NCBI GenBank assembly: GCA_000830295.1
Contig: CP010425.1
Coordinates: forward strand, 1,056,001 to 1,120,000
Length of the DNA stretch: 64,000 nt
Direction of reading: 5' to 3'
DNA from: an archaeon GW2011_AR15
GTDB lineage: Archaea > Nanobdellota > Nanobdellia > Woesearchaeales > GW2011-AR15
Shown: in pieces, positions 1 to 64,000 of the stretch
Layout of the letters: each line of letters starts with the position of its first letter
Position numbering within the stretch: the stretch's first letter is position 1
Made by a program: the position numbers and the translations under genes
The notes under the pieces: model-generated
The model's input: the letters and a program-made list of their open reading frames with translations, nothing else
The model's database searches: none
What the model was told of the DNA's origin: nothing

Positions 1-38
1 TGATTTCACAAAACCGATAGTAAGAACGGGAGGCTAAA

Positions 39-1418
39 ATGACAAACAAAACCATGCTTACAGATGAATACCAGCTCACAATGATGGCATCATACCTTGA
101 TAATAATATTGATGATAAGGCAACATTTGACATGTTTATCAGAGGGCTTCCTGAAGACTGGGGATACTTTATTGCAAACGGCATAGAAGATGCAATTGAT
201 TATGCAACAAGCATCAAATTTAGTAAAGACGATATTGATTTCCTCAGAAGCCAGGGAAAATACAGTGAAGATTTCCTTGATTTCCTCAGGGGTTTTAGGT
301 TTAATGGTGAGATATATTCTGTTAAAGAGGGAGAAATTGTCTTTCCAAACCAGCCGGTATTAAGAGTAACCGGCAGCAGAACAGAAGCCCAGTTTCTTGA
401 AACTGCCATACTTAATATAATTAATTTCCAGACAATGGTTGCATCAAAGGCAAACAGGGTTGTGAATGCTGCCGGAGAATCAACAGTGCTTGATTTTGGC
501 CTGAGAAGAGCCCAGGGTGAGGACGCGGGGATGGAGGGCGCAAGGGCAGCTTATATTGGCGGTGCTTCAGGCACCAGCAATGTAAAAGCAGGAAAAGAAT
601 ATGGGATTCCAACTGGCGGGACTCAGGCCCACAGCTATGTAATGAGCTTTGATGATGAGGCGGATGCTTTCAGGGCATATGCAAAGACTTTTCCTGACAG
701 GTCTGTCTTCCTTATTGATACATACAATACTCTTGAAGGTGCAGAAAAAGCGGCAATTGTAGCCAAGGAAATGGAAAAGCAGGGGCACAGGCTTGTCGGA
801 GTCAGGCTGGATTCAGGAGACCTTGAAATGCTTTCAAAAGGCGTCAGAGACATATTCAACAGCCAAGGTCTTGGATATGTGAAAATATATGCAAGCAATG
901 ACCTGAATGAATACAAGATTGAAGACCTGGTGAGGAATGGGGCAAAAATAGATGCTTTCGGTGTTGGGACAGAGATGATTACAGCAAAGCCGGTCTCCGC
1001 AATATCCGGAGTCTACAAGCTTGTTGAAGATACAGCAGGCCCAAAGATGAAATTTTCACCGGGAAAGGAAAGCAACCCAGGAAAGAAACAGATTTATAGG
1101 ATAAGTGATGAGAAAGGGACCTTCCTGTATGATGTAATGGCTCTTGAATCTGAAAAAATAGAAGGCAGGTCATTGCTTGAAAAAGTTGTTGAGAACGGAT
1201 ACAGAATAAGCCAGAGAAGAGACCTGAAAGAGATAAGGGAATATGCTCTTGATTCAGTAAGCAGGCTTCCTGACAGCCTGAAGCAGGTCAGAGTTGCAGA
1301 CAAGTATGAGGTAAGAAAATCAGAAGGCCTGACTAGCCTTATAGATGAGCTTGGGGAAAAATATCTCCAAAGCCTTCCTTTTTACAGCGTAGTTCATCCA
1401 ATTTCAATAAATCAATAA
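39..1418 (+). CDS. pncB: Nicotinate phosphoribosyltransferase
   Basis: LTDxYQLTM, DFGLRRAQ, GTQAHS, LIDTY, GVRLDSGD and FGVGT motifs; GGAGG SD upstream. Confidence 0.95.
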   Translation: MTNKTMLTDEYQLTMMASYLDNNIDDKATFDMFIRGLPEDWGYFIANGIEDAIDYATSIKFSKDDIDFLRSQGKYSEDFLDFLRGFRFNGEIYSVKEGEIVFPNQPVLRVTGSRTEAQFLETAILNIINFQTMVASKANRVVNAAGESTVLDFGLRRAQGEDAGMEGARAAYIGGASGTSNVKAGKEYGIPTGGTQAHSYVMSFDDEADAFRAYAKTFPDRSVFLIDTYNTLEGAEKAAIVAKEMEKQGHRLVGVRLDSGDLEMLSKGVRDIFNSQGLGYVKIYASNDLNEYKIEDLVRNGAKIDAFGVGTEMITAKPVSAISGVYKLVEDTAGPKMKFSPGKESNPGKKQIYRISDEKGTFLYDVMALESEKIEGRSLLEKVVENGYRISQRRDLKEIREYALDSVSRLPDSLKQVRVADKYEVRKSEGLTSLIDELGEKYLQSLPFYSVVHPISINQ

Positions 1419-1439
1419 GTGTAAAAAATACAATAATAG

Positions 1440-1964
1440 GTGAAGCAAATGAAAACAACATTGAACAAAGTTGTTAATGATAAAGGATTCAGGAAATATA
1501 CCACACATAAAGCAGAAGCCGGGGATATAATCACTTCTCCTGAGTTTGCTTTTGGGGAATACGGTGTTTTCTACGATGATGATAAGCACCTGAGGCTTGA
1601 CAAGTATAATATCAGTGTAGACGGGCACACAAGAACTCTGGAGGTGCAGTATTCAAACCCTGAGATACCGAGAGGGAAACCTGATGAACTGATAACAATA
1701 GATATTGCCGCGTATGACCCTTCTCGGGGAACGGCAAAATTCCTCGTTGAAGAGGCTTATCTTGGCGGCGGTTCAGGCCCTTGCAGCCATGATCCTTATC
1801 CTGATGGATGGAATGTAAAGGCAAGAAGGCTTTCAGATGATGCGTCATATGATCCAAAAGGCAAACTAATAGATTTCTACCAGAGCGGTTCTTTCACAAA
1901 CAAGGTCAGGGAAGTTACTGTAGTCGGGAAGATGGAGAAAATAATCGAGTGGAGAAAAAAATAG
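1440..1964 (+). CDS. Hypothetical protein within the NAD operon
   Basis: 174-aa co-oriented ORF between pncB and pncA; start may be ATG 1449; no family recognised. Confidence 0.75.
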   Translation: MKQMKTTLNKVVNDKGFRKYTTHKAEAGDIITSPEFAFGEYGVFYDDDKHLRLDKYNISVDGHTRTLEVQYSNPEIPRGKPDELITIDIAAYDPSRGTAKFLVEEAYLGGGSGPCSHDPYPDGWNVKARRLSDDASYDPKGKLIDFYQSGSFTNKVREVTVVGKMEKIIEWRKK

Positions 1965-1980
1965 CAAGGAGGTAAACAAG

Positions 1981-2601
1981 ATGAAAACAATAGCATGGAA
2001 TGTAGATACACAATACGACTTTATGCGTGCTGACGGGAAACTATATGTGCAGGATGCAGAAAAGATTGAGGGAAACCTTGAGAAACTGACAAACCTTTTC
2101 AGAAAAAAAGGGACAGCAATAGTAAATACAGGGGACTGGCATAATGAGCATACTGCTGAAATTTCAGATACACCTGATTTTGTCAATACCTTTCCGGAGC
2201 ACTGCATGCAGAATACACATGGAGCGGATTATGTCGGCGCAACCAAGCCAGCAAATGCGCTCTATGTCGACTGGCAGGATGAAAAGGCTGACCTTGATGC
2301 AATTGCAGGAGCAAAAGAGATTGTAATATACAAGGACATGTTCGATGTCTTTGCAGGAAACCCGCACACTGACAAAATTGTTGATGCACTGGGCCCGGAC
2401 AGGGTAATCGTATATGGTGTTGCAACGAATGTCTGCGTCAATTATGCTGTAAGAGGGCATCTGGAAAGAGGGCTTGAAGTCTATGTCGTAGAGGATGCAA
2501 TAAAAGAGCTCCCAAATATACCTTCACCAGTTGATGGCTGGGTAAAGGCAGGAGCCAGACTGATCAGAACAGAAGATGCAGTTAATTACATCGGAGGTTA
2601 A
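1981..2601 (+). CDS. pncA: Nicotinamidase (isochorismatase family)
   Basis: VDTQYDF, DWH, FPEHC, K, GVATNVCV catalytic motifs; AGGAGGT SD. Confidence 0.9.
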   Translation: MKTIAWNVDTQYDFMRADGKLYVQDAEKIEGNLEKLTNLFRKKGTAIVNTGDWHNEHTAEISDTPDFVNTFPEHCMQNTHGADYVGATKPANALYVDWQDEKADLDAIAGAKEIVIYKDMFDVFAGNPHTDKIVDALGPDRVIVYGVATNVCVNYAVRGHLERGLEVYVVEDAIKELPNIPSPVDGWVKAGARLIRTEDAVNYIGG

Positions 2602-2602
2602 A

Positions 2603-3535
2603 ATGCTCGAACAAAAAATACTGCTGGCACAAATGGATCCTGAAACTGTAAGCGATGAGATAGGCGACTTTGTCATACAACAGGTAAAGGAGGGGGATTA
2701 TATAGGATGTGTTATAGGGCTATCAGGAGGCATTGATTCCACAACCACAGCTACACTGATAAAAAGAGCGTTTGACAGGCATAATCTCAGAAGAAAACGG
2801 AACAAGCTTGAGATTGTGGGGTATATCATGCCTTCAGATATCAATAACCCTGAAGATGCGAGAGACGGCATAAGGGTCGCAGAAAACCTTGGGGTAAGAT
2901 ATGAGGTTCTGGATATAAACGGCGTTGTAGAAGCATACAGGACAACAAATCCCGAAGCATTTGATGTAGAATACCACAAAGGAAACCTTATGTCTAGGAT
3001 TAGGGGGAACATCCTTTCCACAAAAGCAGCTACAGAAAGGAAACTTGTTGCCGGCACTGGAAACTGGGATGAAGATTTCGGCCTGGGATACTATACTTTA
3101 TTCGGCGACGGGGCTGTACACATGAGCCCAATCGGCAATCTTCCAAAGAGGCTTGTAAGAGAGATGGCAAAATATCTTGGCATTGATTCCTATTTTGTCA
3201 ACAGGGAGCCTACTGCAGGGCTTGAGCCCGGCCAGACAGACTTTAAGGATCTGGGCTACAGCTATGACACGGCTGAATTAATTATAAGAGGCCTGGAGCT
3301 TGGCATTGACCCACGGGACTTGGCTGATTATTCCCAGGTAAAAAAACAGATTGAACCAGAAATCAGCTATAAGGGAGCCAAATTCACTTCTGCATATGAG
3401 ATTATAGAAGACATAATGCAGAGACACATTGTTGCAGAGGCTAAGGCAGGTATTGTCAGCCCTCCTGCAGCGCCTGTATCCCTATACTACGGCAAAGAGA
3501 TCTGGAGGACAATAAAAAAGGTAGAGAGGGAATAA
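2603..3535 (+). CDS. nadE: NH3-dependent NAD+ synthetase
   Basis: GLSGGIDS, GNLMSRIR, GYYTLFGDG, PTAGL..GQTD motifs; start moved to ATG 2603 after GGAGG. Confidence 0.93.
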   Translation: MLEQKILLAQMDPETVSDEIGDFVIQQVKEGDYIGCVIGLSGGIDSTTTATLIKRAFDRHNLRRKRNKLEIVGYIMPSDINNPEDARDGIRVAENLGVRYEVLDINGVVEAYRTTNPEAFDVEYHKGNLMSRIRGNILSTKAATERKLVAGTGNWDEDFGLGYYTLFGDGAVHMSPIGNLPKRLVREMAKYLGIDSYFVNREPTAGLEPGQTDFKDLGYSYDTAELIIRGLELGIDPRDLADYSQVKKQIEPEISYKGAKFTSAYEIIEDIMQRHIVAEAKAGIVSPPAAPVSLYYGKEIWRTIKKVERE

Positions 3536-3536
3536 A

Positions 3537-3986
3537 ATGACAAAACCAACACAGCTCTATGTAGCTACAACCCTCATAATAAAGCATGAGGATAAGTACG
3601 TGCTTATAGAAAGAAAAAACCCGCCGTACGGCTTTGCCCTTCCCGGAGGCTTTCTCGAGCCAAACCTGACTGGGGTAAAAAATGGAGAAAAAGAAGCCAA
3701 AGAAGAGACGAATCTAGAGATCCTGATTCATAACCCCTATACTCCAATAGTCTTCTCATCTCCTGATAGAGATCCCAGAAGCAGAGTAGTTGATCTTATT
3801 TACATAGCTACAGGAACGGGCAAGCTGGCTGCCGGAGATGATGCAAAGGCAGTCCATGAATTCTGGCCTGATGAGATAGAGAAAATGTTTGGCAAGAACA
3901 AATTTGCCTTTGACCATGAAGACATACTAAAACACTATTTTTCAAGGAGGATGTTCTATGACTATTCCGGCAACGATAGAAGGTAG
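3537..3986 (+). CDS. Nudix hydrolase, ADP-ribose pyrophosphatase-like
   Basis: ALPGGF..KEAKEETNL (divergent Nudix box), PDRDPR, AGDDA, AFDH. Confidence 0.85.
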   Translation: MTKPTQLYVATTLIIKHEDKYVLIERKNPPYGFALPGGFLEPNLTGVKNGEKEAKEETNLEILIHNPYTPIVFSSPDRDPRSRVVDLIYIATGTGKLAAGDDAKAVHEFWPDEIEKMFGKNKFAFDHEDILKHYFSRRMFYDYSGNDRR

Positions 3987-4602
3987 AGTAGGGACAATCG
4001 CGAGGTTTAAGCCTCTCCATATGGGGGCCCAGCTTATGCTTGAAACCATATGCTCACAGGCAGGTGAAGTCATAATCGGAATCGGAAGCTCAAATAAGTA
4101 TGATGTAAGAAATCCTTTTACTGCTGAGGAAACAGAGGAGATGATACGCAGGGCTCTCTCAGGATATGATAACTATTCTGTTGTCCACGTCCCTGATTTT
4201 GCCCACCTCGGCCCTGAATATCAGGATGGCCAGGCATGGAGGAAGAATGTTCTCAGGTTGTTTGGAGAGCTGGATTATTTCATAGTGGAGAACGGCTATG
4301 TAAAAAAACTGCTTGAAGAGGATTATAAAATTGCAAGACCTTCCAGCCTTATTCCTAAAGAGAGCCAGATAATGGTCAGCGGGACAATGGTCAGGGTTGA
4401 AATGGCAAAAAATGGCGACTGGAAAAGTCTTGTTTCAAAAGAAGTAGCGGATTATCTGACTGAGCCCGGCAAAGCTGGAAGCTATGAAAATCTTGTTGAC
4501 AGATTTAGAAAAGAATTCGGGCTTGAAACTCTGGCCAGCATGGCAACTGAGGGGATCTATGCCAGGGATGCTGAAACAGAATACAGGAGGACACTGGTGT
4601 AA
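3958..4602 (+). CDS. Nicotinamide/nicotinate-nucleotide adenylyltransferase (NadM-like)
   Basis: RFKPLHMGA (HxGH variant), IGIGSS, RNPFTAEE, SGTMVR. Confidence 0.85.
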   Translation: MTIPATIEGRVGTIARFKPLHMGAQLMLETICSQAGEVIIGIGSSNKYDVRNPFTAEETEEMIRRALSGYDNYSVVHVPDFAHLGPEYQDGQAWRKNVLRLFGELDYFIVENGYVKKLLEEDYKIARPSSLIPKESQIMVSGTMVRVEMAKNGDWKSLVSKEVADYLTEPGKAGSYENLVDRFRKEFGLETLASMATEGIYARDAETEYRRTLV

Positions 4603-4603
4603 A

Positions 4604-5383
4604 ATGGCAAAAATAGGGAATTATGAAATCATAAAGGAAATAGCAATTGACAGCAAAGGGGAACCTGTTGGCGGAATGGGAAGGATATTCCAGGCAAAGC
4701 ATATCTATCTGGATGAGCTTGCATGCATAAAGCAGAACAAGGCAAAAGAGTTCGAGGATGTGCTTTACAACGAGGCAAAAATACTCTGGAGGCTCAACGA
4801 ACACCATTCAATACCTACTGTAAAGGATTTCTTTCCTGTTGCTGATTCATATGTCATGGTAATGGATTACATAGACGGCCCTACCCTTGACTCTCTTATT
4901 GAGAAGAATTCAAGAATGCATCCTGAAGATGCATCCTGGATTACCGAACGGCTTCTTTCAGCACTGCAGTATTCTACTTACAAGGGGATTGTTCATGGCG
5001 ACATAAAACCTGGGAACCTTTTCATTGAAGCAAAACATCATGATGTAAAACTCATAGACTGGGGCCTTGCCTCATACAAGCCCAAAAGTACCAGCAAACA
5101 GATGGGATATACCCCGAGATATGTAGCTCCTGAGATAAGGGATGGCAAGTCGCCTATTCCTGAATCCGATGTCTATGGTACGGGAATGATCATGCTCTAT
5201 GCATTGGGAGGTGATGTTGACAGCAAGGAGTTCAGGGACGAGACTCCTGAGCCGATAAAAGAATTCTGCAGCAGGCTAATAAGATATGACCCTATGCAGA
5301 GACCAAGCCTGGAAAAGGAGAACTTGGCAAAAGCTTTGTCAGACATAAGAGAACAGGTCTTTGGAAGAAGACACATGAAATAA
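4604..5383 (+). CDS. Hanks-type Ser/Thr protein kinase
   Basis: GGMGRIF, IK, HGDIKPGN, DWG, APE, SDVYG motifs; true start ATG 4604. Confidence 0.92.
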   Translation: MAKIGNYEIIKEIAIDSKGEPVGGMGRIFQAKHIYLDELACIKQNKAKEFEDVLYNEAKILWRLNEHHSIPTVKDFFPVADSYVMVMDYIDGPTLDSLIEKNSRMHPEDASWITERLLSALQYSTYKGIVHGDIKPGNLFIEAKHHDVKLIDWGLASYKPKSTSKQMGYTPRYVAPEIRDGKSPIPESDVYGTGMIMLYALGGDVDSKEFRDETPEPIKEFCSRLIRYDPMQRPSLEKENLAKALSDIREQVFGRRHMK

Positions 5384-5399
5384 TATGAGGTTGATAAAA

Positions 5400-6362
5400 A
5401 TGTATTCGTGGAGCGGAGATACAACAAACTGGAGAGGAGCAGGGGCGTATAAATTTGACAAAAACCCCTACAAAGCCGATCCGAGAGCAAAAAAGGCGAG
5501 GACATATTCCTCAAGCAGCACGCCAAACATGAAGATGGTGGACCCTAAAGATAAAGAAATTGAATCCTACAGTGCAAACCCAATACTTGTAGGCGTGGAT
5601 GTTACTGGCTCAATGGCCAGCTGGCCTGGTGAGATATTTGACAGGCTGCCGCTTTTTGCAACAACACTTGCGCAGTACAGGGATGACGCGGAGTTTTGCT
5701 TTGCTGCAATAGGGGATGCAACCTGCGACAGCTATCCATTGCAGGTAAATAAGTTTGGGAAAGGGATTGACCTTGAGGATCACATAAAGGCGCTTGGCGC
5801 TGAAGGAGGCGGAGGAGGACAGATAAAAGAAAGCTATGAGTTATTCGGCTATTACATGCTGAACAATGTCAAAACTCCAAATGCACTTTCGCCATTCCTT
5901 TTCATCCTGGGAGACGAAATGTTCTACCCTGCTGTGAATCCTGATCAGGTTGAGCATTATATCGGTTCAACTTTGCAGTCAGGAATAGATTCTCTTGGGC
6001 TATGGGCTGCCTTGTCGCAGAAATACAATATGTTCTTCCTGCAGAAGCCTTATGGCCATGGGGGAGAGGCAAGTGTAGATGCTGAAGTGAGGAAAGCCTG
6101 GGAAAAGGCCCTGGGAAAAGAAAGAGTGATACAGCTTCCCAGCATGGAAAGGACTGTTGACATAATGATGGGGATTGTAGCCAAAAGCTGGGGAAAATAT
6201 GATGACTTTAGCCTAAGCCTTGGGGCCAGGCAGCCAGATGATGAGCAGACCAAAGTCCATATGTCAATAAGGTATCTTCCGGACGGCACAACTGAACATT
6301 CGGTTATGGATGCTAAAGGAAGCACAAAAACCAAGTCACTGCTCGATCTTGGCAGCAAATAA
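5400..6362 (+). CDS. von Willebrand factor A (vWA) domain protein
   Basis: MIDAS DVTGSM, GGGGG..ESYE, FILGDE; GAGGTTGA SD before ATG 5400. Confidence 0.85.
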   Translation: MYSWSGDTTNWRGAGAYKFDKNPYKADPRAKKARTYSSSSTPNMKMVDPKDKEIESYSANPILVGVDVTGSMASWPGEIFDRLPLFATTLAQYRDDAEFCFAAIGDATCDSYPLQVNKFGKGIDLEDHIKALGAEGGGGGQIKESYELFGYYMLNNVKTPNALSPFLFILGDEMFYPAVNPDQVEHYIGSTLQSGIDSLGLWAALSQKYNMFFLQKPYGHGGEASVDAEVRKAWEKALGKERVIQLPSMERTVDIMMGIVAKSWGKYDDFSLSLGARQPDDEQTKVHMSIRYLPDGTTEHSVMDAKGSTKTKSLLDLGSK

Positions 6363-6391
6363 ATTTTTTATTTTTATTTTTGGAGGGAAAA

Positions 6392-7294
6392 ATGAAAACA
6401 AAAGCCATTGTAACAATGCCACCATACGCCGGATACTTAAGCGATGTTGTGAAGCACCCCATTGTCTCAGGCATAAGGCTGAATACTGTAATGCCAACCA
6501 AGGAAAAGCTAGAAGACATGCTTAAAAGGCTTAATAATGCCACCGGAGATAAAGATCTGTGGATTGACCTTAAAGGCAGACAGCTCAGGACAAAGGGATA
6601 CTGGGTTCCGCCATTCACTGAAATACAGCTGACTCACACAATAAAGGTCGATACACCAGCAACTGCTGTTTTCAGTGACGGGAAGGAGTACGCAACAATA
6701 CTGGAGGTTGACGGGAACCGCCTGATAATGCAGGAAGGCCCAAGAAGGGTTGTCGGCCCCGGGGAATCCCTTAACATAAGGGGTAAAAACCTCTCAATTG
6801 ACGGCTATTTTACAGAGACGGATTTTAGGTATATTGAGGCAGGACAAAAGACAGGAACCAAAAAATACATGCTTTCTTTTGTAGAGTCAAAAACAGACAT
6901 AGATTTATTAAAAAAATTATATTCCGAAGCTGAGATTATTGCAAAAATCGAGTCAAAGAAAGGGCTTGATTATGTAATGAGAAGCTGGAACAATGATGCA
7001 AGGCTGATGGCAGCCAGGGGAGACCTGTATCTTGAGCTGGATATGCCTCATGACATAATAAAAGCTTCAGAGTCCATAATCCGGAAAGACAAGGATGCAA
7101 TTGTCGCCTCAAGGATATTTGACTCATTGTCCTATCAGGAGGAAATAAGCAGCCAGGATATCGGCGATGTTGACAGCCTTATGAGGATGGGATACAGGAA
7201 TTTCATGTTCGGTGATTACATATGCATGCACAAGGAATCCATAATGAGCGGCCTGAACCTGCTTTACAGGATGGCGGAGAGCTATGAAAAATGA
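6392..7294 (+). CDS. Pyruvate-kinase-like TIM-barrel protein lacking the C domain
   Basis: IRLN, IDLKG, SFVES, IIAKIES, MAARGDL motifs; only about 300 aa. Confidence 0.8.
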   Translation: MKTKAIVTMPPYAGYLSDVVKHPIVSGIRLNTVMPTKEKLEDMLKRLNNATGDKDLWIDLKGRQLRTKGYWVPPFTEIQLTHTIKVDTPATAVFSDGKEYATILEVDGNRLIMQEGPRRVVGPGESLNIRGKNLSIDGYFTETDFRYIEAGQKTGTKKYMLSFVESKTDIDLLKKLYSEAEIIAKIESKKGLDYVMRSWNNDARLMAARGDLYLELDMPHDIIKASESIIRKDKDAIVASRIFDSLSYQEEISSQDIGDVDSLMRMGYRNFMFGDYICMHKESIMSGLNLLYRMAESYEK

Positions 7295-8160
7295 ATAATG
7301 TACTCGTAGTGTATAAGAAAAGCACTTTTGAGCTTTATGGCAATTCTCCTGACGGGAAAACCCGGGAGTATGTCCGGGATAACCTTGAATATCTTAAAAA
7401 AAGCCATGATTCGCAGCAGAAAACTCTTGAGACTGTAGCAGACGAGCTTAACCAAAGAAACATAAAAAACCACGTAATATACAGAGCTGATTTAAAAGAA
7501 TTAAGCGGAGAGCTGAAGAAACTAAACGGATATGATCTTATTGTGAGCGTAGGAGGGGACGGCACCTTATTGGAGGTGTCCCATTATGTGACAGATATTC
7601 CTGTATTGGGAGTTAATTCCGACAGCAGCGGAAGCACGGGATATTTCAGTATGGCAAATTCAGGGAATTTTGGCTATTTAATTGATAATTTCAGTAATAC
7701 AAAAATGACAAGACTGAACAGGCTTGAAATAATGCTAAACAGGGAGATATTGCCTGAGCTGGTGCTCAATGACATATTAATAGCCCATTCAAATCCTGCC
7801 GCAAATACGAGGTTTAAGCTATATATGAACAATCAGGAAGAGATGTTCAGAAACAGCAGCGGTGTGCTTATATGCACTCCCGCAGGGTCAACTGCATTCA
7901 TGTATCAGGAAAACGGCAATATCATGCCTATTGATTTTGGGTATATGCAGTATCACATAAGAAGCAACAGGAAAGAGCACGATATGTTCAGATTTGCTGG
8001 CAAACTGGAGATAGAATCACTGACAAGGGAAGGTGGGATATGGATAGATGGAGAGCACCTGAGGTACGATTTTGCTCTTGGAGACAAAATTAAGATATAT
8101 ATGGGCCAGCCGCTCCAGCTGGTCGGTGATTTAGAGGAAAAGAGAAAACACTTTAAATAA
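7291..8160 (+). CDS. nadK: NAD(+)/NADH kinase
   Basis: GGDGTLL, PVLGVN, LND, TPAGSTA, IDG motifs. Confidence 0.9.
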   Translation: MNNVLVVYKKSTFELYGNSPDGKTREYVRDNLEYLKKSHDSQQKTLETVADELNQRNIKNHVIYRADLKELSGELKKLNGYDLIVSVGGDGTLLEVSHYVTDIPVLGVNSDSSGSTGYFSMANSGNFGYLIDNFSNTKMTRLNRLEIMLNREILPELVLNDILIAHSNPAANTRFKLYMNNQEEMFRNSSGVLICTPAGSTAFMYQENGNIMPIDFGYMQYHIRSNRKEHDMFRFAGKLEIESLTREGGIWIDGEHLRYDFALGDKIKIYMGQPLQLVGDLEEKRKHFK

Positions 8161-8165
8161 AGGCG

Positions 8166-8723
8166 TTGTTCTCAGTTAAAATGGATTTGAGAAAATTCAG
8201 CAGGAAAGAAGTAATCTCTTTCATAATTTTATCTATAATTGCAGTCCTGATCCTTGCCACTTTCAGGGGCGCAAGGGCAACCCTATTTGTTCTTGGATTC
8301 ATCATTTTCAGCGTTATCCTGACATTATACAAGAGGTATTTCTATATCCCCATAGAATTTGAGATTATATCTCTGGGAATAGTGCTCTGCTCTGTTGAGT
8401 ACGGCCTGGCTGCAGGGCTCATAGTTGCATTAGTCGGCGGGATAGCATACACTATATACTGCACGAGCTTCAGTCCTTTTACTGTGCCCATGCTGTTCGG
8501 CTACAGCCTGATGGCTTTTCTTGCCTCTTTCTTCCCGCAGGCAAACATAACCTACCTTGGGATTGCAGTCAATGTAATCCACAACATTTTTGTGTTCTCA
8601 ATATACCATTTTGCATTTAGATACGACCCATTTAAGAATATCATGTACAGCGGGACAAACATACTGATAAATATCCTGCTGTTCTCTAATGTTGCACCCT
8701 TCTTATCTGCAATAATGGGATAA
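8166..8723 (+). CDS. Integral membrane protein (about 6 TM; possibly ECF S-component-like)
   Basis: Hydrophobic 185-aa ORF directly after nadK; start may be ATG 8181. Confidence 0.7.
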   Translation: MFSVKMDLRKFSRKEVISFIILSIIAVLILATFRGARATLFVLGFIIFSVILTLYKRYFYIPIEFEIISLGIVLCSVEYGLAAGLIVALVGGIAYTIYCTSFSPFTVPMLFGYSLMAFLASFFPQANITYLGIAVNVIHNIFVFSIYHFAFRYDPFKNIMYSGTNILINILLFSNVAPFLSAIMG

Positions 8724-9857
8724 TCAGATGGATTCTATTATCTTTAGGAATGCAGCAGCTATTTTCTCCTCTTTTTCTCGCGGGTACTTTGTTTCTGCCA
8801 GTGTCTTTCCTTCAAGAGGCTTGTCTGAGCCCACACCGGCAAAGAAATAGTTTATGCTGCCAAGATTTGGATAATTGCTATGGTATCCATGATCAAGGGA
8901 AGCCATAACTGACCATTCCATATCTAGAAAATCCCCCCCTGCTTTGAGACCATGCTCCAGGCTGGATTTGCTCTGTTTCAGCACAGAAGTCATGTTTATT
9001 GTTGTGCCTGCATGAACCTCTTCCGCAATGCTTTTCCTGAATATCCCAGAGACTTTTTTGTTGAACTCAAGCTGGTTGTATATTGGGTATGTCCTGAAAT
9101 CCCCTTTTACAACCTTCATTTCGTCAAGGGCTGCTATGGGAATGCAGATATCACCAACTTTAAGATCGGGATTCAATATCCCGATTTTGCCGAAATGAAA
9201 TATGTTCAGGTCAACCCCTAAAAAGTATGAGCTTGTCATGGAATAAATCTGGGAAAGTATGTTCCTGGCCTGATCAGCAAAAATATAGTCAAAACATATG
9301 ACCAGCTTATTATTTAGCTTCAGGATTTTGTAATTAAGGTATTCATTAGTATTCTCCCTTATGGCTTTAATGCCATTGAACTTAAGGGATCTGTGCGGGC
9401 CAAGCATAACAACTATCTCCTTGGATTTCACAATATCTTTAGGATTGATGCCCTTAAATATCTCAAGGACAAGCGAAAATGCAAATTCCTCGAATCTTTT
9501 GCCCGCCATTGCAGCATCATCTTTGTAATTGTTTACCTTAAGCGTGAGCTGCCTTCCAAGGATTTCGCTTAGGCTTTCCACAAGGTCAGTGTCCCTGAAC
9601 TTTCGCATGACTCCCCTTGTGTTTACAATATGCAGTATCCCTTTTTTGCTGTCCCAGAAATGGGGTTCTGTTGACTTCTCTGGGAAGTACTTTACCAGTC
9701 CTTTAATCTCAGTTTCCAGCTCTGAAGTTTTCCAGGCATTGTGCATAACAACTTCGCTGAGCTTCTTCAGCTGGTCATCTCTGACACGAGAGTCAGGATG
9801 GAGTTTCCTGTCAAAAGTATATGTCTCCCTCTGCTTCTGGACCATAACCCTATCCAT
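8724..9857 (-). CDS. Hypothetical protein with C-terminal nucleoside phosphorylase/AMP nucleosidase-like fold
   Basis: GKIGIL..LKVGDICIP, GTTIN, LDME, GSD pattern resembles the PNP/UDP superfamily. Confidence 0.6.
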   Translation of the reverse strand: MDRVMVQKQRETYTFDRKLHPDSRVRDDQLKKLSEVVMHNAWKTSELETEIKGLVKYFPEKSTEPHFWDSKKGILHIVNTRGVMRKFRDTDLVESLSEILGRQLTLKVNNYKDDAAMAGKRFEEFAFSLVLEIFKGINPKDIVKSKEIVVMLGPHRSLKFNGIKAIRENTNEYLNYKILKLNNKLVICFDYIFADQARNILSQIYSMTSSYFLGVDLNIFHFGKIGILNPDLKVGDICIPIAALDEMKVVKGDFRTYPIYNQLEFNKKVSGIFRKSIAEEVHAGTTINMTSVLKQSKSSLEHGLKAGGDFLDMEWSVMASLDHGYHSNYPNLGSINYFFAGVGSDKPLEGKTLAETKYPREKEEKIAAAFLKIIESI

Positions 9858-9897
9858 GGCAACCTGAAATAAAGTTAAATATTAATATATAACTATT

Positions 9898-10464
9898 ATG
9901 CATGAAAAGATGGATTTTGATAATGAAAAAAAACAGGCCCTGAATAAGCTGGACAAATCAAAAAAAGGGGAAATTGATGTGCAGATTCTTTCTTTGATAA
10001 AAAAAGTAAATAAAAATCCTGATTACTACACAACAAGCTCCTGTGCAGGCAGGGTCATGATCCTGAAGGAATCAGAAAGAAAAGACGGGGTTGAATGGGT
10101 CTTCTCAAGTCATGAAGCTGTAAAATACAGTGAAATAGGGAGACATCTGGCGGATGTTCCTGAAGAAACTTTGTGGTTCAGAATGGAGCCTCCGATATTC
10201 CATGTATGCTGCAGGGATATTAATGCTGCTGAAACCCTGATTAAGATAGCCAATAACTCGGGGTTCAGAAGGTCAGGGATAATCGGCATAAAGAAGAGGA
10301 TAATTGTTGAGATTCTTTTTCCGGAAAAGATGGATGCGCCTATATCTGAGAAAGGCAGCATGATCGTTGAAGAAGCTTATCTTAAAAGATTGATTTATTA
10401 TGCTAATTCCAAACTGAAGAAAACAAGAAAAAAATTAAAAATTTTTGAGGAATTATTTCCTTAA
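9898..10464 (+). CDS. taw3: tRNA wybutosine pathway methyltransferase TYW3/Taw3
   Basis: DKSKKGEID, YYTTSSCAGR, SH, GFRRSGI. Confidence 0.9.
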   Translation: MHEKMDFDNEKKQALNKLDKSKKGEIDVQILSLIKKVNKNPDYYTTSSCAGRVMILKESERKDGVEWVFSSHEAVKYSEIGRHLADVPEETLWFRMEPPIFHVCCRDINAAETLIKIANNSGFRRSGIIGIKKRIIVEILFPEKMDAPISEKGSMIVEEAYLKRLIYYANSKLKKTRKKLKIFEELFP

Positions 10465-11814
10465 TATTGCTACTACCAGGATACCGAATACGACCAGTGC
10501 CAGTAATAGCAATCCTCCAAGCAGTATCAGATACTGTGGTGATTCAAAGAAAGATTGCTTTTCTTCACCATATATGACTCCTGTTGAAGGCCCGACCTCA
10601 TCTACAACAACTACCGTATCGCTGTCCTCCTCTTCTTCCTCATCAGAAGGTGTTGCTCCGCCATTGCAGCCCTGTACTGTAAGCACAACGCTCTCCAGGT
10701 CTGTCTGCTCGTCATTATTGTAGTTTGCTTCTATTGCAATGACATACTCACCGGCAGCTGTGCTTGAGGGTATAGATAGGTCAAAGGTTCTTGTTTCAGT
10801 ATCCCCTTCGTCAATCTCTATATTGTAGACTTCTTCACGGATGCCCAGTTTTGATGATTCAACAAAGATAGATGCCTTATTCTGGTCATCTGTTCCTGTA
10901 TTCTCTATTGTAACCCTAAGAGTTGTATGGGTCTCGCCGCATGCAAGGCTTGCCGGGCTAAGTGATGCTGAGGTTACTGTGATTTCATCATCTTCAAGCT
11001 GCACTTCAAGAGTGAATTCAAGGTAATCCCCGTGGAGGGCCCCGTTTTCGTCCTCTCCTGTTACCCATAGCTCAAAGTCGTAGTCGTCCTCATCAAGGTC
11101 ACTAGGGATATCAAAGGATAGTGTCTCTGTAGCTGTATCATCTGCCTTAAGATCACCAAAATCTACAGTGTCATCATCAAATTCAGAATCTGCAGGCTCA
11201 AGTTCTGCCTCGATATCCTGTATTTCACAGTCTCCGTAGTCATCAGGATCATCGCAATCCCCATTATTGTCAAACCTGTTCTCTATGTCTATATCAAGGA
11301 CAATTTCATCATTTCTGCCGACTTCATCATAGCTGTCTCCGTCATCCAGGCTATTGTCGTCACCATCGATGGTTATCCTTGGATCTCCGAACCTCAGAAG
11401 GTTTTCAGCCTGCATTGTGAAATCAGAAATTGTCAGCAATGTGGTTGTTGAGTTTTTCACAACAATGTTACCTATATCAAAAGCTGTTGCCTGTCCCTGG
11501 CTGTCAACTGCATCCAGGTCAAGAGGAACATATCCATTGATTGTCAGCGTTGCTGACTCGTTTGAGTCCAGTGTTGTATCTGACAATGTGTAATTTACAC
11601 TATATTTAGAATCTACACCTGAAGAGGTGACGTTGATACCAGAAACTGTCTCGTTTCCGGTGTTAGTTATTGTAATGCTTGCTGAATCTGTCTCGCCTCT
11701 CTCCTGGCTGCTGCTTCCCAGCGCCACTGTTGAGCTTGAGGCTTCAATTGCAGCAAAAGCGCTTGCTATTGTAATTGCAAACATCAGCAAAAACAATATT
11801 ATCAGTTTTTTCAT
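10453..11814 (-). CDS. Putative S-layer/surface glycoprotein with CARDB/Ig-like domains
   Basis: Signal peptide, very acidic beta-rich body, TIENTG, several NxS/T sequons, C-terminal TM anchor. Confidence 0.75.
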   Translation of the reverse strand: MKKLIILFLLMFAITIASAFAAIEASSSTVALGSSSQERGETDSASITITNTGNETVSGINVTSSGVDSKYSVNYTLSDTTLDSNESATLTINGYVPLDLDAVDSQGQATAFDIGNIVVKNSTTTLLTISDFTMQAENLLRFGDPRITIDGDDNSLDDGDSYDEVGRNDEIVLDIDIENRFDNNGDCDDPDDYGDCEIQDIEAELEPADSEFDDDTVDFGDLKADDTATETLSFDIPSDLDEDDYDFELWVTGEDENGALHGDYLEFTLEVQLEDDEITVTSASLSPASLACGETHTTLRVTIENTGTDDQNKASIFVESSKLGIREEVYNIEIDEGDTETRTFDLSIPSSTAAGEYVIAIEANYNNDEQTDLESVVLTVQGCNGGATPSDEEEEEDSDTVVVVDEVGPSTGVIYGEEKQSFFESPQYLILLGGLLLLALVVFGILVVAILRK

Positions 11815-11910
11815 GGTATACCACCTGCTAAAATCATAAATCTATAGTGCCTGAGAATAACCAGTTATATATAAATCTTATGTAGCGTTACTATTTAAAA
11901 GTAAAAAAGA

Positions 11911-12474
11911 TTAAGAAAAATTAAAATGGTCCATCAGGTTGACCTGGGGGATAGGGTTCTTAAACTCCTTTTTCTCTTCCTTTGACTGCTCAACTATGAA
12001 ATCTTCAGGTTCCTCTTTATTAGCCAATAGGTCTTTGAGCGGCCTCTCATCCCCTATGTCTGTATAGACAGATTTTACTGCTTCTGCTGGCTGTGTTTTT
12101 CGCGTCTCTTCGACAGAAAGGACTTCATTAATCTCAATAGTCATAGTGTTGCGGGACTCCTCTTTAACCTGCACCTGAGGTCTGAGAACAGCCTCTGGCT
12201 CCTTAAACTCTGGAGGATTGTCTCTTTTATAACCGCTTACCATGATATGGAAATTTTTCCTTTCAGGGCTTGTTTTCTGGATAAGCTCCTCGATTTCCTC
12301 TTCATATGTCTTCTTTCTGCCCTCACTTTGGGTAGGCCTGTTTGCGTCTTCAAAATGCCTTGATACTCTCTTTTCAGTGCCCATAATGCTTTCTGCCATC
12401 CTTTGTGCCTCTGTAGGGCTGCTGGCAAGACCTGTTTTGGCTAGTGTTTCTGCAAGTGTATTCATATTAGTCAT
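11911..12474 (-). CDS. Hypothetical charged protein
   Basis: 187-aa ORF with AAGGTGG SD and upstream TATA. Confidence 0.7.
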   Translation of the reverse strand: MTNMNTLAETLAKTGLASSPTEAQRMAESIMGTEKRVSRHFEDANRPTQSEGRKKTYEEEIEELIQKTSPERKNFHIMVSGYKRDNPPEFKEPEAVLRPQVQVKEESRNTMTIEINEVLSVEETRKTQPAEAVKSVYTDIGDERPLKDLLANKEEPEDFIVEQSKEEKKEFKNPIPQVNLMDHFNFS

Positions 12475-12617
12475 GTTTATACCACCTTAAAGCTTGTTTT
12501 TATAGTTACAATAAATTAGTATACTGAAATGTATACTAATATATAAACTTTGTGATTTGTTTTTTGTTTGTTTTATGCGGAAAAGCTTTAATATAAGCTT
12601 TTTATTGGGGTGTACTA

Positions 12618-13202
12618 ATGGATCTTGTGGCTTTGGTGGGATTGGCAGGTTCTGGGAAAACAGAAGCTTCTAATATTTTCCGCGAACATGGCTATGGGTA
12701 TATCAGATTCGGAGATATAACTATGGACATTCTTAAAGAAAGAGGTTTAGAGGTAAATGAAAAAAATGAAAGAGCTGTTCGGGAAGGGGTCAGGAGAGAA
12801 TACGGAATGGCTGCATATGCAGTGCTAAATGAGGGCAAAATAAGAGAAGCTAGGGAATTGGGTGATGTTGTAATTGATGGGGTGTACAGCTGGGAAGAAG
12901 TTCTTCATTTAAAAGATAGATTTCCTGAAATACAGATAGTTGCCGTGGTCTGCCCGATGGAAACAAAATATGAACGGCTTGAAAAGAGGCCAGAAAGGCC
13001 GCTGACAAGAGAAGAGGCCCTGTCAAGAGATCTGGCAGACATTAAAAACCTAAATAAGGCTCCGCCAATAGTAATGCATGACTATCTGATAAATAACAAA
13101 GGATCAAGAAGGTATTTTAGATATCAGGTTGAAAATTTTATTCAGCCAAAAAATAAACTGGAAAGGATATATAATGAAGTTCTTGAAATCCTGACAGGAT
13201 GA
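12618..13202 (+). CDS. P-loop kinase (dephospho-CoA/adenylate kinase-like)
   Basis: GLAGSGKT Walker A, VIDG, RLEKR lid. Confidence 0.8.
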   Translation: MDLVALVGLAGSGKTEASNIFREHGYGYIRFGDITMDILKERGLEVNEKNERAVREGVRREYGMAAYAVLNEGKIREARELGDVVIDGVYSWEEVLHLKDRFPEIQIVAVVCPMETKYERLEKRPERPLTREEALSRDLADIKNLNKAPPIVMHDYLINNKGSRRYFRYQVENFIQPKNKLERIYNEVLEILTG

Positions 13203-14549
13203 TTACATCTTAGGCATTCCGCCCATTCTCTTCATCATCTTCTCCATATTCTTCATGTTGCCGCCCTTGAACATCTTCATCATCTTCTTTGCCTGCTTGT
13301 ACTGCTTCATAAGGTCGCGGACTTCCTTCGCAGAAGTTCCTGAGCCTTTTGCTATCCTCTCTATCCTTGTTCCTGAAATGCTGTCAGGATCCTCAAGCTC
13401 TTCTTTTGTGCAGGAATCCATTATATAACGCCATTTTTCAAGCTTCTCCTGCTGGACCTCAAGGGCATCTTTGGGAAGCTTCAGCTGCCCCATCCCGGGT
13501 ATCAGTTCTGCTATTTTAGAAAGCGGACCCATCTTCTTCATTGCCTGCATCTGCTCGTAAAGATCAATGAGGTTGAAGTCTCCCTTGAGAAATTTCTTCC
13601 CCATATCCTCTGCATCTTCTTTTGTGATGGCTTCTTCTGCTTTCTTCAGCAGGGCCTCAATATCACCCATCCCAAGCAGCCTTGAAACAAATCCTTTTGG
13701 GTTGAATTCTTCAAAATCATCGGGCTTTTCCCCGACTCCGATAAACCTGACAGGCGCTTTTGTTACTGCGCACGCGGAAAGTGCCCCGCCTCCTTTTGCA
13801 GTTCCCTCAAGCTTTGTGATTATAACTCCGGTTATGTTACATGTTTCGTGGAATTTTACTGCCTGCTTTTCTGCTGCCTGGCCCAGATCTGCACTTACTA
13901 CAAGCAGCCTCTCATCAGCCTTTACAGCCTTGCTTATCCTGTTAAGCTCTGCTATAAGTTCGTCCGATAATGCGTCACGGCCTGCTGTATCAATGATGAT
14001 AACATCAAAATTCTTGAGCTCTTTCTCGAATTTCCTGTAAATTTTCAGCGGATCCTTCTCCTTCGGATCACCAAATACGGGAATGCTAAGCTTTTTCCCA
14101 AGCTGCTCAAGCTGGCTGAATGCAGCAGGTCTCCAGACATCCAGCTGGATTAAAGCTATTTTGCCTGCCCTCTTCTGGAAGAATTTTGCCAGCTTGCCGG
14201 CTGTTGTTGTTTTTCCGGAGCCGAAAAGCCCGACAAGCATTATCTTAAACTGCTTTTTCTTTATCTCTATCTTGTGCCCTTCCCCTCCTAAAAACTTGAC
14301 AAGCTCCTCATATAAGATGTTGATTATGTGCTCTTTCTTGGTCATGCCTGCAGGCTCTTTTTCCTCAAGAGCCCTTTTCTTTATGCTGCTGCTCAGGTCA
14401 AAAACAAGCTGGACATTCACATCGCTCTGCAGAAGAGCGCGCTGGATATCCTTAACAAGCTCGTTCACAAGCTTCTCATCTACAAAAACAGAATTCGCTA
14501 TCTTCTCAAGCGTGCTTTTCAGCGAGCTTCCTAGTTTTTCTAAAACCAT
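13203..14549 (-). CDS. srp54: Signal recognition particle protein SRP54
   Basis: GLFGSGKTT, DTAGR, TKLEG, RIERIAKGSG, Met-rich M domain; true start MVLEKL at 14549. Confidence 0.97.
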   Translation of the reverse strand: MVLEKLGSSLKSTLEKIANSVFVDEKLVNELVKDIQRALLQSDVNVQLVFDLSSSIKKRALEEKEPAGMTKKEHIINILYEELVKFLGGEGHKIEIKKKQFKIMLVGLFGSGKTTTAGKLAKFFQKRAGKIALIQLDVWRPAAFSQLEQLGKKLSIPVFGDPKEKDPLKIYRKFEKELKNFDVIIIDTAGRDALSDELIAELNRISKAVKADERLLVVSADLGQAAEKQAVKFHETCNITGVIITKLEGTAKGGGALSACAVTKAPVRFIGVGEKPDDFEEFNPKGFVSRLLGMGDIEALLKKAEEAITKEDAEDMGKKFLKGDFNLIDLYEQMQAMKKMGPLSKIAELIPGMGQLKLPKDALEVQQEKLEKWRYIMDSCTKEELEDPDSISGTRIERIAKGSGTSAKEVRDLMKQYKQAKKMMKMFKGGNMKNMEKMMKRMGGMPKM

Positions 14550-14632
14550 TGTTGATAAAAACCGGGGTTTTCTTATAAAGTTTTGCCATTTTAACGGCAG
14601 GATTTTAATATAAGCTAAAATCACCTCAAAAA

Positions 14633-15310
14633 ATGAGATACATAGACTACACTATTGACGTTGGCGGCTTAGAAAAAAGAATAGGTGTTCTAGGAGAGAA
14701 CCATATTTACAATGACAAAGATGTCATGTTTGCCAGTCAAATCATGCCAAGTTATGATATCCTTTTGAGGGAAGGGAATAATAATGCGGAGTCTTCTTTG
14801 CTTTTTAGACTGGTCGCATTTATGTCTCTACCTCTTTATCTGGCATATTCCTTTGCATCTGACAGGTCCTTTCTTAATCCAAGTGTAAAAGATATTGCAG
14901 AAGAACTGGGAAAAGAGATACGCTGGCTGGATTATGATATGGCAAAATCTTATCCGATAATAAATCAGGCTATGATATTCCTAGTAAGCACCATGTCGAT
15001 ATTCAGAGCACCTTTCATATATAAGGATATAAAAACGAACGGAGACACCCTGACACCAGGAACAAAAAATTATGAGAAATATATGTTTGGACAAATGAAA
15101 GGATATAATAATTTTTTTGAGAAGCTGGACCTGTTCAAATCAAATGTTTATGGAAGAGATTCTTATTATTACGGACAACTATCTTCATTGTTAAAAGAAG
15201 ATGCTAATAATATCCTTGTTTCTGTTGGAGATGCCCATTATCTCGGTATAATCTCAAGGCTAAACAATGAATATGAAATCCTAAAAATAAACCAATTCAT
15301 GGTCTTCTAG
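14633..15310 (+). CDS. Hypothetical protein, TraB/TIKI-like
   Basis: LGENH, EG, RD and VGDAH pattern resembles TraB; AT-rich. Confidence 0.5.
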   Translation: MRYIDYTIDVGGLEKRIGVLGENHIYNDKDVMFASQIMPSYDILLREGNNNAESSLLFRLVAFMSLPLYLAYSFASDRSFLNPSVKDIAEELGKEIRWLDYDMAKSYPIINQAMIFLVSTMSIFRAPFIYKDIKTNGDTLTPGTKNYEKYMFGQMKGYNNFFEKLDLFKSNVYGRDSYYYGQLSSLLKEDANNILVSVGDAHYLGIISRLNNEYEILKINQFMVF

Positions 15311-15311
15311 A

Positions 15312-15728
15312 TTACTTTTTCCTGCTTTCAAAAGAATACGCCGGCTTGCTGACTTCCTGCAGCCACATAAGACCTATCTTCATCATGTCCTTGTTGAATT
15401 TCTCAGAGATCTTGTAGACTTTGTTGTAAAGGTCATAGTCAATAAGACCCATGCTCTTCATAGGAGTTAATATCCTGTCATAAAACTGCCTTTTGTTGTA
15501 TGATATTTTTACCTTTTTTCCCCTGTACGGCTCTTCATCAATTTCCCCTATAAGCTCTCCGTCATGCAGCTTTGTTGCAAAGAGAGACATCTCTGTCTTG
15601 GTAATCTGGCTGTTATTCTGCTTCATGTAATTCAGGAGAAGTTTGGCAACTATTGTCTGCTGTTTTGTGGCAAATATTACTTCAAATATATCCTCTGGCA
15701 GGTTAAACCTGTCATACAATATTACCAT
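15312..15728 (-). CDS. Hypothetical protein, probable winged-helix
   Basis: QFYDRILTPMKSMGLIDYD-type wHTH C-terminus. Confidence 0.65.
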   Translation of the reverse strand: MVILYDRFNLPEDIFEVIFATKQQTIVAKLLLNYMKQNNSQITKTEMSLFATKLHDGELIGEIDEEPYRGKKVKISYNKRQFYDRILTPMKSMGLIDYDLYNKVYKISEKFNKDMMKIGLMWLQEVSKPAYSFESRKK

Positions 15729-15854
15729 TAAATATACCCCCTAATATACAAGGAAGTATACTGAGATTTAAATAATTTTCCTCAATTTGGTAATTGTTGA
15801 CTTTTATAGTTTCGCAGGATTTATAAACAGAATTTTAATTATACTTATAATATA

Positions 15855-18188
15855 ATGAAAAAAGAGATGGCAATTGATTCTATAAAAAAATATGTCAGGG
15901 CTGCCAACTATATCTCTGCTGCCCAGATTTACCTCCGGGATAATTTCCTGCTTGAAAAGCCGCTGGCATTTGAGCATATAAAGCCAAGGCTGCTGGGGCA
16001 CTGGGGAACATGCCCGGGAATCAATTTTGTTTATGCTAATCTAAATTACTTAATAAAAAAGCACAGGCAGAGCATGCTGTTTGTCCTCGGTCCTGGGCAT
16101 GGCTTTCCTGCATTACAGGCAAACCTGTTTATAGAGGGGACCTTGGCCAAGTATTATCCAAGAGCAAAACCCAACCTGAAAGGGCTGATATATCTCGGCA
16201 AAGAATTCAGCTGGCCCTACGGCTTTCCAAGCCACAGCAACCCCGGAACCCCCGGGGTAATTCTGGAAGGCGGAGAGCTGGGATATTCCCTGAGCACTTC
16301 TTACGGTGCAATTCTCGACAATCCTGACCTTATAGTTGCCTGTCTTGTCGGTGATGGAGAGGCTGAAACCGGGCCGACTGCAACTGCCTGGCATATCAAC
16401 AAATTCATAGATCCTGCTGTCAACGGCGCTGTGCTGCCGATACTCCATCTCAACGGCTACAAGATATCAGGGCCGACAATATTCGGAAGGATGAGCAACA
16501 AGGAGCTGGAAAGCCTGTTTTACGGTTATGGATATGATCCTGTGATTGTTGATGAAAAAGAAGGGAACATATACGGCAGGATGATTGATGTGCTGGAAAA
16601 CAGCTACAGGAAAATAAAGGGAATACAGAAGCATGCCAGAGAAAAAAAAGAGATTGCATCTCCAAGATTCCCAATGATTATTTTAAGGACTCCGAAGGGA
16701 TGGACAGGCATCAAAAGGCTGAATGGGGAAAAAATAGAGGATAACTGCCTTTCACACCAGGTTGTCGGGAAGGAAGCAAAGACAAGCGGGCACGAGCTGA
16801 AGAGCATTGAAGCATGGCTGAAGTCATACAATTTCACAGAGCTGTTTGGCAGAGAGGATGGATTTGCCAAAGAGATTACAGGCATAGTCCCCAAACCTGA
16901 TTTTTGCATGGGACAGAACAGGCATGCTTTTGGAGGAGAAGTATACCAAAAGCTCAGGCTGCCAAGCCCGGCAAAATTTTCTGAAGACTCTTCACTTCCC
17001 GGGATTATAGGGAGCAGCAGCATGAGAAGGGCAGGAGCTTACCTTAATGATGTTTTCAGGCTGAATAAGCATAATTTCAGGCTCTTCTCGCCTGATGAAA
17101 CATATTCAAACAAGCTGGATGAGGTTTTCTGCACAACCTCAAGGTCTTTTGTCTGGCCTGTGAAAAAATGGGACAAGGACATTTCAAGAAACGGAAGAGT
17201 GATAGAGATGCTCAGCGAGCATACATTACAGGGCTTGTGCCAAGGTTACATACTGACAGGAAGGCATGCTGTCTTTGCCTCTTATGAAGCATTTGTAGAG
17301 ATTGTAAGCAGCATGGCAAGCCAGTATGAGAAATTCCTGAAAGCATCAAAGGACTTCCCATGGAGAAAGCCAATCGCTTCCTTAAATTACATCCTGACTT
17401 CCTCAGGATGGAGGCAGGAGCACAACGGATTTTCCCATCAGAACCCTAAATTCATCAGCGGCTTCCTGGAGAAAGCAGGCTGCCTAGGCAGGGTCTATTT
17501 TCCTCCTGACGGAAGCAGCACATTGGTAGTATTAAAGCAATGTCTGGAATCAAGGAACAGGATAAATGTCATTGTTGCAGGAAAAACTGTCGAACCGAGA
17601 TGGCTTACCCTCACCAAAGCCAAAGAAGAGCTTAAGGCCGGAATGATGGTGTGGGATTTCTGCAGCGATAGCAATCCCGATATTGTGTTTGGCGGAATAG
17701 GGGATTACCTTACAAAAGAGTGCATTGCAGCTATCTCCCTGCTAAAGGAATACGCACCTGAGATAAAAGTCAGGTTTGTAAATGTCATGGAAGTCACTGC
17801 ATTGGGATTTGGAGGAGGCTCTGCTGACTTTAACAGCTACTTTACAAAGGACAAGCCGGTGATATTCAATTACCATGGATACAGGAGCGATATTGAAGCA
17901 TTATTGCTGGAATATGATAATGTTAAGAGGTTCAGGGTGCATGGCTACACTGAAAGCGGATCAACCACAACTCCCTTCGATATGCACATAAGAAACAAGA
18001 CAAGCAGGTACCATCTGGTAATTGAAACATTAAGTATTTTATCAGCGAAAAAAATTGTAACTTCTGCCAAAGCCGAAAAACTAGCTGTGCTTTTTGAAGA
18101 AAAGATAAGGAAACACTCTGATTTCATAAGGGAATTTGGTGATGACCCTGATGAGATTAAATACTGGCGATGGAAAGGAAAACACTGA
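15855..18188 (+). CDS. xfp: Phosphoketolase (X5P/F6P)
   Basis: LLGHWGTCPG, GPGHG, EGGELGY, GDGEAETG, LHLNGYKI, SPDET, QEHNGFSHQ. Confidence 0.95.
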   Translation: MKKEMAIDSIKKYVRAANYISAAQIYLRDNFLLEKPLAFEHIKPRLLGHWGTCPGINFVYANLNYLIKKHRQSMLFVLGPGHGFPALQANLFIEGTLAKYYPRAKPNLKGLIYLGKEFSWPYGFPSHSNPGTPGVILEGGELGYSLSTSYGAILDNPDLIVACLVGDGEAETGPTATAWHINKFIDPAVNGAVLPILHLNGYKISGPTIFGRMSNKELESLFYGYGYDPVIVDEKEGNIYGRMIDVLENSYRKIKGIQKHAREKKEIASPRFPMIILRTPKGWTGIKRLNGEKIEDNCLSHQVVGKEAKTSGHELKSIEAWLKSYNFTELFGREDGFAKEITGIVPKPDFCMGQNRHAFGGEVYQKLRLPSPAKFSEDSSLPGIIGSSSMRRAGAYLNDVFRLNKHNFRLFSPDETYSNKLDEVFCTTSRSFVWPVKKWDKDISRNGRVIEMLSEHTLQGLCQGYILTGRHAVFASYEAFVEIVSSMASQYEKFLKASKDFPWRKPIASLNYILTSSGWRQEHNGFSHQNPKFISGFLEKAGCLGRVYFPPDGSSTLVVLKQCLESRNRINVIVAGKTVEPRWLTLTKAKEELKAGMMVWDFCSDSNPDIVFGGIGDYLTKECIAAISLLKEYAPEIKVRFVNVMEVTALGFGGGSADFNSYFTKDKPVIFNYHGYRSDIEALLLEYDNVKRFRVHGYTESGSTTTPFDMHIRNKTSRYHLVIETLSILSAKKIVTSAKAEKLAVLFEEKIRKHSDFIREFGDDPDEIKYWRWKGKH

Positions 18189-19315
18189 TTGTCAATATAG
18201 GAAGCACTTCCAAAAAGTATGCTCTTTATTCTGATAAGGAACTAATAAGAATTACCCTAAACATAGACCTGGATTGCGGTTATAAGGCGAATGGCAAGGT
18301 CTCAAAATTAAAAGCCGGCAGAAAAGAATACAATGATTCAGCAAAATACGTTCTTAATCTACTGATGAAAAAAGAGCTGATAGCATCAAAAAAAGAAATT
18401 GAGAAAATTGCTGTGCGTGTTGTTTCCCCTGGGAATTTCTTCCAGAAAAACAGGCCAATAAATAGAGAATACATCACAAAGCTGGAGGAATCAAGGAGCA
18501 TGGCTCCGCTCCATATTGAACCTGTGCTTGGAGAGCTGAAGAAAATATTAAAAGAATTCAGGGGAGCCAGGATAATCGCTGTTTCAGACAGCGCTTTCCA
18601 TTATACTCTGGGGTCTGCTGCGAAATACTATGCAATCCCAAAAAAATACTCTGATTTATTCGGCATCTACAGGTATGGATACCATGGGATTTCAGCAAGC
18701 TCTGTCATCAGGCATCTGAAATCATCTTCCAAACTGCCGGAGAGGATTATAATCTGCCACCTGGGAGGAGGCTGCAGCATAACTGCAGTAAAGAACGGAA
18801 AAAGCATAGATACCTCAATGGGCTTCAGCCCCCTGGAAGGCCTCTACATGGCATCCAGATCCGGGGACATTGACCCGTCTATTGTCTTCTATCTCCTGAA
18901 AAAATTTTCTGCTGAAAACCTCTTAAAAATGCTGAATAGTGAATCTGGACTGCTTGGTGTGTCAGGAAAGAGCTCAAGCGTAAAAGAGCTTATTGATTTA
19001 AAGGACAGCAGATCAAAATTAGCTATGGACATGTATGCATACAAGATAAAGAAGTATATAGGCTCGTATTATGCCGCGCTCAACGGGTTGGATGTGCTTG
19101 TATTTACAGGGGCAGTCGGCTCTGGTTCTGTGAAGATGAGAAGGAAAATCTGCCAGGATTTGGCCGGGCTTGGCATTAGTCTTGATACAGCAAAAAATTC
19201 AAGGAATAAAAAAGGCTTTATCCATGCTTCTGGCTCCAAGGCAAAAATATTCATCATGGAGACAGATGAAATTGAAGAGATGTACAGGATAATAACCCAA
19301 TATCCAAAAGTTTAA
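18170..19315 (+). CDS. ackA: Acetate kinase
   Basis: NIGSTSKK, APLH, DSAFH, RYGYHG, HLGGGCS, DTSMGFSPLEG, RSGDIDP; overlaps xfp. Confidence 0.93.
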   Translation: MERKTLIVNIGSTSKKYALYSDKELIRITLNIDLDCGYKANGKVSKLKAGRKEYNDSAKYVLNLLMKKELIASKKEIEKIAVRVVSPGNFFQKNRPINREYITKLEESRSMAPLHIEPVLGELKKILKEFRGARIIAVSDSAFHYTLGSAAKYYAIPKKYSDLFGIYRYGYHGISASSVIRHLKSSSKLPERIIICHLGGGCSITAVKNGKSIDTSMGFSPLEGLYMASRSGDIDPSIVFYLLKKFSAENLLKMLNSESGLLGVSGKSSSVKELIDLKDSRSKLAMDMYAYKIKKYIGSYYAALNGLDVLVFTGAVGSGSVKMRRKICQDLAGLGISLDTAKNSRNKKGFIHASGSKAKIFIMETDEIEEMYRIITQYPKV

Positions 19316-19334
19316 AAATCCGACATAGTTCACA

Positions 19335-19418
19335 TTCTCAGAGGGAAATCAGGGTGCGACTCCCTGGCTGTGCCGCAACCGTAAAGCCGGAAAACCAAAT
19401 TCCTTCGTGCAAGGGTGA
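19335..19418 (+). promoter_or_regulatory. Minimal cobalamin riboswitch-like RNA
   Basis: AGGGAA, stem CAGGG-TGCGACT-CCCTG, CTGTGCCGCAACCGTAA, B12-box-like AGCCGGAAAACC, then a hairpin overlapping the GGGTGA SD. Confidence 0.75.
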
Positions 19419-19423
19419 GAAAA

Positions 19424-19762
19424 ATGGATAAGAGAAAAGCAGTTCTTAGCAAAAATGTTGAGATAATTGAGGGAAGCTATCATCCCATCAAAGACTGGGT
19501 CATGGACCCGAAAGGATATTTTCTGATAAGGGTTAACAGGAAAAAGAGGCTGCTGGAGCTGGGATACTGCAGAAAAGATAATGTTATTGAGGTCATGATT
19601 CTGGGAAAGACACCGCAGGAAGTCTATTTCAATGCCTGCGAGAAAGGCCTGCTCTCAAGGCTGGATCATGCTGCGTATCTTGGAAAAGAGCTTGAGAAAG
19701 CATATCTTGCAATGAAATACAATCTTGACTATGTGCAGGATGAGGAGCTTAAGATTGGCTAG
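19424..19762 (+). CDS. DUF4346 domain protein
   Basis: DPKGYFLI...SRLDHAAYLGKELEKA...YVQD. Confidence 0.85.
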   Translation: MDKRKAVLSKNVEIIEGSYHPIKDWVMDPKGYFLIRVNRKKRLLELGYCRKDNVIEVMILGKTPQEVYFNACEKGLLSRLDHAAYLGKELEKAYLAMKYNLDYVQDEELKIG

Positions 19763-20210
19763 CAGGGAGGTAATATTCTTTCCCGTCAAATTTTGCAAAG
19801 GGGAGCTTTCCGTTTAGATAGCCCTCATATTCCTGCTGTGGCATTCGCCTCATTAACAGTTTATCAGCTATATCTGTTGAATCTATCAGAAAAACAATAT
19901 AATGCTCAGGGAAATTAGAGCAGATATAATCCATAATCTTCCCCGACAATTCTTCTCCCTGAGCAGCAAAATTTCTTATGGCTTCATTTCTTTCTTTCAT
20001 GCCTAGTTTCTTATCCTTGTAGATAACCATAACCATGAATGTTAGAGTATCTAAAGAAAATCTTTCATTGTTCAACATCAGTTGGTAATCCTGATGAGTC
20101 AGTGAAGAAATATCAATGCGGGAGTTTAATCTCTTTGCTGAATCTAGGTTATTCTTTATAACCAGAAACTCTGCTTCTAACCTTTCAATTGCTTTATCAA
20201 TGTCGGGCAT
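19749..20210 (-). CDS. Hypothetical protein
   Basis: 153-aa ORF with TTTTTAAATA TATA about 25 nt upstream. Confidence 0.65.
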   Translation of the reverse strand: MPDIDKAIERLEAEFLVIKNNLDSAKRLNSRIDISSLTHQDYQLMLNNERFSLDTLTFMVMVIYKDKKLGMKERNEAIRNFAAQGEELSGKIMDYICSNFPEHYIVFLIDSTDIADKLLMRRMPQQEYEGYLNGKLPFAKFDGKEYYLPASQS

Positions 20211-20381
20211 GTATAAAACTAAGAGGAGAACTTATTTAAAAATATTGCCAATAAATCTCCATTTTAAATTAACGATACATATCATTCGGAAATGGGTTTT
20301 TCATTCTCGGGAGAGCTGAATACCACGGATTCAGAACCTTCCAGTTTGTTTTATATTTAAATTATAATGCAAAAGAAAAAA

Positions 20382-22328
20382 TCAGAGCTCAAACTTAAGC
20401 TCTTTGTTATTTATATTCTCTTTCAGTTTTTTTACCAGGAGTTCAGGCTTAACCCCAAACTTAACCTGACCGTCAAGAGTCCTGAGAGCAACAGTATCAT
20501 TTTCAACTTCCTTCTCTCCGATTGTAAGCATTATAGGTATTTTCCTGAGCTGGGCTTCCCTGACTTTCTTTGGTATTGATTCTGCCCTGTTGTCAAGCTC
20601 TACCCTGATGCCTGCTTCCTCAAATTCCTTTCTCAGCTTTTCTCCGTGTTTCTCCATTTTCTGTGAGATTGTCATTATAACAACCTGCACTGGTGAAAGC
20701 CAGACAGGGAACTTTCCTGCAAAATGCTCTATAAGGAAACCAATGAACCTCTCATGTGTCCCAAGCGGAGCCCTGTGGATTATTACAGGAGTGTGCTCTT
20801 TGCCGTCTTCTCCTGCATATTTCAGCTTAAATTTCTCTCCCATGAACAGGTCAATCTGGTTTGTGGAGGCTGTGAATTCCCTTCCAATAACTGACTTTAT
20901 CTGGAAGTCAATTTTTGGGCCGTAAAAGGCCGCTCCGCCTTTTTCTACCTTAAATTTGACTCCTGATTTTTTCATGGCCTTCATCATAAGCTCTTCAGCT
21001 TCTCTCCACATTTTTTCATGACCATGATATTTATCACTGTTAAGGTCCCTTAATGCCAGCTCCATAGAATAGTCTGTTATTCCAAGTTTCTTGTAATAGT
21101 ACTCATGCAGCTTTATCACATCAATGAATTCGTCAACAGCCTGCTCTTTTGTACAGTAGATGTGGGCATCATTCATATCCATGCCTCTTACCCTCATAAG
21201 CCCTGTGATTGCTCCGGACTGCTCATACCTGTGGCATGTACCGTATTCAGCCAGCCTTAATGGCAAATCCCTGTATGACCTTGTCCTTGCTGCAAAAATC
21301 TTGTGGTGGAAAGGGCAGTTCATCGGCTTGATATAGTATTTCTCACCGTCAATATCCATAGGGCTGAACATGGATTCCTTATAATGCGGGAGGTGCTCTG
21401 ATGTGTGGAAAAGCCCTTCTTTTGTTATTATAGGGGTTGTCACGCGCTTGTACCCCCATTTCTTTTCAGTTTCTTTTGCCCAGTTCTCAAGCTCTTCCTT
21501 GATTATGTTCCCGTTTGGAAGCCATAGCACCAGTCCCGGCCCTATATCCTCATCAATCTCAAAAATGTCCAGCTCTTTTCCCAGTTTCCTGTGGTCCCTT
21601 TTTTCAGCTTCAGCAAGCATCTCAAGGTGCCTGTTCAACTCTTTCCTGTCCTGGAAAGCAATTCCATAGATTCTCTGGAGCTGCTTGTTTTTTGAGTCCC
21701 CTCTCCAGTATGCGCTTGCCAGGCTCAAAAGCTTGATATGGCCGATCTTGCCTGTCGAAGAAACATGGGGTCCTCTGCACAGGTCGACAAAATCTTTTCC
21801 TGTCCAGTAAACAGTAACTTTTTCCCCTTTTTCTTTTATTTCAGAAAGCCATTCTTCCTTGTACTTGTTGCCCTTGAAAAGTTTCTTTGCCTCATCCAGT
21901 GAAATCTCTTTCCTTACAATAGGAAGATCCTGATTAACCAGCTTAGCCATCTCTTCTTCTATCTTCTTGAAATCATCCGGAGTGAATTTTTTTGATGAAT
22001 CAAAATCAAAATAGAATCCTTCTTCTGTCGCTGGGCCCATCGCCATCTCTATTTTACCTGGCCAGAGATTCATCATTGCATGTGTAAGGACGTGCTCTGC
22101 TGAATGCCAGAGTGCTTTCTTGCCTTCCTGGTCCTTAAAAGTAAGTATGCTTATGCCTGCGTCGTTATTCATTGGCCTTCCAAGGTCCCATACTTCACCA
22201 TTGACCTTAACTGCAAGGGCTGCTTTTGCTAGGCCTGTTCCAATAGATTCTGCTATTTCCTGTCCTGTAACTCCTTTTCTGTATTCCCTTTTTGATCCGT
22301 CTGGAAGCTGAATTTTTATGATTGGCAT
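20382..22328 (-). CDS. thrS: Threonyl-tRNA synthetase (bacterial-type, TGS and SAD editing domains)
   Basis: TGS domain, HSAEH, DLCRGPH, RDHRKLG, KPMNCP, AFYGPKID. Confidence 0.97.
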   Translation of the reverse strand: MPIIKIQLPDGSKREYRKGVTGQEIAESIGTGLAKAALAVKVNGEVWDLGRPMNNDAGISILTFKDQEGKKALWHSAEHVLTHAMMNLWPGKIEMAMGPATEEGFYFDFDSSKKFTPDDFKKIEEEMAKLVNQDLPIVRKEISLDEAKKLFKGNKYKEEWLSEIKEKGEKVTVYWTGKDFVDLCRGPHVSSTGKIGHIKLLSLASAYWRGDSKNKQLQRIYGIAFQDRKELNRHLEMLAEAEKRDHRKLGKELDIFEIDEDIGPGLVLWLPNGNIIKEELENWAKETEKKWGYKRVTTPIITKEGLFHTSEHLPHYKESMFSPMDIDGEKYYIKPMNCPFHHKIFAARTRSYRDLPLRLAEYGTCHRYEQSGAITGLMRVRGMDMNDAHIYCTKEQAVDEFIDVIKLHEYYYKKLGITDYSMELALRDLNSDKYHGHEKMWREAEELMMKAMKKSGVKFKVEKGGAAFYGPKIDFQIKSVIGREFTASTNQIDLFMGEKFKLKYAGEDGKEHTPVIIHRAPLGTHERFIGFLIEHFAGKFPVWLSPVQVVIMTISQKMEKHGEKLRKEFEEAGIRVELDNRAESIPKKVREAQLRKIPIMLTIGEKEVENDTVALRTLDGQVKFGVKPELLVKKLKENINNKELKFEL

Positions 22329-22483
22329 GTGAATATCACCTTTTGAGTTTATTAAACAAAAAGCAAGTATAAATATTTAACCACTGAGAGAATTAGTACG
22401 TTGCCGTTCTTGGCATAAGAATTAAGTGCAGGTAATCTAATAGATTGTTTGCTATCATGGGCCTAGATAAGCCTGTCTTATAT

Positions 22484-22705
22484 TTAAAATTTATGGCTAA
22501 AAAAATTATAGAGCAGAAAAAGCAGGCTCAGCACAATGCTGATAAGTATTGATGTTGTAAGGGGAAAGTAAAACCTGAAATTCTCTTTTTCTATCTTTAT
22601 ATCTCCTGGAAGTGAGCCCAATCCAAGCTTGCTGCCGAACTGCCAGAGCAATCCTGCAAGAATCAAAGCAATTCCTGCAATTATAAGAATGTTCGGGAGC
22701 TCCAT
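22484..22705 (-). CDS. DUF2905 small membrane protein
   Basis: LGSLPGDI.IEKENFRFYFPLTTSILISIVLS; start at MELPN. Confidence 0.85.
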   Translation of the reverse strand: MELPNILIIAGIALILAGLLWQFGSKLGLGSLPGDIKIEKENFRFYFPLTTSILISIVLSLLFLLYNFFSHKF

Positions 22706-22712
22706 TTTGAAA

Positions 22713-22779
22713 AAACTGCCTCGGCCGATATCCTCATTGCTCATTCGGAAACCTGCCAGGCAATAAACTGCCTCGGCCG
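22713..22779. repeat. 15-bp direct repeat of the tRNA-Glu 3' end (AAACTGCCTCGGCCG)
   Basis: Copies at 22713-22727 and 22765-22779. Confidence 0.85.
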
Positions 22780-22884
22780 GGATTTGAACCCGGGTCCCAG
22801 CATATCTTCCGTGAAGATGCCAGAGAATGCTGGCATTCTTGCGTCGAAAGTGCTGGATGATTGGCCGGACTACACCACCGAGGC
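22769..22884 (-). tRNA. tRNA-Glu(TTC) with 41-nt intron (22804-22844)
   Basis: GCCTCGG/CCGAGGC acceptor stem, GTTCAAATC T-loop, CAGCA/TGCTG anticodon stem. Confidence 0.93.
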
Positions 22885-23112
22885 TTATGTTTTATGACGT
22901 GCTGTTAAGTAAGTCTGATGAATTTTTACATGGTTTATAAAAGTTGCTGAAATAAAAATTGTGTATTACTCTATCTTAAAAACCACTAAACCAATAATGT
23001 TTTCGAAAGATTTATAAATACTAAACTCCAGAAATATACTATTCGGGGGTGTAACCAGTAGGTTGCACTATCTAATCCGAGTTATGCAAATCAAAAAAAA
23101 GAGGTAACAAAA

Positions 23113-23619
23113 ATGAGAATCACAAAGGAAATATTAACGAAAACAACTGAAGAGGCCATAGGAGAGGATGCCATTCCACTGGTCTTCAAGCTTAAAGGCA
23201 GGGAAAACATCTCAGAATTCAAGCTGGCTGATGAGCTTAAAGTAGATGTCCATCTTGTAAGGAATATCCTGTACAGGCTTAATAACTTCCATCTTGCCAC
23301 ATACATGAGGAAAAAGGACAGGCAGAAAGGATGGTATATAAGCTACTGGACTCTCAATACAAAGAGATTTACGGAAGTCTATGAGAAGCTTCAGGTCAAC
23401 AGGCTTGAAAACCTTAAAGAGAAGCTAAAGAAAGAGCAGGAATACAGGGAAGGTCTGTATATCTGCCCAAATTTATGCACAAGGATGAACTTCGAAAAAG
23501 CCATGGAAAACAACTATAAGTGCCCTGAATGCGGCTCCATACTTAATCCGCAGGATAATTCAAGGACAATCGAGCATCTCAAGAGCATGATTGCAGAGAT
23601 GGAAGAAGTAAGTGCATAA
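23113..23619 (+). CDS. tfe: Transcription factor E alpha
   Basis: wHTH, GWYISYW, CPxxC...CPECG zinc ribbon. Confidence 0.9.
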   Translation: MRITKEILTKTTEEAIGEDAIPLVFKLKGRENISEFKLADELKVDVHLVRNILYRLNNFHLATYMRKKDRQKGWYISYWTLNTKRFTEVYEKLQVNRLENLKEKLKKEQEYREGLYICPNLCTRMNFEKAMENNYKCPECGSILNPQDNSRTIEHLKSMIAEMEEVSA

Positions 23620-23822
23620 GCATTCCTTTTTCTTTTTATTACTCTTTAATTACATCAAAAAGCAAGCTTTAAATATAAAATGCTATTACCCTTTTTCTAT
23701 GCAAACAGGTCTTAACCCTATACTTCCGCCCCCTGTAATGTAATCATTGGCTTCTTACATCTTTAATGTTTTGTTTTGAAATTAGGATTTTTGCAATAAA
23801 GATTAAGCCAGAGCTGTACAAA

Positions 23823-24284
23823 ATGAAAACCGCAATAACGCATGAGGAACTGAAGCTGCTGATTTACCTCAGATTAAACTCAAGGGAAAAGCTCACTAAG
23901 CTTTCAAGAATAACACAAATCCCAGTGTCCACAATCCATGAAAAGCTCAGGCAGTTCAGTGAGGGGATTATAAGAAAGCACACAATAATCCTTAATTCTG
24001 AGGTTCTCGGCTATCCTATAAAAACCCATTCTGTCATAAAAGCTGATTCTTCTTCAAAGCAAAGTCTTGGTGAATTTCTGAAAAAACACGATAGCGTAAA
24101 CAATCTCTATAAAGTCAATAATGGCTTTGACTATGTATTTGATGCATATTTTAAGGGCCTGAACGATGCAGAAGGGTTTTTTGATATTCTGGAGGAGAAG
24201 CACAAGGTAAAGAAGATAGAGACACATTATATACTTGATGAACTGAAGAGGGAAGGGTTCCTGAACAGGGAAGAAGTTATATAA
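23823..24284 (+). CDS. Lrp/AsnC family transcriptional regulator
   Basis: NSREKLTKLSRIT.IPVSTI HTH plus RAM domain; ATG 23823. Confidence 0.85.
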   Translation: MKTAITHEELKLLIYLRLNSREKLTKLSRITQIPVSTIHEKLRQFSEGIIRKHTIILNSEVLGYPIKTHSVIKADSSSKQSLGEFLKKHDSVNNLYKVNNGFDYVFDAYFKGLNDAEGFFDILEEKHKVKKIETHYILDELKREGFLNREEVI

Positions 24285-24286
24285 AC

Positions 24287-24373
24287 TGCGTCCGCCGGGA
24301 TTCGAACCCGGACACCCGGCTGTCTTTGCATAGGCTTGGAAGGCCGGAGTCATAGCCATTAGACCACAGACGC
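24287..24373 (-). tRNA. tRNA-Gly(TCC) with 15-nt intron (24322-24336)
   Basis: GCGTCTG/CGGACGC acceptor stem, CCGGC/GCCGG anticodon stem, GTTCGAATC. Confidence 0.93.
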
Positions 24374-24488
24374 ACAGGAGGTATAGAAAAATAAATCGTT
24401 TATTAATCTTATTGAAAATCACAGCCAAATCTGGTGTGAATTTTTATTATCATAATGTTTATAAACTGACTGAATTTTCTTAGGCTCA

Positions 24489-24683
24489 ATGGGGCGTATA
24501 AAAACCAAAGCAGTGAAAAGAATCACTATGGAACTGGTTGAGAATCATTTCAGCGAGTTCAGTGAGGATTTCAACAAAAACAAAGGCATTGTAGAGATGC
24601 ATACAGACATCCCATCAAAGAAGCTCAGAAACATAATCACGGGGTATGTTACCAGGCTTGTCAAGTCCAGGGAAACACTCTAG
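24489..24683 (+). CDS. rps17e: Ribosomal protein S17e
   Basis: MGRIKT..VKR, DFNKNK, SKKLRN.I.GYVT. Confidence 0.95.
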   Translation: MGRIKTKAVKRITMELVENHFSEFSEDFNKNKGIVEMHTDIPSKKLRNIITGYVTRLVKSRETL

Positions 24684-24694
24684 GGTGATCAGAA

Positions 24695-24985
24695 ATGACA
24701 GAAAAGGATAATAGTATTTTTATCGGCGATAAGCCTTTTATGAACTATGTTACAGGTGTAGTGATGCAGTTTACAACCAAGAATGCTGATGAAGTCATAG
24801 TCAAGGCACGTGGGAAGTTCATTGCGCGGGCAGTGGATGTTTCAGAGGTTGCATCCAAGAGATTTCTGAAAGAAAATGTCAAGGTAAAGGACGTAAAGAT
24901 TGATTCCGAGGAATTTGAGAACAAGGAAGGGAAGCAGGTAAGGGTTTCCACAATCGAGATTATCCTTGTAAAAAGCAGCAAATAG
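24695..24985 (+). CDS. albA: DNA/RNA-binding protein Alba
   Basis: IGDKPFMNYV, KARG.FI.RAVDV, VSTIEI. Confidence 0.95.
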   Translation: MTEKDNSIFIGDKPFMNYVTGVVMQFTTKNADEVIVKARGKFIARAVDVSEVASKRFLKENVKVKDVKIDSEEFENKEGKQVRVSTIEIILVKSSK

Positions 24986-25044
24986 ATTTTTTCTTGATGA
25001 TATTAGTATAAACAAATTTATACTAGTTTATTTTTTAATTTCTT

Positions 25045-25118
25045 GGGCCTGTGGTGTAACCTGGATAGCACGTCTGGCTTCGGACCAGGAAATCGGGGTT
25101 CAAATCCTCGCAGGCTCA
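25045..25118 (+). tRNA. tRNA-Arg(TCG)
   Basis: GGGCCTG/CAGGCTC acceptor stem, CT-TCG-GA loop, GTTCAAATC. Confidence 0.93.
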
Positions 25119-25164
25119 TCATTATTTAACAATATTTTTAAACGATGTTCTTTTCTCTCATTGT

Positions 25165-26598
25165 ATGGAAAATATCAAGCTCAGGAAGATCAATGATGTA
25201 ACCTGGGAAATCCCTAAAGAAGGGGATATGAATGTTTCAGGAAGGATTTTCGTAAGTGAGAAACTTCTTGAGCTGATTAAAGAGGACAAGTCAATCCAGC
25301 AGGTAAAGAACGTGGCTGCAATGCCTGGCATCCTTAAGCATTCATTTGCAATGCCGGATATGCACATGGGATATGGATTTTCAATAGGTGGAGTTGCTGC
25401 CTTTGATTCTGAAACTGGCATAATAACACCTGGAGGGATAGGTTTTGATATAAACTGCGGTGTCAGGGTGCTTGCATCAAACCTCGGAAAAGAGGAGGTG
25501 CAGAAAAAGATTGATGAGCTTCTTGACCAGCTTTTCAAGAGGGTGCCTTGCGGTGTCGGCAGGGATTCGGAGATAAAGCTTGATGACAAGGAGCTTGAGC
25601 AGGTCATGCTGAAGGGTGCTAAGTGGGCAGTTGAAAAGGGATATGGGAACAAAGAAGACCTGCTGCACTGCGAATCAAACGGAGCGCTTGACTGGCCGAA
25701 TCCGGGCAAAGTGAGCCAGAAAGCAAAGGCAAGGGGAAGAAAGCAGCTCGGGACGCTTGGGGCAGGCAACCATTTCCTGGAGATACAATTTGTAGATGAG
25801 ATATATCAGCCTGAAGTTGCCAAAAAATTCGGCATAAAGGAAAAGGGGCAAGTTGTTGTTATGATACACTGCGGAAGCAGGGGATTTGGCCACCAGATAT
25901 GTACAGATTATCTTAGAAAGATGGAGGATGAATATGCAAGCCTGATTGCAAAGCTTCCTGAAAAAGACCTTGCTTATGCGCCTTTCAAATCAAAGATCGG
26001 GCAGGACTACTTCGGGGCAATGGCATGCGCTGCAAATTTTGCCTGGGCAAACAGGCACATAATAGGCCACCAGATAAGGGAATCATTCAAGAGGTTGTTT
26101 GAAAAGGCTGAATTAAAGACTGTTTATGATGTCGCGCATAACATAGCCAAGATAGAAGAGCATGAAGTGGCTGGAAAAAAGCAGAAAGTTATAGTCCACA
26201 GGAAGGGCGCAACAAGATGCTTTCCTGCAAATCACCCTGAAATACCCGAGGCATACAGGGAAGTCGGCCATCCTGTGCTTATACCGGGCAGCATGGGAAC
26301 TGCATCTTACATCCTTGTGGGAATGCCAGGAACAATGGATATTGCATTCGGAAGCACTGCCCATGGTGCAGGGAGGATAATGTCAAGGAAGCAGGCAAAC
26401 CAGATGTTTACTGGAGAATCTGTAAAAAAAGAGCTTATGGGAAAAAATATCCATGTCAAAAGCGCTTCCTGGAGAGGTGTTTCAGAAGAGGCCCCCGGAG
26501 TCTACAAGGATATTGATGAAGTAATCAAGGTTACAGAAAAAGCAGGCATCAGCAGGGCTGTGGCAAGATTAAGGCCTATGGGTGTAATCAAAGGATAG
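25165..26598 (+). CDS. rtcB: tRNA-splicing ligase RtcB
   Basis: MPDMHMGYG, GFDINCG, GNHFLE, HCGSRG, HRKGAT, HGAGR. Confidence 0.96.
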   Translation: MENIKLRKINDVTWEIPKEGDMNVSGRIFVSEKLLELIKEDKSIQQVKNVAAMPGILKHSFAMPDMHMGYGFSIGGVAAFDSETGIITPGGIGFDINCGVRVLASNLGKEEVQKKIDELLDQLFKRVPCGVGRDSEIKLDDKELEQVMLKGAKWAVEKGYGNKEDLLHCESNGALDWPNPGKVSQKAKARGRKQLGTLGAGNHFLEIQFVDEIYQPEVAKKFGIKEKGQVVVMIHCGSRGFGHQICTDYLRKMEDEYASLIAKLPEKDLAYAPFKSKIGQDYFGAMACAANFAWANRHIIGHQIRESFKRLFEKAELKTVYDVAHNIAKIEEHEVAGKKQKVIVHRKGATRCFPANHPEIPEAYREVGHPVLIPGSMGTASYILVGMPGTMDIAFGSTAHGAGRIMSRKQANQMFTGESVKKELMGKNIHVKSASWRGVSEEAPGVYKDIDEVIKVTEKAGISRAVARLRPMGVIKG

Positions 26599-26756
26599 GG
26601 ACATTGTCCTGTCCGTTGTATTAGCAAGCATACCCTTCTATATAATTCATACTACCCGGTAACTAAATTATCCGAAAACATTCCGGAATTTTACAAAATA
26701 GCCATTTAAAACTGGTTTTTCTACAGTATGCAAAAGGGGTATTGGAGGTAATCAAA

Positions 26757-27188
26757 ATGGAAAAGCCAATATATGTAACTGTAGATGTGGGGAGTTATCA
26801 GGATAACCTTGTGAAAAGAGTAAGCGAGGACTATAAGAGCAAAACATTCGGCGAACTGCTTGAACATCTTACTAACAATGGTCCTGATGAATTAAATGAA
26901 CTCGGGTATAATGCAAATGAAAAAGCAGTTGCTGAGATACTCGGACACAGGCTGTCAGAGGCAAACAGGAATCCTGGAAATGTCAATATATATGCAATAT
27001 CAAATACAGAGCCGCCTGAGGAGATACATGTCAGCCTTTCAGATATAGTCTCTGATTACAACACCAGGATTATAAAGTATGATACAGAGCTCGGAGAAGG
27101 AGGAGAGGAGCTAAAATACCAGAGAATGGATTTTCTTGTGGTTGAGAATGCATCAGGAGGCCTGAAATGGCAAGCCTACAAAGTATAG
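26757..27188 (+). CDS. Putative ubiquitin-like (beta-grasp) protein with GG followed by an 8-aa tail
   Basis: GGAGGTA SD; IYVTVDV, TFGELLEHL, VSDYN, DFLVVENASGG-LKWQAYKV. The ORF is solid; the fold call is inference. Confidence 0.55.
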   Translation: MEKPIYVTVDVGSYQDNLVKRVSEDYKSKTFGELLEHLTNNGPDELNELGYNANEKAVAEILGHRLSEANRNPGNVNIYAISNTEPPEEIHVSLSDIVSDYNTRIIKYDTELGEGGEELKYQRMDFLVVENASGGLKWQAYKV

Positions 27189-27643
27189 CTGCGAGAGGAT
27201 TGACTGCTGGAATACTGGCACTAACCGCCACAGCATGCTCTCTCACAGACGCAAAGCTTGAAGTTATAGATAATCTCTACCAGAGCCTTCCTCAGGAAAA
27301 CCGAAATGAATATGCAGCAGCCATGTTCCTGGATACAGACTACGATACACAGATTACAACGATAAAAGACATTGTTGACAACGGAGAGCTGCAGAGCAGC
27401 GACAATGCATATATAGGCGATAGTGTGCTGATGCATCTTATGCCTGAAGAAAGGACTGCAGTAATGGAGGCGATTATGGATAAATCAGACTATAACGTGC
27501 AGAGAGAACTTACTTTTTACGGAATTGAAAAACTGGATACCGGGGATTTATTCCAGGCCGTGGCAAATTCAGGGGTAAACATATTGAGTGAATTTGGGAA
27601 GAAAGTGAAAGATGCCTACCAGTCTCTCTTCGGAGGAGACTAG
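27167..27643 (+). CDS. Putative lipoprotein
   Basis: Basic and hydrophobic N-terminus ending in ATAC lipobox; overlaps the upstream ORF. Confidence 0.7.
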   Translation: MASLQSIAARGLTAGILALTATACSLTDAKLEVIDNLYQSLPQENRNEYAAAMFLDTDYDTQITTIKDIVDNGELQSSDNAYIGDSVLMHLMPEERTAVMEAIMDKSDYNVQRELTFYGIEKLDTGDLFQAVANSGVNILSEFGKKVKDAYQSLFGGD

Positions 27644-28965
27644 CTTCTGATTATTGAAAGGATCTCTTCTCTCTTCTTTTCCATTAATTTTTTTGTGTCT
27701 GCCTCAAGGTTTAGGCGAAGATACGGCTCAGTATTGCTCGGGCGGACATTAAACCACCAGGAACCATATTCAACTGTAACACCATCAAGCCATGTTACCT
27801 CTGCATCTGAAAACCTCTCTGCAATCTCCCTCATCTTTCTTTCTTTGTCTTCAACTTGGGAATTTATCTCCCCGCTCTGGAAATATTTCCTGAGAGGAGC
27901 CACAAGTTCTGAGAGCTTCTTATTTTCTTCAGTCATCATCTCCAGCACTTTTATGATAACAAAGAAAGGGGCTTCTGCATAATGCTCATCCTCAAGATAA
28001 AAATGGCTGCTGAGCTCTCCTGCAAATTTTGCCTTCTCCCTTTTCATCTGCGCCTTGACAAGAGAATGGCCTACCATGCATCTTCCAGGTACCCCGTTGC
28101 TTATCTTGATAATATCCTCCACTGCTCTTGAGCATCTGACGTCATAAAGTATTTTTCTTCCGGGCTCTTTTGCTAAAATTGCTTTGGCAACAAGCCCTAT
28201 AATCATATCAGACTGGACAGTATTCCCTTTCTCATCCACAAATGCGCACCGGTCTGCATCGCCGTCAAAGGCTATGCCAATGTCTGCCTTATTTTTCAAT
28301 ACTGCTTCCTTAAGGTCATTCAGGTTTTCCTCTTTCAGCGGGTTGGCCTCATGGTTTGGAAAATTCCCGTCTAATTCAGGAAACAGGTGTATAAGCTCAA
28401 GGCCCAGCTTTTTGAAAAATTTAGAAGCTGTTGGGCCTCCGACTGCATTTGCAGTGTCAGTTACAACCCTGAATTTTTTTAGTTTTTTCTTTAAGTAAGA
28501 AAGTGAGTGGGCTATATAGCTATCCATAACATTTAATTTCTCAACTTTCCCTTTTTTACCAGGCAGCTTGTCCGGCAGCCTGCTGACCATCTCCCCAATC
28601 TCGTAAATCCCTGTTTCCCCTCCTATTGGCACTGCATCTTTTCTAACCATCTTAATTCCATTATATTCCGGTGGGTTGTGGGAGGCGCTTATCATCAGGC
28701 CACCTTCATGGCCGTAATTCCAGACTGAGAAATACATCATAGGGGTAGTCACAATGCCGATATCAACAACATTGCAGCCCTGGTCTGTTATTCCTTTCAC
28801 AAGAGCCTTAAACAGGCTCGGGGAAGAAACCCTCACATCCCTGCCCACAGTCACTTTTTTCGGCCGGAACTTCAGGACATATGCCCTCCCTATCTTATAG
28901 ACAATCCCCTCATCAATTGTTTCTTTATAGATGCCCCTGATGTCATAAGCCTTGAATATGCTCAT
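27640..28965 (-). CDS. Phosphomannomutase/phosphoglucomutase
   Basis: IFKAYDIRG, SASHNP, FDGDADR, GELSSH, RPSNTEP. Confidence 0.93.
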   Translation of the reverse strand: MSIFKAYDIRGIYKETIDEGIVYKIGRAYVLKFRPKKVTVGRDVRVSSPSLFKALVKGITDQGCNVVDIGIVTTPMMYFSVWNYGHEGGLMISASHNPPEYNGIKMVRKDAVPIGGETGIYEIGEMVSRLPDKLPGKKGKVEKLNVMDSYIAHSLSYLKKKLKKFRVVTDTANAVGGPTASKFFKKLGLELIHLFPELDGNFPNHEANPLKEENLNDLKEAVLKNKADIGIAFDGDADRCAFVDEKGNTVQSDMIIGLVAKAILAKEPGRKILYDVRCSRAVEDIIKISNGVPGRCMVGHSLVKAQMKREKAKFAGELSSHFYLEDEHYAEAPFFVIIKVLEMMTEENKKLSELVAPLRKYFQSGEINSQVEDKERKMREIAERFSDAEVTWLDGVTVEYGSWWFNVRPSNTEPYLRLNLEADTKKLMEKKREEILSIIRS

Positions 28966-29798
28966 TTTATCCCTTTCCACTCTTTTATTGCCTTTTCATA
29001 TCTTTCAGGAGTGCCTGTGTCAAACCACTGGCCTGAGAAAATATAGCCAAATAGCTTCTTGTCTTTTGCAAGCTTGGGGAATACATCCTCCTCATACATG
29101 GAAAACCCCTGGGGAATTGCCTTAAGGGCTTCGGGCTCCCATATTGACAGTCCTGAATTGATAAGGTTTGAAGGGGCTTTTCCGGGTGCAGGCTTCTCTA
29201 CGAATTCAAGTATCCTGTTCCCCTCAAGCTTTGCAACGCCATATGCTGACGGGTCTTTTACTGTTGTCAGGGCAGCTGTAACAAGGGCATTATTGTGCTT
29301 GTGAAAATGATACATCTCCTCAATATCAATATCCTTAAGCTCATCGCCATTGGTCACAATAAATGTCTCGTTAAGCAGAGGGGCAGCCAGCTTTATTGCG
29401 CCTGCGCTCCCTAATGGTTCTTTTTCCTCAACATAAGTTATTTTTACCCCAAATCTTGAGCCGCTTCCGAAATACTCCTTTATCTTATCTGCCTTATACC
29501 CGACTGAGAAAACAAGGTCTGTTATATGGTATTTCTTGAAAAGCTCTATAAGATGCTCGGGAACTGTCTTTCCCTGCAGCGGAAGCAGGGCTTTTGGCAT
29601 TTCATAGGTTATTGGCCTGAATCTCGTGCCTTTTCCTCCAAGAAGCAGCAGGGCTTTCTTCGGCCTGTTATTTCCCAAAACCCTGTGCAGGAACACCTCT
29701 ATTGCATGGCTCCTGTTCTTCAGCTTCTTGCCATCTATTTCTTTATCCAGCAACTCCAATGTGTCTGTATCCAGTGTTATTGTCAGCCTTTCTTTCAT
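28962..29798 (-). CDS. Sugar-phosphate nucleotidyltransferase with N-terminal ribbon-helix-helix domain
   Basis: MKERLTITLD...NRSHAIE (RHH) then GGKGTRFRP, PKALLP, NGD, FVEKP, WFDTG. Confidence 0.85.
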   Translation of the reverse strand: MKERLTITLDTDTLELLDKEIDGKKLKNRSHAIEVFLHRVLGNNRPKKALLLLGGKGTRFRPITYEMPKALLPLQGKTVPEHLIELFKKYHITDLVFSVGYKADKIKEYFGSGSRFGVKITYVEEKEPLGSAGAIKLAAPLLNETFIVTNGDELKDIDIEEMYHFHKHNNALVTAALTTVKDPSAYGVAKLEGNRILEFVEKPAPGKAPSNLINSGLSIWEPEALKAIPQGFSMYEEDVFPKLAKDKKLFGYIFSGQWFDTGTPERYEKAIKEWKGIK

Positions 29799-29915
29799 AT
29801 GGCATGAAAAACCCATCTAGAATATAAATCTTTTGAAAGTATGATGATGTATGATAAACTATATAGTAGTTCTCCGCAAGATTATTAAAAGGAGAGTAAA
29901 TTTTAAGCTGTTGTT

Positions 29916-30392
29916 ATGAAGCATTCCCTCAAAACAGGCATCAGTTTTGGCTTAACTTCAGGAATAATCACCACTCTTGGGCTGATGGTCGGCCTGAATT
30001 CAGGCACTCACTCAAAGCTGGTTGTTATTGGAGGTATATTTACGATTGCCATTGCAGATGCACTCTCAGATGCACTGGGCATACATGTTTCTGAAGAATC
30101 AGAGAACAAACATACTCCTGCAGAGATATGGGAGTCAACAATTTATACTTTCCTTGCTAAATTTGTCTTTGCCCTGTCCTTTGTTATTCCTCTCCTGTTT
30201 TTCCAGTTATCCACTGCAGTTATTGTCAGCGCAATCTGGGGTCTGTCTTTGCTGGGGATTTTCAGCATCTACATTGCCAAAGACCAGAAAACAAAAACCT
30301 GGAAAGTGGTGGCTGAGCACCTTGCTATTGCCCTGATAGTCATATTAATAACCCATTATGTAGGTGAATGGATTGGCGTAATGTTTGGATAG
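29916..30392 (+). CDS. VIT1/CCC1 family metal transporter (short form)
   Basis: FGLTSGIITTLG, ADALSDALGIHVSEE. Confidence 0.8.
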   Translation: MKHSLKTGISFGLTSGIITTLGLMVGLNSGTHSKLVVIGGIFTIAIADALSDALGIHVSEESENKHTPAEIWESTIYTFLAKFVFALSFVIPLLFFQLSTAVIVSAIWGLSLLGIFSIYIAKDQKTKTWKVVAEHLAIALIVILITHYVGEWIGVMFG

Positions 30393-30448
30393 GCAGAGTA
30401 ATGCATAATTCAGAAATATTTATCAACATGGGGGGCTTCCGGAAATGT

Positions 30449-30910
30449 ATGAAAGAGCATGGAAAATTCTTTTTTATTGTCCTGTTCATAGTTTCTCTTG
30501 ACCAGCTTGTTAAGTTTGTGATAAGAGCATCTCTTACTTCTGAAAGCTCAATACTCCTGGTCAAAAACTTTTTTTCAATAACCTACCTCCAGAATACAGG
30601 CATATCATTCGGCCTGCTGAAAGGGAACAATGCGCTCTTTGCAGCAATCGCTGCTGCTGCGCTCTTCATATTTTTTCATTTCTACAATAAAGAAAAAAAA
30701 TACTGGCTCCAGTATGCTCTTATAACCGGCGGTATCATCGGCAACCTGATAGACCGGCTCTATCTTGGCTATGTTGTCGACTACTTTAATTTCCACTTCT
30801 TTCCTGTCTTTAATATTGCAGATTCCTCAATATTCATAGGCATAGCATGGCTCATAATCCTGTCGTTCAGGGACGCAAAGAAATATAAAGGAAAAAAGAA
30901 AAGAAAGTAA
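30449..30910 (+). CDS. lspA: Signal peptidase II (lipoprotein signal peptidase)
   Basis: DQLVK, NTGISFG, GGIIGNLIDR, VVDY, FNIADS. Confidence 0.9.
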   Translation: MKEHGKFFFIVLFIVSLDQLVKFVIRASLTSESSILLVKNFFSITYLQNTGISFGLLKGNNALFAAIAAAALFIFFHFYNKEKKYWLQYALITGGIIGNLIDRLYLGYVVDYFNFHFFPVFNIADSSIFIGIAWLIILSFRDAKKYKGKKKRK

Positions 30911-30911
30911 T

Positions 30912-31703
30912 ATGGCTGACAAGAGAGTTAAAAAAGCGCAGGAAGCCTATGAAAAAGGCGACATTGAATCAACTAAGAAAGTTCATACAAAAGATGCAAT
31001 AGAACATGCTGAGAACCACAAGACCGGGAAGCACCTGGGTGATTTTGTGTATGGTGCACTTGACGGGATAGTAACCACTTTCGCAGTAGTTTCCGGTGTA
31101 GAGGGCGCACAGCTTTCAAGCTCTATTATACTTATCCTGGGTTTTGCCAACCTGCTTGGCGACGGCGTTTCAATGGGTGTGGGGAATTACCTAAGCACAA
31201 AATCAGAGCTTGATTATATAAAGAAAGAAAGGAAAAGAGAGGAGTGGGAAATAGAAAATTACCCTGAAGGAGAAAAAATGGAAATCAGACACATATTCCA
31301 TAAAAAAGGCTTCAGGGGTAAAGATCTTGACAGAGCCACAGGAATAGTAACTTCTGACAAAAAAATCTGGGTGGATACTATGATGACAGAAGAGCTTGGG
31401 CTTGTTGAAGAGGAAAAAACCCCTGTAATCAGCGGGCTTGCGACATTTACTGCTTTTGTCATTGCCGGATTCATACCTCTGCTTGCTTTTGTCTTGAAAA
31501 TATTAATTCCAAGCCTCACTATAGACCTATTTATGGTTTCCATATTCCTTACAGGCCTTGCGCTTTTTGTTGTAGGCGCAATGCGCTCACTGGTTACAAG
31601 ATTATCCTGGCTGCGCTCGGGACTGGAGATGCTTTTTGTAGGCGGGATTACAGCACTTGTTGCTTATGGCGTTGGATTCTTCTTAAGAGGCCTTGGAGTA
31701 TAA
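30912..31703 (+). CDS. VIT1/CCC1 family Fe/Mn transporter
   Basis: DFVYGALDGIVTTFAVV, SMGVGNYLS, Glu-rich insert, MMTEELG. Confidence 0.9.
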   Translation: MADKRVKKAQEAYEKGDIESTKKVHTKDAIEHAENHKTGKHLGDFVYGALDGIVTTFAVVSGVEGAQLSSSIILILGFANLLGDGVSMGVGNYLSTKSELDYIKKERKREEWEIENYPEGEKMEIRHIFHKKGFRGKDLDRATGIVTSDKKIWVDTMMTEELGLVEEEKTPVISGLATFTAFVIAGFIPLLAFVLKILIPSLTIDLFMVSIFLTGLALFVVGAMRSLVTRLSWLRSGLEMLFVGGITALVAYGVGFFLRGLGV

Positions 31704-31805
31704 TTACCAGGTAAATATTGCAACTGCTACAAGTATTACACCTATAGAAATGAAGATTATTGGGAGTAGATCCTCTTTTGGGATATTAATTGGTATATTT
31801 GCCAT
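31704..31805 (-). CDS. Small single-TM membrane peptide
   Basis: MANIPINIPKEDLLPIIFISIGVILVAVAIFTW, TATA-like TTTAAAA upstream. Confidence 0.4.
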   Translation of the reverse strand: MANIPINIPKEDLLPIIFISIGVILVAVAIFTW

Positions 31806-31857
31806 ATAAAGATTAGAAGTTCTCCAGTTTTTAAATTTTTTGAATATATTTTTATAT

Positions 31858-32292
31858 ATGTTCGGTTTACCATACTTCATGGTGACTATGGATGAAGCTG
31901 ATTCAATTGATAAATTCATAAAGGATAATGGCTGGCCTGCTTTCTGCAGCATGGTTATAGAGACAGGCAGACGGTTTCCTGAAAACTATTATGTAAGGTC
32001 CACGCATGGCCGCACAACAGACAGGATTACAATTGGAAGGCCTGCTGATTTTCCATTGGATGAAAAAGAGCAAAATATATATGCCCTCGCAAAAGAAGGA
32101 AAGATAGGAAAGGCTATAGTTGCAGGGCTGGAATTCATTGCTCTGGTGCAGGAGATGAGCAAAACAAGATACACTCCTGTTCTTGATTTAAGGAGATCCT
32201 TTATCAATGATGAAATCAGCTATGTTGTGCCGCCAAACTCCTCAGACCCTTTTGTCAAGAAATTGTACCAAACTCTCATCTCATTAGAGTAA
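31858..32292 (+). CDS. Hypothetical protein
   Basis: About 145-aa ORF; start uncertain. Confidence 0.6.
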   Translation: MFGLPYFMVTMDEADSIDKFIKDNGWPAFCSMVIETGRRFPENYYVRSTHGRTTDRITIGRPADFPLDEKEQNIYALAKEGKIGKAIVAGLEFIALVQEMSKTRYTPVLDLRRSFINDEISYVVPPNSSDPFVKKLYQTLISLE

Positions 32293-32360
32293 TGATTGCT
32301 TTTTCTTTTTTATTCTATAAGAAACATTTAAAAGCAAAATGAATTTTCACAGACATAAAA

Positions 32361-32483
32361 CCCTCCTTAGCTCAGCGGCTAGAGCGTTCGGCTGTAGATG
32401 CTTATCTGACATGGTGCTAACCAAAGGATGAAAATAAGCCAGCCGTGACCGAAAGGTCCCCGGTTCGAATCTGGGAGGAGGGA
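32361..32483 (+). tRNA. tRNA-Tyr(GTA) with 50-nt intron (32398-32447)
   Basis: CCCTCCT/GGAGGG acceptor stem (C1-G72), TTCGG/CCGAA anticodon stem, GTTCGAATC. Confidence 0.92.
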
Positions 32484-32521
32484 TTTTTATTTTTAGAAAG
32501 AAATTAAAAAAATAATGAAAG

Positions 32522-32941
32522 TTACTTCTTCTTTTTCTTGCCTAGCCTGGCATCAAGCGACCAGTCTCCCGGGCCTGTCAGCATTGTTGAGACCGCTGTA
32601 GCCAGAAGCATGATGTCGTATGCTGATCCTCCTGCAAAATTAGCTGTAAGCTTTACCTTGATGATGGCAACAACCATAATCACTGAAACCAGCAGGGCTG
32701 CTACTCTTGTCCATAACCCAAGTATCAGGGCGATTCCGCCGAAAAATTCAACTATTGCCACCAGCCATGCTGCATAGTTTGCCATAGGTATCCCTATAGT
32801 TGCAAAGAATCCCACAACATTATTAATGCCTGTAAGCTTGATGTATCCGTGCGCAACAAAAACCAGGCCAAGAACCACTCTCAGCACAAGAGGCGCATAG
32901 GACTTATTCTTTTCACACCATTTCTCGAATTTCTTTAACAT
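32522..32941 (-). CDS. DoxX family membrane protein
   Basis: LRVVLGLVFVAHG..KL, EFFGG, GLWTR, GPG.WSLD. Confidence 0.9.
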   Translation of the reverse strand: MLKKFEKWCEKNKSYAPLVLRVVLGLVFVAHGYIKLTGINNVVGFFATIGIPMANYAAWLVAIVEFFGGIALILGLWTRVAALLVSVIMVVAIIKVKLTANFAGGSAYDIMLLATAVSTMLTGPGDWSLDARLGKKKKK

Positions 32942-33079
32942 TTTATCACCCTTGGTATTAATTTATCTTGCACTGTCGAGATGATTTATAAACCTTTTGC
33001 TTAAAATGCACAACATTTAAATATATAGTCTGCTATATACCTTAACAGAAATAGTTCTTAAAAAAAACGATGACCTAGA

Positions 33080-33217
33080 ATGAATTATTTTGATTCAACA
33101 CAGTATCTGGAGCCGCGATGCGAAAAGTGCGGCATTGTGCTAGATTATGGTACAAATACAGAATTCAATGAAAAGCTTATGTCCCAGGTATGCATGGTAT
33201 GCGGAAACAAGCTCTAA
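33080..33217 (+). CDS. Small zinc-ribbon protein (45 aa, not in the ORF track)
   Basis: MNYFDSTQYLEPRCEKCGIVLDYGTNTEFNEKLMSQVCMVCGNKL, two CxxCG knuckles. Confidence 0.75.
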   Translation: MNYFDSTQYLEPRCEKCGIVLDYGTNTEFNEKLMSQVCMVCGNKL

Positions 33218-34341
33218 ATGTAGTAGCACCCTTCAAGTTTTCTCTCTTTGACAACCTCCTTGGCATCTTCATAATTAAGCCCGAGCCTTTCTTCTGGAGT
33301 GCTGTAGTCCGCAAGGTTATAGTTGTAGATCTTCAGCTTTCTGACAATATCCGTTTTGGGGTCAACATCATAGCAGATTACCTTATTCCCTATTTCAAGT
33401 ATATTAAAAAGGCAGTTGTTGACAGCAGAGTTATTCAGCATGAAGTAGAACTCTGACGCATTGTAAAAGTGGGTGGTCATGAGATGATGGTATGACTGCA
33501 CAAATATTTTGAATTTCAGCTTTCCTTTCATTTCTTCTATGAATTCCCTCACAGCCATGCTTGCGGGCCTGAATGCAAAAGGGTCTTTCCTCAGCTTGCC
33601 CTGCGTCTGGTTCAGCAGCAGAAGCTTGTTCACATAGCCTAGCTGCCGCCTTACAGTATTGAGCATATCTCTTGTTATTTTTTCCTGGAATTCTGATGTC
33701 GCATCCATTGCCCCTGAGCTTGAATTGAGCCCGGGGATAGCTGCAATAAGCAGATCTCCTGCAAGCAATGTGCTTCCGCCTATATAGACAAGTTTTTTCT
33801 GCTTCGGGTCTTTTATTTTAGAAAGAAACTCCTTGAAGGTCTCCCTGTAATCCGACAGCAGGGCAATGCTTCTTATATATGTCTCTGGGACTTCAAGCAA
33901 GAAAGCAAGCTCATCAAGCACCCTGTAATGCAGCGGAGACTCATATGTACCGATGTTAAAGCATGTTTTTGCTATGGCTGAGAATTTCTGCAGTATGCTA
34001 AGCAGCTGCTCGTACCGGTGATGGACATACTCTTCTATATGCCTGGAAAGCTCCAGTTTCAGCTGCTCATCCTGGCTTGCCTGCTCATATGCGACAGAAA
34101 TTTTTTTTAATTCTGCGTAATTTGGCGCTATATCCTGCAATACTTTTGCCTTGTCAAGCGAGGCGTCAAAAAGCTTTTTGTTGAAAGAATAGCCATATCC
34201 TTCCCTTATCTCATTTTCACCCAATACATCGCCGTTTATGATGATCAGGTCCAGCTTCCATGAAGATTTAGCCCTGATATAGTTGTATATGAAATCAATG
34301 TTTTCTTTTGTGTGGCTGTCAGAAATAATAGCGATTCTCAT
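33214..34341 (-). CDS. Metallophosphoesterase-like protein (degenerate)
   Basis: IISDSH and INGDV present; GNHD replaced by GTYE. Confidence 0.7.
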   Translation of the reverse strand: MRIAIISDSHTKENIDFIYNYIRAKSSWKLDLIIINGDVLGENEIREGYGYSFNKKLFDASLDKAKVLQDIAPNYAELKKISVAYEQASQDEQLKLELSRHIEEYVHHRYEQLLSILQKFSAIAKTCFNIGTYESPLHYRVLDELAFLLEVPETYIRSIALLSDYRETFKEFLSKIKDPKQKKLVYIGGSTLLAGDLLIAAIPGLNSSSGAMDATSEFQEKITRDMLNTVRRQLGYVNKLLLLNQTQGKLRKDPFAFRPASMAVREFIEEMKGKLKFKIFVQSYHHLMTTHFYNASEFYFMLNNSAVNNCLFNILEIGNKVICYDVDPKTDIVRKLKIYNYNLADYSTPEERLGLNYEDAKEVVKERKLEGCYYI

Positions 34342-34429
34342 TCCCCATCATAACTAATATAGCTGATTCACTATAAATAACTTTGCACACAGAGCAAGAT
34401 TTAAATTGGGCAGTTTCTTCCTTTAAAAA

Positions 34430-34729
34430 ATGCCGTTCGTAAAAATAGGAAAGACCTCTGATGTGCAGAACAGGAAAGGCAGGCTCTTTATTGTAAATGG
34501 AAACAGAGTAGCTGTATTCAATGTAAATGGTGAGTTCTTTGCAATAGACAGCAGATGCCCGCATCACGGCATTGATCTTGCCGGAGGCTACCTGAACGGC
34601 AAGATTGTAACTTGCCCGGGGCACGGCTGGGAATTTGACCTGGAAACAGGCGAAAACGTCATACTTCCGGTAAGTGTGAGAAAATACAATATAAAATCAG
34701 AAGGGGACAATCTTCTTCTAGAGATTTAA
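34430..34729 (+). CDS. Rieske [2Fe-2S] ferredoxin
   Basis: CPHHG...CPGHGWEFD. Confidence 0.92.
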   Translation: MPFVKIGKTSDVQNRKGRLFIVNGNRVAVFNVNGEFFAIDSRCPHHGIDLAGGYLNGKIVTCPGHGWEFDLETGENVILPVSVRKYNIKSEGDNLLLEI

Positions 34730-34735
34730 AATGGA

Positions 34736-34753
34736 GTGTGAGGGAATCCCTCA
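34736..34753. terminator. Inverted repeat after the Rieske gene
   Basis: Near-perfect palindrome GTGAGGGA-A-TCCCTCAC; function uncertain. Confidence 0.35.
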
Positions 34754-34823
34754 CTAAAAAATCAATGCAAATTCCTTAACAAATACAATAAACTTTATAA
34801 AGACCTTATTTTTCTTTCAGGGT

Positions 34824-35204
34824 ATGGCATTAGACCAGCAGAGAAGCAGGAGAAAGGAAACCGGAGCCAGGTATAAAAGGCAGCATAAGAAGAAGAAGCA
34901 CACAATGGGCAGAAGCCCAACCCTTACAAAAATAGCCTCAGATTCTGCAAAAGTGGGCATAAGGGTAAGGGGCGGCAGTGTGAAGACAAGGCTTCTCAGG
35001 ACTGATTCTGCCAATGTATACAACCCTAAAACAAAGAAATACACAAAGGCAAAAATAATCCAGGTTGTCGAGAATCCGGGAAACAGGCACTATGTCAGGG
35101 CCAACATCATGACAAAGGGCACAATCATAAAGACTGACAAGGGAAACGCAAGAGTTACTTCAAGGCCTGGTCAGGATGGCGTAATCAATGCAGTTCTTGT
35201 TTGA
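34824..35204 (+). CDS. rps8e: Ribosomal protein S8e
   Basis: RVRGG, ENPGN, TKG, VTSRPGQDG. Confidence 0.96.
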   Translation: MALDQQRSRRKETGARYKRQHKKKKHTMGRSPTLTKIASDSAKVGIRVRGGSVKTRLLRTDSANVYNPKTKKYTKAKIIQVVENPGNRHYVRANIMTKGTIIKTDKGNARVTSRPGQDGVINAVLV

Positions 35205-35249
35205 TTATTTTTAAGTTATATTTATAAATAAAATAAAAACACCTAGATT

Positions 35250-36026
35250 ATGCCCGGCACTAATTTCCCGAATCCAATAATCTATGTTTTAGGTGATGTT
35301 TTTTCTGAAGCTGAGTTTCCAAATCTGCCTGAAAGGGAATTCCCCGCTTATCTTTTTTACTGGCACGGCGACAAACTCCCTAAAAGGGAGCACATTGAAG
35401 AGCACAATCCTGTTGCTGTAATCAGCAGTAAGGATGTCAGCAACCTTGGATTCTCCCTTGATACAATTCTTTCTCTCACCAGCTCCCCGGAGGAGGGGAT
35501 AGAGCTTGCCAAAAGAGCAATGGATAATTATCCTGCAGTACTGGCAAAGTACAGGATCTCTTTGCTGTCAGGGTTTGAGAAGAGCGAATTCGTGCCTCAT
35601 GAGCCTATCTGGAAAAAATTATTGGGCAAAAACAGGATGCTAAGCTTTTTTGCCGGTGAGGATTCAGAAAAGTACCATCTTGCTGTATTCGGACTGTCTT
35701 TATGCTATTCAGGCTACAGCATAGAGGATAAAGAATTGGTGCAGAGGCCGGAAGAGGGTCGCACGCTGCTGCAGCCATGCGATACATGCAAATCAGCAGC
35801 TGACTACCTGCTTACAGGCGTGTTTGATAATTCTGACATATCAAAAGTGTATATGCTGGAATGGCTGGGGAAAGCTGGCTTTGGGGTAAAAAGAGATGAC
35901 TGGAACCTGGCAAGAAGGCAGGTAATTGCAGTTGAGCAGCAAAGACTAAGCCTCCTCCCTGAATTAGCCAGGGTATACGGGATACAGCATTTCCCTGCAT
36001 ATGATGCTCTGATGCTCAAAGGATAG
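35250..36026 (+). CDS. Hypothetical protein
   Basis: 258-aa ORF with TTTATAAA TATA upstream; contains C...CxxC. Confidence 0.7.
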   Translation: MPGTNFPNPIIYVLGDVFSEAEFPNLPEREFPAYLFYWHGDKLPKREHIEEHNPVAVISSKDVSNLGFSLDTILSLTSSPEEGIELAKRAMDNYPAVLAKYRISLLSGFEKSEFVPHEPIWKKLLGKNRMLSFFAGEDSEKYHLAVFGLSLCYSGYSIEDKELVQRPEEGRTLLQPCDTCKSAADYLLTGVFDNSDISKVYMLEWLGKAGFGVKRDDWNLARRQVIAVEQQRLSLLPELARVYGIQHFPAYDALMLKG

Positions 36027-36058
36027 TCTTTAAATATTCTGTTTTCTTAAAACAATCC

Positions 36059-36736
36059 ATGCTCAAACAGATATATGGCAGACTCTTAGCTGAGTATGGT
36101 GCTCAGGGATGGTGGCCTGTAACAAAAAAAGAAAAGCCGGAATACTCAGGCGGGCCAAAAACAGAAAAACAGCAGCTTGAGGTCATATTTGGAGCCATCC
36201 TGACGCAGAACACTTCATGGAAAAATGCTGAGAAAGCCATAATTGAGCTAAATAGGCGCAGGCTGATTGATATAGACCGAATGCTTGAAATTCACGCTGA
36301 CAAATTAGCCCTGGCAATAAAATCTTCAGGATATTTTAACCAGAAAGCAAAGAAGCTGAAAAATGTTGCCGCTCTCCTGAAAAAGCACCCTTTAAAAGAA
36401 CTGGAAAAATTGGAGATAAAAAAATTGAGATTGCTCTTGCTATCTGTAGAAGGTATCGGGCCTGAAACTGCTGATTCCATTATACTGTATGCGCTCAGAA
36501 AGCCTGTGTTTGTGGTGGACACATATACCAAAAGAATATTCTCCCGGGTTGGCCTGATTGATAAAAAGAGGGACTACGATGACGTGCAGAGGTTTTTCCA
36601 CTCTAAACTGAAGAAAGACGAAAAGCTGTTCAATGAGTATCACGCCCTTATTGTAGAACATGCAAAGAGATACTGCAGGAAGGAGCCGCTGTGTAAAAAT
36701 TGCATTGTGAATTCATTCTGCAAAGCAGCAAAATAA
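36059..36736 (+). CDS. HhH-GPD endonuclease III-related glycosylase
   Basis: GWWP, GAILTQNTSW, GIGPETAD, VVD, C-terminal Cys cluster. Confidence 0.9.
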   Translation: MLKQIYGRLLAEYGAQGWWPVTKKEKPEYSGGPKTEKQQLEVIFGAILTQNTSWKNAEKAIIELNRRRLIDIDRMLEIHADKLALAIKSSGYFNQKAKKLKNVAALLKKHPLKELEKLEIKKLRLLLLSVEGIGPETADSIILYALRKPVFVVDTYTKRIFSRVGLIDKKRDYDDVQRFFHSKLKKDEKLFNEYHALIVEHAKRYCRKEPLCKNCIVNSFCKAAK

Positions 36737-36818
36737 CTAAATAACTTCAACTCAATTTAAAGCCTACAAAAGGTATATTAAACTCATATGCTTCACCATT
36801 GAAAAGAAGGTGAAAACT

Positions 36819-38915
36819 ATGAGAAAAACATACATTATCGGGCTCATTTTAGTATTAATCTTAGTTGCATCATGCACCAGAACCGGCCTGCAGACAACCG
36901 ACGAACTGAAAAAGTTTGAGTCAAGGCAGGAAATTATTGATTTCCTTGAGGCAAACCAGGCCTATAATTATGGCAGCAACAGCTATGCATTCGGAAGGGA
37001 TCTCGCTGCTCTGGGAGCTGCTGAATCTGACGGTGCAGTAAAAACTGCCGCTCCAAGTTCCGGGCAGGCCGCATCGGACTATTCAACCACAAACATACAG
37101 GTTGAGGGCGTTGATGAAGCTGACTTTATCAAGAATGACGGGAAATACATATACATAGTAAGCGGCACCAACCTTATCATTGTTGATGCATACCCTGCTG
37201 AAAATGCAGAGATTATATCAAAAACAGATATAGAAGGGTATCCGACTGAGCTTTTCCTGAATGATGACAAGCTGGTGGTATTCACCCAGGTTGACAGTGA
37301 AACATATATCTTCCCTGAATATGACATACTTCCAATGCCTTCCTACAAGCAGAACACAAAGGCAATTGTCTATGACATAAGCGACAGGGAAAATCCTGAA
37401 ATAGAAAAAGAATACGAGCTGGAAGGCTATTATGTAAACTCAAGGATGATCGGCGACAATGTCTATCTTATTGTTCAGGAGAATGTCTATTACTATGACG
37501 GGTTTGTTGACCTTCCTGTTGTAAAGGAATCTTCAAGGATAATAGCCGAGCCTGACATCTATTATTTTGATAATCCTGAAGATAATTACAACTTTAACAC
37601 AATCATGTCTTTCAATCTTAAATCCGGGGAGACGGATGCAGAGACATTTATGATGGGCTATGCAAACACAATCTATGTCTCAAAAGACAATATCTATGTG
37701 ACTTACCAGAAAAACCTTCCTTTCAGGTATTATGAGGAAAGCAACAGGGACAGGTTCTATAATGTGGTTGTTCCATTGCTCCCTGTAAGCGCAAGGACTG
37801 AAATAAATACGATAAGGAATATGGACATAAGCGACACTGAGAAGTGGAGCAGGATTTCCAATGTGCTTGAAGAAATGTACAGCGATATGGATGAGGACGA
37901 CAAGCAGGAACTTGTTGAAGAAATAGAGGAAGCAGTGAATGAGTATGAAATAAAGCAGCAGGAGGAGAGGCAGAAAACCGTTATCCACAAAATCGGGATT
38001 GACAATGGAGATATAACCTATGAAAGCAGAGGAGAAGTAAAAGGCTACCTTCTTGACCAGTTCTCAATGGATGAGCATGAAGGCAATCTGAGAGTTGCAA
38101 CCACATTCAGCACATGGCTTAGGGATGGCTCTGTTACCTACAATAATGTATATGTGCTTGATGAAGACCTTGAGATAATAGGCTCAGAAGAAGAGATTGC
38201 GCCTGATGAAAGTATCTACTCAACAAGATTTATGGGAGACAGGCTTTACATGGTCACTTTCAGGCAGATTGACCCGTTCTTCGTGATTGACCTGTCTGAT
38301 GCAGCAGACCCTGAGGTGCTAGGATATCTGAAAATCCCCGGATTCTCAGATTACCTCCATCCTTATGATGAAAATCACATAATAGGCGTAGGAAAGGAAA
38401 CAGGAGAGAACGAGTACGGCCAGACAACAGTCAAGGGCGTGAAAATAGCTTTGTTTGATGTATCTGATGTCTCCAGCCCTGAATTGGTTGACATGTATGA
38501 GATAGGAGAGCAGGGAACAGATTCAGAGGCGCTGTATGACCACAGGGCATTCCTGTTTGACAAGGAAAAGGGCCTTCTTGTGCTTCCTATAATGGAAATG
38601 AAAGGAAAACAGGAATACGACCCAAGGATGGGCTACTACAGGCAGGACACATGGCAGGGAGCCTATGTCTTTGATATAGACGAAAACGGCTTTGAGCTCA
38701 GGGGCAAAGTCTCTCACGATGAGGCTCTTGATTATTACTATGACTATCAGAACACTGTAAGGAGGTCATTGTTCATGGATGACGTGCTCTACACAGTTTC
38801 CATGAAAGCAATCAAGATGAGCGACCTTGAAAGCCTTGAACTGCTGAATGAGGTTGAGCTTCCGTACACTAAGTATGATTACGGAAGGCCAATGCCATTA
38901 GTAGTTGCAGAATAA
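36819..38915 (+). CDS. Secreted beta-propeller domain lipoprotein
   Basis: LVASC lipobox, YSTTNIQVEGVDEAD, QFSMDE, LKIPGFSDYLHP. Confidence 0.85.
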   Translation: MRKTYIIGLILVLILVASCTRTGLQTTDELKKFESRQEIIDFLEANQAYNYGSNSYAFGRDLAALGAAESDGAVKTAAPSSGQAASDYSTTNIQVEGVDEADFIKNDGKYIYIVSGTNLIIVDAYPAENAEIISKTDIEGYPTELFLNDDKLVVFTQVDSETYIFPEYDILPMPSYKQNTKAIVYDISDRENPEIEKEYELEGYYVNSRMIGDNVYLIVQENVYYYDGFVDLPVVKESSRIIAEPDIYYFDNPEDNYNFNTIMSFNLKSGETDAETFMMGYANTIYVSKDNIYVTYQKNLPFRYYEESNRDRFYNVVVPLLPVSARTEINTIRNMDISDTEKWSRISNVLEEMYSDMDEDDKQELVEEIEEAVNEYEIKQQEERQKTVIHKIGIDNGDITYESRGEVKGYLLDQFSMDEHEGNLRVATTFSTWLRDGSVTYNNVYVLDEDLEIIGSEEEIAPDESIYSTRFMGDRLYMVTFRQIDPFFVIDLSDAADPEVLGYLKIPGFSDYLHPYDENHIIGVGKETGENEYGQTTVKGVKIALFDVSDVSSPELVDMYEIGEQGTDSEALYDHRAFLFDKEKGLLVLPIMEMKGKQEYDPRMGYYRQDTWQGAYVFDIDENGFELRGKVSHDEALDYYYDYQNTVRRSLFMDDVLYTVSMKAIKMSDLESLELLNEVELPYTKYDYGRPMPLVVAE

Positions 38916-38920
38916 TTTTT

Positions 38921-39265
38921 TTATTTCTTTTTTGCTTTGCTTAAACTTTCCAGTTCAGCGGGATTATATTCCTGGTGAATCTTTTCATAGAGCAATTTTA
39001 CAAATGAATCTTTATAATTGACTTCTTCTTCCCAGTCTTTATAAAACATGCCTGGCGCATTTACTCGAAGTATGGTGTATCCCCTTCCAAGAAACCCTTT
39101 CCCTATTATTGTTGCTGAGAGAACACCTTTTTCGTGGTTTGATCTGATATTTGATCTGTATTGAGAAAATCTCTCTTCTTTTAGCAGCTCATTCAAAGCT
39201 GTTTCAAAATCCTCGGTCTTTACAACATTACCCTTAAGAAGATCAACTAGTGTTGTGCTACCCAT
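38921..39265 (-). CDS. Hypothetical protein
   Basis: 114-aa ORF with TTTAAATAT TATA upstream. Confidence 0.6.
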   Translation of the reverse strand: MGSTTLVDLLKGNVVKTEDFETALNELLKEERFSQYRSNIRSNHEKGVLSATIIGKGFLGRGYTILRVNAPGMFYKDWEEEVNYKDSFVKLLYEKIHQEYNPAELESLSKAKKK

Positions 39266-39298
39266 AAAATCTTACAGTATTATCGTATATTTAAATTT

Positions 39299-39835
39299 TT
39301 ACTTTTCAACATTCCCTGAAAGAATCTCAGGAGCTTCTCCAATAATATCAAAAATTTCTTTTTCCAGCTTATAGACAAGCGCAATATCCTCTTTCCTGTT
39401 CTCGCTGTCTCTGGCCGGGTATTTTCTGTTTATGTAGTCATATCTTCCTTTCAGCGAAACTATCTTGTCGTGCAGGACTCTTTTGTCTGCATAATAAATT
39501 ATTTTTTCCTCCCAGGTCTTCAGGCTTTTTATGAAATCACCCCTGTGCTGCTTGGCATAAAATCCCAGTTCCGAATACCCTTTTTCTGCCAATATTTCTT
39601 CTGTCCTGAAACCATGCTTCACTGATTTATCATTTATACAGAGCCACTTGTCTAGGTCATGAAGAAGCGAGCCTTTGTCAACAGTTTCAGAATCTATTTC
39701 AATGCCTTTTTCTTTAAGTTTTTTGCAGAGAAAGACAGCAACTTTGTTCACCGCAATTACATGGTCTATTATATTCTGCGGTGTTCCAAGCTCTTTGTAC
39801 CATCTCAGGCACTGTTCTCTTGTGGGAAATCTCAT
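39299..39835 (-). CDS. HD-domain phosphohydrolase
   Basis: H...LLHDLDK...H...H...YADK. Confidence 0.88.
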   Translation of the reverse strand: MRFPTREQCLRWYKELGTPQNIIDHVIAVNKVAVFLCKKLKEKGIEIDSETVDKGSLLHDLDKWLCINDKSVKHGFRTEEILAEKGYSELGFYAKQHRGDFIKSLKTWEEKIIYYADKRVLHDKIVSLKGRYDYINRKYPARDSENRKEDIALVYKLEKEIFDIIGEAPEILSGNVEK

Positions 39836-40404
39836 CTCAAATGCCCTGTGTTGTTTATCATGTGGATTCTATGTTTTTTATCTTCCGTTATCTCAAATAT
39901 GCTGATACTTGCATTTCCCAGCTCAGGCATCTCTTCAAGCCTTTTACCCTGTACCAGGGCAAGCATCTGCCTGCCTGCCCCTCCATGGCTTACAAATACA
40001 ACAGTGGACTTTGGATATTTTTTATAGGTTTCATCTATGAATCCCCTTAGTCTTTTCTTTGTCTGCTCTTCAGATTCGACCCCTTCCGGCCTCTTATTTT
40101 TCCAATCAATTGGGCCGATTTCTGATTTCTTCTTCCCAGTAAGTATTCCCATGCTGAATTCCCTTAATGATTCAGTAAGAATAAGAGGTACATCTCTATG
40201 ATAGTGTCTTATTTCTTTTGCAGTGTCTGCTGCTCTCGCAAGATCGCTCGAAAATATTGCATCAATTTTTTCATTTTTCAGCCTAAGGGCTGCTTTTCTC
40301 GCCTGATCTATGCCCTGCTCTGTCAGCTTTCCATGAATATGCCCCTGGAAAATGCCCGCAGAATTCTCCTCTGTTTCGCCATGTCTTACCAGAATGACTT
40401 TCAT
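39832..40404 (-). CDS. Histidine phosphatase family protein
   Basis: RHGET, SSDL.RA, E, SHGG, NASIS. Confidence 0.9.
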   Translation of the reverse strand: MKVILVRHGETEENSAGIFQGHIHGKLTEQGIDQARKAALRLKNEKIDAIFSSDLARAADTAKEIRHYHRDVPLILTESLREFSMGILTGKKKSEIGPIDWKNKRPEGVESEEQTKKRLRGFIDETYKKYPKSTVVFVSHGGAGRQMLALVQGKRLEEMPELGNASISIFEITEDKKHRIHMINNTGHLR

Positions 40405-40428
40405 AGTTAATCAGTTTCAAGTATAATG

Positions 40429-41067
40429 CTATATATCTAATTTTTTCTCATTTATAAATTCTTCAAAAACAGAAAGCCTGCTTGTATAATCTGCCTCGGA
40501 AAGGTCAAAATTCAGCCTGTATGTTGAGTCAATATCATGCAGGATATCATGCCAGTCTGTTCTCAGGTCAGCATCCATATCAAGGTACAGAAAATAAAAC
40601 ACGTATATTACCTTACTCCTGGCTATAACTCTTCCATTCGCTTTGTCAATTACAAGGCTCCCGTATGCGCCCTTTGAGGGCATTATGTAATCAGGCCTTT
40701 TTTCAGCAGCGCTTCCAAGAGTGCCGTTCTGTGCTGCATTATAAAACGCTTCTATAACCGGAACAAGAGCTGCAAGGCCATCATAACCCTCCTCGAGCAG
40801 GCTTTGCTCCAGAGGAAAGGTAGAGCCTTCGTGCAGTGTAAGAATATTAGCTCCGCAGCTCAGCCTGTTTTTTATGTCCGGCTTGGAAACGCTCTCTTTT
40901 TCTAGGAAATCTTCAAGGTCCGTAAAGAATTTAGTCTGGCCAAGAAAAAATTCATCAAGATACAGAGCAAAAACTCCTTTTGAGTCTATAGCTGCAATCT
41001 TCCAGTTTTCCTGGTCATGAAGGGCATAGCCTGTTGGGAACCTTGGTGTATACCCTTTGTTATCCAT
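40429..41067 (-). CDS. Hypothetical protein, paralog of 41104-41742
   Basis: Shared motifs GVF.L, F.L...LL..G.DG.AAL.P.I, PDY, G..G, FYL, L..F.EF. Confidence 0.75.
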   Translation of the reverse strand: MDNKGYTPRFPTGYALHDQENWKIAAIDSKGVFALYLDEFFLGQTKFFTDLEDFLEKESVSKPDIKNRLSCGANILTLHEGSTFPLEQSLLEEGYDGLAALVPVIEAFYNAAQNGTLGSAAEKRPDYIMPSKGAYGSLVIDKANGRVIARSKVIYVFYFLYLDMDADLRTDWHDILHDIDSTYRLNFDLSEADYTSRLSVFEEFINEKKLDI

Positions 41068-41103
41068 CAGAAAACTAAGAGAAGAAATTATATTTAAAGT
41101 ATT

Positions 41104-41742
41104 CTATAGCTGAAATGCATCCGGCCTGCTATCGAAGAACTCTTGAAATGCAGCTAATGAGGGCCCAATAGGTTCCTCTTTCACGCTAAAGCTAGGAGTA
41201 TATATCATGTCAACAGTTGCTTTGAGTGTCTCAATATCCTCTCCCTCGTCTCCCAGGTAAAAGAGATGGATATCATATTCAAGATCTTCCTCAATAATAG
41301 CCTTATTGCTCTCTCTGTCCAGACGTATTCTGCCTCTTGCACCCATTCCGCCAATCACGTAATCAGGAAGCTGGAAGGTTGAGTTCTGAAGTTCATTCTC
41401 GCACTTATCCTCTAGCTCCATGTAGAGCACCTTTATTATTGGATCAAGCGCTGCGGTGCCGTCAAGCCCCTGTGCAAGAAGATATTCATCTAATGAAAAC
41501 TCTGCTCCTTTGTACAAAACAATTGTCCATGTATCGTATGAAAGCCTATTCACAATTGAAAGGTCAATGCCTTTCTCCCTGTTGATGAGGTCGTTAGCAG
41601 TAACGTGCTCCCTTGGCACATTCCCGAATGCCGCATCTATTCCCTGGAGCTTAAATACCCCGCCAGAGGCTATAACGCCTATAGGCCCATACCCGCTGTC
41701 CATAACAGTATGGATCATCTCACTGAATTTAGGCTTGTACAT
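41104..41742 (-). CDS. Hypothetical protein, paralog of 40429-41067
   Basis: Same length (212 aa) and collinear motifs. Confidence 0.75.
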   Translation of the reverse strand: MYKPKFSEMIHTVMDSGYGPIGVIASGGVFKLQGIDAAFGNVPREHVTANDLINREKGIDLSIVNRLSYDTWTIVLYKGAEFSLDEYLLAQGLDGTAALDPIIKVLYMELEDKCENELQNSTFQLPDYVIGGMGARGRIRLDRESNKAIIEEDLEYDIHLFYLGDEGEDIETLKATVDMIYTPSFSVKEEPIGPSLAAFQEFFDSRPDAFQL

Positions 41743-41819
41743 TTCCCCTGGGGGAGGAATAAATTATATTTAAATATTGCTTAATTAGTAATAAGAATCA
41801 ATCAGGAATGTTAACAGAA

Positions 41820-42131
41820 TTATACGTCAATCATCTCAATCTCAATATTAAGGCCGTCCGGGATAGGCACTCTCATAACAAGCCTCAGCGCCCTCTCATC
41901 GATGCCAAGATCAATCAATCTCTTGTGTATCCTCATCTCATAGCGCTCCCATGTTTCTGTTCCCTCTCCGTCCGGGCTTTTCCTTGTCGTAACCCTTAGT
42001 TTTTTTGTCGGAAGAGGTATGGGGCCACGTATCACTACCCCTGTCTTGTCTGCAATCTCTTTTATACTAGCACAAACCTGGTTCACCTTATTGATGTCCA
42101 TGCTTGCCAGTTTTATCCTTGCTTTCTGCAT
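41820..42131 (-). CDS. rpsJ: Ribosomal protein S10 (uS10)
   Basis: [22 protein letters not shown]. Confidence 0.97.
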
Positions 42132-42191
42132 CTTTTTTCTCCTGCATGATAAGTTTTAAATTATCATGAAAATAAAAAATAAAACATAAAT

Positions 42192-43487
42192 TTACTTCTT
42201 GTTCATGTCCTTTGCGACAAGGTCTATGCACATGCCTGCTGCGACTGTTGTTCCGCTGTCCCTGATTGCGAACCTTGACAGCTGCGGTATGTCCTTCTGC
42301 CTCTCTATTACCAGAGGTGTTGTAGGCCTTATCTTTACTATGGCTGCGTCCCCGTTCTTTATGAAGTCAGGCTTTTCCTTAAGTGTTGCGCCTGTTCTTG
42401 GGTCCAGCTGCCTTACAATCTCAACTATCTGGCATGCAACCTGTGCTGTGTGGATGTGGAATACCGGAGTGTATCCTGCTGTGATAACAGTAGGGTGGTT
42501 AAGGACTACCATCTGTGCTGTAAACTCTGTAGCAACAGTAGGCCAGCTGTTAGGATGACCTATAACGTCTCCCCTTGCCAGGTCCTTCTTTCCCATTCCG
42601 CCGACTGAAAATCCGACGTTGTCCCCTGGTTCTGCCTTGTCAAGCTGCTCATGGTGCATTTCTATTGTCTTGCATTCTCCAAGAACTCCTTTTCCTTCTC
42701 TTCCCGGAACTGCAACAATCTTGTCCTTTGCTTTCATAACTCCTGTCTCTACCCTTCCTACCGGTACAACTCCTATACCTGTGATGTTATAGACATCCTG
42801 GATAGGTAGCCTCAGCGGCAGGTTGACTGGTTTTTCCGGTACTTTGAAATTGTCAAGTCCCTCAACAAGTGTCGGACCTGCGTTCCATTTCAGGTTTTCT
42901 GACTTTTTGACAACATTGTCTCCCTTCAGGCCTGAAATCGGAATAAACTGCACTTCCTCTATCTTGTAGCCGACTGTCTTAAGCAGGCCTTCAACCTGTG
43001 ACTTAACAGAATTGAATTTTGCCTGGTCATAGTTGACCATATCCATCTTGTTCACTGCTACTGCAAGCTGGTTGACACCGAGTGTCTTTGCAAGGAAAAC
43101 GTGCTCCTTTGTCTGTGCCATGACTCCGTCAGTAACTGCAACTACAAGCACACCGCAGTCTGCCTGTGATGCTCCTGTAATCATGTTCTTGACGAAATCC
43201 CTGTGGCCTGGTGCGTCGATTATTGTGAAATCATATTTTGCTGTTGAGAATTTCTTGTGGGCAAGGTCGATTGTAATACCCCTTTCCCTCTCTTCCTTAA
43301 GGTTGTCCATGACATAAGCGAACTCAAATCCGCCTTTTCCCTGGGCATCTGCAAGCTCCTTAAGCTTTCTCAGCTGCTGCTCTGAAATATTTCCTGAGTC
43401 GAATAGCAGCCTTCCTACTGTAGTTGATTTGCCGTGGTCAATATGACCAATAACAACGAGATTCAAATGTTCTTTTTGTTTTGCCAT
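42192..43487 (-). CDS. tuf: Elongation factor aEF-1alpha
   Basis: [30 protein letters not shown]. Confidence 0.98.
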
Positions 43488-43555
43488 TTTCTATCCTCCG
43501 AATTCAATCATTAGGTCTATTTTTAGGAAATTATAACACTTTATAAGCATTTCTC

Positions 43556-45742
43556 TTATTCTGCTGTAGTTTCCTCCTCGACAATTCCCTTTCTTGACCT
43601 TATCTGGTTTATTATTTTCTGCTGAAGCTCGTTTGGCAGCTTTTCGAATCCCTGGTCAACAACTGAAAAACTTGCCCTTCCCTCTGTTGAGCTTCTTATG
43701 TCGTTGCTTAATCCAAACATCTCTGCAACTGGAAGCTTACCTTTTATTGTTGTGAATTCTCCTCTGCTGTCCATCTCAAGCATCTGCCCTCTCTTTGATG
43801 AAAGCAGCTTTGAGACTTCTCCCATGAATCTTGTTGGGGTATCAAACTGGAGCACCTGCACTGGTTCATAAAGCACAGCCCCGCCGCCCCTTATAGCTGC
43901 CCTTATACCTTCCCTTACTGCAGGGTATACCTGTGCTGGCCCCCTGTGGATTGAATCCTCGTGCAGGCTCATGTCAGCCAGAGTTACAAGCAGACCTATG
44001 CATGGCTCTCTTGCCAGCGGCCCTGCTCTCATGACATCCTCAAACATATCGTTTATGAGCTCAATAACCTCTCCCATATGGACCTGACCACGTGTGTCTT
44101 CTATGAGGATATTCCCTTTATAGATATTCTTGACCTTTCTTGCCTCTTTTGCATCAAATCCGAGTGATGAAAGCTTTTCCCATAGCTGCGGCACTTTCTT
44201 CTTGATTCTCCCTTCAGCAAGCTCTCCTGATTTTATTGCATCCCTTAGTTTTGGGTCAAGAGGAGCAACTTTGAAATAAAACTTGTTGTGCTTGTTCGGA
44301 GATTTTCCTTCATATTCCTGGGAAGGCTTTGTTACTGTCTCCCTGTATACGACAACAGGCGGGCTTGTCTTGACATCAAGGTGCTTCTCAGTCTTAATCC
44401 TGTTTTCTATGATTTCAAGATGCAGCTCTCCCATTCCTGACATCAGGTGCTCTCCTGTCTCCTCATTAATCTGGATTGTAATGGATGGGTCTTCCTTTCC
44501 AACCTTCTTCAGCACTTCAATTAGTTTTGGAAGGTCGCTAGGCTTTGTGGCCTCAACAGCCTTTGTAACAACAGGCTCAAATAAATGCTTGATCTGCTCA
44601 AAAGGCTCAGCGTCTGTGTCTTCTGCGACTGTCTCCCCTGCAAATCCTTTCTTGAACCCTGCAATGCCTATGATGTTTCCTGCGGGAACATTGTCCACTA
44701 CTTCTCTTTTTGCTCCGTTGAATATGTAGACCTGCTGTATTCTTGCAACTTCCTTTGCTGCAATAAGATGAACTGTCATCCCTTTTTTCACTGTTCCTGA
44801 AAAAAGCCTGCCTGTGCATATCTCTCCTGCAAGAGGATCAACGACAATCTTTGTTATCACAAACCCTATTTTACCATTTGGATTGCAGCTCAGAAGGGAT
44901 TTCCCGAAATCTGTCTCAACATCTCCCTGCCATATCTTCGGGATCCTGTATTTTTGTGCATCTATGGGATTTGGGAGGTGCTTTACTACTGCGTTTAGTA
45001 TGACCAGATGGATCGGGGCTTTTTTCCTTAAAGCCTTGATGTCTTCTTCCTCTCCCTTGCTGTATGCGTCTATTATGTCATTGAAATTGACATTGTTCTT
45101 CTGCATATAGGGTATGGAAAGCGCCCAGTTATGGAAAGCAGAGCCGAAGCAGACGCTCCCGTCCTGCACATTGACATCCCATTTTCCCCTGAATTCGTCA
45201 GGGCAGATGCTGTTGACAAACCTGTTTACCCCTGTGATAATTTTTGCGAATCTTTCCTGCATCTGTGCAGGTGTCAGCTGAAGCTCTTTTATCAGCCTGT
45301 CAACTTTATTTATGAAAAGGATTGGCTTTACTCTTTCCCTAAGGGCCTGCCTCAGCACAGTCTCTGTCTGGGGCATCATGCCTTCTACAGCGCAGACAAG
45401 CACGATTGTTCCGTCTGCTGCTCTCATTGCCCTTGTGACGTCCCCTCCAAAATCAACGTGGCCTGGCGTATCCAGAAGATTGATCAGGTGCTCCTCGTTG
45501 TTGAGAGTGTGAACCATAGAAACTGCTGATGTGTCGATTGTGATGCCTCTCTGCTGCTCATCTTCGTGAAAATCAAGCACCTGCATCTTTCCTGCAAGGT
45601 CCTCTGAAATCATGCCTGCGCCTGCCAGGAGGTTATCTGAAAATGTTGTCTTCCCGTGGTCTATGTGAGCGCAAATAGCTATGTTCCTTATATAAGTAGG
45701 TTTATTCATAATTGCTGTTACCCTGTCAACCATCTTTGCCAT
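43556..45742 (-). CDS. fusA: Elongation factor aEF-2
   Basis: AHIDHGKTT, DTPGHVDF, NKVD, GMGELH, diphthamide loop HRG. Confidence 0.98.
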   Translation of the reverse strand: MAKMVDRVTAIMNKPTYIRNIAICAHIDHGKTTFSDNLLAGAGMISEDLAGKMQVLDFHEDEQQRGITIDTSAVSMVHTLNNEEHLINLLDTPGHVDFGGDVTRAMRAADGTIVLVCAVEGMMPQTETVLRQALRERVKPILFINKVDRLIKELQLTPAQMQERFAKIITGVNRFVNSICPDEFRGKWDVNVQDGSVCFGSAFHNWALSIPYMQKNNVNFNDIIDAYSKGEEEDIKALRKKAPIHLVILNAVVKHLPNPIDAQKYRIPKIWQGDVETDFGKSLLSCNPNGKIGFVITKIVVDPLAGEICTGRLFSGTVKKGMTVHLIAAKEVARIQQVYIFNGAKREVVDNVPAGNIIGIAGFKKGFAGETVAEDTDAEPFEQIKHLFEPVVTKAVEATKPSDLPKLIEVLKKVGKEDPSITIQINEETGEHLMSGMGELHLEIIENRIKTEKHLDVKTSPPVVVYRETVTKPSQEYEGKSPNKHNKFYFKVAPLDPKLRDAIKSGELAEGRIKKKVPQLWEKLSSLGFDAKEARKVKNIYKGNILIEDTRGQVHMGEVIELINDMFEDVMRAGPLAREPCIGLLVTLADMSLHEDSIHRGPAQVYPAVREGIRAAIRGGGAVLYEPVQVLQFDTPTRFMGEVSKLLSSKRGQMLEMDSRGEFTTIKGKLPVAEMFGLSNDIRSSTEGRASFSVVDQGFEKLPNELQQKIINQIRSRKGIVEEETTAE

Positions 45743-45766
45743 TTTATTTAGTCACCTGTTTGAAAG

Positions 45767-46255
45767 TTAAAAAACATGCTTCTCATGCACTGTCTTGTAT
45801 GTATGAATCTCTTTGTCCGTAAACCACAAAGCAACTTCTTTTTTTGCATTTTCTGATGTATCTGAAGCATGAATGATGTTCTTCACTGCTGTGCCCTTAT
45901 TGTCGGCATATGCATATGAATGATGCGCAAAATCCCCCCTTATTGTCCCTGGGAGAGCCTGCCTTGGCTCTGTGCTGCCTGTCATCTTCCTCACTACCTC
46001 AACTGCGTGTATACCTTCAACCGCTATAGCAACAACAGGCCCTGAGATTATGAACTCCTCAAGACTCCTGTAGAAAGCCTTCGCAACATGCTCTGAATAG
46101 TGCTTTTTTGAGAAAGCCTTGTCAACCCACACCATTTTCATGCCGACTATCTTAAGCCCGACATTCTCAAATCTGGTTATGATATTGCCCACGATGCCCC
46201 GTTCAACTGCATCAGGTTTCAAAAGCACTAATGTCCTCTCTATAAGGTCTGGCAT
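45767..46255 (-). CDS. ndk: Nucleoside diphosphate kinase
   Basis: KPDAV, GPVV, PGTIRGDF, NIIHASD. Confidence 0.95.
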   Translation of the reverse strand: MPDLIERTLVLLKPDAVERGIVGNIITRFENVGLKIVGMKMVWVDKAFSKKHYSEHVAKAFYRSLEEFIISGPVVAIAVEGIHAVEVVRKMTGSTEPRQALPGTIRGDFAHHSYAYADNKGTAVKNIIHASDTSENAKKEVALWFTDKEIHTYKTVHEKHVF

Positions 46256-46267
46256 TTTTATCATCTC

Positions 46268-46459
46268 CTATTGTTTCTTGTTTTTCCGGTGTTCTTCTGT
46301 CCACCTTGTCAACCTTGGCTTCCTGCTAAGCTTTATCATGTTCTTCTCGCATTTTCCTGAACAAAAATAAAGTATCTTTGCATCAGACTTGATGTACATC
46401 TTACCTGTTCCCGGAGTGAATTCCTTCCCGCAAAAAGTGCATTTCATTTTCTTAAACAC
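46268..46459 (-). CDS. rpl24e: Ribosomal protein L24e
   Basis: CTFCG..PGTG..FCSGKC..PR..WT. Confidence 0.93.
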
Positions 46460-46498
46460 CTCCTGTGTTTGAGAATTGAAAATCTTTGATTTTCATTT

Positions 46499-46801
46499 CT
46501 ATCCACTCCCTCTTCCTGTCTTGTTAAGCGGACGGGCCTCAATTTCTGTCTCTCTCAGCATAAGGATATCTCCTGTCTGCACTGGCCCTACGACATTCCT
46601 TCTTATTATCTTGTTGGCGTCCCTTCCTTCAAGAATCTTGCACCTAACCTGGGTAACTCCGCCTCTTGTGCCTGTCCTTCCAATTACTTCCTCGACTGTA
46701 GCAGGAACAGCAACTGTAAAGGTAACCTTGCCTCTTATTTCCTTTTCCTGCTCTGCTCCCTGTTTCTGCTCAGCCTGCTGAGTCTTTTCTTCTCTTGCCA
46801 T
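46499..46801 (-). CDS. rps28e: Ribosomal protein S28e with N-terminal extension
   Basis: IGRTG.RG.VTQV, IRRNV.GPV..GDIL.LRETE.EAR. Confidence 0.93.
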
Positions 46802-46806
46802 GAAAA

Positions 46807-47127
46807 TCAGCCTTTCTTGTTGAATTCCTTAATCAGCGCTGATGCTTCCCCTGGTTCGGAAACTGCAATAGCGCTTGTCCCCACTTGTAATCCTGCTGCT
46901 GCTCCAAGCTCTTCTTTGCTTGGCACTTCAACGCATGGTATCCCTTTCTCCTTGCAGAGCAAAGGAATGTGCATTATTACTTCTGGAGGATTGACATCTT
47001 TTGCAAAGACTACAAGCTTTGCCGTGCCTCTCTCTATTGACTTTGTTACCTCATTGGTCCCTTTCTTAATCTTGCCGGTTGTCCTGGCAACTTCAACTGC
47101 TTCGTAAGCTTTTTCACTTTCTGACAT
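46807..47127 (-). CDS. rpl7ae: Ribosomal protein L7Ae
   Basis: [26 protein letters not shown]. Confidence 0.96.
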
Positions 47128-47299
47128 TTGTTTTCACCTTTCCCCATTATTGGTAACCAGAATAAATGTTACCTTCTTTCGGGCCATCTGGCCGTCATAA
47201 TTCATTAGGTATTTTAAAGGAAATTTGGGGTGTTTATAAATGTTACTGATAGAATAATTCTCCAGTTAATTTAAATATAAACAAAATTTACATTGGGGT

Positions 47300-47740
47300 A
47301 TGGGAGATATTGCTGAATACATATTGGAACATGAGAATGGCGGGTATCGTATTGTCCAGGCCTATCAGCAATATACTGCTCACCTTGCAAAATATTTGCA
47401 GATTATTGGGGAGATGGATAGTTTAAAGGGAACAGGAGATTGGGTTCTCGGTATAAATGTTCCGGGCGTCGGGCCTGCATTAACTCTGATTGACGGTGAC
47501 GAGCCCTTTATTGGTCCAATGGGGAATGCAATGATGCATGAAGTTGGACAAGCAAAAACACATCTGCAAATACTGGTGGACAGTCATTGGGGGAATATTC
47601 CCTTAGTCAAGAAATATTATGGGAGATTAATGCAGCAACCATTCCCAGAGAATTACCAAGGATATGATATCCCCGCAGAATACATGATTGCTGATGGCAA
47701 ACTTTCTCCTGGCAGGCCGCTGCACCTGCTTGAAGGTTAA
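47300..47740 (+). CDS. Hypothetical protein
   Basis: 146-aa ORF with TTTAAATAT TATA upstream. Confidence 0.65.
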   Translation: MGDIAEYILEHENGGYRIVQAYQQYTAHLAKYLQIIGEMDSLKGTGDWVLGINVPGVGPALTLIDGDEPFIGPMGNAMMHEVGQAKTHLQILVDSHWGNIPLVKKYYGRLMQQPFPENYQGYDIPAEYMIADGKLSPGRPLHLLEG

Positions 47741-47792
47741 TTCTTTATCAATACTCAACTTTTATAAAGCTGTTGATTTTTCAGTTTTTCAG

Positions 47793-49022
47793 ATGGCACC
47801 CAAGAAAGAAGAATCAGCTCAGCCGGAAGTCAATATAGGCCTGGTGGGGCATGTGGACCACGGCAAGACAACGCTGACTGAAAAGCTTTCAGGAAAATGG
47901 ACAGACACCCATTCCGAAGAGCTGAGGAGAGGGATAACCATCAGGCTGGGATATGCAGACACTGTTTTTGTGAAAGCCGGAAAAGAATACACAACAGAAG
48001 AGCTGGCCAAAAAAGCAAAGAAAAAGTATACTGTTCTGAGGAAAGTTTCTTTTGTGGATGCTCCCGGGCACGAGTCACTGATGGCAACAATGCTCAGCGG
48101 AGCCAATGTGATGGATGGTGCCCTTCTTCTTGTTGCAGCAAACGAGAAGTGCCCACAGCCCCAGACACGGGAGCATCTGATGGCATTAAAAATAATCGGC
48201 ATAAAAAATGTTGTCATAGTGCAGAACAAGATTGATATTGTTTCTGATGAAAAAGTCATGGCCAATTACAAGGAGATAAAGGAATTCCTGAAAGGGACTG
48301 ATTATGAGGATTCCCCTATAATTCCTATCTCTGCCCAGCACAATATTAATGTGGATGCTGTTATAGAAGCTATTGAAACATACATACCTACTCCTAAGAG
48401 GAACAGGGATGCTGACCTGAGGATGTTCGTGTCTAGGTCATTCGATATAAACAAGCCAGGCCAGGACATAAGCACACTGAAGGGAGGGGTGCTTGGAGGG
48501 GCAGTGCAGCAGGGGATGATAAAGACCGGAGATACCATTGAAATCAGGCCAGGACAAATTTATGAGGAGGCAAACAGGAAAGTCTGGAAGCCGATAAAGA
48601 CCAATGTAAAGAAGATCATGACCGGCAGCAAAGAGATTAAGGAGGCAGGCCCGGGCGGCTCAATAGCCCTTCTTACAGACCTTGACCCGTCTGTTGTCAA
48701 ATCAGACAGTTTCACAGGAAATATTGTAGGGTTTGAGGGCAAGCTGCCTGAAGTCTGGGATAACCTTATGCTTGAAGTTCACCTGCTTGAAAGAGTGGTA
48801 GGAACATCAGAGGATGCCAAAGTTGAGCCTCTGAAAATGGGAGAGGTACTTATGCTTAATGTCAACTCAGCTGCGACAGTCGGGGCTGTTGTAAAATTGG
48901 GAAAAAACAGGATAGACTGCAGGCTGAAGCTCCCGGTCTGCGCTGACAGGGGTTCAAGAGTTACAATATCAAGAAGAATCGGCACAAGGTTCAGGCTTAT
49001 AGGCTACGGCATAATTTCTTAG
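47793..49022 (+). CDS. eif2g: Translation initiation factor aIF2 gamma
   Basis: GHVDHGKTT, RGITIRLGY, DAPGHE, PQPQT.EH, NKID; true start ATG 47793. Confidence 0.97.
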   Translation: MAPKKEESAQPEVNIGLVGHVDHGKTTLTEKLSGKWTDTHSEELRRGITIRLGYADTVFVKAGKEYTTEELAKKAKKKYTVLRKVSFVDAPGHESLMATMLSGANVMDGALLLVAANEKCPQPQTREHLMALKIIGIKNVVIVQNKIDIVSDEKVMANYKEIKEFLKGTDYEDSPIIPISAQHNINVDAVIEAIETYIPTPKRNRDADLRMFVSRSFDINKPGQDISTLKGGVLGGAVQQGMIKTGDTIEIRPGQIYEEANRKVWKPIKTNVKKIMTGSKEIKEAGPGGSIALLTDLDPSVVKSDSFTGNIVGFEGKLPEVWDNLMLEVHLLERVVGTSEDAKVEPLKMGEVLMLNVNSAATVGAVVKLGKNRIDCRLKLPVCADRGSRVTISRRIGTRFRLIGYGIIS

Positions 49023-49026
49023 AACT

Positions 49027-49140
49027 GGAAGCACAAAGAGTTTATCTTGAGAATTTTGAGGTCAGTCGGCGTATCGCCTAGGGCACAGCCCCTTGTTTTT
49101 ATTTAGAGCCTCTCTCTCAACAAGACCTTTTTGTGCTTCC
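49027..49140 (-). ncRNA. Candidate structured non-coding RNA
   Basis: Perfect 11-bp terminal stem, inner stems and two hairpins; ATTTATAAAT 23-32 nt upstream on the minus strand. Confidence 0.5.
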
Positions 49141-49231
49141 TATAGTTTAATATGTTTTCTGCATTTATAAATGTAACCTAAGCAGTCTAGGTAAAAATGA
49201 AAAATATTATATTGTACAATAATAACACAAT

Positions 49232-49609
49232 ATGCAGATGAACCAGCCTGCTTTTGATTATAGTGAGAAAATAATCCCTGAGCTTGATAAGTTTTCAGCG
49301 AGGGTTGATGAGATTGCAGGAGACGACAAGCGCCTCAGGGTATCCGTTGAGATGGAGTCGCTTGAATGGCACACTTCTATGTCAAAAGTGAAAAGAGAGC
49401 TGCTGATCATGGCTACCCAGCTGAAGGAAATGCATAAAAAGATGGAGTCCATGAAAACGGAATTTATAGAAACTGTCATGGATTTCAGGACAAAAACAGA
49501 CAAAGAAAATTTCGAAAAGCTGAAAAGGAAGCTTGAGAGGTTTAATTTTGAAGAATACATGACAAAGGAAGAATTCAGAAAACTTCTAGGCAAGAGCAGC
49601 CCCGAGTGA
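49232..49609 (+). CDS. Hypothetical coiled-coil protein
   Basis: 125-aa helical, charged ORF. Confidence 0.65.
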   Translation: MQMNQPAFDYSEKIIPELDKFSARVDEIAGDDKRLRVSVEMESLEWHTSMSKVKRELLIMATQLKEMHKKMESMKTEFIETVMDFRTKTDKENFEKLKRKLERFNFEEYMTKEEFRKLLGKSSPE

Positions 49610-50431
49610 TTTTATAGCCACTTCAATCATGTCATCTGTCGGCTCTTTTGTGGTTATCTTCTGGATGAGCAGGCCAGGGGATATAATTATCTTAACCAGG
49701 ATATTGTCAAAATGCTTTCCTGCAAATTTCAGGAATTCATATGATACTCCTGCAATTACGGGCAGGAGGAGTATCCTGATGCCCAGTCTCTGGAAATAAT
49801 TTCCTGCATCTACGAAAGTGAAAAAGACTATTGAAAGCACAAATACAATAAGTATGAAATTTGTGCCGCATCTCGGATGGAGTGTTGAGTATTTCTTGAC
49901 ATTTTTTACTGTAAGCTTTTCCTTATTCTCATAGCAGTATACTGTCTTGTGCTCTGCACCATGATACTGGAATATCCTTCTTATATCAGGGATAAATGAG
50001 ATTAGCAACAGGTATATCAGGAATATAGCTATCCTTACTATTCCGTCTATCAGGTTCAGCGCTGCTCCTGTGCTGCCTGCAAGGAATCTTGCGATAAAAA
50101 GAGGCGCGGCAAAGAAAAGGAGTATGGTCATTCCTACTGACAGAATAACTGTAAGCGCAATTTCCCATGAGGACATAACCTGGTTATCTTCTCCCTGGGA
50201 TTCAAGTGCTGAATATGATATGCTGCTAACACCGATTGAGAGGGTTTCAGCAAACCTGTACACCCCCCTTACTACCGGAATCTTCGGGAACCAGTGCTTC
50301 GGCTCCTGTATTTTCACTATTTTTGTAGAAATCTTTTTATCGGGCCTTCTTACGCATAGGGCATACTTGTCGCTGGAGCGCATCATGACTCCCTCAATCA
50401 AAGCCTGCCCCCCAATAGTTAGTTCCGGCAT
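49586..50431 (-). CDS. DUF1385 membrane protein
   Basis: GGQALIEGVMM, FQYHGAEHK, HPRCGTNF, TTKEP. Confidence 0.9.
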   Translation of the reverse strand: MPELTIGGQALIEGVMMRSSDKYALCVRRPDKKISTKIVKIQEPKHWFPKIPVVRGVYRFAETLSIGVSSISYSALESQGEDNQVMSSWEIALTVILSVGMTILLFFAAPLFIARFLAGSTGAALNLIDGIVRIAIFLIYLLLISFIPDIRRIFQYHGAEHKTVYCYENKEKLTVKNVKKYSTLHPRCGTNFILIVFVLSIVFFTFVDAGNYFQRLGIRILLLPVIAGVSYEFLKFAGKHFDNILVKIIISPGLLIQKITTKEPTDDMIEVAIKSLGAALA

Positions 50432-50518
50432 CGCAAAAGGAATAGACGCCAAATATATAAATTTACTTAAAAAGGCTTAAGATATATAAAGAAAGCGAGA
50501 TTCACCCAAAACACTAGA

Positions 50519-50770
50519 GGGGCTATGGTGCAACTGCTATGCGTCAGTTGGCACCGCATGTGCGACATGCGCCTTTTCCAAAGGCTTAATCCCACTAAAA
50601 GAAAATAAGGGGCTATGGTGTAGCTTGGTATCACACAAGGCTGGGGGTCTTGTAACCGCAGTTCGAATCTGCGTAGCCCCATTTTTTCGTTCTGTTAGCC
50701 TGCTAACAGGACTGGGCCTGTTTGGCTCAAGCGTTTCTTAAAGGCTTGGTTTGTAATCTGCGTAGCCCCA
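50519..50770. repeat. Duplicated 5' end (GGGGCTATGGTG) and 3' end (AATCTGCGTAGCCCCA) of tRNA-Pro
   Basis: 5' copies at 50519-50530 and 50609-50620; 3' copies at 50666-50681 and 50755-50770. Confidence 0.9.
50609..50681 (+). tRNA. tRNA-Pro(GGG)
   Basis: GGGGCTA/TAGCCCC acceptor stem, CT-GGG-GG loop, GTTCGAATC. Confidence 0.93.
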
Positions 50771-50854
50771 CATTATTTATCGTTAACTTAATAATACACT
50801 GGGTTGGTAAGGGTGAAACCCTTACGTCAAAAAAATATAGTGCTGTCTTTCTTA

Positions 50855-51136
50855 CTATTCATCTACAGTAAACAATTTAGAATCCTTAACTTTAAACAGG
50901 CCGATCCTCGCGCCGGCATCCAGCCAGCCATGCGCATAGTTAAGGGCGGCAAATGCAGTGACCTTATCTCCCTTGCTGCGGAAATGCCCTGCATCGCTGA
51001 AATATCTTGAGGCCATATCAAAGAAATCCTCTGCCTCTTTTCTCCTCTCAGGATCAAACCTGCCTTCAGCCATTTTCAGGGCCTTTTCTGTGACTGAAAA
51101 ATATCTTTTCAGCTTTTCATCTGTTATCCTATCCAT
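50855..51136 (-). CDS. DUF357 family protein
   Basis: MASRYFSDA.HF..KGD.V.AFAALNYAHGWLDAG. Confidence 0.88.
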   Translation of the reverse strand: MDRITDEKLKRYFSVTEKALKMAEGRFDPERRKEAEDFFDMASRYFSDAGHFRSKGDKVTAFAALNYAHGWLDAGARIGLFKVKDSKLFTVDE

Positions 51137-51277
51137 CTGCTGAGGGATATATTCATGCTTTATTTATTTTATCATGTGTACTTATTTACATTTTAGTATA
51201 CTTTTTTCCATATTAATATACAAAAAATAGATAAATTTAAATACCTGTGTGATATATCCATAAATTCTGATAGTTAT

Positions 51278-51778
51278 ATGGATCAAAAAAAAGCATACCG
51301 AAAAATTGCTATCACTCTTTTCCTAGTCCTCGGCCTGCTGGTCGTGGTATTTGCAGCCATGCTCCTCTTTAATGTAACTGACTACGGAATAACCATTGCA
51401 TCATTCGGCGCAACAGTCATGATGATACTTTCAAAAAAGAAAGTTGAAAACAGGAAAATAATCGGGGCATATATAGCAGCCTCTGTAATCGGGTTTATCA
51501 TGGCAAGAGTCCCAGGCTCAGTACTGTTTAATGTTGCCGTCGCTGGTGTAGCCTCAGTAATAGCAATGACTGTCTTGGAAATGCAGCATGCTCCTGCAAT
51601 AGGTATTGCCATAGCAATGGTCCTTAACAATTTCTCATTCTGGACTGACGTGACTATAATATTTTCAATACTCCTTATCATCGGCATGGCTATGATACTG
51701 AAGTCATTCATCAGGAATCCTGAGAGAATACTGAACTTTGTGAAAATAGAAACAGAAAAGATAAACTGGGATTTCTAA
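51278..51778 (+). CDS. HPP-family-like membrane protein
   Basis: IASFGAT, HAPA.GIA, multiple TM helices. Confidence 0.75.
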   Translation: MDQKKAYRKIAITLFLVLGLLVVVFAAMLLFNVTDYGITIASFGATVMMILSKKKVENRKIIGAYIAASVIGFIMARVPGSVLFNVAVAGVASVIAMTVLEMQHAPAIGIAIAMVLNNFSFWTDVTIIFSILLIIGMAMILKSFIRNPERILNFVKIETEKINWDF

Positions 51779-51816
51779 GAAAAATATATAAAACCCAACA
51801 TTAATCAATAAGAATT

Positions 51817-52233
51817 ATGAAACAAGACCAGCTCCTGTTTTCATCGCTTTTCGCGGTTTTTTTTGGATTCCTTATATTCATACTCTCCATAATGAACCAG
51901 GGCCTCAGGCTTATTGCCATATTCACAACATATTATGTGCTCTTTCTCCTCCTTGGGCTTGTGATAATGCTAACCGGCTTTGTATTCATGCTCATATGGC
52001 ATGTAAGCAACAGGCAGCCCTTTGAGGATAAGGAAAATAAGAGAGAAAGCTTCTACGGGTATCTTGCACTGGGAATATTCTCACTGACAATGGGCTTCCT
52101 TTACATGTTCTATTTCCATGACAGGAACACGACACTGTATTATGTTTTCATTTTCGTAAGCATCGGGGGAATAGCCCTGCTGGTAAAAGGCCTGAAAAAT
52201 TTCTATATTAATGTTATCGAAAAAAAGATATGA
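51817..52233 (+). CDS. Hypothetical 4-TM membrane protein
   Basis: Hydrophobicity pattern. Confidence 0.7.
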   Translation: MKQDQLLFSSLFAVFFGFLIFILSIMNQGLRLIAIFTTYYVLFLLLGLVIMLTGFVFMLIWHVSNRQPFEDKENKRESFYGYLALGIFSLTMGFLYMFYFHDRNTTLYYVFIFVSIGGIALLVKGLKNFYINVIEKKI

Positions 52234-53020
52234 CATTGCTGAAATTCATCTTGACATAATCTGCCGGATCGAGTGATTTTTTCTTCAGCTCAAGCAGCCC
52301 TGATTCCACATTCGTGCTGCCGAAAGGAATGAAGAAACCTGCCTTGTGCTCAAGTTCCCTTATCTGTATCAGGGCAAAATACCTAGCAATAATTGATGCC
52401 GCAGAAACTTCAGGGTATTTTGAATCCGCGTTCTTCTCCCTGATGTCCCCTACTGAGCAGCCGGGATACAAGTCAACTATATGAATAGCTTTTTTTGAAA
52501 GCTTGTTATAGCATTTAAGGTGGAGATTATCAAGAAGTTTTGTTGTGTTATTTTTTGCTATCATCGCATTGTATTCTCTTGGATATAAGGATTCAACATG
52601 ATAGTTCTTCGGGTATCTCCCGATAAGCTCTTCCCCCAGTTTCACTATCTGCGGCTTGAGCAGTTTTTTTGAGTCTTTTACGCCGAGTCCTTTAAGCTCC
52701 TTCCGTATCGTGTCATCTGCCATGAATGCCGCAACAACAATGCCACCGAACGTGTCTCCCTTCAGGGTTTCATCTGAACCGACTGACATAGGCCTGGATT
52801 TCTCTTTCTTTATTGCTCCTGTAAAAAGAAGAAGTTTCTCTGCCTCTGCTGTATTCTCCTTTTTGCCCTGCACAAGCAGCTTTCCCGTCTTGTAAAGGAT
52901 TATGCTGCAGCTGCCGGAAAGCCTTATCTCCTCATGCTTTGATTTCGGCTTTTCCTCTTTAAATCCGTATTTTTTTATTTTTTTCAGGCCGGTTTTAGTC
53001 ACATTGTCAAAGCTTGCCAT
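52214..53020 (-). CDS. rnhC: Ribonuclease HIII-like
   Basis: N-terminal TBP-like YKTGKLLVQG; GSDE..KGD.FG, VKDSKK, AASIIAR. Confidence 0.85.
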   Translation of the reverse strand: MASFDNVTKTGLKKIKKYGFKEEKPKSKHEEIRLSGSCSIILYKTGKLLVQGKKENTAEAEKLLLFTGAIKKEKSRPMSVGSDETLKGDTFGGIVVAAFMADDTIRKELKGLGVKDSKKLLKPQIVKLGEELIGRYPKNYHVESLYPREYNAMIAKNNTTKLLDNLHLKCYNKLSKKAIHIVDLYPGCSVGDIREKNADSKYPEVSAASIIARYFALIQIRELEHKAGFFIPFGSTNVESGLLELKKKSLDPADYVKMNFSNVISFFR

Positions 53021-53022
53021 TA

Positions 53023-53499
53023 TTATCCACTCTTCCCCTGGAAATCCTCATCTATAGCCTTAAGGTATTCCCTGAGCCTTTCAATAATGCTGGGCACAAG
53101 GAACCTCTCTATTTTTTCCCTGAATATGTCCTGGAGAGGAGAGAATTCGCTTATCCTGTATTCATTTTTGACCTTTTCCACAATAAGGACTTTCCTCAGC
53201 CTTCTTACCTGCCTTCTTATGTTTGAGGCAGCTGCTCCTGCATCACCCAGCTTATATTCTTTTCTGAATGCCAGCACTTCATCCCTTATCCCGTCAGAAG
53301 AAAGCAGCTTATTTTCCTTTCTTGCCTCAAGCAATACATAAAGGACATCAACCACTATATCCCTTGAATCGCCCGGGTTGAGAAGCCCGAGGCTGAGGCA
53401 TAATTTCCTTACAAGCTCCCTGCTGTTAAGATTATAGGGCTTTTCATATCTCCTTAATGTGATTTCTGCTAAGGGTGTGTCTACCTGCTTGGATTGCAT
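53023..53499 (-). CDS. Hypothetical protein, probable winged-helix
   Basis: ASNIRRQVRRLRK..IVEK wHTH-like segment. Confidence 0.7.
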   Translation of the reverse strand: MQSKQVDTPLAEITLRRYEKPYNLNSRELVRKLCLSLGLLNPGDSRDIVVDVLYVLLEARKENKLLSSDGIRDEVLAFRKEYKLGDAGAAASNIRRQVRRLRKVLIVEKVKNEYRISEFSPLQDIFREKIERFLVPSIIERLREYLKAIDEDFQGKSG

Positions 53500-53548
53500 G
53501 ATTAAATATTTTAATCATAAGTTTATAAATATTTTGGAACTCCAGAAG

Positions 53549-53851
53549 TCAGTTATCAAAGCTGCCGCCCGGCCTGCTTGCTTCCAGCCTGTACACATCC
53601 GGGCTATTTATTAAATCAGGCAGTTCTGCATAAGGCATGCCAATTGCATATATCCCGCCTATTCTACCCATTTTGCCTTTAAAATCCAGTCCGGATTTTG
53701 CCCGCATAAGAAAATGAACTTTTGTTGTATTCAGGTCAATGCCCGGATCTTTTGTCATGAGGATATGGTACTGGTGCATCATGTACGGGTCAACTTTCGG
53801 GGATTTAAGTGCCTCTTCAATTTTCTCCTTCAGAGAAGTTTGGTCCTGCAT
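53549..53851 (-). CDS. Hypothetical protein
   Basis: 100-aa ORF with TTTAAATAT TATA upstream. Confidence 0.55.
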   Translation of the reverse strand: MQDQTSLKEKIEEALKSPKVDPYMMHQYHILMTKDPGIDLNTTKVHFLMRAKSGLDFKGKMGRIGGIYAIGMPYAELPDLINSPDVYRLEASRPGGSFDN

Positions 53852-53930
53852 AGTTTCATTAATAAAACTAGTTTATATTTAAATTTTGTTAGCTACATTT
53901 TTATATAACATTGTATTCTTCTTTTCCTCT

Positions 53931-54131
53931 ATGGGGGACTATATTGATGCTTATGACCATGAAATTTATAGCAGGATCCTCTACAGGCATGCGCTTGAAA
54001 GGGACCCTGTAACTGCTGCAGAGATTGCAAAGATGGCAGGATTGACAGGAGACCAAATTTCTAATATCAAATACGTTGGAAACGGTCAGATCCATGCTGA
54101 TATAAATCTTGAAAGAAGAGTTAGGGAGTAA
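53931..54131 (+). CDS. Small hypothetical protein
   Basis: MGDYIDAYD... 66 aa with TTTATATA upstream. Confidence 0.5.
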   Translation: MGDYIDAYDHEIYSRILYRHALERDPVTAAEIAKMAGLTGDQISNIKYVGNGQIHADINLERRVRE

Positions 54132-54167
54132 GTCTTAGAAAACTTTAAGTATAACAATCTCATTGGA

Positions 54168-54947
54168 ATGGAAATGATTAATAGGCATACAGGCATTGTT
54201 GCAGTTCTCATTGCCGGCGGAATTGTTCTCGCAGCATGTGCTTCTCCGGCACCTCAGCCTACTGTTACATTAGAGCCAACGGTAGCTTATACTGCAGCAC
54301 CAACGGTAGCTTATACTGCAGCACCAACGGTAATCCCCACATCCACTCCAATGAATCTTCCGGTCAGAGATGCCATATCTGAAGCAAGAACTGGTTTAAT
54401 TAAGTCGTTTCAGGAAAATGGTGGCTATTTACTAGAAAGCGATTATGAGAACCATGTTGATGAAGAAATAAGGAGAACAGGACTTAATCCTAAAGAATGC
54501 AGTCCACTTGACTCTTGGATTTATTATGAACTTTTTTCAAACTCTCTCAGCATTGATAAAAAAATTGGCGCGGATGAAGATGCCCAATATTACATCTATG
54601 ATTATTCCGGCCTTCCAGAGAATGTTGAAAGAGCATCAATTAGATACGACAATTTGAGAGATGGACTTGAAGATTATTTATCTAAATTTATGGGTGATGG
54701 GCCAATCCATATAATTGTCCTCATGGATATAGTAAGAGGGTATGTTGAGAGGACTAGCGACTATAAAGCATCAGAGCTTTGGAAAACTGAGCTTTGGGGA
54801 AGGCTGACATTGGATATGCGAGATGAATTATACGATGGAAAGGTTGAAGGGCTTCTAGAATTTAATTTTCCCCCTTATGTATGTGGGGTGCCATCTGATG
54901 AAATAAGAAATACCTTCAGAGAGTTGACTCCGACAGAGCAACCATAA
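54168..54947 (+). CDS. Putative lipoprotein with Pro/Thr-rich linker
   Basis: LAAC lipobox followed by PTVAYTAA repeats. Confidence 0.75.
   Translation: MEMINRHTGIVAVLIAGGIVLAACASPAPQPTVTLEPTVAYTAAPTVAYTAAPTVIPTSTPMNLPVRDAISEARTGLIKSFQENGGYLLESDYENHVDEEIRRTGLNPKECSPLDSWIYYELFSNSLSIDKKIGADEDAQYYIYDYSGLPENVERASIRYDNLRDGLEDYLSKFMGDGPIHIIVLMDIVRGYVERTSDYKASELWKTELWGRLTLDMRDELYDGKVEGLLEFNFPPYVCGVPSDEIRNTFRELTPTEQP
54276..54332 (+). repeat. In-frame 24-bp tandem repeat (about 2.4 copies)
   Basis: CCAACGGTAGCTTATACTGCAGCA twice, then CCAACGGTA. Confidence 0.9.
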
Positions 54948-55024
54948 CTCTTTTTATCTTTTAATCACAAACTTTATAAAGCATCTCCTAATCCAGAAAG
55001 TATACATTTTCGAGGTGTTATGAT

Positions 55025-55249
55025 ATGGAAAGCGCAAGACCACTGGATGCCCTTAACAAGGCAAGGAATAAAAGGGTAATAGTTGATTTAAAGAACGGCA
55101 AGCAGCTTGCGGGCAAGCTGAATGCTTTTGATATCCATATCAATGTTGTCCTTGATGAAACAGAAGAAATGGTTGACGGGCAGGTCAGCAGGAAGCTAGG
55201 CACTGTATTCATAAGAGGGGACACAATAATCCTGATTTCTGCAGAATAA
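55025..55249 (+). CDS. Sm-like (Lsm) protein
   Basis: RPLD.L, G.L.AFD.H.NVVL, FIRGD. Confidence 0.95.
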   Translation: MESARPLDALNKARNKRVIVDLKNGKQLAGKLNAFDIHINVVLDETEEMVDGQVSRKLGTVFIRGDTIILISAE

Positions 55250-55259
55250 GTGAGTTAAC

Positions 55260-55442
55260 ATGACAAAAGGAACGCCATCAATGGGTAAGAAGTCCGGTAA
55301 GACTACCCACATAAGGTGCAGGAGATGCGGACAGAAGACATACCACAGGAGAAAAAACAACTGCAGCTCATGCGGCTATGGCGTTTCCCCAAGGATAAGA
55401 TCGTACGCCTGGATGAAAAAGAAAAAGCTCACACATTCTTAA
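55260..55442 (+). CDS. rpl37e: Ribosomal protein L37e
   Basis: [23 protein letters not shown]. Confidence 0.96.
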
Positions 55443-55522
55443 TTACTCTTTTCCTGCTATTTCAGTAAAATATTTAAAAGAAGTAAAAGTTCATTCATAC
55501 ACCCGGCGGAATCTATGTTTAT

Positions 55523-55658
55523 GCGGAGGTGCCGGAGCGGTCAAACGGGACAGGCTTAGGTCAGTCCAACACTATTAAGGTGTGCTGAGGCGAAAGCCGA
55601 TGAATGTAAGACACCTGTTAGCTTAGTGCTTACCCAGGTTCGAATCCTGGCCTCCGCA
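55523..55658 (+). tRNA. tRNA-Leu(TAG) with 52-nt intron (55561-55612)
   Basis: GCGGAGG/CCTCCGC acceptor stem, ACAGG/CCTGT anticodon stem, long variable arm, GTTCGAATC. Confidence 0.93.
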
Positions 55659-55748
55659 CTTTTCTTTATGTGTGCTTGACGAACAGAGTGAGGAAACACA
55701 CAGCTCCATCAATGCTGATAAGGATTGGTGGGTATCCTGGCCTCCGCA
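55644..55748. repeat. 15-bp direct repeat of the tRNA-Leu 3' end (ATCCTGGCCTCCGCA)
   Basis: Copies at 55644-55658 and 55734-55748. Confidence 0.9.
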
Positions 55749-55768
55749 TTTTTTATTCTAAAATTATG

Positions 55769-56746
55769 TCAGAAATATTTAAGTTTGAATAGTACCCATA
55801 TTGAGATAGAGGAGAAGATAAGCGATATCAGGACAACAATGCCGAATGCATGCGGGGACTGCTGGAAAGGCAGTGGTATGTTCATCCCGTATATGCTTGC
55901 AATCAGCACAGGGAGCGAGATTATAAGTGTTATTGAAGTAAGGATTTTTATCACGACGTTCAGATTATTCGATATTATTGAGGCAAATGCATCCAGAGTA
56001 TTTGACAATATATTTGAGTAGATATCTGTCATCTGGATTGCCTGGTTTGTCTCATCTATGATTTTTGTAATAAGGTATTCATCCTCATCAGTCTTCACCC
56101 TTATGCCGTATTTTGAAACACCGTACTTGGTCCTTCCGTTTTCCTTGCGGCCTTTCTTCTTGCGCCCCTCCTCAGCAATCCTCTCAATCAGGATTTTATT
56201 TGACTTAAGCGACGTGTTGAAATATACAAAGCTCTTTTCAAGCTGGAGATAATCCATTACCAGTTCGTTTTTTTGTGATTCGGCAAGCTTGTCCTCAGCA
56301 TTGTACATCTTGTTTTTAAGATCTAAAAGGTATGCCAGGTAGAGCCTGGCAGAAACCAAAAGCAGCCTGAAAACCAGCTGTGTCTTCCTAAAAGGAAAGT
56401 TCTGGGTCTTGAGTTTTGAAATAGTGTCGTTTTCGAAAAAGCAGATAGTAAGCACAAATTCATTTGTCGAAAATATCCCAAGCGGGACAGTATAGTATTC
56501 CAGATCCTTTCCCAGATTATTATATGGTGTCCTTATGATTATAAAAGTGAACTTCTCATAGTTTTCTATTGCAGGCACTTCATCAATATCCTTAAGCGAT
56601 ATGAGCAGCTCTTCCGGTATGTCGAGCATTGACTTTATTCTGGTGATTTCGCTTTCAGTCGGCGAGATAACGTTTACCCAGCAGTTTTTTTCAAGCCTAT
56701 CTAGAACTTCAAGCTTTTTCTGGGTCGGGCGGAGTATCTCAATCAT
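55769..56746 (-). CDS. corA: CorA Mg2+/Co2+ transporter
   Basis: SNNLN.VIKILT, YGMN, two C-terminal TM helices. Confidence 0.93.
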   Translation of the reverse strand: MIEILRPTQKKLEVLDRLEKNCWVNVISPTESEITRIKSMLDIPEELLISLKDIDEVPAIENYEKFTFIIIRTPYNNLGKDLEYYTVPLGIFSTNEFVLTICFFENDTISKLKTQNFPFRKTQLVFRLLLVSARLYLAYLLDLKNKMYNAEDKLAESQKNELVMDYLQLEKSFVYFNTSLKSNKILIERIAEEGRKKKGRKENGRTKYGVSKYGIRVKTDEDEYLITKIIDETNQAIQMTDIYSNILSNTLDAFASIISNNLNVVIKILTSITLIISLPVLIASIYGMNIPLPFQQSPHAFGIVVLISLIFSSISIWVLFKLKYF

Positions 56747-56869
56747 GTGATGCAGGTTATTCCGATGTCCCTTATAAATTTTTCTGCCTGTAATTTTTCA
56801 TGCATAATCCCGGAAGCTATCCGGCTTTCCCGTTTATACCAATTTAAAACCCTGCGGTATCTTCATGGC

Positions 56870-58402
56870 ATGGCAGAAAGGAACAGCAGGAACGAGCTTG
56901 CATGGGGGGCTGAAAACCAGGAGAAGCTCAGGAAATCAAAGGTCCTTGTTGCCGGCACAGATATACTCGGCCAGATGGTGCTTGGAGGACTTGCGGGACT
57001 GGGCATAGGCAGCATACATCTCATGGACAACAGGAGGGTAAGCAGGGGAGATTACGATTTTCTGTGCTCACAGACCAATACAGATATCGGGCAGAAAAAA
57101 ACCAGCCATATCAGAAGCACGCTGGAAAGCATAAATCCTTCTATCGATGCGGTTGTAGCTATCCATTCCAGATTCTCTGAAGCCCTGGCCTATCCTCTCC
57201 GGCCGGATATAATAGTGGACGCGACTAACGACCGGCTAACAAAGAAAAAGACTTCTGAATATGCAGCCAAGTACAGGATTCCTGTTATATCTGCCTCTTC
57301 AGGGAGTTCAAAAGCTGCTGTTTCTGTTTTTTCTCCGGCTAGGAAAATAAAACCAATGCACAGCTCTGCTGACCTTGATTCCCTTCTCATGGATGAATTC
57401 TATAAAGAGACGCAGTCTCCTGTGGCGGGCGGGGTCATAGCAGGGATTGCATGCGAGGAAGTGAGGAAGCAGATATTTGCGTATGATAAAAAAGATACTC
57501 CCCTCCAAAACAGGAAAAAAATCATGTATAACCTGAATTCTGAGTCCAGGACAGGAGTTTCTGAACCACAAAACATAGCTTCGTATTTCAGGCACAGGAA
57601 AATGCTGGTTGCCGGGGCAGGGGGCATTGGAACTTTTGTATGCCTTAATCTTGCTCTGCTTGGTGTAGGCTCTATTGATATAGTGGATTTTGATTCTGTC
57701 GAAGAGCACAACCTGAACAGGCAGCTCCTTTTCTACGGCAGGCAGGGTGAGCTGAAGGCTGAAGTGATGGCTGGCAGGATAGCCCTAATAGACCCTCATG
57801 CAGATGCTTCTGCTTTTTCCGCCAGGGTTGGGAAGATAGACATGAAAAAGGACAGGCCATGGCTGGAAGAGCTGTATGAGACAGACAGGAAGCTGTGGGA
57901 GCAGGAAGACGATAATACAAGAGAGCCTGATTATCCTGGGTTTGAGGATTATGTAAAAAAGAATTTCGGCTATCAAAAGGACAGGCTGCTTGATGAGAAG
58001 ATCGCAGAAAAAGGCTATGATATGATTTTCGGCTGCCTTGACAACAAGTATGCAAGAATATGGCTCAACAATTTCTCTGTTAATAACAAAATACCCTATA
58101 TTGACGGCGGAACCGCTGCCAGATCCGGCCAGGTTGCTGTGTATGTTCCCGGAAACACAAGCTGCGTGGACTGCCAGCTCGACCTGAAGCATCTCAAAAG
58201 GATTCCCATGCACTGCCATGAGGCAGATGCCAGCGTGGTCATGTCAAATATGGTTATAGGAAGCGCAATGGTCGGCGAGGCAGTAAGGATATTTTCCGGT
58301 GCAGCCCCCCTGAACGGGATTCTGAGATATGACCCCTTCTCTGATTCGCGGCTGTATATAGATAATAAAAGAACAAGGTTTGCAAAAAAACACGGGTGCT
58401 GA
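56870..58402 (+). CDS. E1-like enzyme with two tandem ThiF/MoeB domains
   Basis: Domain 1 VAGTDILG (degenerate); domain 2 GAGGIG, DFDSVEEHNLNRQ, GCLDN, CVDC, IPMHC; true start MAERN at 56870. Confidence 0.9.
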   Translation: MAERNSRNELAWGAENQEKLRKSKVLVAGTDILGQMVLGGLAGLGIGSIHLMDNRRVSRGDYDFLCSQTNTDIGQKKTSHIRSTLESINPSIDAVVAIHSRFSEALAYPLRPDIIVDATNDRLTKKKTSEYAAKYRIPVISASSGSSKAAVSVFSPARKIKPMHSSADLDSLLMDEFYKETQSPVAGGVIAGIACEEVRKQIFAYDKKDTPLQNRKKIMYNLNSESRTGVSEPQNIASYFRHRKMLVAGAGGIGTFVCLNLALLGVGSIDIVDFDSVEEHNLNRQLLFYGRQGELKAEVMAGRIALIDPHADASAFSARVGKIDMKKDRPWLEELYETDRKLWEQEDDNTREPDYPGFEDYVKKNFGYQKDRLLDEKIAEKGYDMIFGCLDNKYARIWLNNFSVNNKIPYIDGGTAARSGQVAVYVPGNTSCVDCQLDLKHLKRIPMHCHEADASVVMSNMVIGSAMVGEAVRIFSGAAPLNGILRYDPFSDSRLYIDNKRTRFAKKHGC

Positions 58403-58405
58403 AAA

Positions 58406-59506
58406 ATGAAACTGCTTGATGATATACTCAGTAAATATTTTTACAAAACTGCAGGCTCTTCTGGCTCTGATGCCTATGATTCGTCAAGACCTGATTATTC
58501 TGAGAGGTTCAATTTAAGGGATGACGGTCCGGAGTATATCATGAAGATGCAGAGATATCAGTACAGGTTCAGGGAGTGTCTTGAATCCAGGCTTGAAAAC
58601 CCGTCTGAGCCCGGAGAATACAGCAGCAGGATGATAAAGAGCACGGCAGCAATGACAGAGTTCTGTAATGACTATGGCTTTGACGTATCTTCCTATATCA
58701 GGAGCCGCGCGTTTAATGAAAGGAGAGAGCTGCTGAAAGAAAAGCTCAGGAGGAGGATTGCCAGAGATTCCAACAGGGAGATAGACAAGACAGTTGCAGA
58801 TGCTGCAAAGAGCATTAAGATAACAGATTACGCCCTGAAAAAAGCGAATTATGCTGCAAGAAAAATTTCAGAGCTTTCATCAAAAGCAGGGAAGCGCGGT
58901 TCGTACGAACTAGGCATGTACATGCTGAGCAGCTCTTTAAAGAATGACGATGATGTCGTGACTGATATTTATGTTGCACAGGAGCAGGTTGTGACCCAGG
59001 GCAGGTGCAACATAACCCCTGAGGGTGTGATGAAGTCGCTGAGAGATACAAAAAAATCAGGGAAGAGGATAATAGGCTGGGCCCATTCCCACGGCGGCTT
59101 CAGCACATTCTTCTCAGCAGAGGATGATGAAACCCTTCTCGGCAGGAAAAATATAGCAGAGAGCTCTTTTTTCCCGATGTTCCTTGAGAAAAAGGTTAAG
59201 GGGCATTTAGCGCCTGATGATGTGGTAAAATATTTCCTTGCACTTGTGGTAAATGAGAAGAACGATGAGCCGGCCTACAGGATAGTGGCTGTCAAGCCGA
59301 GGTATTTTGTTGAAAACGGGAGACTCAGGAAAAAGACAGAAGTAATAGACCTTGAGAGGACTATATCAGAAAACAGCGGGGAGAACTGGCCTGCTGCTGA
59401 GATAGCGGAAGAGAAAAGCAGGGAAATTGATGCAGAGATAGCCGGCCGCGTAAAGTTCCAGGACGGCACAAGATTAAGTGATTATCAGCCTGTTGTGACT
59501 GAATAA
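58406..59506 (+). CDS. JAB/MPN+ (JAMM) metalloprotease with N-terminal helical extension
   Basis: YELGMYML...IIGWAHSHGGFSTFFSAEDD (E, HxH, S, D). Confidence 0.88.
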   Translation: MKLLDDILSKYFYKTAGSSGSDAYDSSRPDYSERFNLRDDGPEYIMKMQRYQYRFRECLESRLENPSEPGEYSSRMIKSTAAMTEFCNDYGFDVSSYIRSRAFNERRELLKEKLRRRIARDSNREIDKTVADAAKSIKITDYALKKANYAARKISELSSKAGKRGSYELGMYMLSSSLKNDDDVVTDIYVAQEQVVTQGRCNITPEGVMKSLRDTKKSGKRIIGWAHSHGGFSTFFSAEDDETLLGRKNIAESSFFPMFLEKKVKGHLAPDDVVKYFLALVVNEKNDEPAYRIVAVKPRYFVENGRLRKKTEVIDLERTISENSGENWPAAEIAEEKSREIDAEIAGRVKFQDGTRLSDYQPVVTE

Positions 59507-60705
59507 GGCGTGCCGTAAATCCCAAGGTGGTTGGCAACTGGCCTGCCTCCCAGTTCCGCTGTATAGACAATGCCGCCTTTGTTCTCTATAATCAGTGAGC
59601 TGGATCCCCCACCGTCCATATTGATTGCATGGCTTGCCTGGTTTTCCAGCAGTATATATGCAAGCTCCCTGAAATTGAGCCCTGGCATATCTCCTGTATC
59701 CCCTACTGATATAACAAGTACAAGATGCTCATTCTCTTCATCCAGGCCTATTGATGTCCTCGGCCTTCTTGTCTCATACCCATCCTTGTGGTCAGGATGG
59801 CCCTTGTCCTTAACTTTTGCATTCACATCTCCTTTTACCACCAGTGTTGTCGAGCCTGAGATTGCATTGTAAACCACATTAGGCCTTTTTCCGATGCTGA
59901 CTTCATTGTCTTCTGAGATGAAGATTGGCACTTCCCCTGAATCTTCCGGCCTTTCTGCATACAGGTCTCCGAGCGAGGCTGCCAGCCCTGCAACATCTGC
60001 GTTCGAGCTGTATACTGTGCCAGGAGGCCAGGGCCACTGGTCGCCGTTGATTGCTATCTGCACTCTCTGCTGCCTCTGGAAATCAATAGCCGGCTGCAGG
60101 CCTGTCTGATGAGGGGTCACAAGGAAGCTTGTCCCCGGGTCTCTTAATGCAATCTTTACGACGTAATAGTGCACAGGGAATCCCTCTTCTGTGATATAAT
60201 CATCTTCCTTGTAGATTATATTCCTGTAAATCATCTCAAAGCCCTCGGGGATTTCCACTTTTTTGTAGTCCAGCTCCCTGTGCTCGAATGCCTCAAAGCT
60301 TGTTTTCTGCTCTGCTTTTGACAGCTCTATAGGGAAATCCAGGTATACAAAGAGGTTATTGCCTATGAATTCTGCTTCATAAGCTGGAGTCTGGTAATTT
60401 ACGTTGTATTCCTTTTCTTTAAAGGTTTTAAAATCGTCAATGCAATCCATGTAGTGGTCTTTGAGATAGTCTTCCACTAATTCCGGGTCGTCAACAACCC
60501 ACAGCTTCTCTTTCAGCTCCAATACTGTGAAATGCACGCACCCTGTCACGTAATCCTTTAATGATTCTTTTGTCTGAGTGAACAAAACTGCCTCTTCCCC
60601 CTCGTTCCGGAGGCTGTTAGGGTCTAAGGTGATGATGAATGCCACAATGAAGACCAGGAGAAGCCCTATTATAACGAATGCAGACGTCATCCCTCTTTTG
60701 TCCAT
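59485..60705 (-). CDS. Membrane-anchored phosphodiester glycosidase (NAGPA-like) protein
   Basis: MDKRG plus TM (class III-like signal); AINGD, RPRTSIG, AINMDGGGSS, RPVAN. Confidence 0.82.
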   Translation of the reverse strand: MDKRGMTSAFVIIGLLLVFIVAFIITLDPNSLRNEGEEAVLFTQTKESLKDYVTGCVHFTVLELKEKLWVVDDPELVEDYLKDHYMDCIDDFKTFKEKEYNVNYQTPAYEAEFIGNNLFVYLDFPIELSKAEQKTSFEAFEHRELDYKKVEIPEGFEMIYRNIIYKEDDYITEEGFPVHYYVVKIALRDPGTSFLVTPHQTGLQPAIDFQRQQRVQIAINGDQWPWPPGTVYSSNADVAGLAASLGDLYAERPEDSGEVPIFISEDNEVSIGKRPNVVYNAISGSTTLVVKGDVNAKVKDKGHPDHKDGYETRRPRTSIGLDEENEHLVLVISVGDTGDMPGLNFRELAYILLENQASHAINMDGGGSSSLIIENKGGIVYTAELGGRPVANHLGIYGTPYSVTTG

Positions 60706-60737
60706 GCAGGGTTTAGAGAAGGGGTGGTATATAAAGT

Positions 60738-60959
60738 TTGTTCAAAAAGATATTTATATTAGGGTTGCATATTGTCTTTGTGGTTAACAAAGAGCTGCTG
60801 AAATCACTCGGGTTTCTCGTACTGCTTTCTATCGGCTTTCCTTTAATCATGATACCCATATTCGAGAGTGTTCTGTACGGCATACTTGTCGGCCTGCTAT
60901 TGGCATTCTTCGGGTTTGTGGTTATGTTGTTTTTTAAGAGTGATTCGGGGAAGCGTTAA
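60738..60959 (+). CDS. Small membrane protein
   Basis: Two TM helices; start uncertain. Confidence 0.5.
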   Translation: MFKKIFILGLHIVFVVNKELLKSLGFLVLLSIGFPLIMIPIFESVLYGILVGLLLAFFGFVVMLFFKSDSGKR

Positions 60960-61045
60960 GCTTATCATTACAGCAACCTTTATAAATGACCACTGATTTT
61001 CCTGTAGCAGAGAGAGAAAAAACCGATTAGATCACTTTCTCAAGA

Positions 61046-61387
61046 GTGGCGGAGATGAAAGGAAAACCACTATTGCCTACATTAAGGATAAAAAAAAGAT
61101 ATGTCGTGTATGAGGTTGTCTCAGAGCAGGCTATAGACTCAAGGGAGGCTGTAAAGGCCATCATAGAGTCATATGCAAAGTGCTTCGGCACATTCGGGCT
61201 TGCTGAAGCAGGAATACTCGACACAAGGATATATGCGGGCAGCAGGGGAATGCTCAAGATAAACCACAGATACGTAGATAACCTGAGGGCAGCAATGGCC
61301 ATGATAAAAACAATAAACACCCAAAAAGTCATCATAAGGACCGCAGCTGTCTCGGGAATACTAAGAAAAGCAAAATTAAAGTTATAA
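61046..61387 (+). CDS. rnp2: RNase P protein Pop5/Rpp14
   Basis: LPTLR.KKRY, FG..G, VSGILRK; first gene of the exosome/proteasome operon. Confidence 0.85.
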   Translation: MAEMKGKPLLPTLRIKKRYVVYEVVSEQAIDSREAVKAIIESYAKCFGTFGLAEAGILDTRIYAGSRGMLKINHRYVDNLRAAMAMIKTINTQKVIIRTAAVSGILRKAKLKL

Positions 61388-61399
61388 GGAGGTCACAAA

Positions 61400-62116
61400 A
61401 TGCAACCACTACAGCACCAGATGATGGGTTATGATAGGGCAATTACAATGTTCTCTCCTGACGGGAGGTTATTGCAGGTAGAATATGCAAAGAAAACAGT
61501 AAGGCAGGGCAGCACTGCAATCGGAATAGTCTGCACTGACGGAATAATCCTTGTCACTGACAAGAGGATTGTCGACAAATTGATAGTCCCTGAGTCCGTC
61601 GAGAAGATATGGAAAATAGACGAGCACATAGGCGTCACAGCCTCAGGAATAATAAGCGACGGCAGGGTGCTTATAGAAAGGGCGCAGGTATTGGCGCAGC
61701 AGCACAAGGTGACATACGACTCACCTATTGATATAATATCCATTGTAAAGGATGTCGCAAACCTGAAGCAGTGGACAACGCAGTCAGGAGGGTACAGGCC
61801 TTTCGGCGTCTCACTGCTGATAGCAGGCGTTGACAACGGCACTCCGAAATTATACGAGACAGACCCGACAGGAATATATTTCCAGTACAAGGCAACTGTG
61901 ATAGGGGAAGGCGAGCCACAGGTCGAGGAAGTGCTTTACAAGGAATACAAGGAAAGCATGAACATGGAAGACGGCTTCAGGCTGGCAATGAGATGCCTCA
62001 AGAAAGCCCTTGACAAGAATTTTGACACTGAAAGGGTGGATGCGGCATTTATTTCCCTGAAGGACCAGAAATTCACAAAGGTGAAAAAGGAGAAACTTCT
62101 TGCATACGCAAAATGA
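61400..62116 (+). CDS. psmA: Proteasome alpha subunit
   Basis: GYDRAITMFSPDGRLLQVEYA, RPFGVSLL, TDPTG. Confidence 0.97.
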   Translation: MQPLQHQMMGYDRAITMFSPDGRLLQVEYAKKTVRQGSTAIGIVCTDGIILVTDKRIVDKLIVPESVEKIWKIDEHIGVTASGIISDGRVLIERAQVLAQQHKVTYDSPIDIISIVKDVANLKQWTTQSGGYRPFGVSLLIAGVDNGTPKLYETDPTGIYFQYKATVIGEGEPQVEEVLYKEYKESMNMEDGFRLAMRCLKKALDKNFDTERVDAAFISLKDQKFTKVKKEKLLAYAK

Positions 62117-62826
62117 AGCCGACAGGTGTAATAGAAAAGGAAAGGATATCCCTCAACCTAGCCAAGCTGAAAAAGGGCGGGGAGCACTTCGAGGTAATCA
62201 TAGACCCTGACAAGATTGTGCTTTACAGGAGCAAAAAGGCAGCTGCCAGGGAAGTCCTTATGTATGAAAAGATTTTCTCAGACGCAAAAAAAGGCTTTGA
62301 GGCTTCTTCTGAGCTTATCGGGAATGTGTTCGGCACAAATGACATACTGAAAGTGGCCGAGACAATCCTGAATGAGGGCGAAATACAGTTCACCCAGGAA
62401 TACAGGGACAATAAGAGGAAGGAAAAGCTGAACAGAATAATAGACATGATCACAAGGAACGCGCTTGACCCTGTTTCAGGCCTGCCGCATCCGAGGACAA
62501 GGATAGTGGCTGCAATGGAAGAGGCAAAAGTGAGGATTGATGATTTTAAGAGCGCTGAAGACCAGATAAACGATATAGTATCAAAGCTGAAGCCCATAAT
62601 CCCGATAAAAATAGGGATGAAGGAGATACATGTGAGGATTCCCACACAGTATGCGGGGAAATCATATTCAACTGTAGAGAAATTCGGCAGGATACTTAAC
62701 GACAGCTGGCTTACGGACGGCTCATGGGCGTGCACTGTCGAGATTCCGGCAGGGCTGCAGAACGATTTTTTCGACGCCTTAAACAAGCTGACACACGGGT
62801 CAGTAGAATCAAAAATTTTGAAATAA
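62113..62826 (+). CDS. Ribosome maturation factor SBDS/Sdo1
   Basis: GEHFEV, IFSDAKKG, FGT.D, EGEIQ, PHP.TRI, EIPAG. Confidence 0.93.
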   Translation: MKPTGVIEKERISLNLAKLKKGGEHFEVIIDPDKIVLYRSKKAAAREVLMYEKIFSDAKKGFEASSELIGNVFGTNDILKVAETILNEGEIQFTQEYRDNKRKEKLNRIIDMITRNALDPVSGLPHPRTRIVAAMEEAKVRIDDFKSAEDQINDIVSKLKPIIPIKIGMKEIHVRIPTQYAGKSYSTVEKFGRILNDSWLTDGSWACTVEIPAGLQNDFFDALNKLTHGSVESKILK

Positions 62827-62842
62827 ACGGTGAAACAAAAAA

Positions 62843-63583
62843 ATGGATAAAACAAACTTAAAAATAAATGATAAAGATGTTGTTGTTCCCGGTGAGATAC
62901 TGGCAGAAGGAATGGATTACCTGCCGAGCCAGGGGACATACAGGAAGGATAACCATGTTATCGCTTCAATGCTGGGACTGGCAAGGATAGAGGGGAAAGT
63001 CATAAAGATAATCCCTCTCTCAGGAAACTATCTCCCCAAAAGAGGGGACGTGATAGTGGGAAAAGTGGCTGACATTAATTTCAGCGGATGGTCTGTTGAG
63101 ACAAACTCCGCATATGCAGCAATGCTTTCCATGAAAGACGCAACCTCTGACTACATAAGGAGGGGGGAAGACCTTACAAAGTACTTCAATATAGGCGACT
63201 ATATTGTCACAAAGATATACAACGTGACAAGCCAGAACCTGATTGACCTTACAATGAAAGGCCCCGGGCTGAGGAAGCTTACAACAGGAAGGATAATGAA
63301 AGTCGCCTCACCAAAAGTCCCAAGGATAATCGGGAAGCAGGGCTCAATGGTGAGCATGATAAAGAAAGCAACAAACTGCAATATAATTGTCGGGCAGAAC
63401 GGCGTAGTCTGGATAAAGGGATTGAACCCTGAGGACGAGCTTATAACTGTCGAGACAATAAAGAAGATAGAAGACGAAAGCCATGTCTCCGGGCTTACAG
63501 GAATCATACAGAAATTCCTGGAAAGCAAGGGCCGGAAGGCAGTTTTGGAAACAGTAACAGAAGAAACTACAGGTGAGGCTTAA
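62843..63583 (+). CDS. rrp4: Exosome RNA-binding subunit Rrp4
   Basis: VVPGE, YLPKRGD (S1 domain), KVPRIIGKQGSM (KH domain), GQNG.VW. Confidence 0.95.
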   Translation: MDKTNLKINDKDVVVPGEILAEGMDYLPSQGTYRKDNHVIASMLGLARIEGKVIKIIPLSGNYLPKRGDVIVGKVADINFSGWSVETNSAYAAMLSMKDATSDYIRRGEDLTKYFNIGDYIVTKIYNVTSQNLIDLTMKGPGLRKLTTGRIMKVASPKVPRIIGKQGSMVSMIKKATNCNIIVGQNGVVWIKGLNPEDELITVETIKKIEDESHVSGLTGIIQKFLESKGRKAVLETVTEETTGEA

Positions 63584-64000
63584 TGGTTTACAAGAAAAGA
63601 CTTGACGGAAGGAAATTTGACGAGCTAAGGGAAATAGAAGCAAAAGTCGGCGTGATACAGAACGCCACAGGCTCAGCATATTTCAGGATTGGAAAGACTG
63701 TTGCATACGCAGCTGTTTACGGCCCAAGGGAACTCTATCCGAGATTCATGCAGGACCCTAAAAAAGGGCTGCTGAGATGCAACTACAACATGCTTCCCTT
63801 CTCAGGCTCAGGCGAAAGAGTAAGGCCGGGTCCGAGCAGGAGAAGCAGGGAAATCTCGCTGGTGACAGACAAGGCATTGCTGCCTGTTGTTGACCTTGAG
63901 CAGTTCCCGAACTCTGTAGTGGATGTTTTCATAGAGCTTCCGCAGACAGACGCAGGCTCAAGATGTGCAGGCATATGCGCAGCCTCAATGGCTCTTGCTG
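63583..64000 (+). CDS. rrp41: Exosome subunit Rrp41 (truncated by the window end)
   Basis: MVYKKRLDGRKFDELREI...GSAY..AAVYGPRE..MLPFS..RRSREIS..DAGSR. Confidence 0.93.
   Translation, partial: MVYKKRLDGRKFDELREIEAKVGVIQNATGSAYFRIGKTVAYAAVYGPRELYPRFMQDPKKGLLRCNYNMLPFSGSGERVRPGPSRRSREISLVTDKALLPVVDLEQFPNSVVDVFIELPQTDAGSRCAGICAASMALA

Follow-up and report, generated by a model that had tools for sequence, protein, structure and literature searches.

Between the genes for its NMNAT and its NAD kinase, a predicted archaeal NAD(P) salvage operon carries a cassette encoding a Ser/Thr protein kinase, a vWA-fold protein, and a pyruvate kinase-like (PK-like) protein. Our best explanation, held with roughly even confidence, is that the vWA and PK-like proteins form a pair serving the adenylyltransferase step of this salvage operon. 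The pair is a conserved companion of one NMNAT subfamily, whereas the kinase lies outside the conserved NAD-linked core. Literature searches did not find a kinase-vWA-PK-like cassette embedded in an NAD salvage operon, and the combination of vWA protein and enzyme appears to be an accessory module of nucleotide metabolism that has not been described before.

Operon structure and putative operator

In the window, by which we mean the whole 64,000-nucleotide stretch of DNA analyzed, ten plus-strand open reading frames (ORFs) span positions 39 to 8,160, and no gap or overlap between them exceeds 29 nt, according to the ORF list and translations (Table 1). The host is a tiny groundwater archaeon. 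Family scans, in which bit scores were compared with the curated cutoff of each model, returned PncB, a PncA-like hydrolase, NadE, a Nudix hydrolase, a NadM-type NMNAT, and NadK. The original prediction had read these ten co-oriented, closely packed genes as a single NAD(P) salvage operon that might continue upstream, and it stands on each of these points: pncB is directly preceded by a 124-aa ORF, and approximately 390–430 nt upstream of window base 1 there is a TATA box with a palindrome. Tight spacing and the presence of only one promoter with an operator are consistent with one transcription unit rather than several, and the approximately 12 genes from this promoter through base 8,723 may well form one operon, a claim that shares the even assessment of the explanation as a whole.

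Table 1. Features of the predicted operon, with bit scores given against the curated cutoff of each model
Feature	Coordinates	Strand	Basis
pncB, nicotinate phosphoribosyltransferase	39..1418	+	NF006696 539.4 bits vs 503
Orphan ORF, 174 aa	1440..1964	+	No family match
pncA-like isochorismatase-family hydrolase	1981..2601	+	PF00857 67 bits vs 27
nadE, NH3-type NAD synthetase	2576..3535	+	TIGR00552 161 vs 64; PF02540 177 bits
Nudix hydrolase, ADP-ribose pyrophosphatase-like	3537..3986	+	PF00293 35 bits vs 21
NadM-type NMNAT	3958..4602	+	Cytidylyltransferase-like 24 vs 21; NF002243 83 vs 127
Hanks-type Ser/Thr protein kinase	4604..5383	+	Pkinase 123 bits vs 32
vWA-fold protein, unnamed family	5385..6362	+	Fold only; probable start 5400
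Pyruvate kinase homolog, A and B domains	6380..7294	+	PF00224 43 bits vs 30; probable start 6392
nadK, NAD kinase	7291..8160	+	PF01513 (N-terminal domain) 41 bits vs 25.5
Membrane ORF, 185 aa, last gene of the unit	8166..8723	+	5 nt after nadK

The palindrome, GTGT-N7-ACACTAAG adjoining a TATA box, occurs at exactly two sites in the 1.158-Mb genome, one 5′ of the NAD operon and the other 5′ of a nearby NrtR-like gene (150 bits, E = 8e-44 on the NCBIfam NtrR model), and is a putative operator-like element of the NrtR type. Bacterial NrtR, as the NCBIfam model name conveys, senses ADP-ribose, a product of NAD cleavage. The orphan ORF following pncB had no match in Pfam, NCBIfam, or PADLOC and no homolog in 80 related loci, and its best feature score in Atlas was 0.76 with a TM below 0.5. 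The membrane ORF likewise had no family match and no homolog in related loci.

PncB matches all three of the Pfam models NAPRTase_N, NAPRTase, and NAPRTase_C. The PncA-like protein, a homolog of which adjoins pncB in many archaeal loci, scores below the nicotinamidase equivalog NF008623 (48 vs. 174) and is a probable nicotinamidase. NadK reaches at most 66 bits on the NCBIfam NAD kinase models, below their cutoffs, and the Nudix protein finds its best NCBIfam matches in the Nudix portions of bifunctional NMNAT/Nudix (NadM-Nudix) proteins. Archaeal NMNAT models also stay below cutoff with the operon NMNAT (Table 1), whose sequence places it in a distinct NadM-type subfamily with a conserved C-terminal tail. 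Among 121 genomes sampled from the order, members of this subfamily score at least 166 bits in 11 genomes and other NMNATs at most 111; seven of the 11 have a vWA gene 1–2 kb downstream on the same contig. Most DPANN members align with HxG(A/G) where bacterial members have HxGH, and because the last His is replaced, the activity of the DPANN NMNAT is uncertain. A profile search of the genome turned up no other NMNAT candidate, a point in favor of a housekeeping role for the operon's NMNAT. Together, the PncA-like protein, PncB, NMNAT, NadE, and NadK would turn nicotinamide or nicotinate back into NAD and NADP, and the Nudix protein would hydrolyze ADP-ribose alongside these steps.

Proteins of the embedded cassette

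The kinase frame is open from 4,484, with a probable ATG start at 4,604, and its translation contains a Gly loop, the lysine in "ACIK," HGD, DWG, and APE. The vWA protein gave no match in Pfam, NCBIfam, or PADLOC. Its AlphaFold2 model (pLDDT 84) has 166 Foldseek matches in the PDB at E ≤ 1e-3, with integrin beta-I and von Willebrand A domains among the matches listed, and VIA-align gave a Z of 14.8 with an rmsd of 3.2–3.7 across 192–209 residues. The modeled fold indicates that the original vWA assignment was right, by structure only. The family comprises 1,770 cluster representatives at E ≤ 1e-3, and its alignment has invariant D72, T74, and S76 (DxTxS) and G176-D177-E178 (GDE), from which the MIDAS-type motif is predicted to be intact.

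The PK-like protein, of approximately 300 residues, lacks the C-terminal regulatory domain, and on TIGR01064, the equivalog model for pyruvate kinase, it scores 64 bits, with a cutoff of 306. Its AlphaFold2 model (pLDDT 95) matches pyruvate kinases in Foldseek at E = 1e-19 with TM values of 0.76–0.79, and a PDB profile search found PykF at E = 2.7e-18. Across 27 sequences aligned with PykF, the motifs RLN, DxKGxxxR, KIE, ARGDL.E, and A(S/T) are invariant; the K+-site serine and neighboring residues differ from PykF.

Conservation beside NMNAT genes and alternative explanations

Synteny was sampled in 80 loci anchored on the vWA protein. Selection by this gene and the relatedness of many loci make the counts look more independent than they are. 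In all 30 testable archaeal loci and all 41 testable bacterial loci (38 by a strict rule, with L048, L051, and L071 added from the neighborhood table), the gene immediately upstream of vWA is nmnat. The PK-like gene is downstream in 32/32 archaeal and 38/43 bacterial loci; five Myxococcales loci have an FAD-dependent aromatic hydroxylase in its place. The bacterial gene order is nmnat, vWA, PK-like, nadE, with nadE downstream in 24 of 37 loci, and no further conserved neighbor was found in 46 bacterial loci. Carriers of the vWA and PK-like pair belong to the DPANN archaea, Planctomycetota, Chloroflexota, Acidobacteriota, Myxococcota, and Clostridia. The co-occurrence of nmnat and PK-like genes with the vWA gene ties the module to NAD genes across lineages, in line with the original prediction as far as the vWA and PK-like proteins are concerned. 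This does not hold for the kinase, which is present in 30/31 archaeal loci vs. 0/44 bacterial loci.

Five bacterial carriers searched whole retain canonical NadD and canonical pyruvate kinase (465–553 bits) in every case, and four have a second strong NadE. Because the pair is conserved beside NMNAT while these carriers keep the canonical NadD and pyruvate kinase, it is probably functionally tied to the adenylyltransferase step rather than a passenger. The PK-like protein might transfer phosphate from PEP and so supply the resynthesis steps, which are costly in ATP, with ATP or a related nucleotide; the genome encodes enolase and PPDK-type enzymes able to supply PEP. Through its metal site, the vWA protein might hold both the PK-like enzyme and NMNAT in place or gate them; the kinase, in archaeal and viral versions, would set the state of this assembly; and the whole unit would be switched on once ADP-ribose relieves the NrtR-like repressor.

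In related archaeal operons the slot between nmnat and nadK contains either no gene or different genes linked to NAD or ADP-ribose. In G115 nadK follows nmnat directly, G027 has a nucleoside hydrolase, and G074 has NadA and an ADP-ribosylglycohydrolase, a family whose cluster occupies the same slot in 11 archaeal loci; other operons have a nucleoside hydrolase or NDT-like gene there. Since related operons exist without it, the cassette is dispensable for salvage. A second trio, of J-domain kinase, vWA, and PK-like genes, is found in the same genome beside a PhoU-type gene, its kinase 44% identical to that of the operon. Trios with no NAD gene adjoin an AbrB/PhoU-type gene in G000, G009, G077, and G087 and are also present on viral contigs. 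In phages the kinase and vWA genes are accompanied by an adenylosuccinate synthetase-like (PurA-like) gene instead of a PK-like gene (219 phage records; 41/50 viral loci). As such trios also occur in the absence of NAD genes, the function of the cassette is not NAD specific, and the cassette apparently belongs to a wider, undescribed vWA-centered cassette family.

The original prediction had proposed a phosphorylation-regulated NAD recovery system countering NADase or ADP-ribosylating effectors, akin to phage NAD reconstitution. Whether such effectors came from viruses, competitors, or the host, we consider this unlikely, although several observations would suit it: the NrtR-type operator ahead of the operon and the response of bacterial NrtR to ADP-ribose, the ADP-ribosylglycohydrolase genes in the same slot, a patchy distribution (14/121 genomes of the order), the duplication of housekeeping NadD and NadE in bacterial carriers, and the frequency of the vWA family with its kinase partner in phages. 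However, PADLOC gave no match for the vWA, PK-like, or NMNAT proteins, no effector, NADase, or defense gene was found beside the operon or among conserved neighbors, and the SIR2 and ADP-ribosylglycohydrolase families had no match in this genome, so these scans linked the locus to no such effector. The only NMNAT candidate of the genome sits in the operon and is therefore housekeeping, and the phage vWA relatives sit with PurA-like genes, away from NAD genes.

It also seems improbable that the PK-like protein is a kinase that uses PEP or ATP to phosphorylate a different substrate, such as nicotinate or nicotinamide riboside, and, as part of the same reading, that PK-like, NMNAT, and NadE form a complete three-step riboside-to-NAD route in bacteria in which the vWA protein acts as a subunit. 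The bacterial operon has no phosphoribosyltransferase or other conserved neighbor, and therefore its entry substrate is unexplained; a riboside kinase would also be consistent with the retained phosphoryl-transfer residues, the altered K+-site region, and the nucleoside hydrolase or NDT-like genes that fill the same slot. Yet we found no precedent within the pyruvate kinase family, no NMNAT accompanies the PK-like paralogs that adjoin PhoU-type genes or occur on viral contigs, and the archaeal operon already has PncB for NaMN.

That the trio is a generic mobile cassette for signaling or chaperone functions, passed between DPANN archaea and their viruses and landed in a permissive slot with no relation to NAD, is decidedly unlikely. 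The second trio stands away from NAD genes, kinases of its type carry a J domain, and slot content varies. Near relatives occur on IMG/VR contigs of 53–485 kb (E down to 1e-140) with homing endonuclease, Thg1-like, and class II tRNA-synthetase genes as neighbors, and viral and cellular second-trio sequences interleave in the vWA tree. In that tree, however, NAD-linked vWA genes group apart, the bacterial group being separated from the rest by a branch with 100 support and the archaeal group requiring only two changes, and chance insertion does not explain nmnat directly upstream in 71/71 testable loci from two domains. Finally, a glycolytic pyruvate kinase of the organism whose operon position is meaningless is highly improbable: although public sources name many homologs "pyruvate kinase" and a profile search of this genome, which has enolase, found no canonical pyruvate kinase, the PK-like protein falls far below the equivalog cutoff with no C domain, the genome has two paralogs, one in each trio, PPDK-type enzymes cover the PEP-pyruvate step, and the bacterial carriers searched have the canonical enzyme as well.

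Comparison with known systems

The preferred explanation, a salvage operon whose vWA and PK-like pair serves the adenylyltransferase step, has partial counterparts. Rodionov and colleagues reportedly described in 2008 NrtR-controlled bacterial NAD salvage operons (pncA-pncB, nadM or nadV, nadE). The present operon resembles these in its PncB, PncA-like, NadE, NadM-type NMNAT, and Nudix proteins, in the nearby Nudix-type repressor gene, and in the palindromic site common to that gene and the operon promoter; it differs in its archaeal host, a site abutting the TATA box, NadK, and the embedded cassette. As in bifunctional NadM-Nudix proteins, both domain types adjoin, and these proteins are the best NCBIfam matches of both genes, but here the genes are separate, in the order Nudix then NMNAT, and the NMNAT has the conserved tail and, in most DPANN, HxG(A/G) for HxGH.

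Phage NAD reconstitution is carried out by the NARP1 and NARP2 pathways. NadV-NadM NAD salvage in phages has been described (PMC9503650). Like NARP1 and NARP2, the bacterial carriers searched have an extra NMNAT-containing set beside the housekeeping route; unlike them, the operon has no Nampt/NadV, its phosphoribosyltransferase being the nicotinate enzyme, and the phage vWA relatives accompany a kinase and a PurA-like enzyme rather than NAD genes.

The TerY-P triad consists of the vWA protein TerY, a PP2C phosphatase, and a Ser/Thr kinase. A Hanks-type kinase gene directly beside a vWA gene is common to both, but the analogy drawn in the original prediction fails in that no phosphatase gene was found in the operon or its conserved neighborhood; moreover, this vWA protein matches no Pfam VWA model, and the third partner is a nucleotide enzyme. 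In Sulfolobus ArnA/ArnB, a vWA protein is under the control of Hanks kinases. The vWA model aligns with PDB 8s05 (ArnA/ArnB by entry title) with a Z of 12.4 and an rmsd of 3.1 over 166 residues, and both are archaeal vWA proteins in a kinase-linked setting, but the present protein lacks an FHA or zinc-ribbon partner and stands in a metabolic setting instead of one of motility. Like E. coli PykF (PDB 1pky/4yng), the PK-like protein has an A barrel with an inserted B cap and carries the catalytic motifs. Unlike PykF, it has no C-terminal allosteric or tetramerization domain, invariably has a vWA gene as its partner, and coexists with the canonical enzyme in the bacterial genomes searched.

Gene content and predicted control of the NAD operon

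The genome that holds the window is a single contig of 1.158 Mb (96.8% complete), and the nearest relatives of the window's proteins, among the matches listed, are Woesearchaeota and Nanoarchaeota metagenome bins, which places the host among small archaea of DPANN type. Ten plus-strand ORFs occupy positions 39-8160 with gaps or overlaps of no more than 29 nt, and the original prediction's list of these ten genes proved right on Pfam and NCBIfam scans and on structural models of the vWA protein and the pyruvate kinase homolog (PK-like). The family assignments indicate a complete predicted set of enzymes leading from nicotinamide or nicotinate to NADP. The match of the PncA-like protein to the nicotinamidase equivalog is weak (48 bits against a cut-off of 174). 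The orphan ORF that precedes it matched nothing in Pfam, NCBIfam or PADLOC, had no relatives in the compared loci, and gave no usable Atlas lead. The kinase reading frame stays open back to 4484, but its relatives align only from around the ATG at 4604, which lies one base past the stop of the NadM-type adenylyltransferase (NMNAT) gene; all catalytic motifs are present.

Features of the window, with the evidence for each assignment
Feature	Position	Strand	Basis
Nicotinate phosphoribosyltransferase (pncB)	39-1418	+	NF006696 539 bits vs cut-off 503; TIGR01513 515 vs 297
Orphan ORF	1440-1964	+	Family-less
PncA-like isochorismatase-family protein	1981-2601	+	Isochorismatase domain 67 bits vs Pfam cut-off 27
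NadE	2576-3535	+	TIGR00552 161 bits vs 64
Nudix	3537-3986	+	Matches NadM-Nudix enzymes best, in their Nudix half
NadM-type NMNAT	3958-4602	+	Under curated cut-offs: 83 bits vs 127, 70 vs 181
Hanks-type kinase	4484/4604-5383	+	Pfam/NCBIfam scan
vWA protein	5385-6362	+	Without family match
PK-like	6380-7294	+	Pyruvate kinase barrel only
NadK	7291-8160	+	NAD_kinase N-terminal domain 41 bits vs 25.5; NadK equivalogs under cut-offs
377-aa gene, convergent with operon	8724-9857	-	Weak matches to PNP_UDP_1 (phosphorylase superfamily) and DUF6909
AdoCbl-II riboswitch match, may be chance	19326-19402	+	Rfam, 40 bits vs gathering score 36.5; just past ORF 18170-19315
Long tRNA gene (89 nt), presumably intron-bearing	24286-24374	-	
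Long tRNA gene (123 nt), presumably intron-bearing	32361-32483	+	Detected by Rfam only, missed by ARAGORN

The operon's NMNAT is the sole candidate in the window genome, the other cytidylyltransferase-like gene being a heptose-pathway enzyme, so the operon is probably the cell's own NAD route. This NMNAT has HMGA at the position where bacterial relatives show HxGH. Across its subfamily (alignment A3), HxG(A/G) is found in most DPANN members and HxGH is kept in bacterial members; a C-terminal tail is conserved in all members, its absence from canonical archaeal NMNAT being read from unaligned length only.

As the original prediction had thought possible, the operon extends upstream of the window's first base. 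A family-less 124-aa ORF abuts pncB, and a TATA-like run followed by the palindrome GTGT-N7-ACACTAAG lies further upstream, ~390-430 nt before window base 1. A second TATA-like run with GTGT-N7-ACACTAAG precedes, 1.9 kb further upstream, a gene matching the NtrR model ("ADPR responsive transcriptional repressor NtrR"; E 8e-44, 150 bits, cut-off 400), and the whole genome has just two copies of the palindrome with this flank, one at each of these putative promoters. Downstream of nadK is a 185-aa membrane ORF, beyond which the strand changes. Predicted operator and gene spacing together fit one regulated transcription unit. Homologs of the 377-aa convergent gene adjoin nadK on the opposite strand in five loci (L006, L017, L018, L114, and L115) and lie further downstream in L013.

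The vWA and PK-like genes beside NAD genes in archaea and bacteria

According to its structural model (pLDDT 84), the vWA protein does have a Rossmann-like vWA fold, with 166 PDB matches in Foldseek at E ≤ 1e-3 and a VIA-align Z of 14.8 to integrin beta-I domains. Residues D72, T74, S76, and D177 are invariant among 20 vWA homologs (signature DxTxS plus GDE), and we read DxTxS and the later Asp as a putative MIDAS-type metal site in a Thr-for-Ser variant. No Pfam or NCBIfam family matched the protein at E ≤ 0.01, none of the 120 listed homologs carries a precomputed Pfam domain, and a PDB search with the family's sequence profile returned no match under E 0.5. Relatives form 756 clusters at 90% identity; clustering at 50% leaves 1770 representatives with E ≤ 1e-3, of which 1357 reach E ≤ 1e-10. 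Longer fused forms numbered 0 among 3488 candidates, which the search tool rates as weak evidence.

The PK-like protein (304 aa) was modeled with high confidence (pLDDT 95) and matched pyruvate kinases in Foldseek (E 1e-19, TM 0.76-0.79); the model stops at the barrel, with the C-terminal domain missing. It scored 43 bits against 30 for PF00224 and 64 against 306 for TIGR01064. The motifs RLN, DxKGxxxR, KIE, and ARGDL.E align to PykF and are invariant, with the catalytic Arg, Lys, Glu, and Asp present. Many homologs of ~300 aa that likewise have no C-terminal domain (P0122, P0126, P0142, and others) carry the name "pyruvate kinase" in their source annotation.

To survey gene neighborhoods we scanned one genome per species for vWA relatives; of the 345 found, the top 80 loci (34 in archaea; 46 in bacteria of the Planctomycetota, Chloroflexota, Acidobacteriota, Myxococcota, and Clostridia) formed the vWA-anchored set. 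We searched the six-frame ORFs of each locus with the window proteins and counted a locus only where its flank was long enough; five loci with overlapping stop-to-stop frames (L023, L033, L048, L051, and L071) were assigned by eye. Because the loci were picked by their vWA gene and many are kin, the following counts are not independent trials: nmnat lies upstream of the vWA gene in 30/30 archaeal and 41/41 bacterial loci, PK-like downstream in 32/32 and 38/43, nadE nearby in 25 of 27 archaeal (upstream) and 24 of 37 bacterial loci (downstream), a kinase directly upstream in 30/31 and 0/44, and nadK downstream in 18/28 and 0/37. A complete Anaerolineales chromosome illustrates the bacterial arrangement: nmnat, vWA, PK-like, and a glutamine-type nadE follow one another, preceded by a Nudix gene in divergent orientation. 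The five bacterial loci without PK-like are Myxococcales-type; one of the loci, L061, has an FAD-dependent aromatic hydroxylase at the PK-like position, with a homolog in four more loci, and upstream of nmnat L061 and L053 carry a gene for a large kinase with a fused periplasmic-binding domain. We detected no other conserved gene family near the vWA genes of the 46 bacterial loci.

These neighborhoods show the vWA and PK-like genes linked to one NMNAT subfamily across domains. The expectation that vWA and PK-like homologs would accompany NAD genes in other lineages is thereby borne out, and the embedded module is NAD-linked as had been proposed, with vWA, PK-like, and NMNAT as its conserved core; the kinase, which had been counted in it, falls outside that core. 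The cassette of kinase, vWA, and PK-like genes is genuine and conserved, a seemingly undescribed variant inside an operon of known kind. Neither literature searches nor passages of PMC9503650, PMC7824862, and bioRxiv 10.1101/2025.10.22.683976 yielded a description of the NAD-linked or the phage cassette.

Reverse searches from NMNAT in 121 genomes evenly drawn from the window's order detected an NMNAT of any kind in 61, the operon's NMNAT subfamily in 11 (166-271 bits, against ≤111 for other NMNATs), and a vWA relative in 14. In seven of the 11 subfamily genomes a vWA gene follows nmnat on its contig at a distance of 1-2 kb, and three of the other four (G115, G027, and G074) have the same NAD operon without the cassette. 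In G115, nmnat directly precedes nadK; the slot holds an inosine-uridine nucleoside hydrolase gene in G027 and NadA plus ADP-ribosylglycohydrolase genes in G074. Since related operons have either nothing or other genes in place of the cassette, the slot is variable and accessory, and the cassette is dispensable for salvage as such. Extra genes past PK-like in other archaeal loci encode ADP-ribosylglycohydrolase (11 loci), an NDT-like protein (6), and NadA (5). Slots between nmnat or PK-like and nadK at L008 (12453-13508), L114 (8375-9577), L021 (12749-13198), and L115 (7419-8294) hold variously ADP-ribosylglycohydrolase, NDT-like protein, NadA, and inosine-uridine nucleoside hydrolase genes. 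In bacteria, all five carriers searched whole encode a canonical NadD and four of the five a second strong NadE; the four-gene set in those five is an additional route.

Two candidate contacts of the vWA protein were considered. A conserved Thr/Ser in its N-terminal R-T/S-Y motif was rejected as the kinase target, because 36 of 43 bacterial vWA proteins whose genes have no kinase gene immediately before them carry RTY too. Docking of the NMNAT C-terminal tail on the vWA protein finds no specific support, because the tail is kept in cassette-free operons. Co-folding of NMNAT, PK-like, and vWA gave a median score of 0.07 against a mark of 0.32, which bears neither way.

Related cassettes in the same genome, viral contigs, and phages

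A second trio is encoded elsewhere in the same genome (L003 6780-9750, minus strand; G000:C1:46780-49750). Its kinase, which has an N-terminal J domain, is 44% identical to that of the window, its vWA protein 40%, and its PK-like protein 33%; a PhoU-domain gene follows it and core genes surround it. We considered a provirus and rejected it, the neighbors being ribonucleotide reductase, S7, S12, a NusA-like KH protein, and Spt5. Trios of this second type adjoin a homolog of the PhoU-domain gene in three other genomes, G009, G077, and G087 (Pfam confirms PhoU in G009 and G087), and one is present in G007. No NAD genes were found beside the second-type trios of these four genomes or of the window genome.

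Close second-type relatives are present on six IMG/VR contigs of 53-485 kb (kinase E 1e-85 to 1e-140), and a seventh carries J-domain kinase and vWA genes with no PK-like match. Genes for a LAGLIDADG endonuclease, a Thg1-like protein, and a class II tRNA synthetase are among the neighbors on these contigs. More distant vWA relatives were found in 219 phage records, among them 200 of Mycobacterium, 10 of Rhizobium, and 6 of Vibrio phages. Mycobacterium phage Catera (L165, 3757-7473) encodes, in this order, a Ser/Thr kinase (gp249), vWA protein (gp250), gp251, and an adenylosuccinate-synthetase-like protein (gp252). Across 50 viral loci the vWA cluster was found in 46, a PurA-like gene just downstream in 41, a kinase just upstream in 26, and PK-like in 6; all four PurA-like neighbors scanned match PF00709. 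The phage triad of Ser/Thr kinase, vWA, and adenylosuccinate-synthetase-like enzyme is exemplified by Catera and by IMG/VR loci L124, L126, and L129. In Rhizobium phage RHph_TM30 (L166, 939-8272), HAD hydrolase, ComF-like PRTase_3, and Nudix genes lie upstream of the vWA/PurA-like pair, the Nudix gene being annotated "cytidyltransferase" in the record.

A FastTree tree of 133 vWA sequences was midpoint rooted, and no direction is claimed from it. A support-100 branch sets the bacterial NAD-linked sequences apart from the rest, and another does so for the phage PurA-linked ones; the archaeal NAD-linked group needs two changes, and second-type sequences from viruses are interspersed with those from cells. 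What these cassettes share is a vWA gene next to one for an adenine-nucleotide enzyme that transfers phosphoryl groups; a Hanks kinase gene is often present too.

A proposed mechanism, its rivals, and known systems

PncB, NMNAT, NadE, and NadK each use ATP. In the reading that we put forward, PK-like would use PEP to phosphorylate ADP or a related nucleotide, thereby supplying these ATP-consuming steps; the metal site of the vWA protein would bind or gate PK-like and perhaps NMNAT also; the kinase, in archaea and viruses, would set the state of vWA and PK-like; and ADP-ribose would switch the unit on via NrtR. Taken whole, this account of operon and cassette is one on which our judgment is evenly balanced, and the supply of ATP by PK-like specifically is a tentative element that may well be wrong. 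Enolase and PPDK-type enzymes are encoded in the window genome, so PEP is available as a donor.

The original prediction went further, to phosphorylation-regulated NAD recovery that counters NADase or ADP-ribosylating effectors. Its salvage operon and the NAD linkage of vWA and PK-like across lineages stand, but the kinase is not in the core, and the analogies to TerY and to phage NAD reconstitution pathway 2 fail. PADLOC matched only the kinases, to generic kinase models (mad6 and PD-T4-6), and no model was matched by vWA, PK-like, or NMNAT; we consider the counter-NADase reading unlikely. Equally improbable, in our estimate, is that PK-like is a kinase for another substrate, such as pyridine riboside, with which the bacterial operon would be a self-sufficient three-step route; no phosphoribosyltransferase is conserved in that operon. 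That the cassette is a generic mobile signaling unit with a function unrelated to NAD accords with the trios found away from NAD genes and on viral contigs, and is a poor match for the constant presence of nmnat upstream of the vWA gene in the vWA-anchored archaeal and bacterial loci; we rate it as rather improbable. A plain glycolytic role for PK-like would suit the window genome, in which no canonical pyruvate kinase was detected, and is hardly credible overall: canonical pyruvate kinase is present in 5/5 bacterial carriers searched whole, and therefore PK-like there is not the glycolytic enzyme. PK-like genes named "pyruvate kinase" may accordingly mislead metabolic reconstructions of DPANN archaea, and those of Woesearchaeota may credit a glycolytic step that the gene does not prove.

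Beyond the mechanism proposed for the operon, a broader and somewhat unlikely possibility is that the unnamed vWA family is the hub of a new class of two- or three-gene cassettes, shared by viruses and cells, that restore or commandeer adenylate and NAD pools. Each would comprise an optional Hanks kinase, a vWA protein, and either a pyruvate kinase without the C-terminal domain or an adenylosuccinate-synthetase homolog. Phages (~200 Mycobacterium phage records and a few jumbo phages) would use theirs during infection; in DPANN archaea and a number of bacterial phyla, the cassette would have been coupled to an NMNAT and NadE set of its own, so that NAD recovery could be induced. Were this true, the counter-depletion idea of the original prediction would be right in spirit. 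If the vWA/PK-like pair acts on the NMNAT step, many uncultured archaea and several bacterial phyla possess an accessory layer of NAD salvage that is missing from pathway maps. Phages of Mycobacterium smegmatis, a laboratory strain, are among the vWA carriers and offer easy experimental entry to a family without a curated model.

Among known systems, the TerY-P triad places a PP2C phosphatase beside vWA and kinase, whereas the window operon has no such gene, and the TerY analogy fails because no phosphatase family is present among the operon genes or conserved neighbors. Phage NAD reconstitution pathway 2 comprises Nampt plus Nmnat, whereas the window operon has no nicotinamide phosphoribosyltransferase: its sole phosphoribosyltransferase passes nicotinate-specific equivalog cut-offs, and on this point that analogy fails as well. 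Of the kinase-linked archaeal vWA proteins for which a structure exists, ArnB comes closest (Z 12.4), but its partner and setting differ from those in the window. The adjoining Nudix and NMNAT genes are a split version of the bifunctional NadM-Nudix enzyme, and the operon shares its enzymes, and in prediction its NrtR logic, with the NAD salvage regulons of bacteria.

Follow-up and report, generated by a model that had tools for sequence, protein, structure and literature searches.

The adjoining genes for a ThiF-family protein with two adenylation domains and for a JAMM metalloprotease in archaeon GW2011_AR15 raise the question of whether a reduced DPANN archaeon carries a conjugation pathway for a ubiquitin-like protein (Ubl) and, if so, where the other parts of this pathway are encoded. 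Both genes lie on the plus strand of the 64,000-nucleotide stretch of contig CP010425.1 (positions 1,056,001 to 1,120,000) analysed here, which we refer to as the window and whose own coordinates we use unless genome positions are stated. The open reading frame for the E1-like activating enzyme spans 56747-58402, and its best start is the ATG at 56870, where the N-termini of relatives align, yielding a protein of 510 aa (56870..58402, plus strand) that matches the Pfam family ThiF (E 6.7e-66) in three stretches across both halves. A first-pass annotation had described here a chain of about this length with a degenerate ThiF domain followed by an intact one, an acidic insert and a cysteine at the catalytic position, and we found each of these elements in place. 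Residues 1 to ~230 constitute the degenerate (inactive) adenylation domain, which carries VAGTDILG at the glycine-loop position and is devoid of NLNRQ, and residues ~231 to 510 constitute the active adenylation domain with GAGGIG, D273/D275 and NLNRQ (281-285). The latter also contains an acidic, probably helical insert (57842..58009, plus strand; residues ~325-380), delineated by alignment of relatives, and Cys449 (codon 58214-58216, plus strand), which is part of RIPMHC in the crossover loop.

Among 92 members of the E1 family, 91-92 retain each of the residues that form the ATP site of the second domain (nucleotide-binding loop, NLxRQ arginine finger, Lys and Asp) and 91 retain Cys449, in line with the catalytic position assigned to this cysteine in the first pass. 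The first domain is degenerate family-wide, with the first glycine of its loop as the sole invariant loop position. The acidic insert is restricted to the closest subgroup of relatives (alignment columns ~520-600), W331, L332 and Y336 within it being invariant in the 10 closest sequences, and this insert, the only large one in the protein, contains no cysteine. A mere 13 residues separate C435, the last residue of a CVDC motif (432-435), from Cys449, and the C-terminus follows 61 residues past Cys449. Judging from the sequence, the mobile alpha-helical CYS domain appears to be absent, and the protein is also without FCCH and SCCH catalytic-Cys domains and without a C-terminal ubiquitin-fold domain (UFD). 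We read this anatomy as a simpler design than those described, in which a scaffold of two domains carries its cysteine in the crossover loop.

When the E1 profile was compared with solved chains, the highest-ranking matches included UBA3 (6.5e-38), 9qgg (named 'E1 ubiquitin-activating enzyme'; 2.4e-36) and SAE2 (1.1e-35), and ThiF (4.9e-32), MoeB (5.2e-31), TcdA (3.6e-27), BubCD (3.4e-23) and Cap2 (2e-17) ranked lower. These higher scores for canonical E1 catalytic subunits speak against a clustering with ThiF- or TcdA-type enzymes. The best 60 of the 81 matches included none to a chain named Bil, and the NCBIfam equivalog scores were all far under their cut-offs (for example, UbaA 89 versus 450). 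Matches to UBA1, UBA3 and SAE2 were confined to the adenylation core, and the degenerate domain also matched the N-terminal domain of UBA1 and SAE1. The earlier label 'UBA1-like' is thus apt for the two-domain IAD-AAD layout and does not extend to a separate catalytic-Cys domain, FCCH or UFD.

The second gene (58406..59506, plus strand) encodes a JAMM/MPN+ metalloprotease of 366 aa, and its ATG at 58406 follows the E1 stop codon, which ends at 58402, after a gap of 3 nt, just as the first pass had it. The Pfam Prok-JAB match (residues 155-244, E 3.2e-6) exceeds the curated cut-off and is preceded by a subgroup-specific N-terminal extension of ~150 aa. The E...HxH...S..D zinc site is present and its motif intact (E168...H227-x-H229...S237..D240); in 29 aligned JAMM relatives E168, H227 and H229 were invariant and S237 and D240 at least 90% conserved. 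The best solved relatives of the JAMM profile were a proteasome-N11-like protein (6fjv, 2.7e-11), which we take to be the Caldiarchaeum protein, BRCC36, JAMM1, CSN5 and RPN11, and none of the 49 profile matches was a chain named Bil. Minus-strand genes border the pair on both sides, CorA upstream and one for an NAGPA-domain protein downstream. As had already been noted in the first pass, genes for a Ubl, an E2 or sulfur transfer do not adjoin it.

Our partner assignments for the E1-JAMM pair rest on orthology to contiguous operons in other genomes. Loci were searched with the 10 closest E1 sequences, as a wider alignment of 34 offered no stretch that was conserved enough for this purpose. Among 80 related loci, a JAMM (JAB) gene was located within 4 kb of E1 in 66, an E2-like gene within 4 kb in 64 and both in 59, and many loci contained two JAMM genes. 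Members of the Ubl family (~140 aa, beta-grasp, GG plus tail) were found within 6 kb of E1 in at least 32 of the 80 loci using a profile, with phmmer detecting adjoining homologues in 9, and 28 loci combined Ubl, JAB and E2. The closest loci were arranged as Ubl-E2-E1-JAB (L008), Ubl-E2-JAB-E1-JAB (L026) and Ubl-E2-JAB-JAB-E1 (L010), and it is in these same loci that we found the best matches of two proteins of GW2011_AR15, one encoded at 26757 in the window and the other at genome position 965160.

The first of these had been suggested as a Ubl partner in the first-pass annotation, a suggestion that its homologues beside E1 in the closest relatives, its glycines and its predicted fold now strengthen. 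The gene (26757..27188, plus strand), with GGAGGT 8 nt ahead of its ATG, encodes a putative Ubl precursor of 143 aa that contains G134-G135 (27156-27161) in an ...SGG ending followed by 8 further residues. In 22 sequences of the family the GG near the C-terminus is at least 90% conserved, and the tails beyond it are variable. The family had no Pfam match, ubiquitin families included, and solved structures gave no meaningful match by sequence. The AF2 model (pLDDT 91.7) predicts a beta-grasp into which ~50 aa of helical sequence are inserted, and all 50 listed rows of the VIA-align comparison were ubiquitin-superfold domains (Z 6.6-7.7, 76-94 residues aligned). The 3' end of the Ubl gene is overlapped by a gene for a protein of 158 aa whose N-terminal segment is hydrophobic (27167..27643, plus strand). 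This protein had no Pfam match, and across the 80 loci just two genes, which flank a JAB-E1-JAB cluster (L007), were homologous to it. It is possibly an accessory component or a target, its link to the system being weak; we rejected it as a second GG protein since the GG is not kept in these two homologues.

Co-folding of E1 with the Ubl candidate gave a score of 0.57 (runs 0.57, 0.60 and 0.45), compared with 0.00 for the best of 3 controls, and the runs shared at least 72% of contacts with a partner pLDDT of at least 81. Of 157 solved complexes 116 attained the pass mark, as did 2 of 215 mismatched pairs, and passes at or below 0.60 comprised only 18 of the 157 solved complexes and both of the mismatches that passed. 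Because E1-Ubl complexes have already been solved, the pass may also reflect likeness to known structures, and we regard the predicted complex as weak support for the pairing.

The second protein, encoded ~90 kb before the window (genome 965160-966407), belongs to a family of ~420-aa proteins that share an HPF...C motif and are predicted to adopt a UBC/E2-like fold, and the search of the genome for E2 and Ubl genes recommended in the first pass thus led to an E2 candidate outside the window. H317, F319 and C327 were the sole near-invariant columns in 23 E2-like sequences, and the motif was present in 140 of the 148 top representatives of the family. The 10 residues from H317 to C327 equal the HPN...C spacing of classical E2s. 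There was no Pfam match in the 23 family members scanned, UQ_con and Prok-E2 families included, no PADLOC model matched the 6 E2, JAB and Ubl proteins scanned, and a sequence search of solved chains with the E2 profile was negative. In the VIA-align comparison of the AF2 model (pLDDT 85.3), 50 of 50 listed rows were E2 enzymes (Z 6.3-7.2, 102-131 residues aligned). Protein Atlas provided weak leads, namely Prok-E2_D, E2-CBASS and UQ_con by structure (TM <0.5) and viral hypothetical clusters by features (0.88-0.90). Structural matches of both the Ubl and the E2 model were middling (Z <8) and Foldseek E values were above 0.001, so that the two fold calls rest on the consistent VIA-align lists together with the motifs. 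The E2-like proteins form a previously unnamed family, with membership among E2s predicted from fold and motif rather than from sequence. An exhaustive search of 1.84 billion representatives put its size at ~970 clusters; we took the size from this search, as a word-based protein search with the E2 alignment returned 5 matches only. Several E2 paralogues are encoded in this genome, one of which is Cys-less and UEV-like.

In GW2011_AR15 the genes for Ubl, E2, E1 and JAMM are thus found at three places up to ~150 kb apart, set among housekeeping genes (RtcB, S17e, Alba, LSm, L37e and an exosome operon), and because of this spread their co-regulation cannot be assumed. Compared with the contiguous loci of relatives, the E1-JAMM pair appears to be half of a four-part module, the operon of which has been broken up in this genome. 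A second, complete paralogous operon with its own E2 is located at genome 134-139 kb in the order Ubl-E2-DUB-E1. Its first gene encodes a 205-aa protein for which Protein Atlas returned nothing usable and which we designate a putative Ubl from its position and its ...GGR ending only. Profiling across the 201 genomes of the order, which the first-pass annotation had proposed, revealed a patchy distribution: E1 was found in 21 genomes, every one of which also had an E2, a family that occurred in 45 of the 201 genomes as a whole. In a genome of the same genus with a completeness of 98%, E1, E2 and Ubl were all missing. Hosts of the system are mainly DPANN archaea, and a search of viral contigs with two peptide patterns detected no E1 relatives.

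Pathways that pair a JAB protein with a ThiF protein also exist in sulfur metabolism, as in the CysO/Mec and QbsE/QbsD types, and we asked whether the present E1 could instead adenylate a ThiS/MoaD-like GG protein, the thiocarboxylate of which would then serve tRNA thiolation or the chemistry of cofactors, cysteine or siderophores, with the JAMM protease only trimming the carrier. We judge this to be highly improbable. Its active domain does resemble ThiF and MoeB over the full length at the profile scores given above, the position of its cysteine in a short crossover loop is that of MoeB/ThiF-type enzymes, and a GG-ended beta-grasp partner with a tail is a feature of sulfur-carrier systems, too; however, a Cys-bearing E2-like gene is linked to E1 in most of the 80 loci and accompanies it in every E1-positive genome. 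Moreover, the pseudo-heterodimeric E1 has a design known from conjugating E1s, the Pfam scan detected no rhodanese domain or sulfurtransferase in or beside it, and a separate single-domain ThiF is encoded at genome 460075-461355, where we read the neighbours by eye as Suf and PP-loop proteins.

A housekeeping tag for the 20S proteasome, comparable to SAMPylation or to the Caldiarchaeum and eukaryotic ubiquitin systems, is a further reading that we consider improbable, although it draws on several observations. The first pass had taken the proximity of psmA as a clue to proteasomal targeting, and psmA does lie 1.9 kb downstream of the JAMM gene (61400-62116; Pfam Proteasome 1.4e-55). This neighbourhood is not conserved, psmA being near E1 in 1 of the 80 loci and another proteasome-family ORF in one more, and we therefore rejected the linkage as part of the system; in addition, the JAMM gene and the psmA operon have a gene of divergent orientation between them. 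Such a tag would suit the kinship of the JAMM profile, which among solved structures comes closest to a proteasome-N11-like protein and to deubiquitinases of the RPN11 type, as well as the placement of the genes among housekeeping genes, yet the patchy distribution, including the same-genus genome without E1, E2 and Ubl, fits poorly with a core proteostasis pathway. The dispersal of an operon that is contiguous in relatives, and the possible redundancy created by the complete paralogous operon, could also mean that E1-JAMM is a decaying remnant, orphaned without a working Ubl or E2 and heading for loss. Each of the four genes has an open, full-length reading frame that keeps every catalytic residue, quick loss of useless DNA would be expected in a 1.16-Mb genome, and the same-family genome G067 also has E1 apart from Ubl and E2, on different contigs, all of which make such decay extremely improbable.

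We consider it likely that E1 and JAMM are two parts of a four-part Bil-type Ubl conjugation pathway consisting of Ubl, E2, JAMM peptidase and two-domain E1, the operon of which is split in this genome. The chemical steps, targets and role proposed below are inferred from domain anatomy, conservation of catalytic residues, predicted folds, gene linkage and co-occurrence. In this pathway, the JAMM protease would remove the 8-residue tail of the window Ubl and expose Gly135, which would then be adenylated with ATP by the active E1 domain, the degenerate N-terminal domain filling the role that a second subunit plays in ThiF-type dimers. The Ubl would next be taken over as a thioester by the crossover-loop residue Cys449 and handed to Cys327 in the HPF...C motif of the E2-like protein. 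Considering the large N-terminal region of this E2 and that no E3 is visible, the E2 probably both chooses the targets and attaches the Ubl to them, and removal of the tag may be a further task of the JAMM protease. Since the mobile Cys domain appears to be missing, the transfer chemistry of E1 may differ from that of BilD and canonical E1s.

Set against BilABCD (types I and II; bacterial antiphage systems), the same four parts are found here, and the Ubl-E2-JAB-E1 order is shared by relatives (L026, L010) and by the second operon of this genome. BilD is the closest described design for E1, as both combine an inactive with an active adenylation domain and have no UFD. A Zn site has been described for BilD (bioRxiv 10.1101/2023.09.26.559546), and it is matched by the crossover CxxC and the C-terminal Cys of the E1 family (69 and 66 of 92 members, respectively). 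In both systems the Ubl carries residues beyond a conserved glycine that are removed by a JAMM peptidase, an activity that is predicted for our system, and an E3 gene is absent. Unlike BilD as described, the present E1 appears to have no alpha-helical Cys domain, given the short distance from CxxC to Cys449, and unlike BilB, for which a His after the Cys is described, the E2-like family has His-Pro-x upstream of the Cys and no conserved His after it, BilB having been compared by description only. Further differences from Bil are the ~420-aa E2 with its large N-terminal region, the helical insert of the Ubl, the frequent presence of two JAMM genes, the mainly DPANN hosts and the scattering of the genes in this genome.

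Canonical eukaryotic E1s (UBA1, NAE1-UBA3 and SAE1-UBA2) likewise pair a degenerate with an active adenylation domain in a pseudo-dimer, and unlike UBA1, the archaeal protein is half the size, has no FCCH, SCCH or ubiquitin-fold domain and carries its Cys in a short crossover loop. With archaeal UbaA/SAMP and bacterial MoeB/ThiF, the system has in common the ThiF fold, a Cys in the crossover loop, a beta-grasp partner that ends in GG and a JAMM protease for this partner, whose action is predicted in our case, but it differs in its tandem two-domain chain instead of a homodimer, its dedicated E2-like partner, the lack of sulfur-transfer linkage and a patchy rather than near-universal distribution. 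The Ub-E1-E2-RING-Rpn11 operons of Caldiarchaeum and Asgard archaea likewise combine an archaeal Ubl, E1, E2 and an Rpn11-like JAMM; in contrast to these, we saw no RING E3, Ubl and E2 are not recognisable by sequence as ubiquitin and UQ_con, and E1 consists of one chain with two domains. A prokaryotic Ubl-E1-E2 set with a JAMM peptidase is also found in Bub (6E/DUF6527) operons, and BubCD is a detectable E1 relative, but Bub works with Tyr/Ser oxyesters and a DUF6527 serine protease, whereas E1 and E2 here keep their cysteines and no DUF6527 gene came to our notice.

Characterised complete Ubl-E1-E2-DUB pathways of prokaryotes are, to our knowledge, limited to bacteria (Bil, CBASS type II and Bub) and a few eukaryote-like archaeal operons. 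The first-pass annotation had regarded the locus as an undescribed DPANN tagging system. This is correct insofar as we found no account of such a system in DPANN archaea in the literature covered, which comprised few subscription journals, and archaeal members may be listed in the supplements of the Bil and Bub papers; the kind of system, a Ubl-E2-JAB-E1 operon, is already known from bacteria, and it is the E2 and Ubl families that are new. If the system is real, its patchy distribution and its likeness to Bil lead us to favour, by analogy, a role in conflict or defence, with a confidence that comes close to evenly balanced at best, and a cellular regulatory role is the alternative. A bolder and rather unlikely variant holds that this is not a defence cassette and that a reduced DPANN archaeon has dismantled a Ubl-E1-E2-DUB pathway and wired it into its own cell biology or its dealings with a host, with several E2s that include a Cys-less UEV-like one and one with a classical His-Pro-x...Cys. 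Under this variant, the E1/E2 lineage might be closer to eukaryotic enzymes than Bil is, and the system would represent an independent prokaryotic parallel to the dispersed, multi-E2 ubiquitin system of eukaryotes.

Returning to the Bil-type pathway that we prefer, it adds a Ubl-conjugation family that is common in DPANN archaea, as seen from the occurrence of its E2 across the order, and of which the E2 and Ubl are unnamed. With its two-domain design, the E1 could represent a stage between enzymes of the MoeB type and those of the BilD and UBA1 types. The system is small enough for reconstitution and could show how an E2 acts without an E3, and it could reveal what role protein tagging plays in ultra-small symbiotic archaea.

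The E1 gene of the window occupies an open reading frame at 56747–58402, for which we prefer the ATG at 56870 (510 aa), the position that aligns with the start of its relatives; read by eye, the sequence 20–37 nt 5' of this ATG contains the TATA-like words TTTATA and TTTAAAA. The product matches Pfam ThiF (E 6.7e-66), its three matching stretches extending over both halves. VAGTDILG stands at the place of the glycine loop in the first half, which has no NLxRQ, and the second half carries GAGGIG, D273, D275, NLNRQ, K296 and D391, bearing out the tandem of a degenerate and an intact adenylation domain described in the first-pass annotation. A CVDC motif lies at residues 432–435, followed 13 residues on by Cys449 within RIPMHC. 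A protein search with the E1 gave 142 matches at E ≤ 0.001, about 90 of them two-domain proteins of 425–622 aa, and those with a source name came from Woesearchaeota, Nanoarchaeota or Nanobdellota. When 92 family members were aligned, the ATP-site residues of the second domain were present in 91–92, CxxC in 69 and a C-terminal Cys in 66, while the sole invariant residue of the first domain was the first glycine of its loop; Cys449, the proposed catalytic residue, is conserved in 91 of the 92.

An E1 profile built from 34 members was scored against solved chains and matched UBA3 (6.5e-38), an 'E1 ubiquitin-activating enzyme' (9qgg; 2.4e-36), SAE2 (1.1e-35), ThiF (4.9e-32), MoeB (5.2e-31), TcdA (3.6e-27), BubCD (3.4e-23) and Cap2 (2e-17). 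Canonical E1s hence outscore the cofactor-biosynthesis and TcdA-type ThiF enzymes, clustering with which had been named as grounds for rejecting a conjugation E1. The profile aligns to the canonical E1s over the core alone, as far as the CxxC, whereas it aligns to ThiF and MoeB across the whole domain. By itself, the first domain matches MoeB and ThiF (~5e-9), the inactive N-terminal domain of UBA1 (1.5e-5) and SAE1 (1.7e-4), and all NCBIfam equivalogs scored far under their cut-offs. Based on this coverage pattern, the first-domain matches and the NCBIfam scores, the E1 is predicted to form a pseudo-dimer from one chain, its crossover-loop cysteine being of MoeB style, and no curated model identifies it as a cofactor-pathway enzyme.

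The JAMM metalloprotease gene (58406–59506) does begin 3 nt past the E1 stop, and its product has a Prok-JAB match at residues 155–244 with a complete E...HxH...S..D site. Among 29 JAMM relatives, E168, H227 and H229 are invariant and S237 and D240 at least 90% conserved; the best solved relatives of the profile were a proteasome-N11-like protein (6fjv, 2.7e-11), BRCC36, JAMM1, CSN5 and RPN11. Only the subgroup encoded downstream of E1 has the N-terminal extension (4 sequences among the 29 aligned). In several relatives a second JAMM gene lies 5' of E1, a copy without orthologue in this genome. The E1-JAMM pair is flanked by opposite-strand genes for CorA and a NAGPA-domain protein. psmA lies 1.9 kb downstream as annotated, but this neighbourhood is not conserved, with psmA near E1 in 1 of 80 loci and another proteasome-family ORF in one additional locus. 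In the window, psmA is part of a conserved archaeal Pop5/Rpp14-PsmA-SBDS-Rrp4 operon (61046–63999), after which a Rrp41-like ORF, read by eye, is truncated by the window end.

These 80 loci with E1 relatives were taken from species-representative genomes, their ORFs were called and they were searched with the window proteins and profiles; many are truncated by contig ends, and the last dozen or so hold distant single-domain relatives, Asgard included. The E1-JAMM pair belongs to a larger module. Within 4 kb of E1, 66 of the 80 loci have a JAMM gene, 64 a ~420-aa protein without Pfam match and 59 both; 32 have a homologue of window ORF 26742/26757 no more than 6 kb away, and all three occur together in 28. 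The closest loci have the gene orders Ubl-E2-E1-JAB (L008), Ubl-E2-JAB-E1-JAB (L026) and Ubl-E2-JAB-JAB-E1 (L010), matching the Ubl-E2-DUB-E1 order reported, in the available part of the source, for the bacterial antiphage operon BilABCD (bioRxiv 10.1101/2023.09.26.559546). According to record titles, relatives flanked by the same genes are also found in Chloroflexota, Thermoflexales, Deltaproteobacteria, Thermodesulfobacteriota and other records. The JAMM and E2-like families fall into one BLAST cluster (145 genes, 68 loci), and long ORFs (660–1030 aa) matching the JAMM query occur in some loci (noted for L011, L012, L031, L033 and L040), which suggests fusions or a common N-terminal region. 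In L072–L080 (records titled Heimdallarchaeota, Thorarchaeota and similar), distant E1 relatives adjoin a 118–121-aa protein ending ...PVSTAG; the E2-like family is absent from these loci, which therefore represent a different Ubl system.

ORF 26757, whose ATG is preceded at 8 nt by GGAGGT, had been put forward as the Ubl, and its conserved GG, predicted beta-grasp and homologues near E1 uphold this. The only near-invariant columns among 22 aligned homologues are L94, Y101, G134 and G135, with a tail of 2 to ~20 residues past the GG. Likewise, small neighbour genes grouped by BLAST have C-termini of ...QQGG, ...QEGG or ...SGG plus tail, as seen in 17/17 sequences of cluster 2, 8/10 of cluster 4 and 7/7 of cluster 7. 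Nothing in Pfam matched the Ubl. For its AF2 model (pLDDT 91.7), the best Foldseek rows were ubiquitin-like, RA, RAWUL, PB1 and DIX domains (E 2.5e-3 and weaker), and all 50 VIA-align matches listed were ubiquitin-superfold domains, including ISG15, ubiquitin, TBCE Ubl and FERM F1, at middling Z of 6.6–7.7, rmsd 2.3–4.0 Å and 76–94 aligned residues, covering model residues 1–135 around a helical insert. We base the fold assignment on this uniform list and the conserved GG, the Z values being middling. Overlapping the end of the Ubl gene, window 27167–27643 encodes 158 aa with a hydrophobic segment at the N-terminus; within the 80 loci, homologues of this protein were confined to the flanks of the L007 JAB-E1-JAB cluster.

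Co-folding of the E1 with ATP and Ubl residues 1–135 scored 0.57 (runs 0.57, 0.60 and 0.45), while the best of three controls reached 0.00; contact agreement between runs was at least 72% and partner pLDDT at least 81. The pass mark is met by 116/157 solved complexes and 2/215 mismatched pairs, yet at ≤ 0.60 the passes comprise only 18 of the 157 solved complexes and both mismatches. The model thus lends weak support to the E1-Ubl pairing, and the pass may mirror likeness to known structures because E1-Ubl complexes have already been solved.

No E2 adjoins the E1, as first annotated, but E2 family members are encoded elsewhere in this genome, a single contig of 1.158 Mb (96.8% complete): at 135093–136439, at 965160–966407 (minus strand, 415 aa, ~90 kb before the window) and at 175169–175768 (L088:3169–3768, minus strand). 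The last encodes 199 aa with YKHPFV and no Cys at the active-site position, alike to UEV-type inactive E2s; the related genomes G105 and G067 have several short E2-like matches too. We take the 965160 gene to be the cognate E2, since L009, L008, L026, L011 and L010 supply its best E2 matches, and these loci also hold orthologues of the window E1 and Ubl. The only near-invariant columns of 23 aligned members are H317, F319 and C327 (HPF-x7-C), and the His-to-Cys spacing of 10 residues is the same as at a classical HPN...Cys site. By exhaustive search the family comprises 969 cluster representatives at E ≤ 0.001, 764 at 1e-10 and 362 at 1e-30; among 148 top representatives read, 140 have the His...Cys motif and 110 its HPF form. 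By sequence, nothing matched in Pfam E2 families, PADLOC or solved chains. For the AF2 model (pLDDT 85.3), Foldseek listed mainly E2 enzymes (E 0.045 and weaker), and all 50 VIA-align matches listed were E2s (Z 6.3–7.2, 102–131 residues aligned, model residues 102–409). This family differs from Bil-type E2s in its histidines: in the available part of a 2006 survey, E2s of the operons that were later named Bil are without the classical His and carry one after the Cys. Immediately 5' of the cognate E2 gene, L087:8425–9477 (genome 966425–967477, minus strand) encodes a 350-aa protein without confident Pfam match, which may be a fifth component because its homologues lie inside E1 loci L009, L010 and L012. 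A few kb from this E2 and outside the window (genome 968503–974358), a very cysteine-rich 1951-aa product resembles a giant surface protein, having a signal-like N-terminus, a stretch rich in glycine and a hydrophobic segment at its C-terminus.

Outside the window, the genome also carries a complete second operon of paralogues (L006:8480–12985, genome 134479–138984), which encodes a 205-aa protein ending ...GGR, a 448-aa E2-like protein, a 384-aa JAMM and a 463-aa two-domain E1 that is 33% identical to the window E1. It lies in ~16 kb of genes that Pfam matches weakly or not at all, among them one for an AAA-like ATPase and one with a weak DUF6638 match. Across a sample of 201 genomes of the order Woesearchaeales (153 high-quality; E1 at E ≤ 1e-30, E2 profile at E ≤ 1e-8), E1 was detected in 21 (19 of the high-quality set) and the E2 profile matched in 45, including the unpublished G121. 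E2 is present in 21/21 E1-positive genomes; since these genomes share ancestry, this is a plain count and no statistical test. In a same-genus genome of 98% completeness, E1, E2 and Ubl were all unmatched. In G067, from the same family, the Ubl gene lies between two E2 genes, on a different contig from E1.

Taken together, the four components, the conservation of their catalytic residues and the linkage of their genes point towards a Bil-like pathway of Ubl conjugation. A sulfur-carrier system instead of conjugation is weakened by the ubiquity of the Cys-bearing E2 and by a separate third, single-domain ThiF-family gene outside the window (genome 460075–461355, minus strand), whose neighbours, read by eye, are SufB/D-like, cysteine desulfurase-like and PP-loop ATPase-like and which is possibly the genome's conventional E1 for sulfur carriers or tRNA thiolation. 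We place the conjugation system beside Bil rather than inside it because a mobile Cys domain is missing from the E1, the active-site signature of the E2 differs and its N-terminal region is large, the Ubl carries an insert and Bil-type sequence models match none of the parts. Searches of the available literature turned up no account of such a system from DPANN archaea. The patchy distribution and the analogy to Bil favour a possible role of this putative conjugation pathway in conflict or defence, and the dispersal of its genes between core genes, here and in G067, would fit a cellular role.
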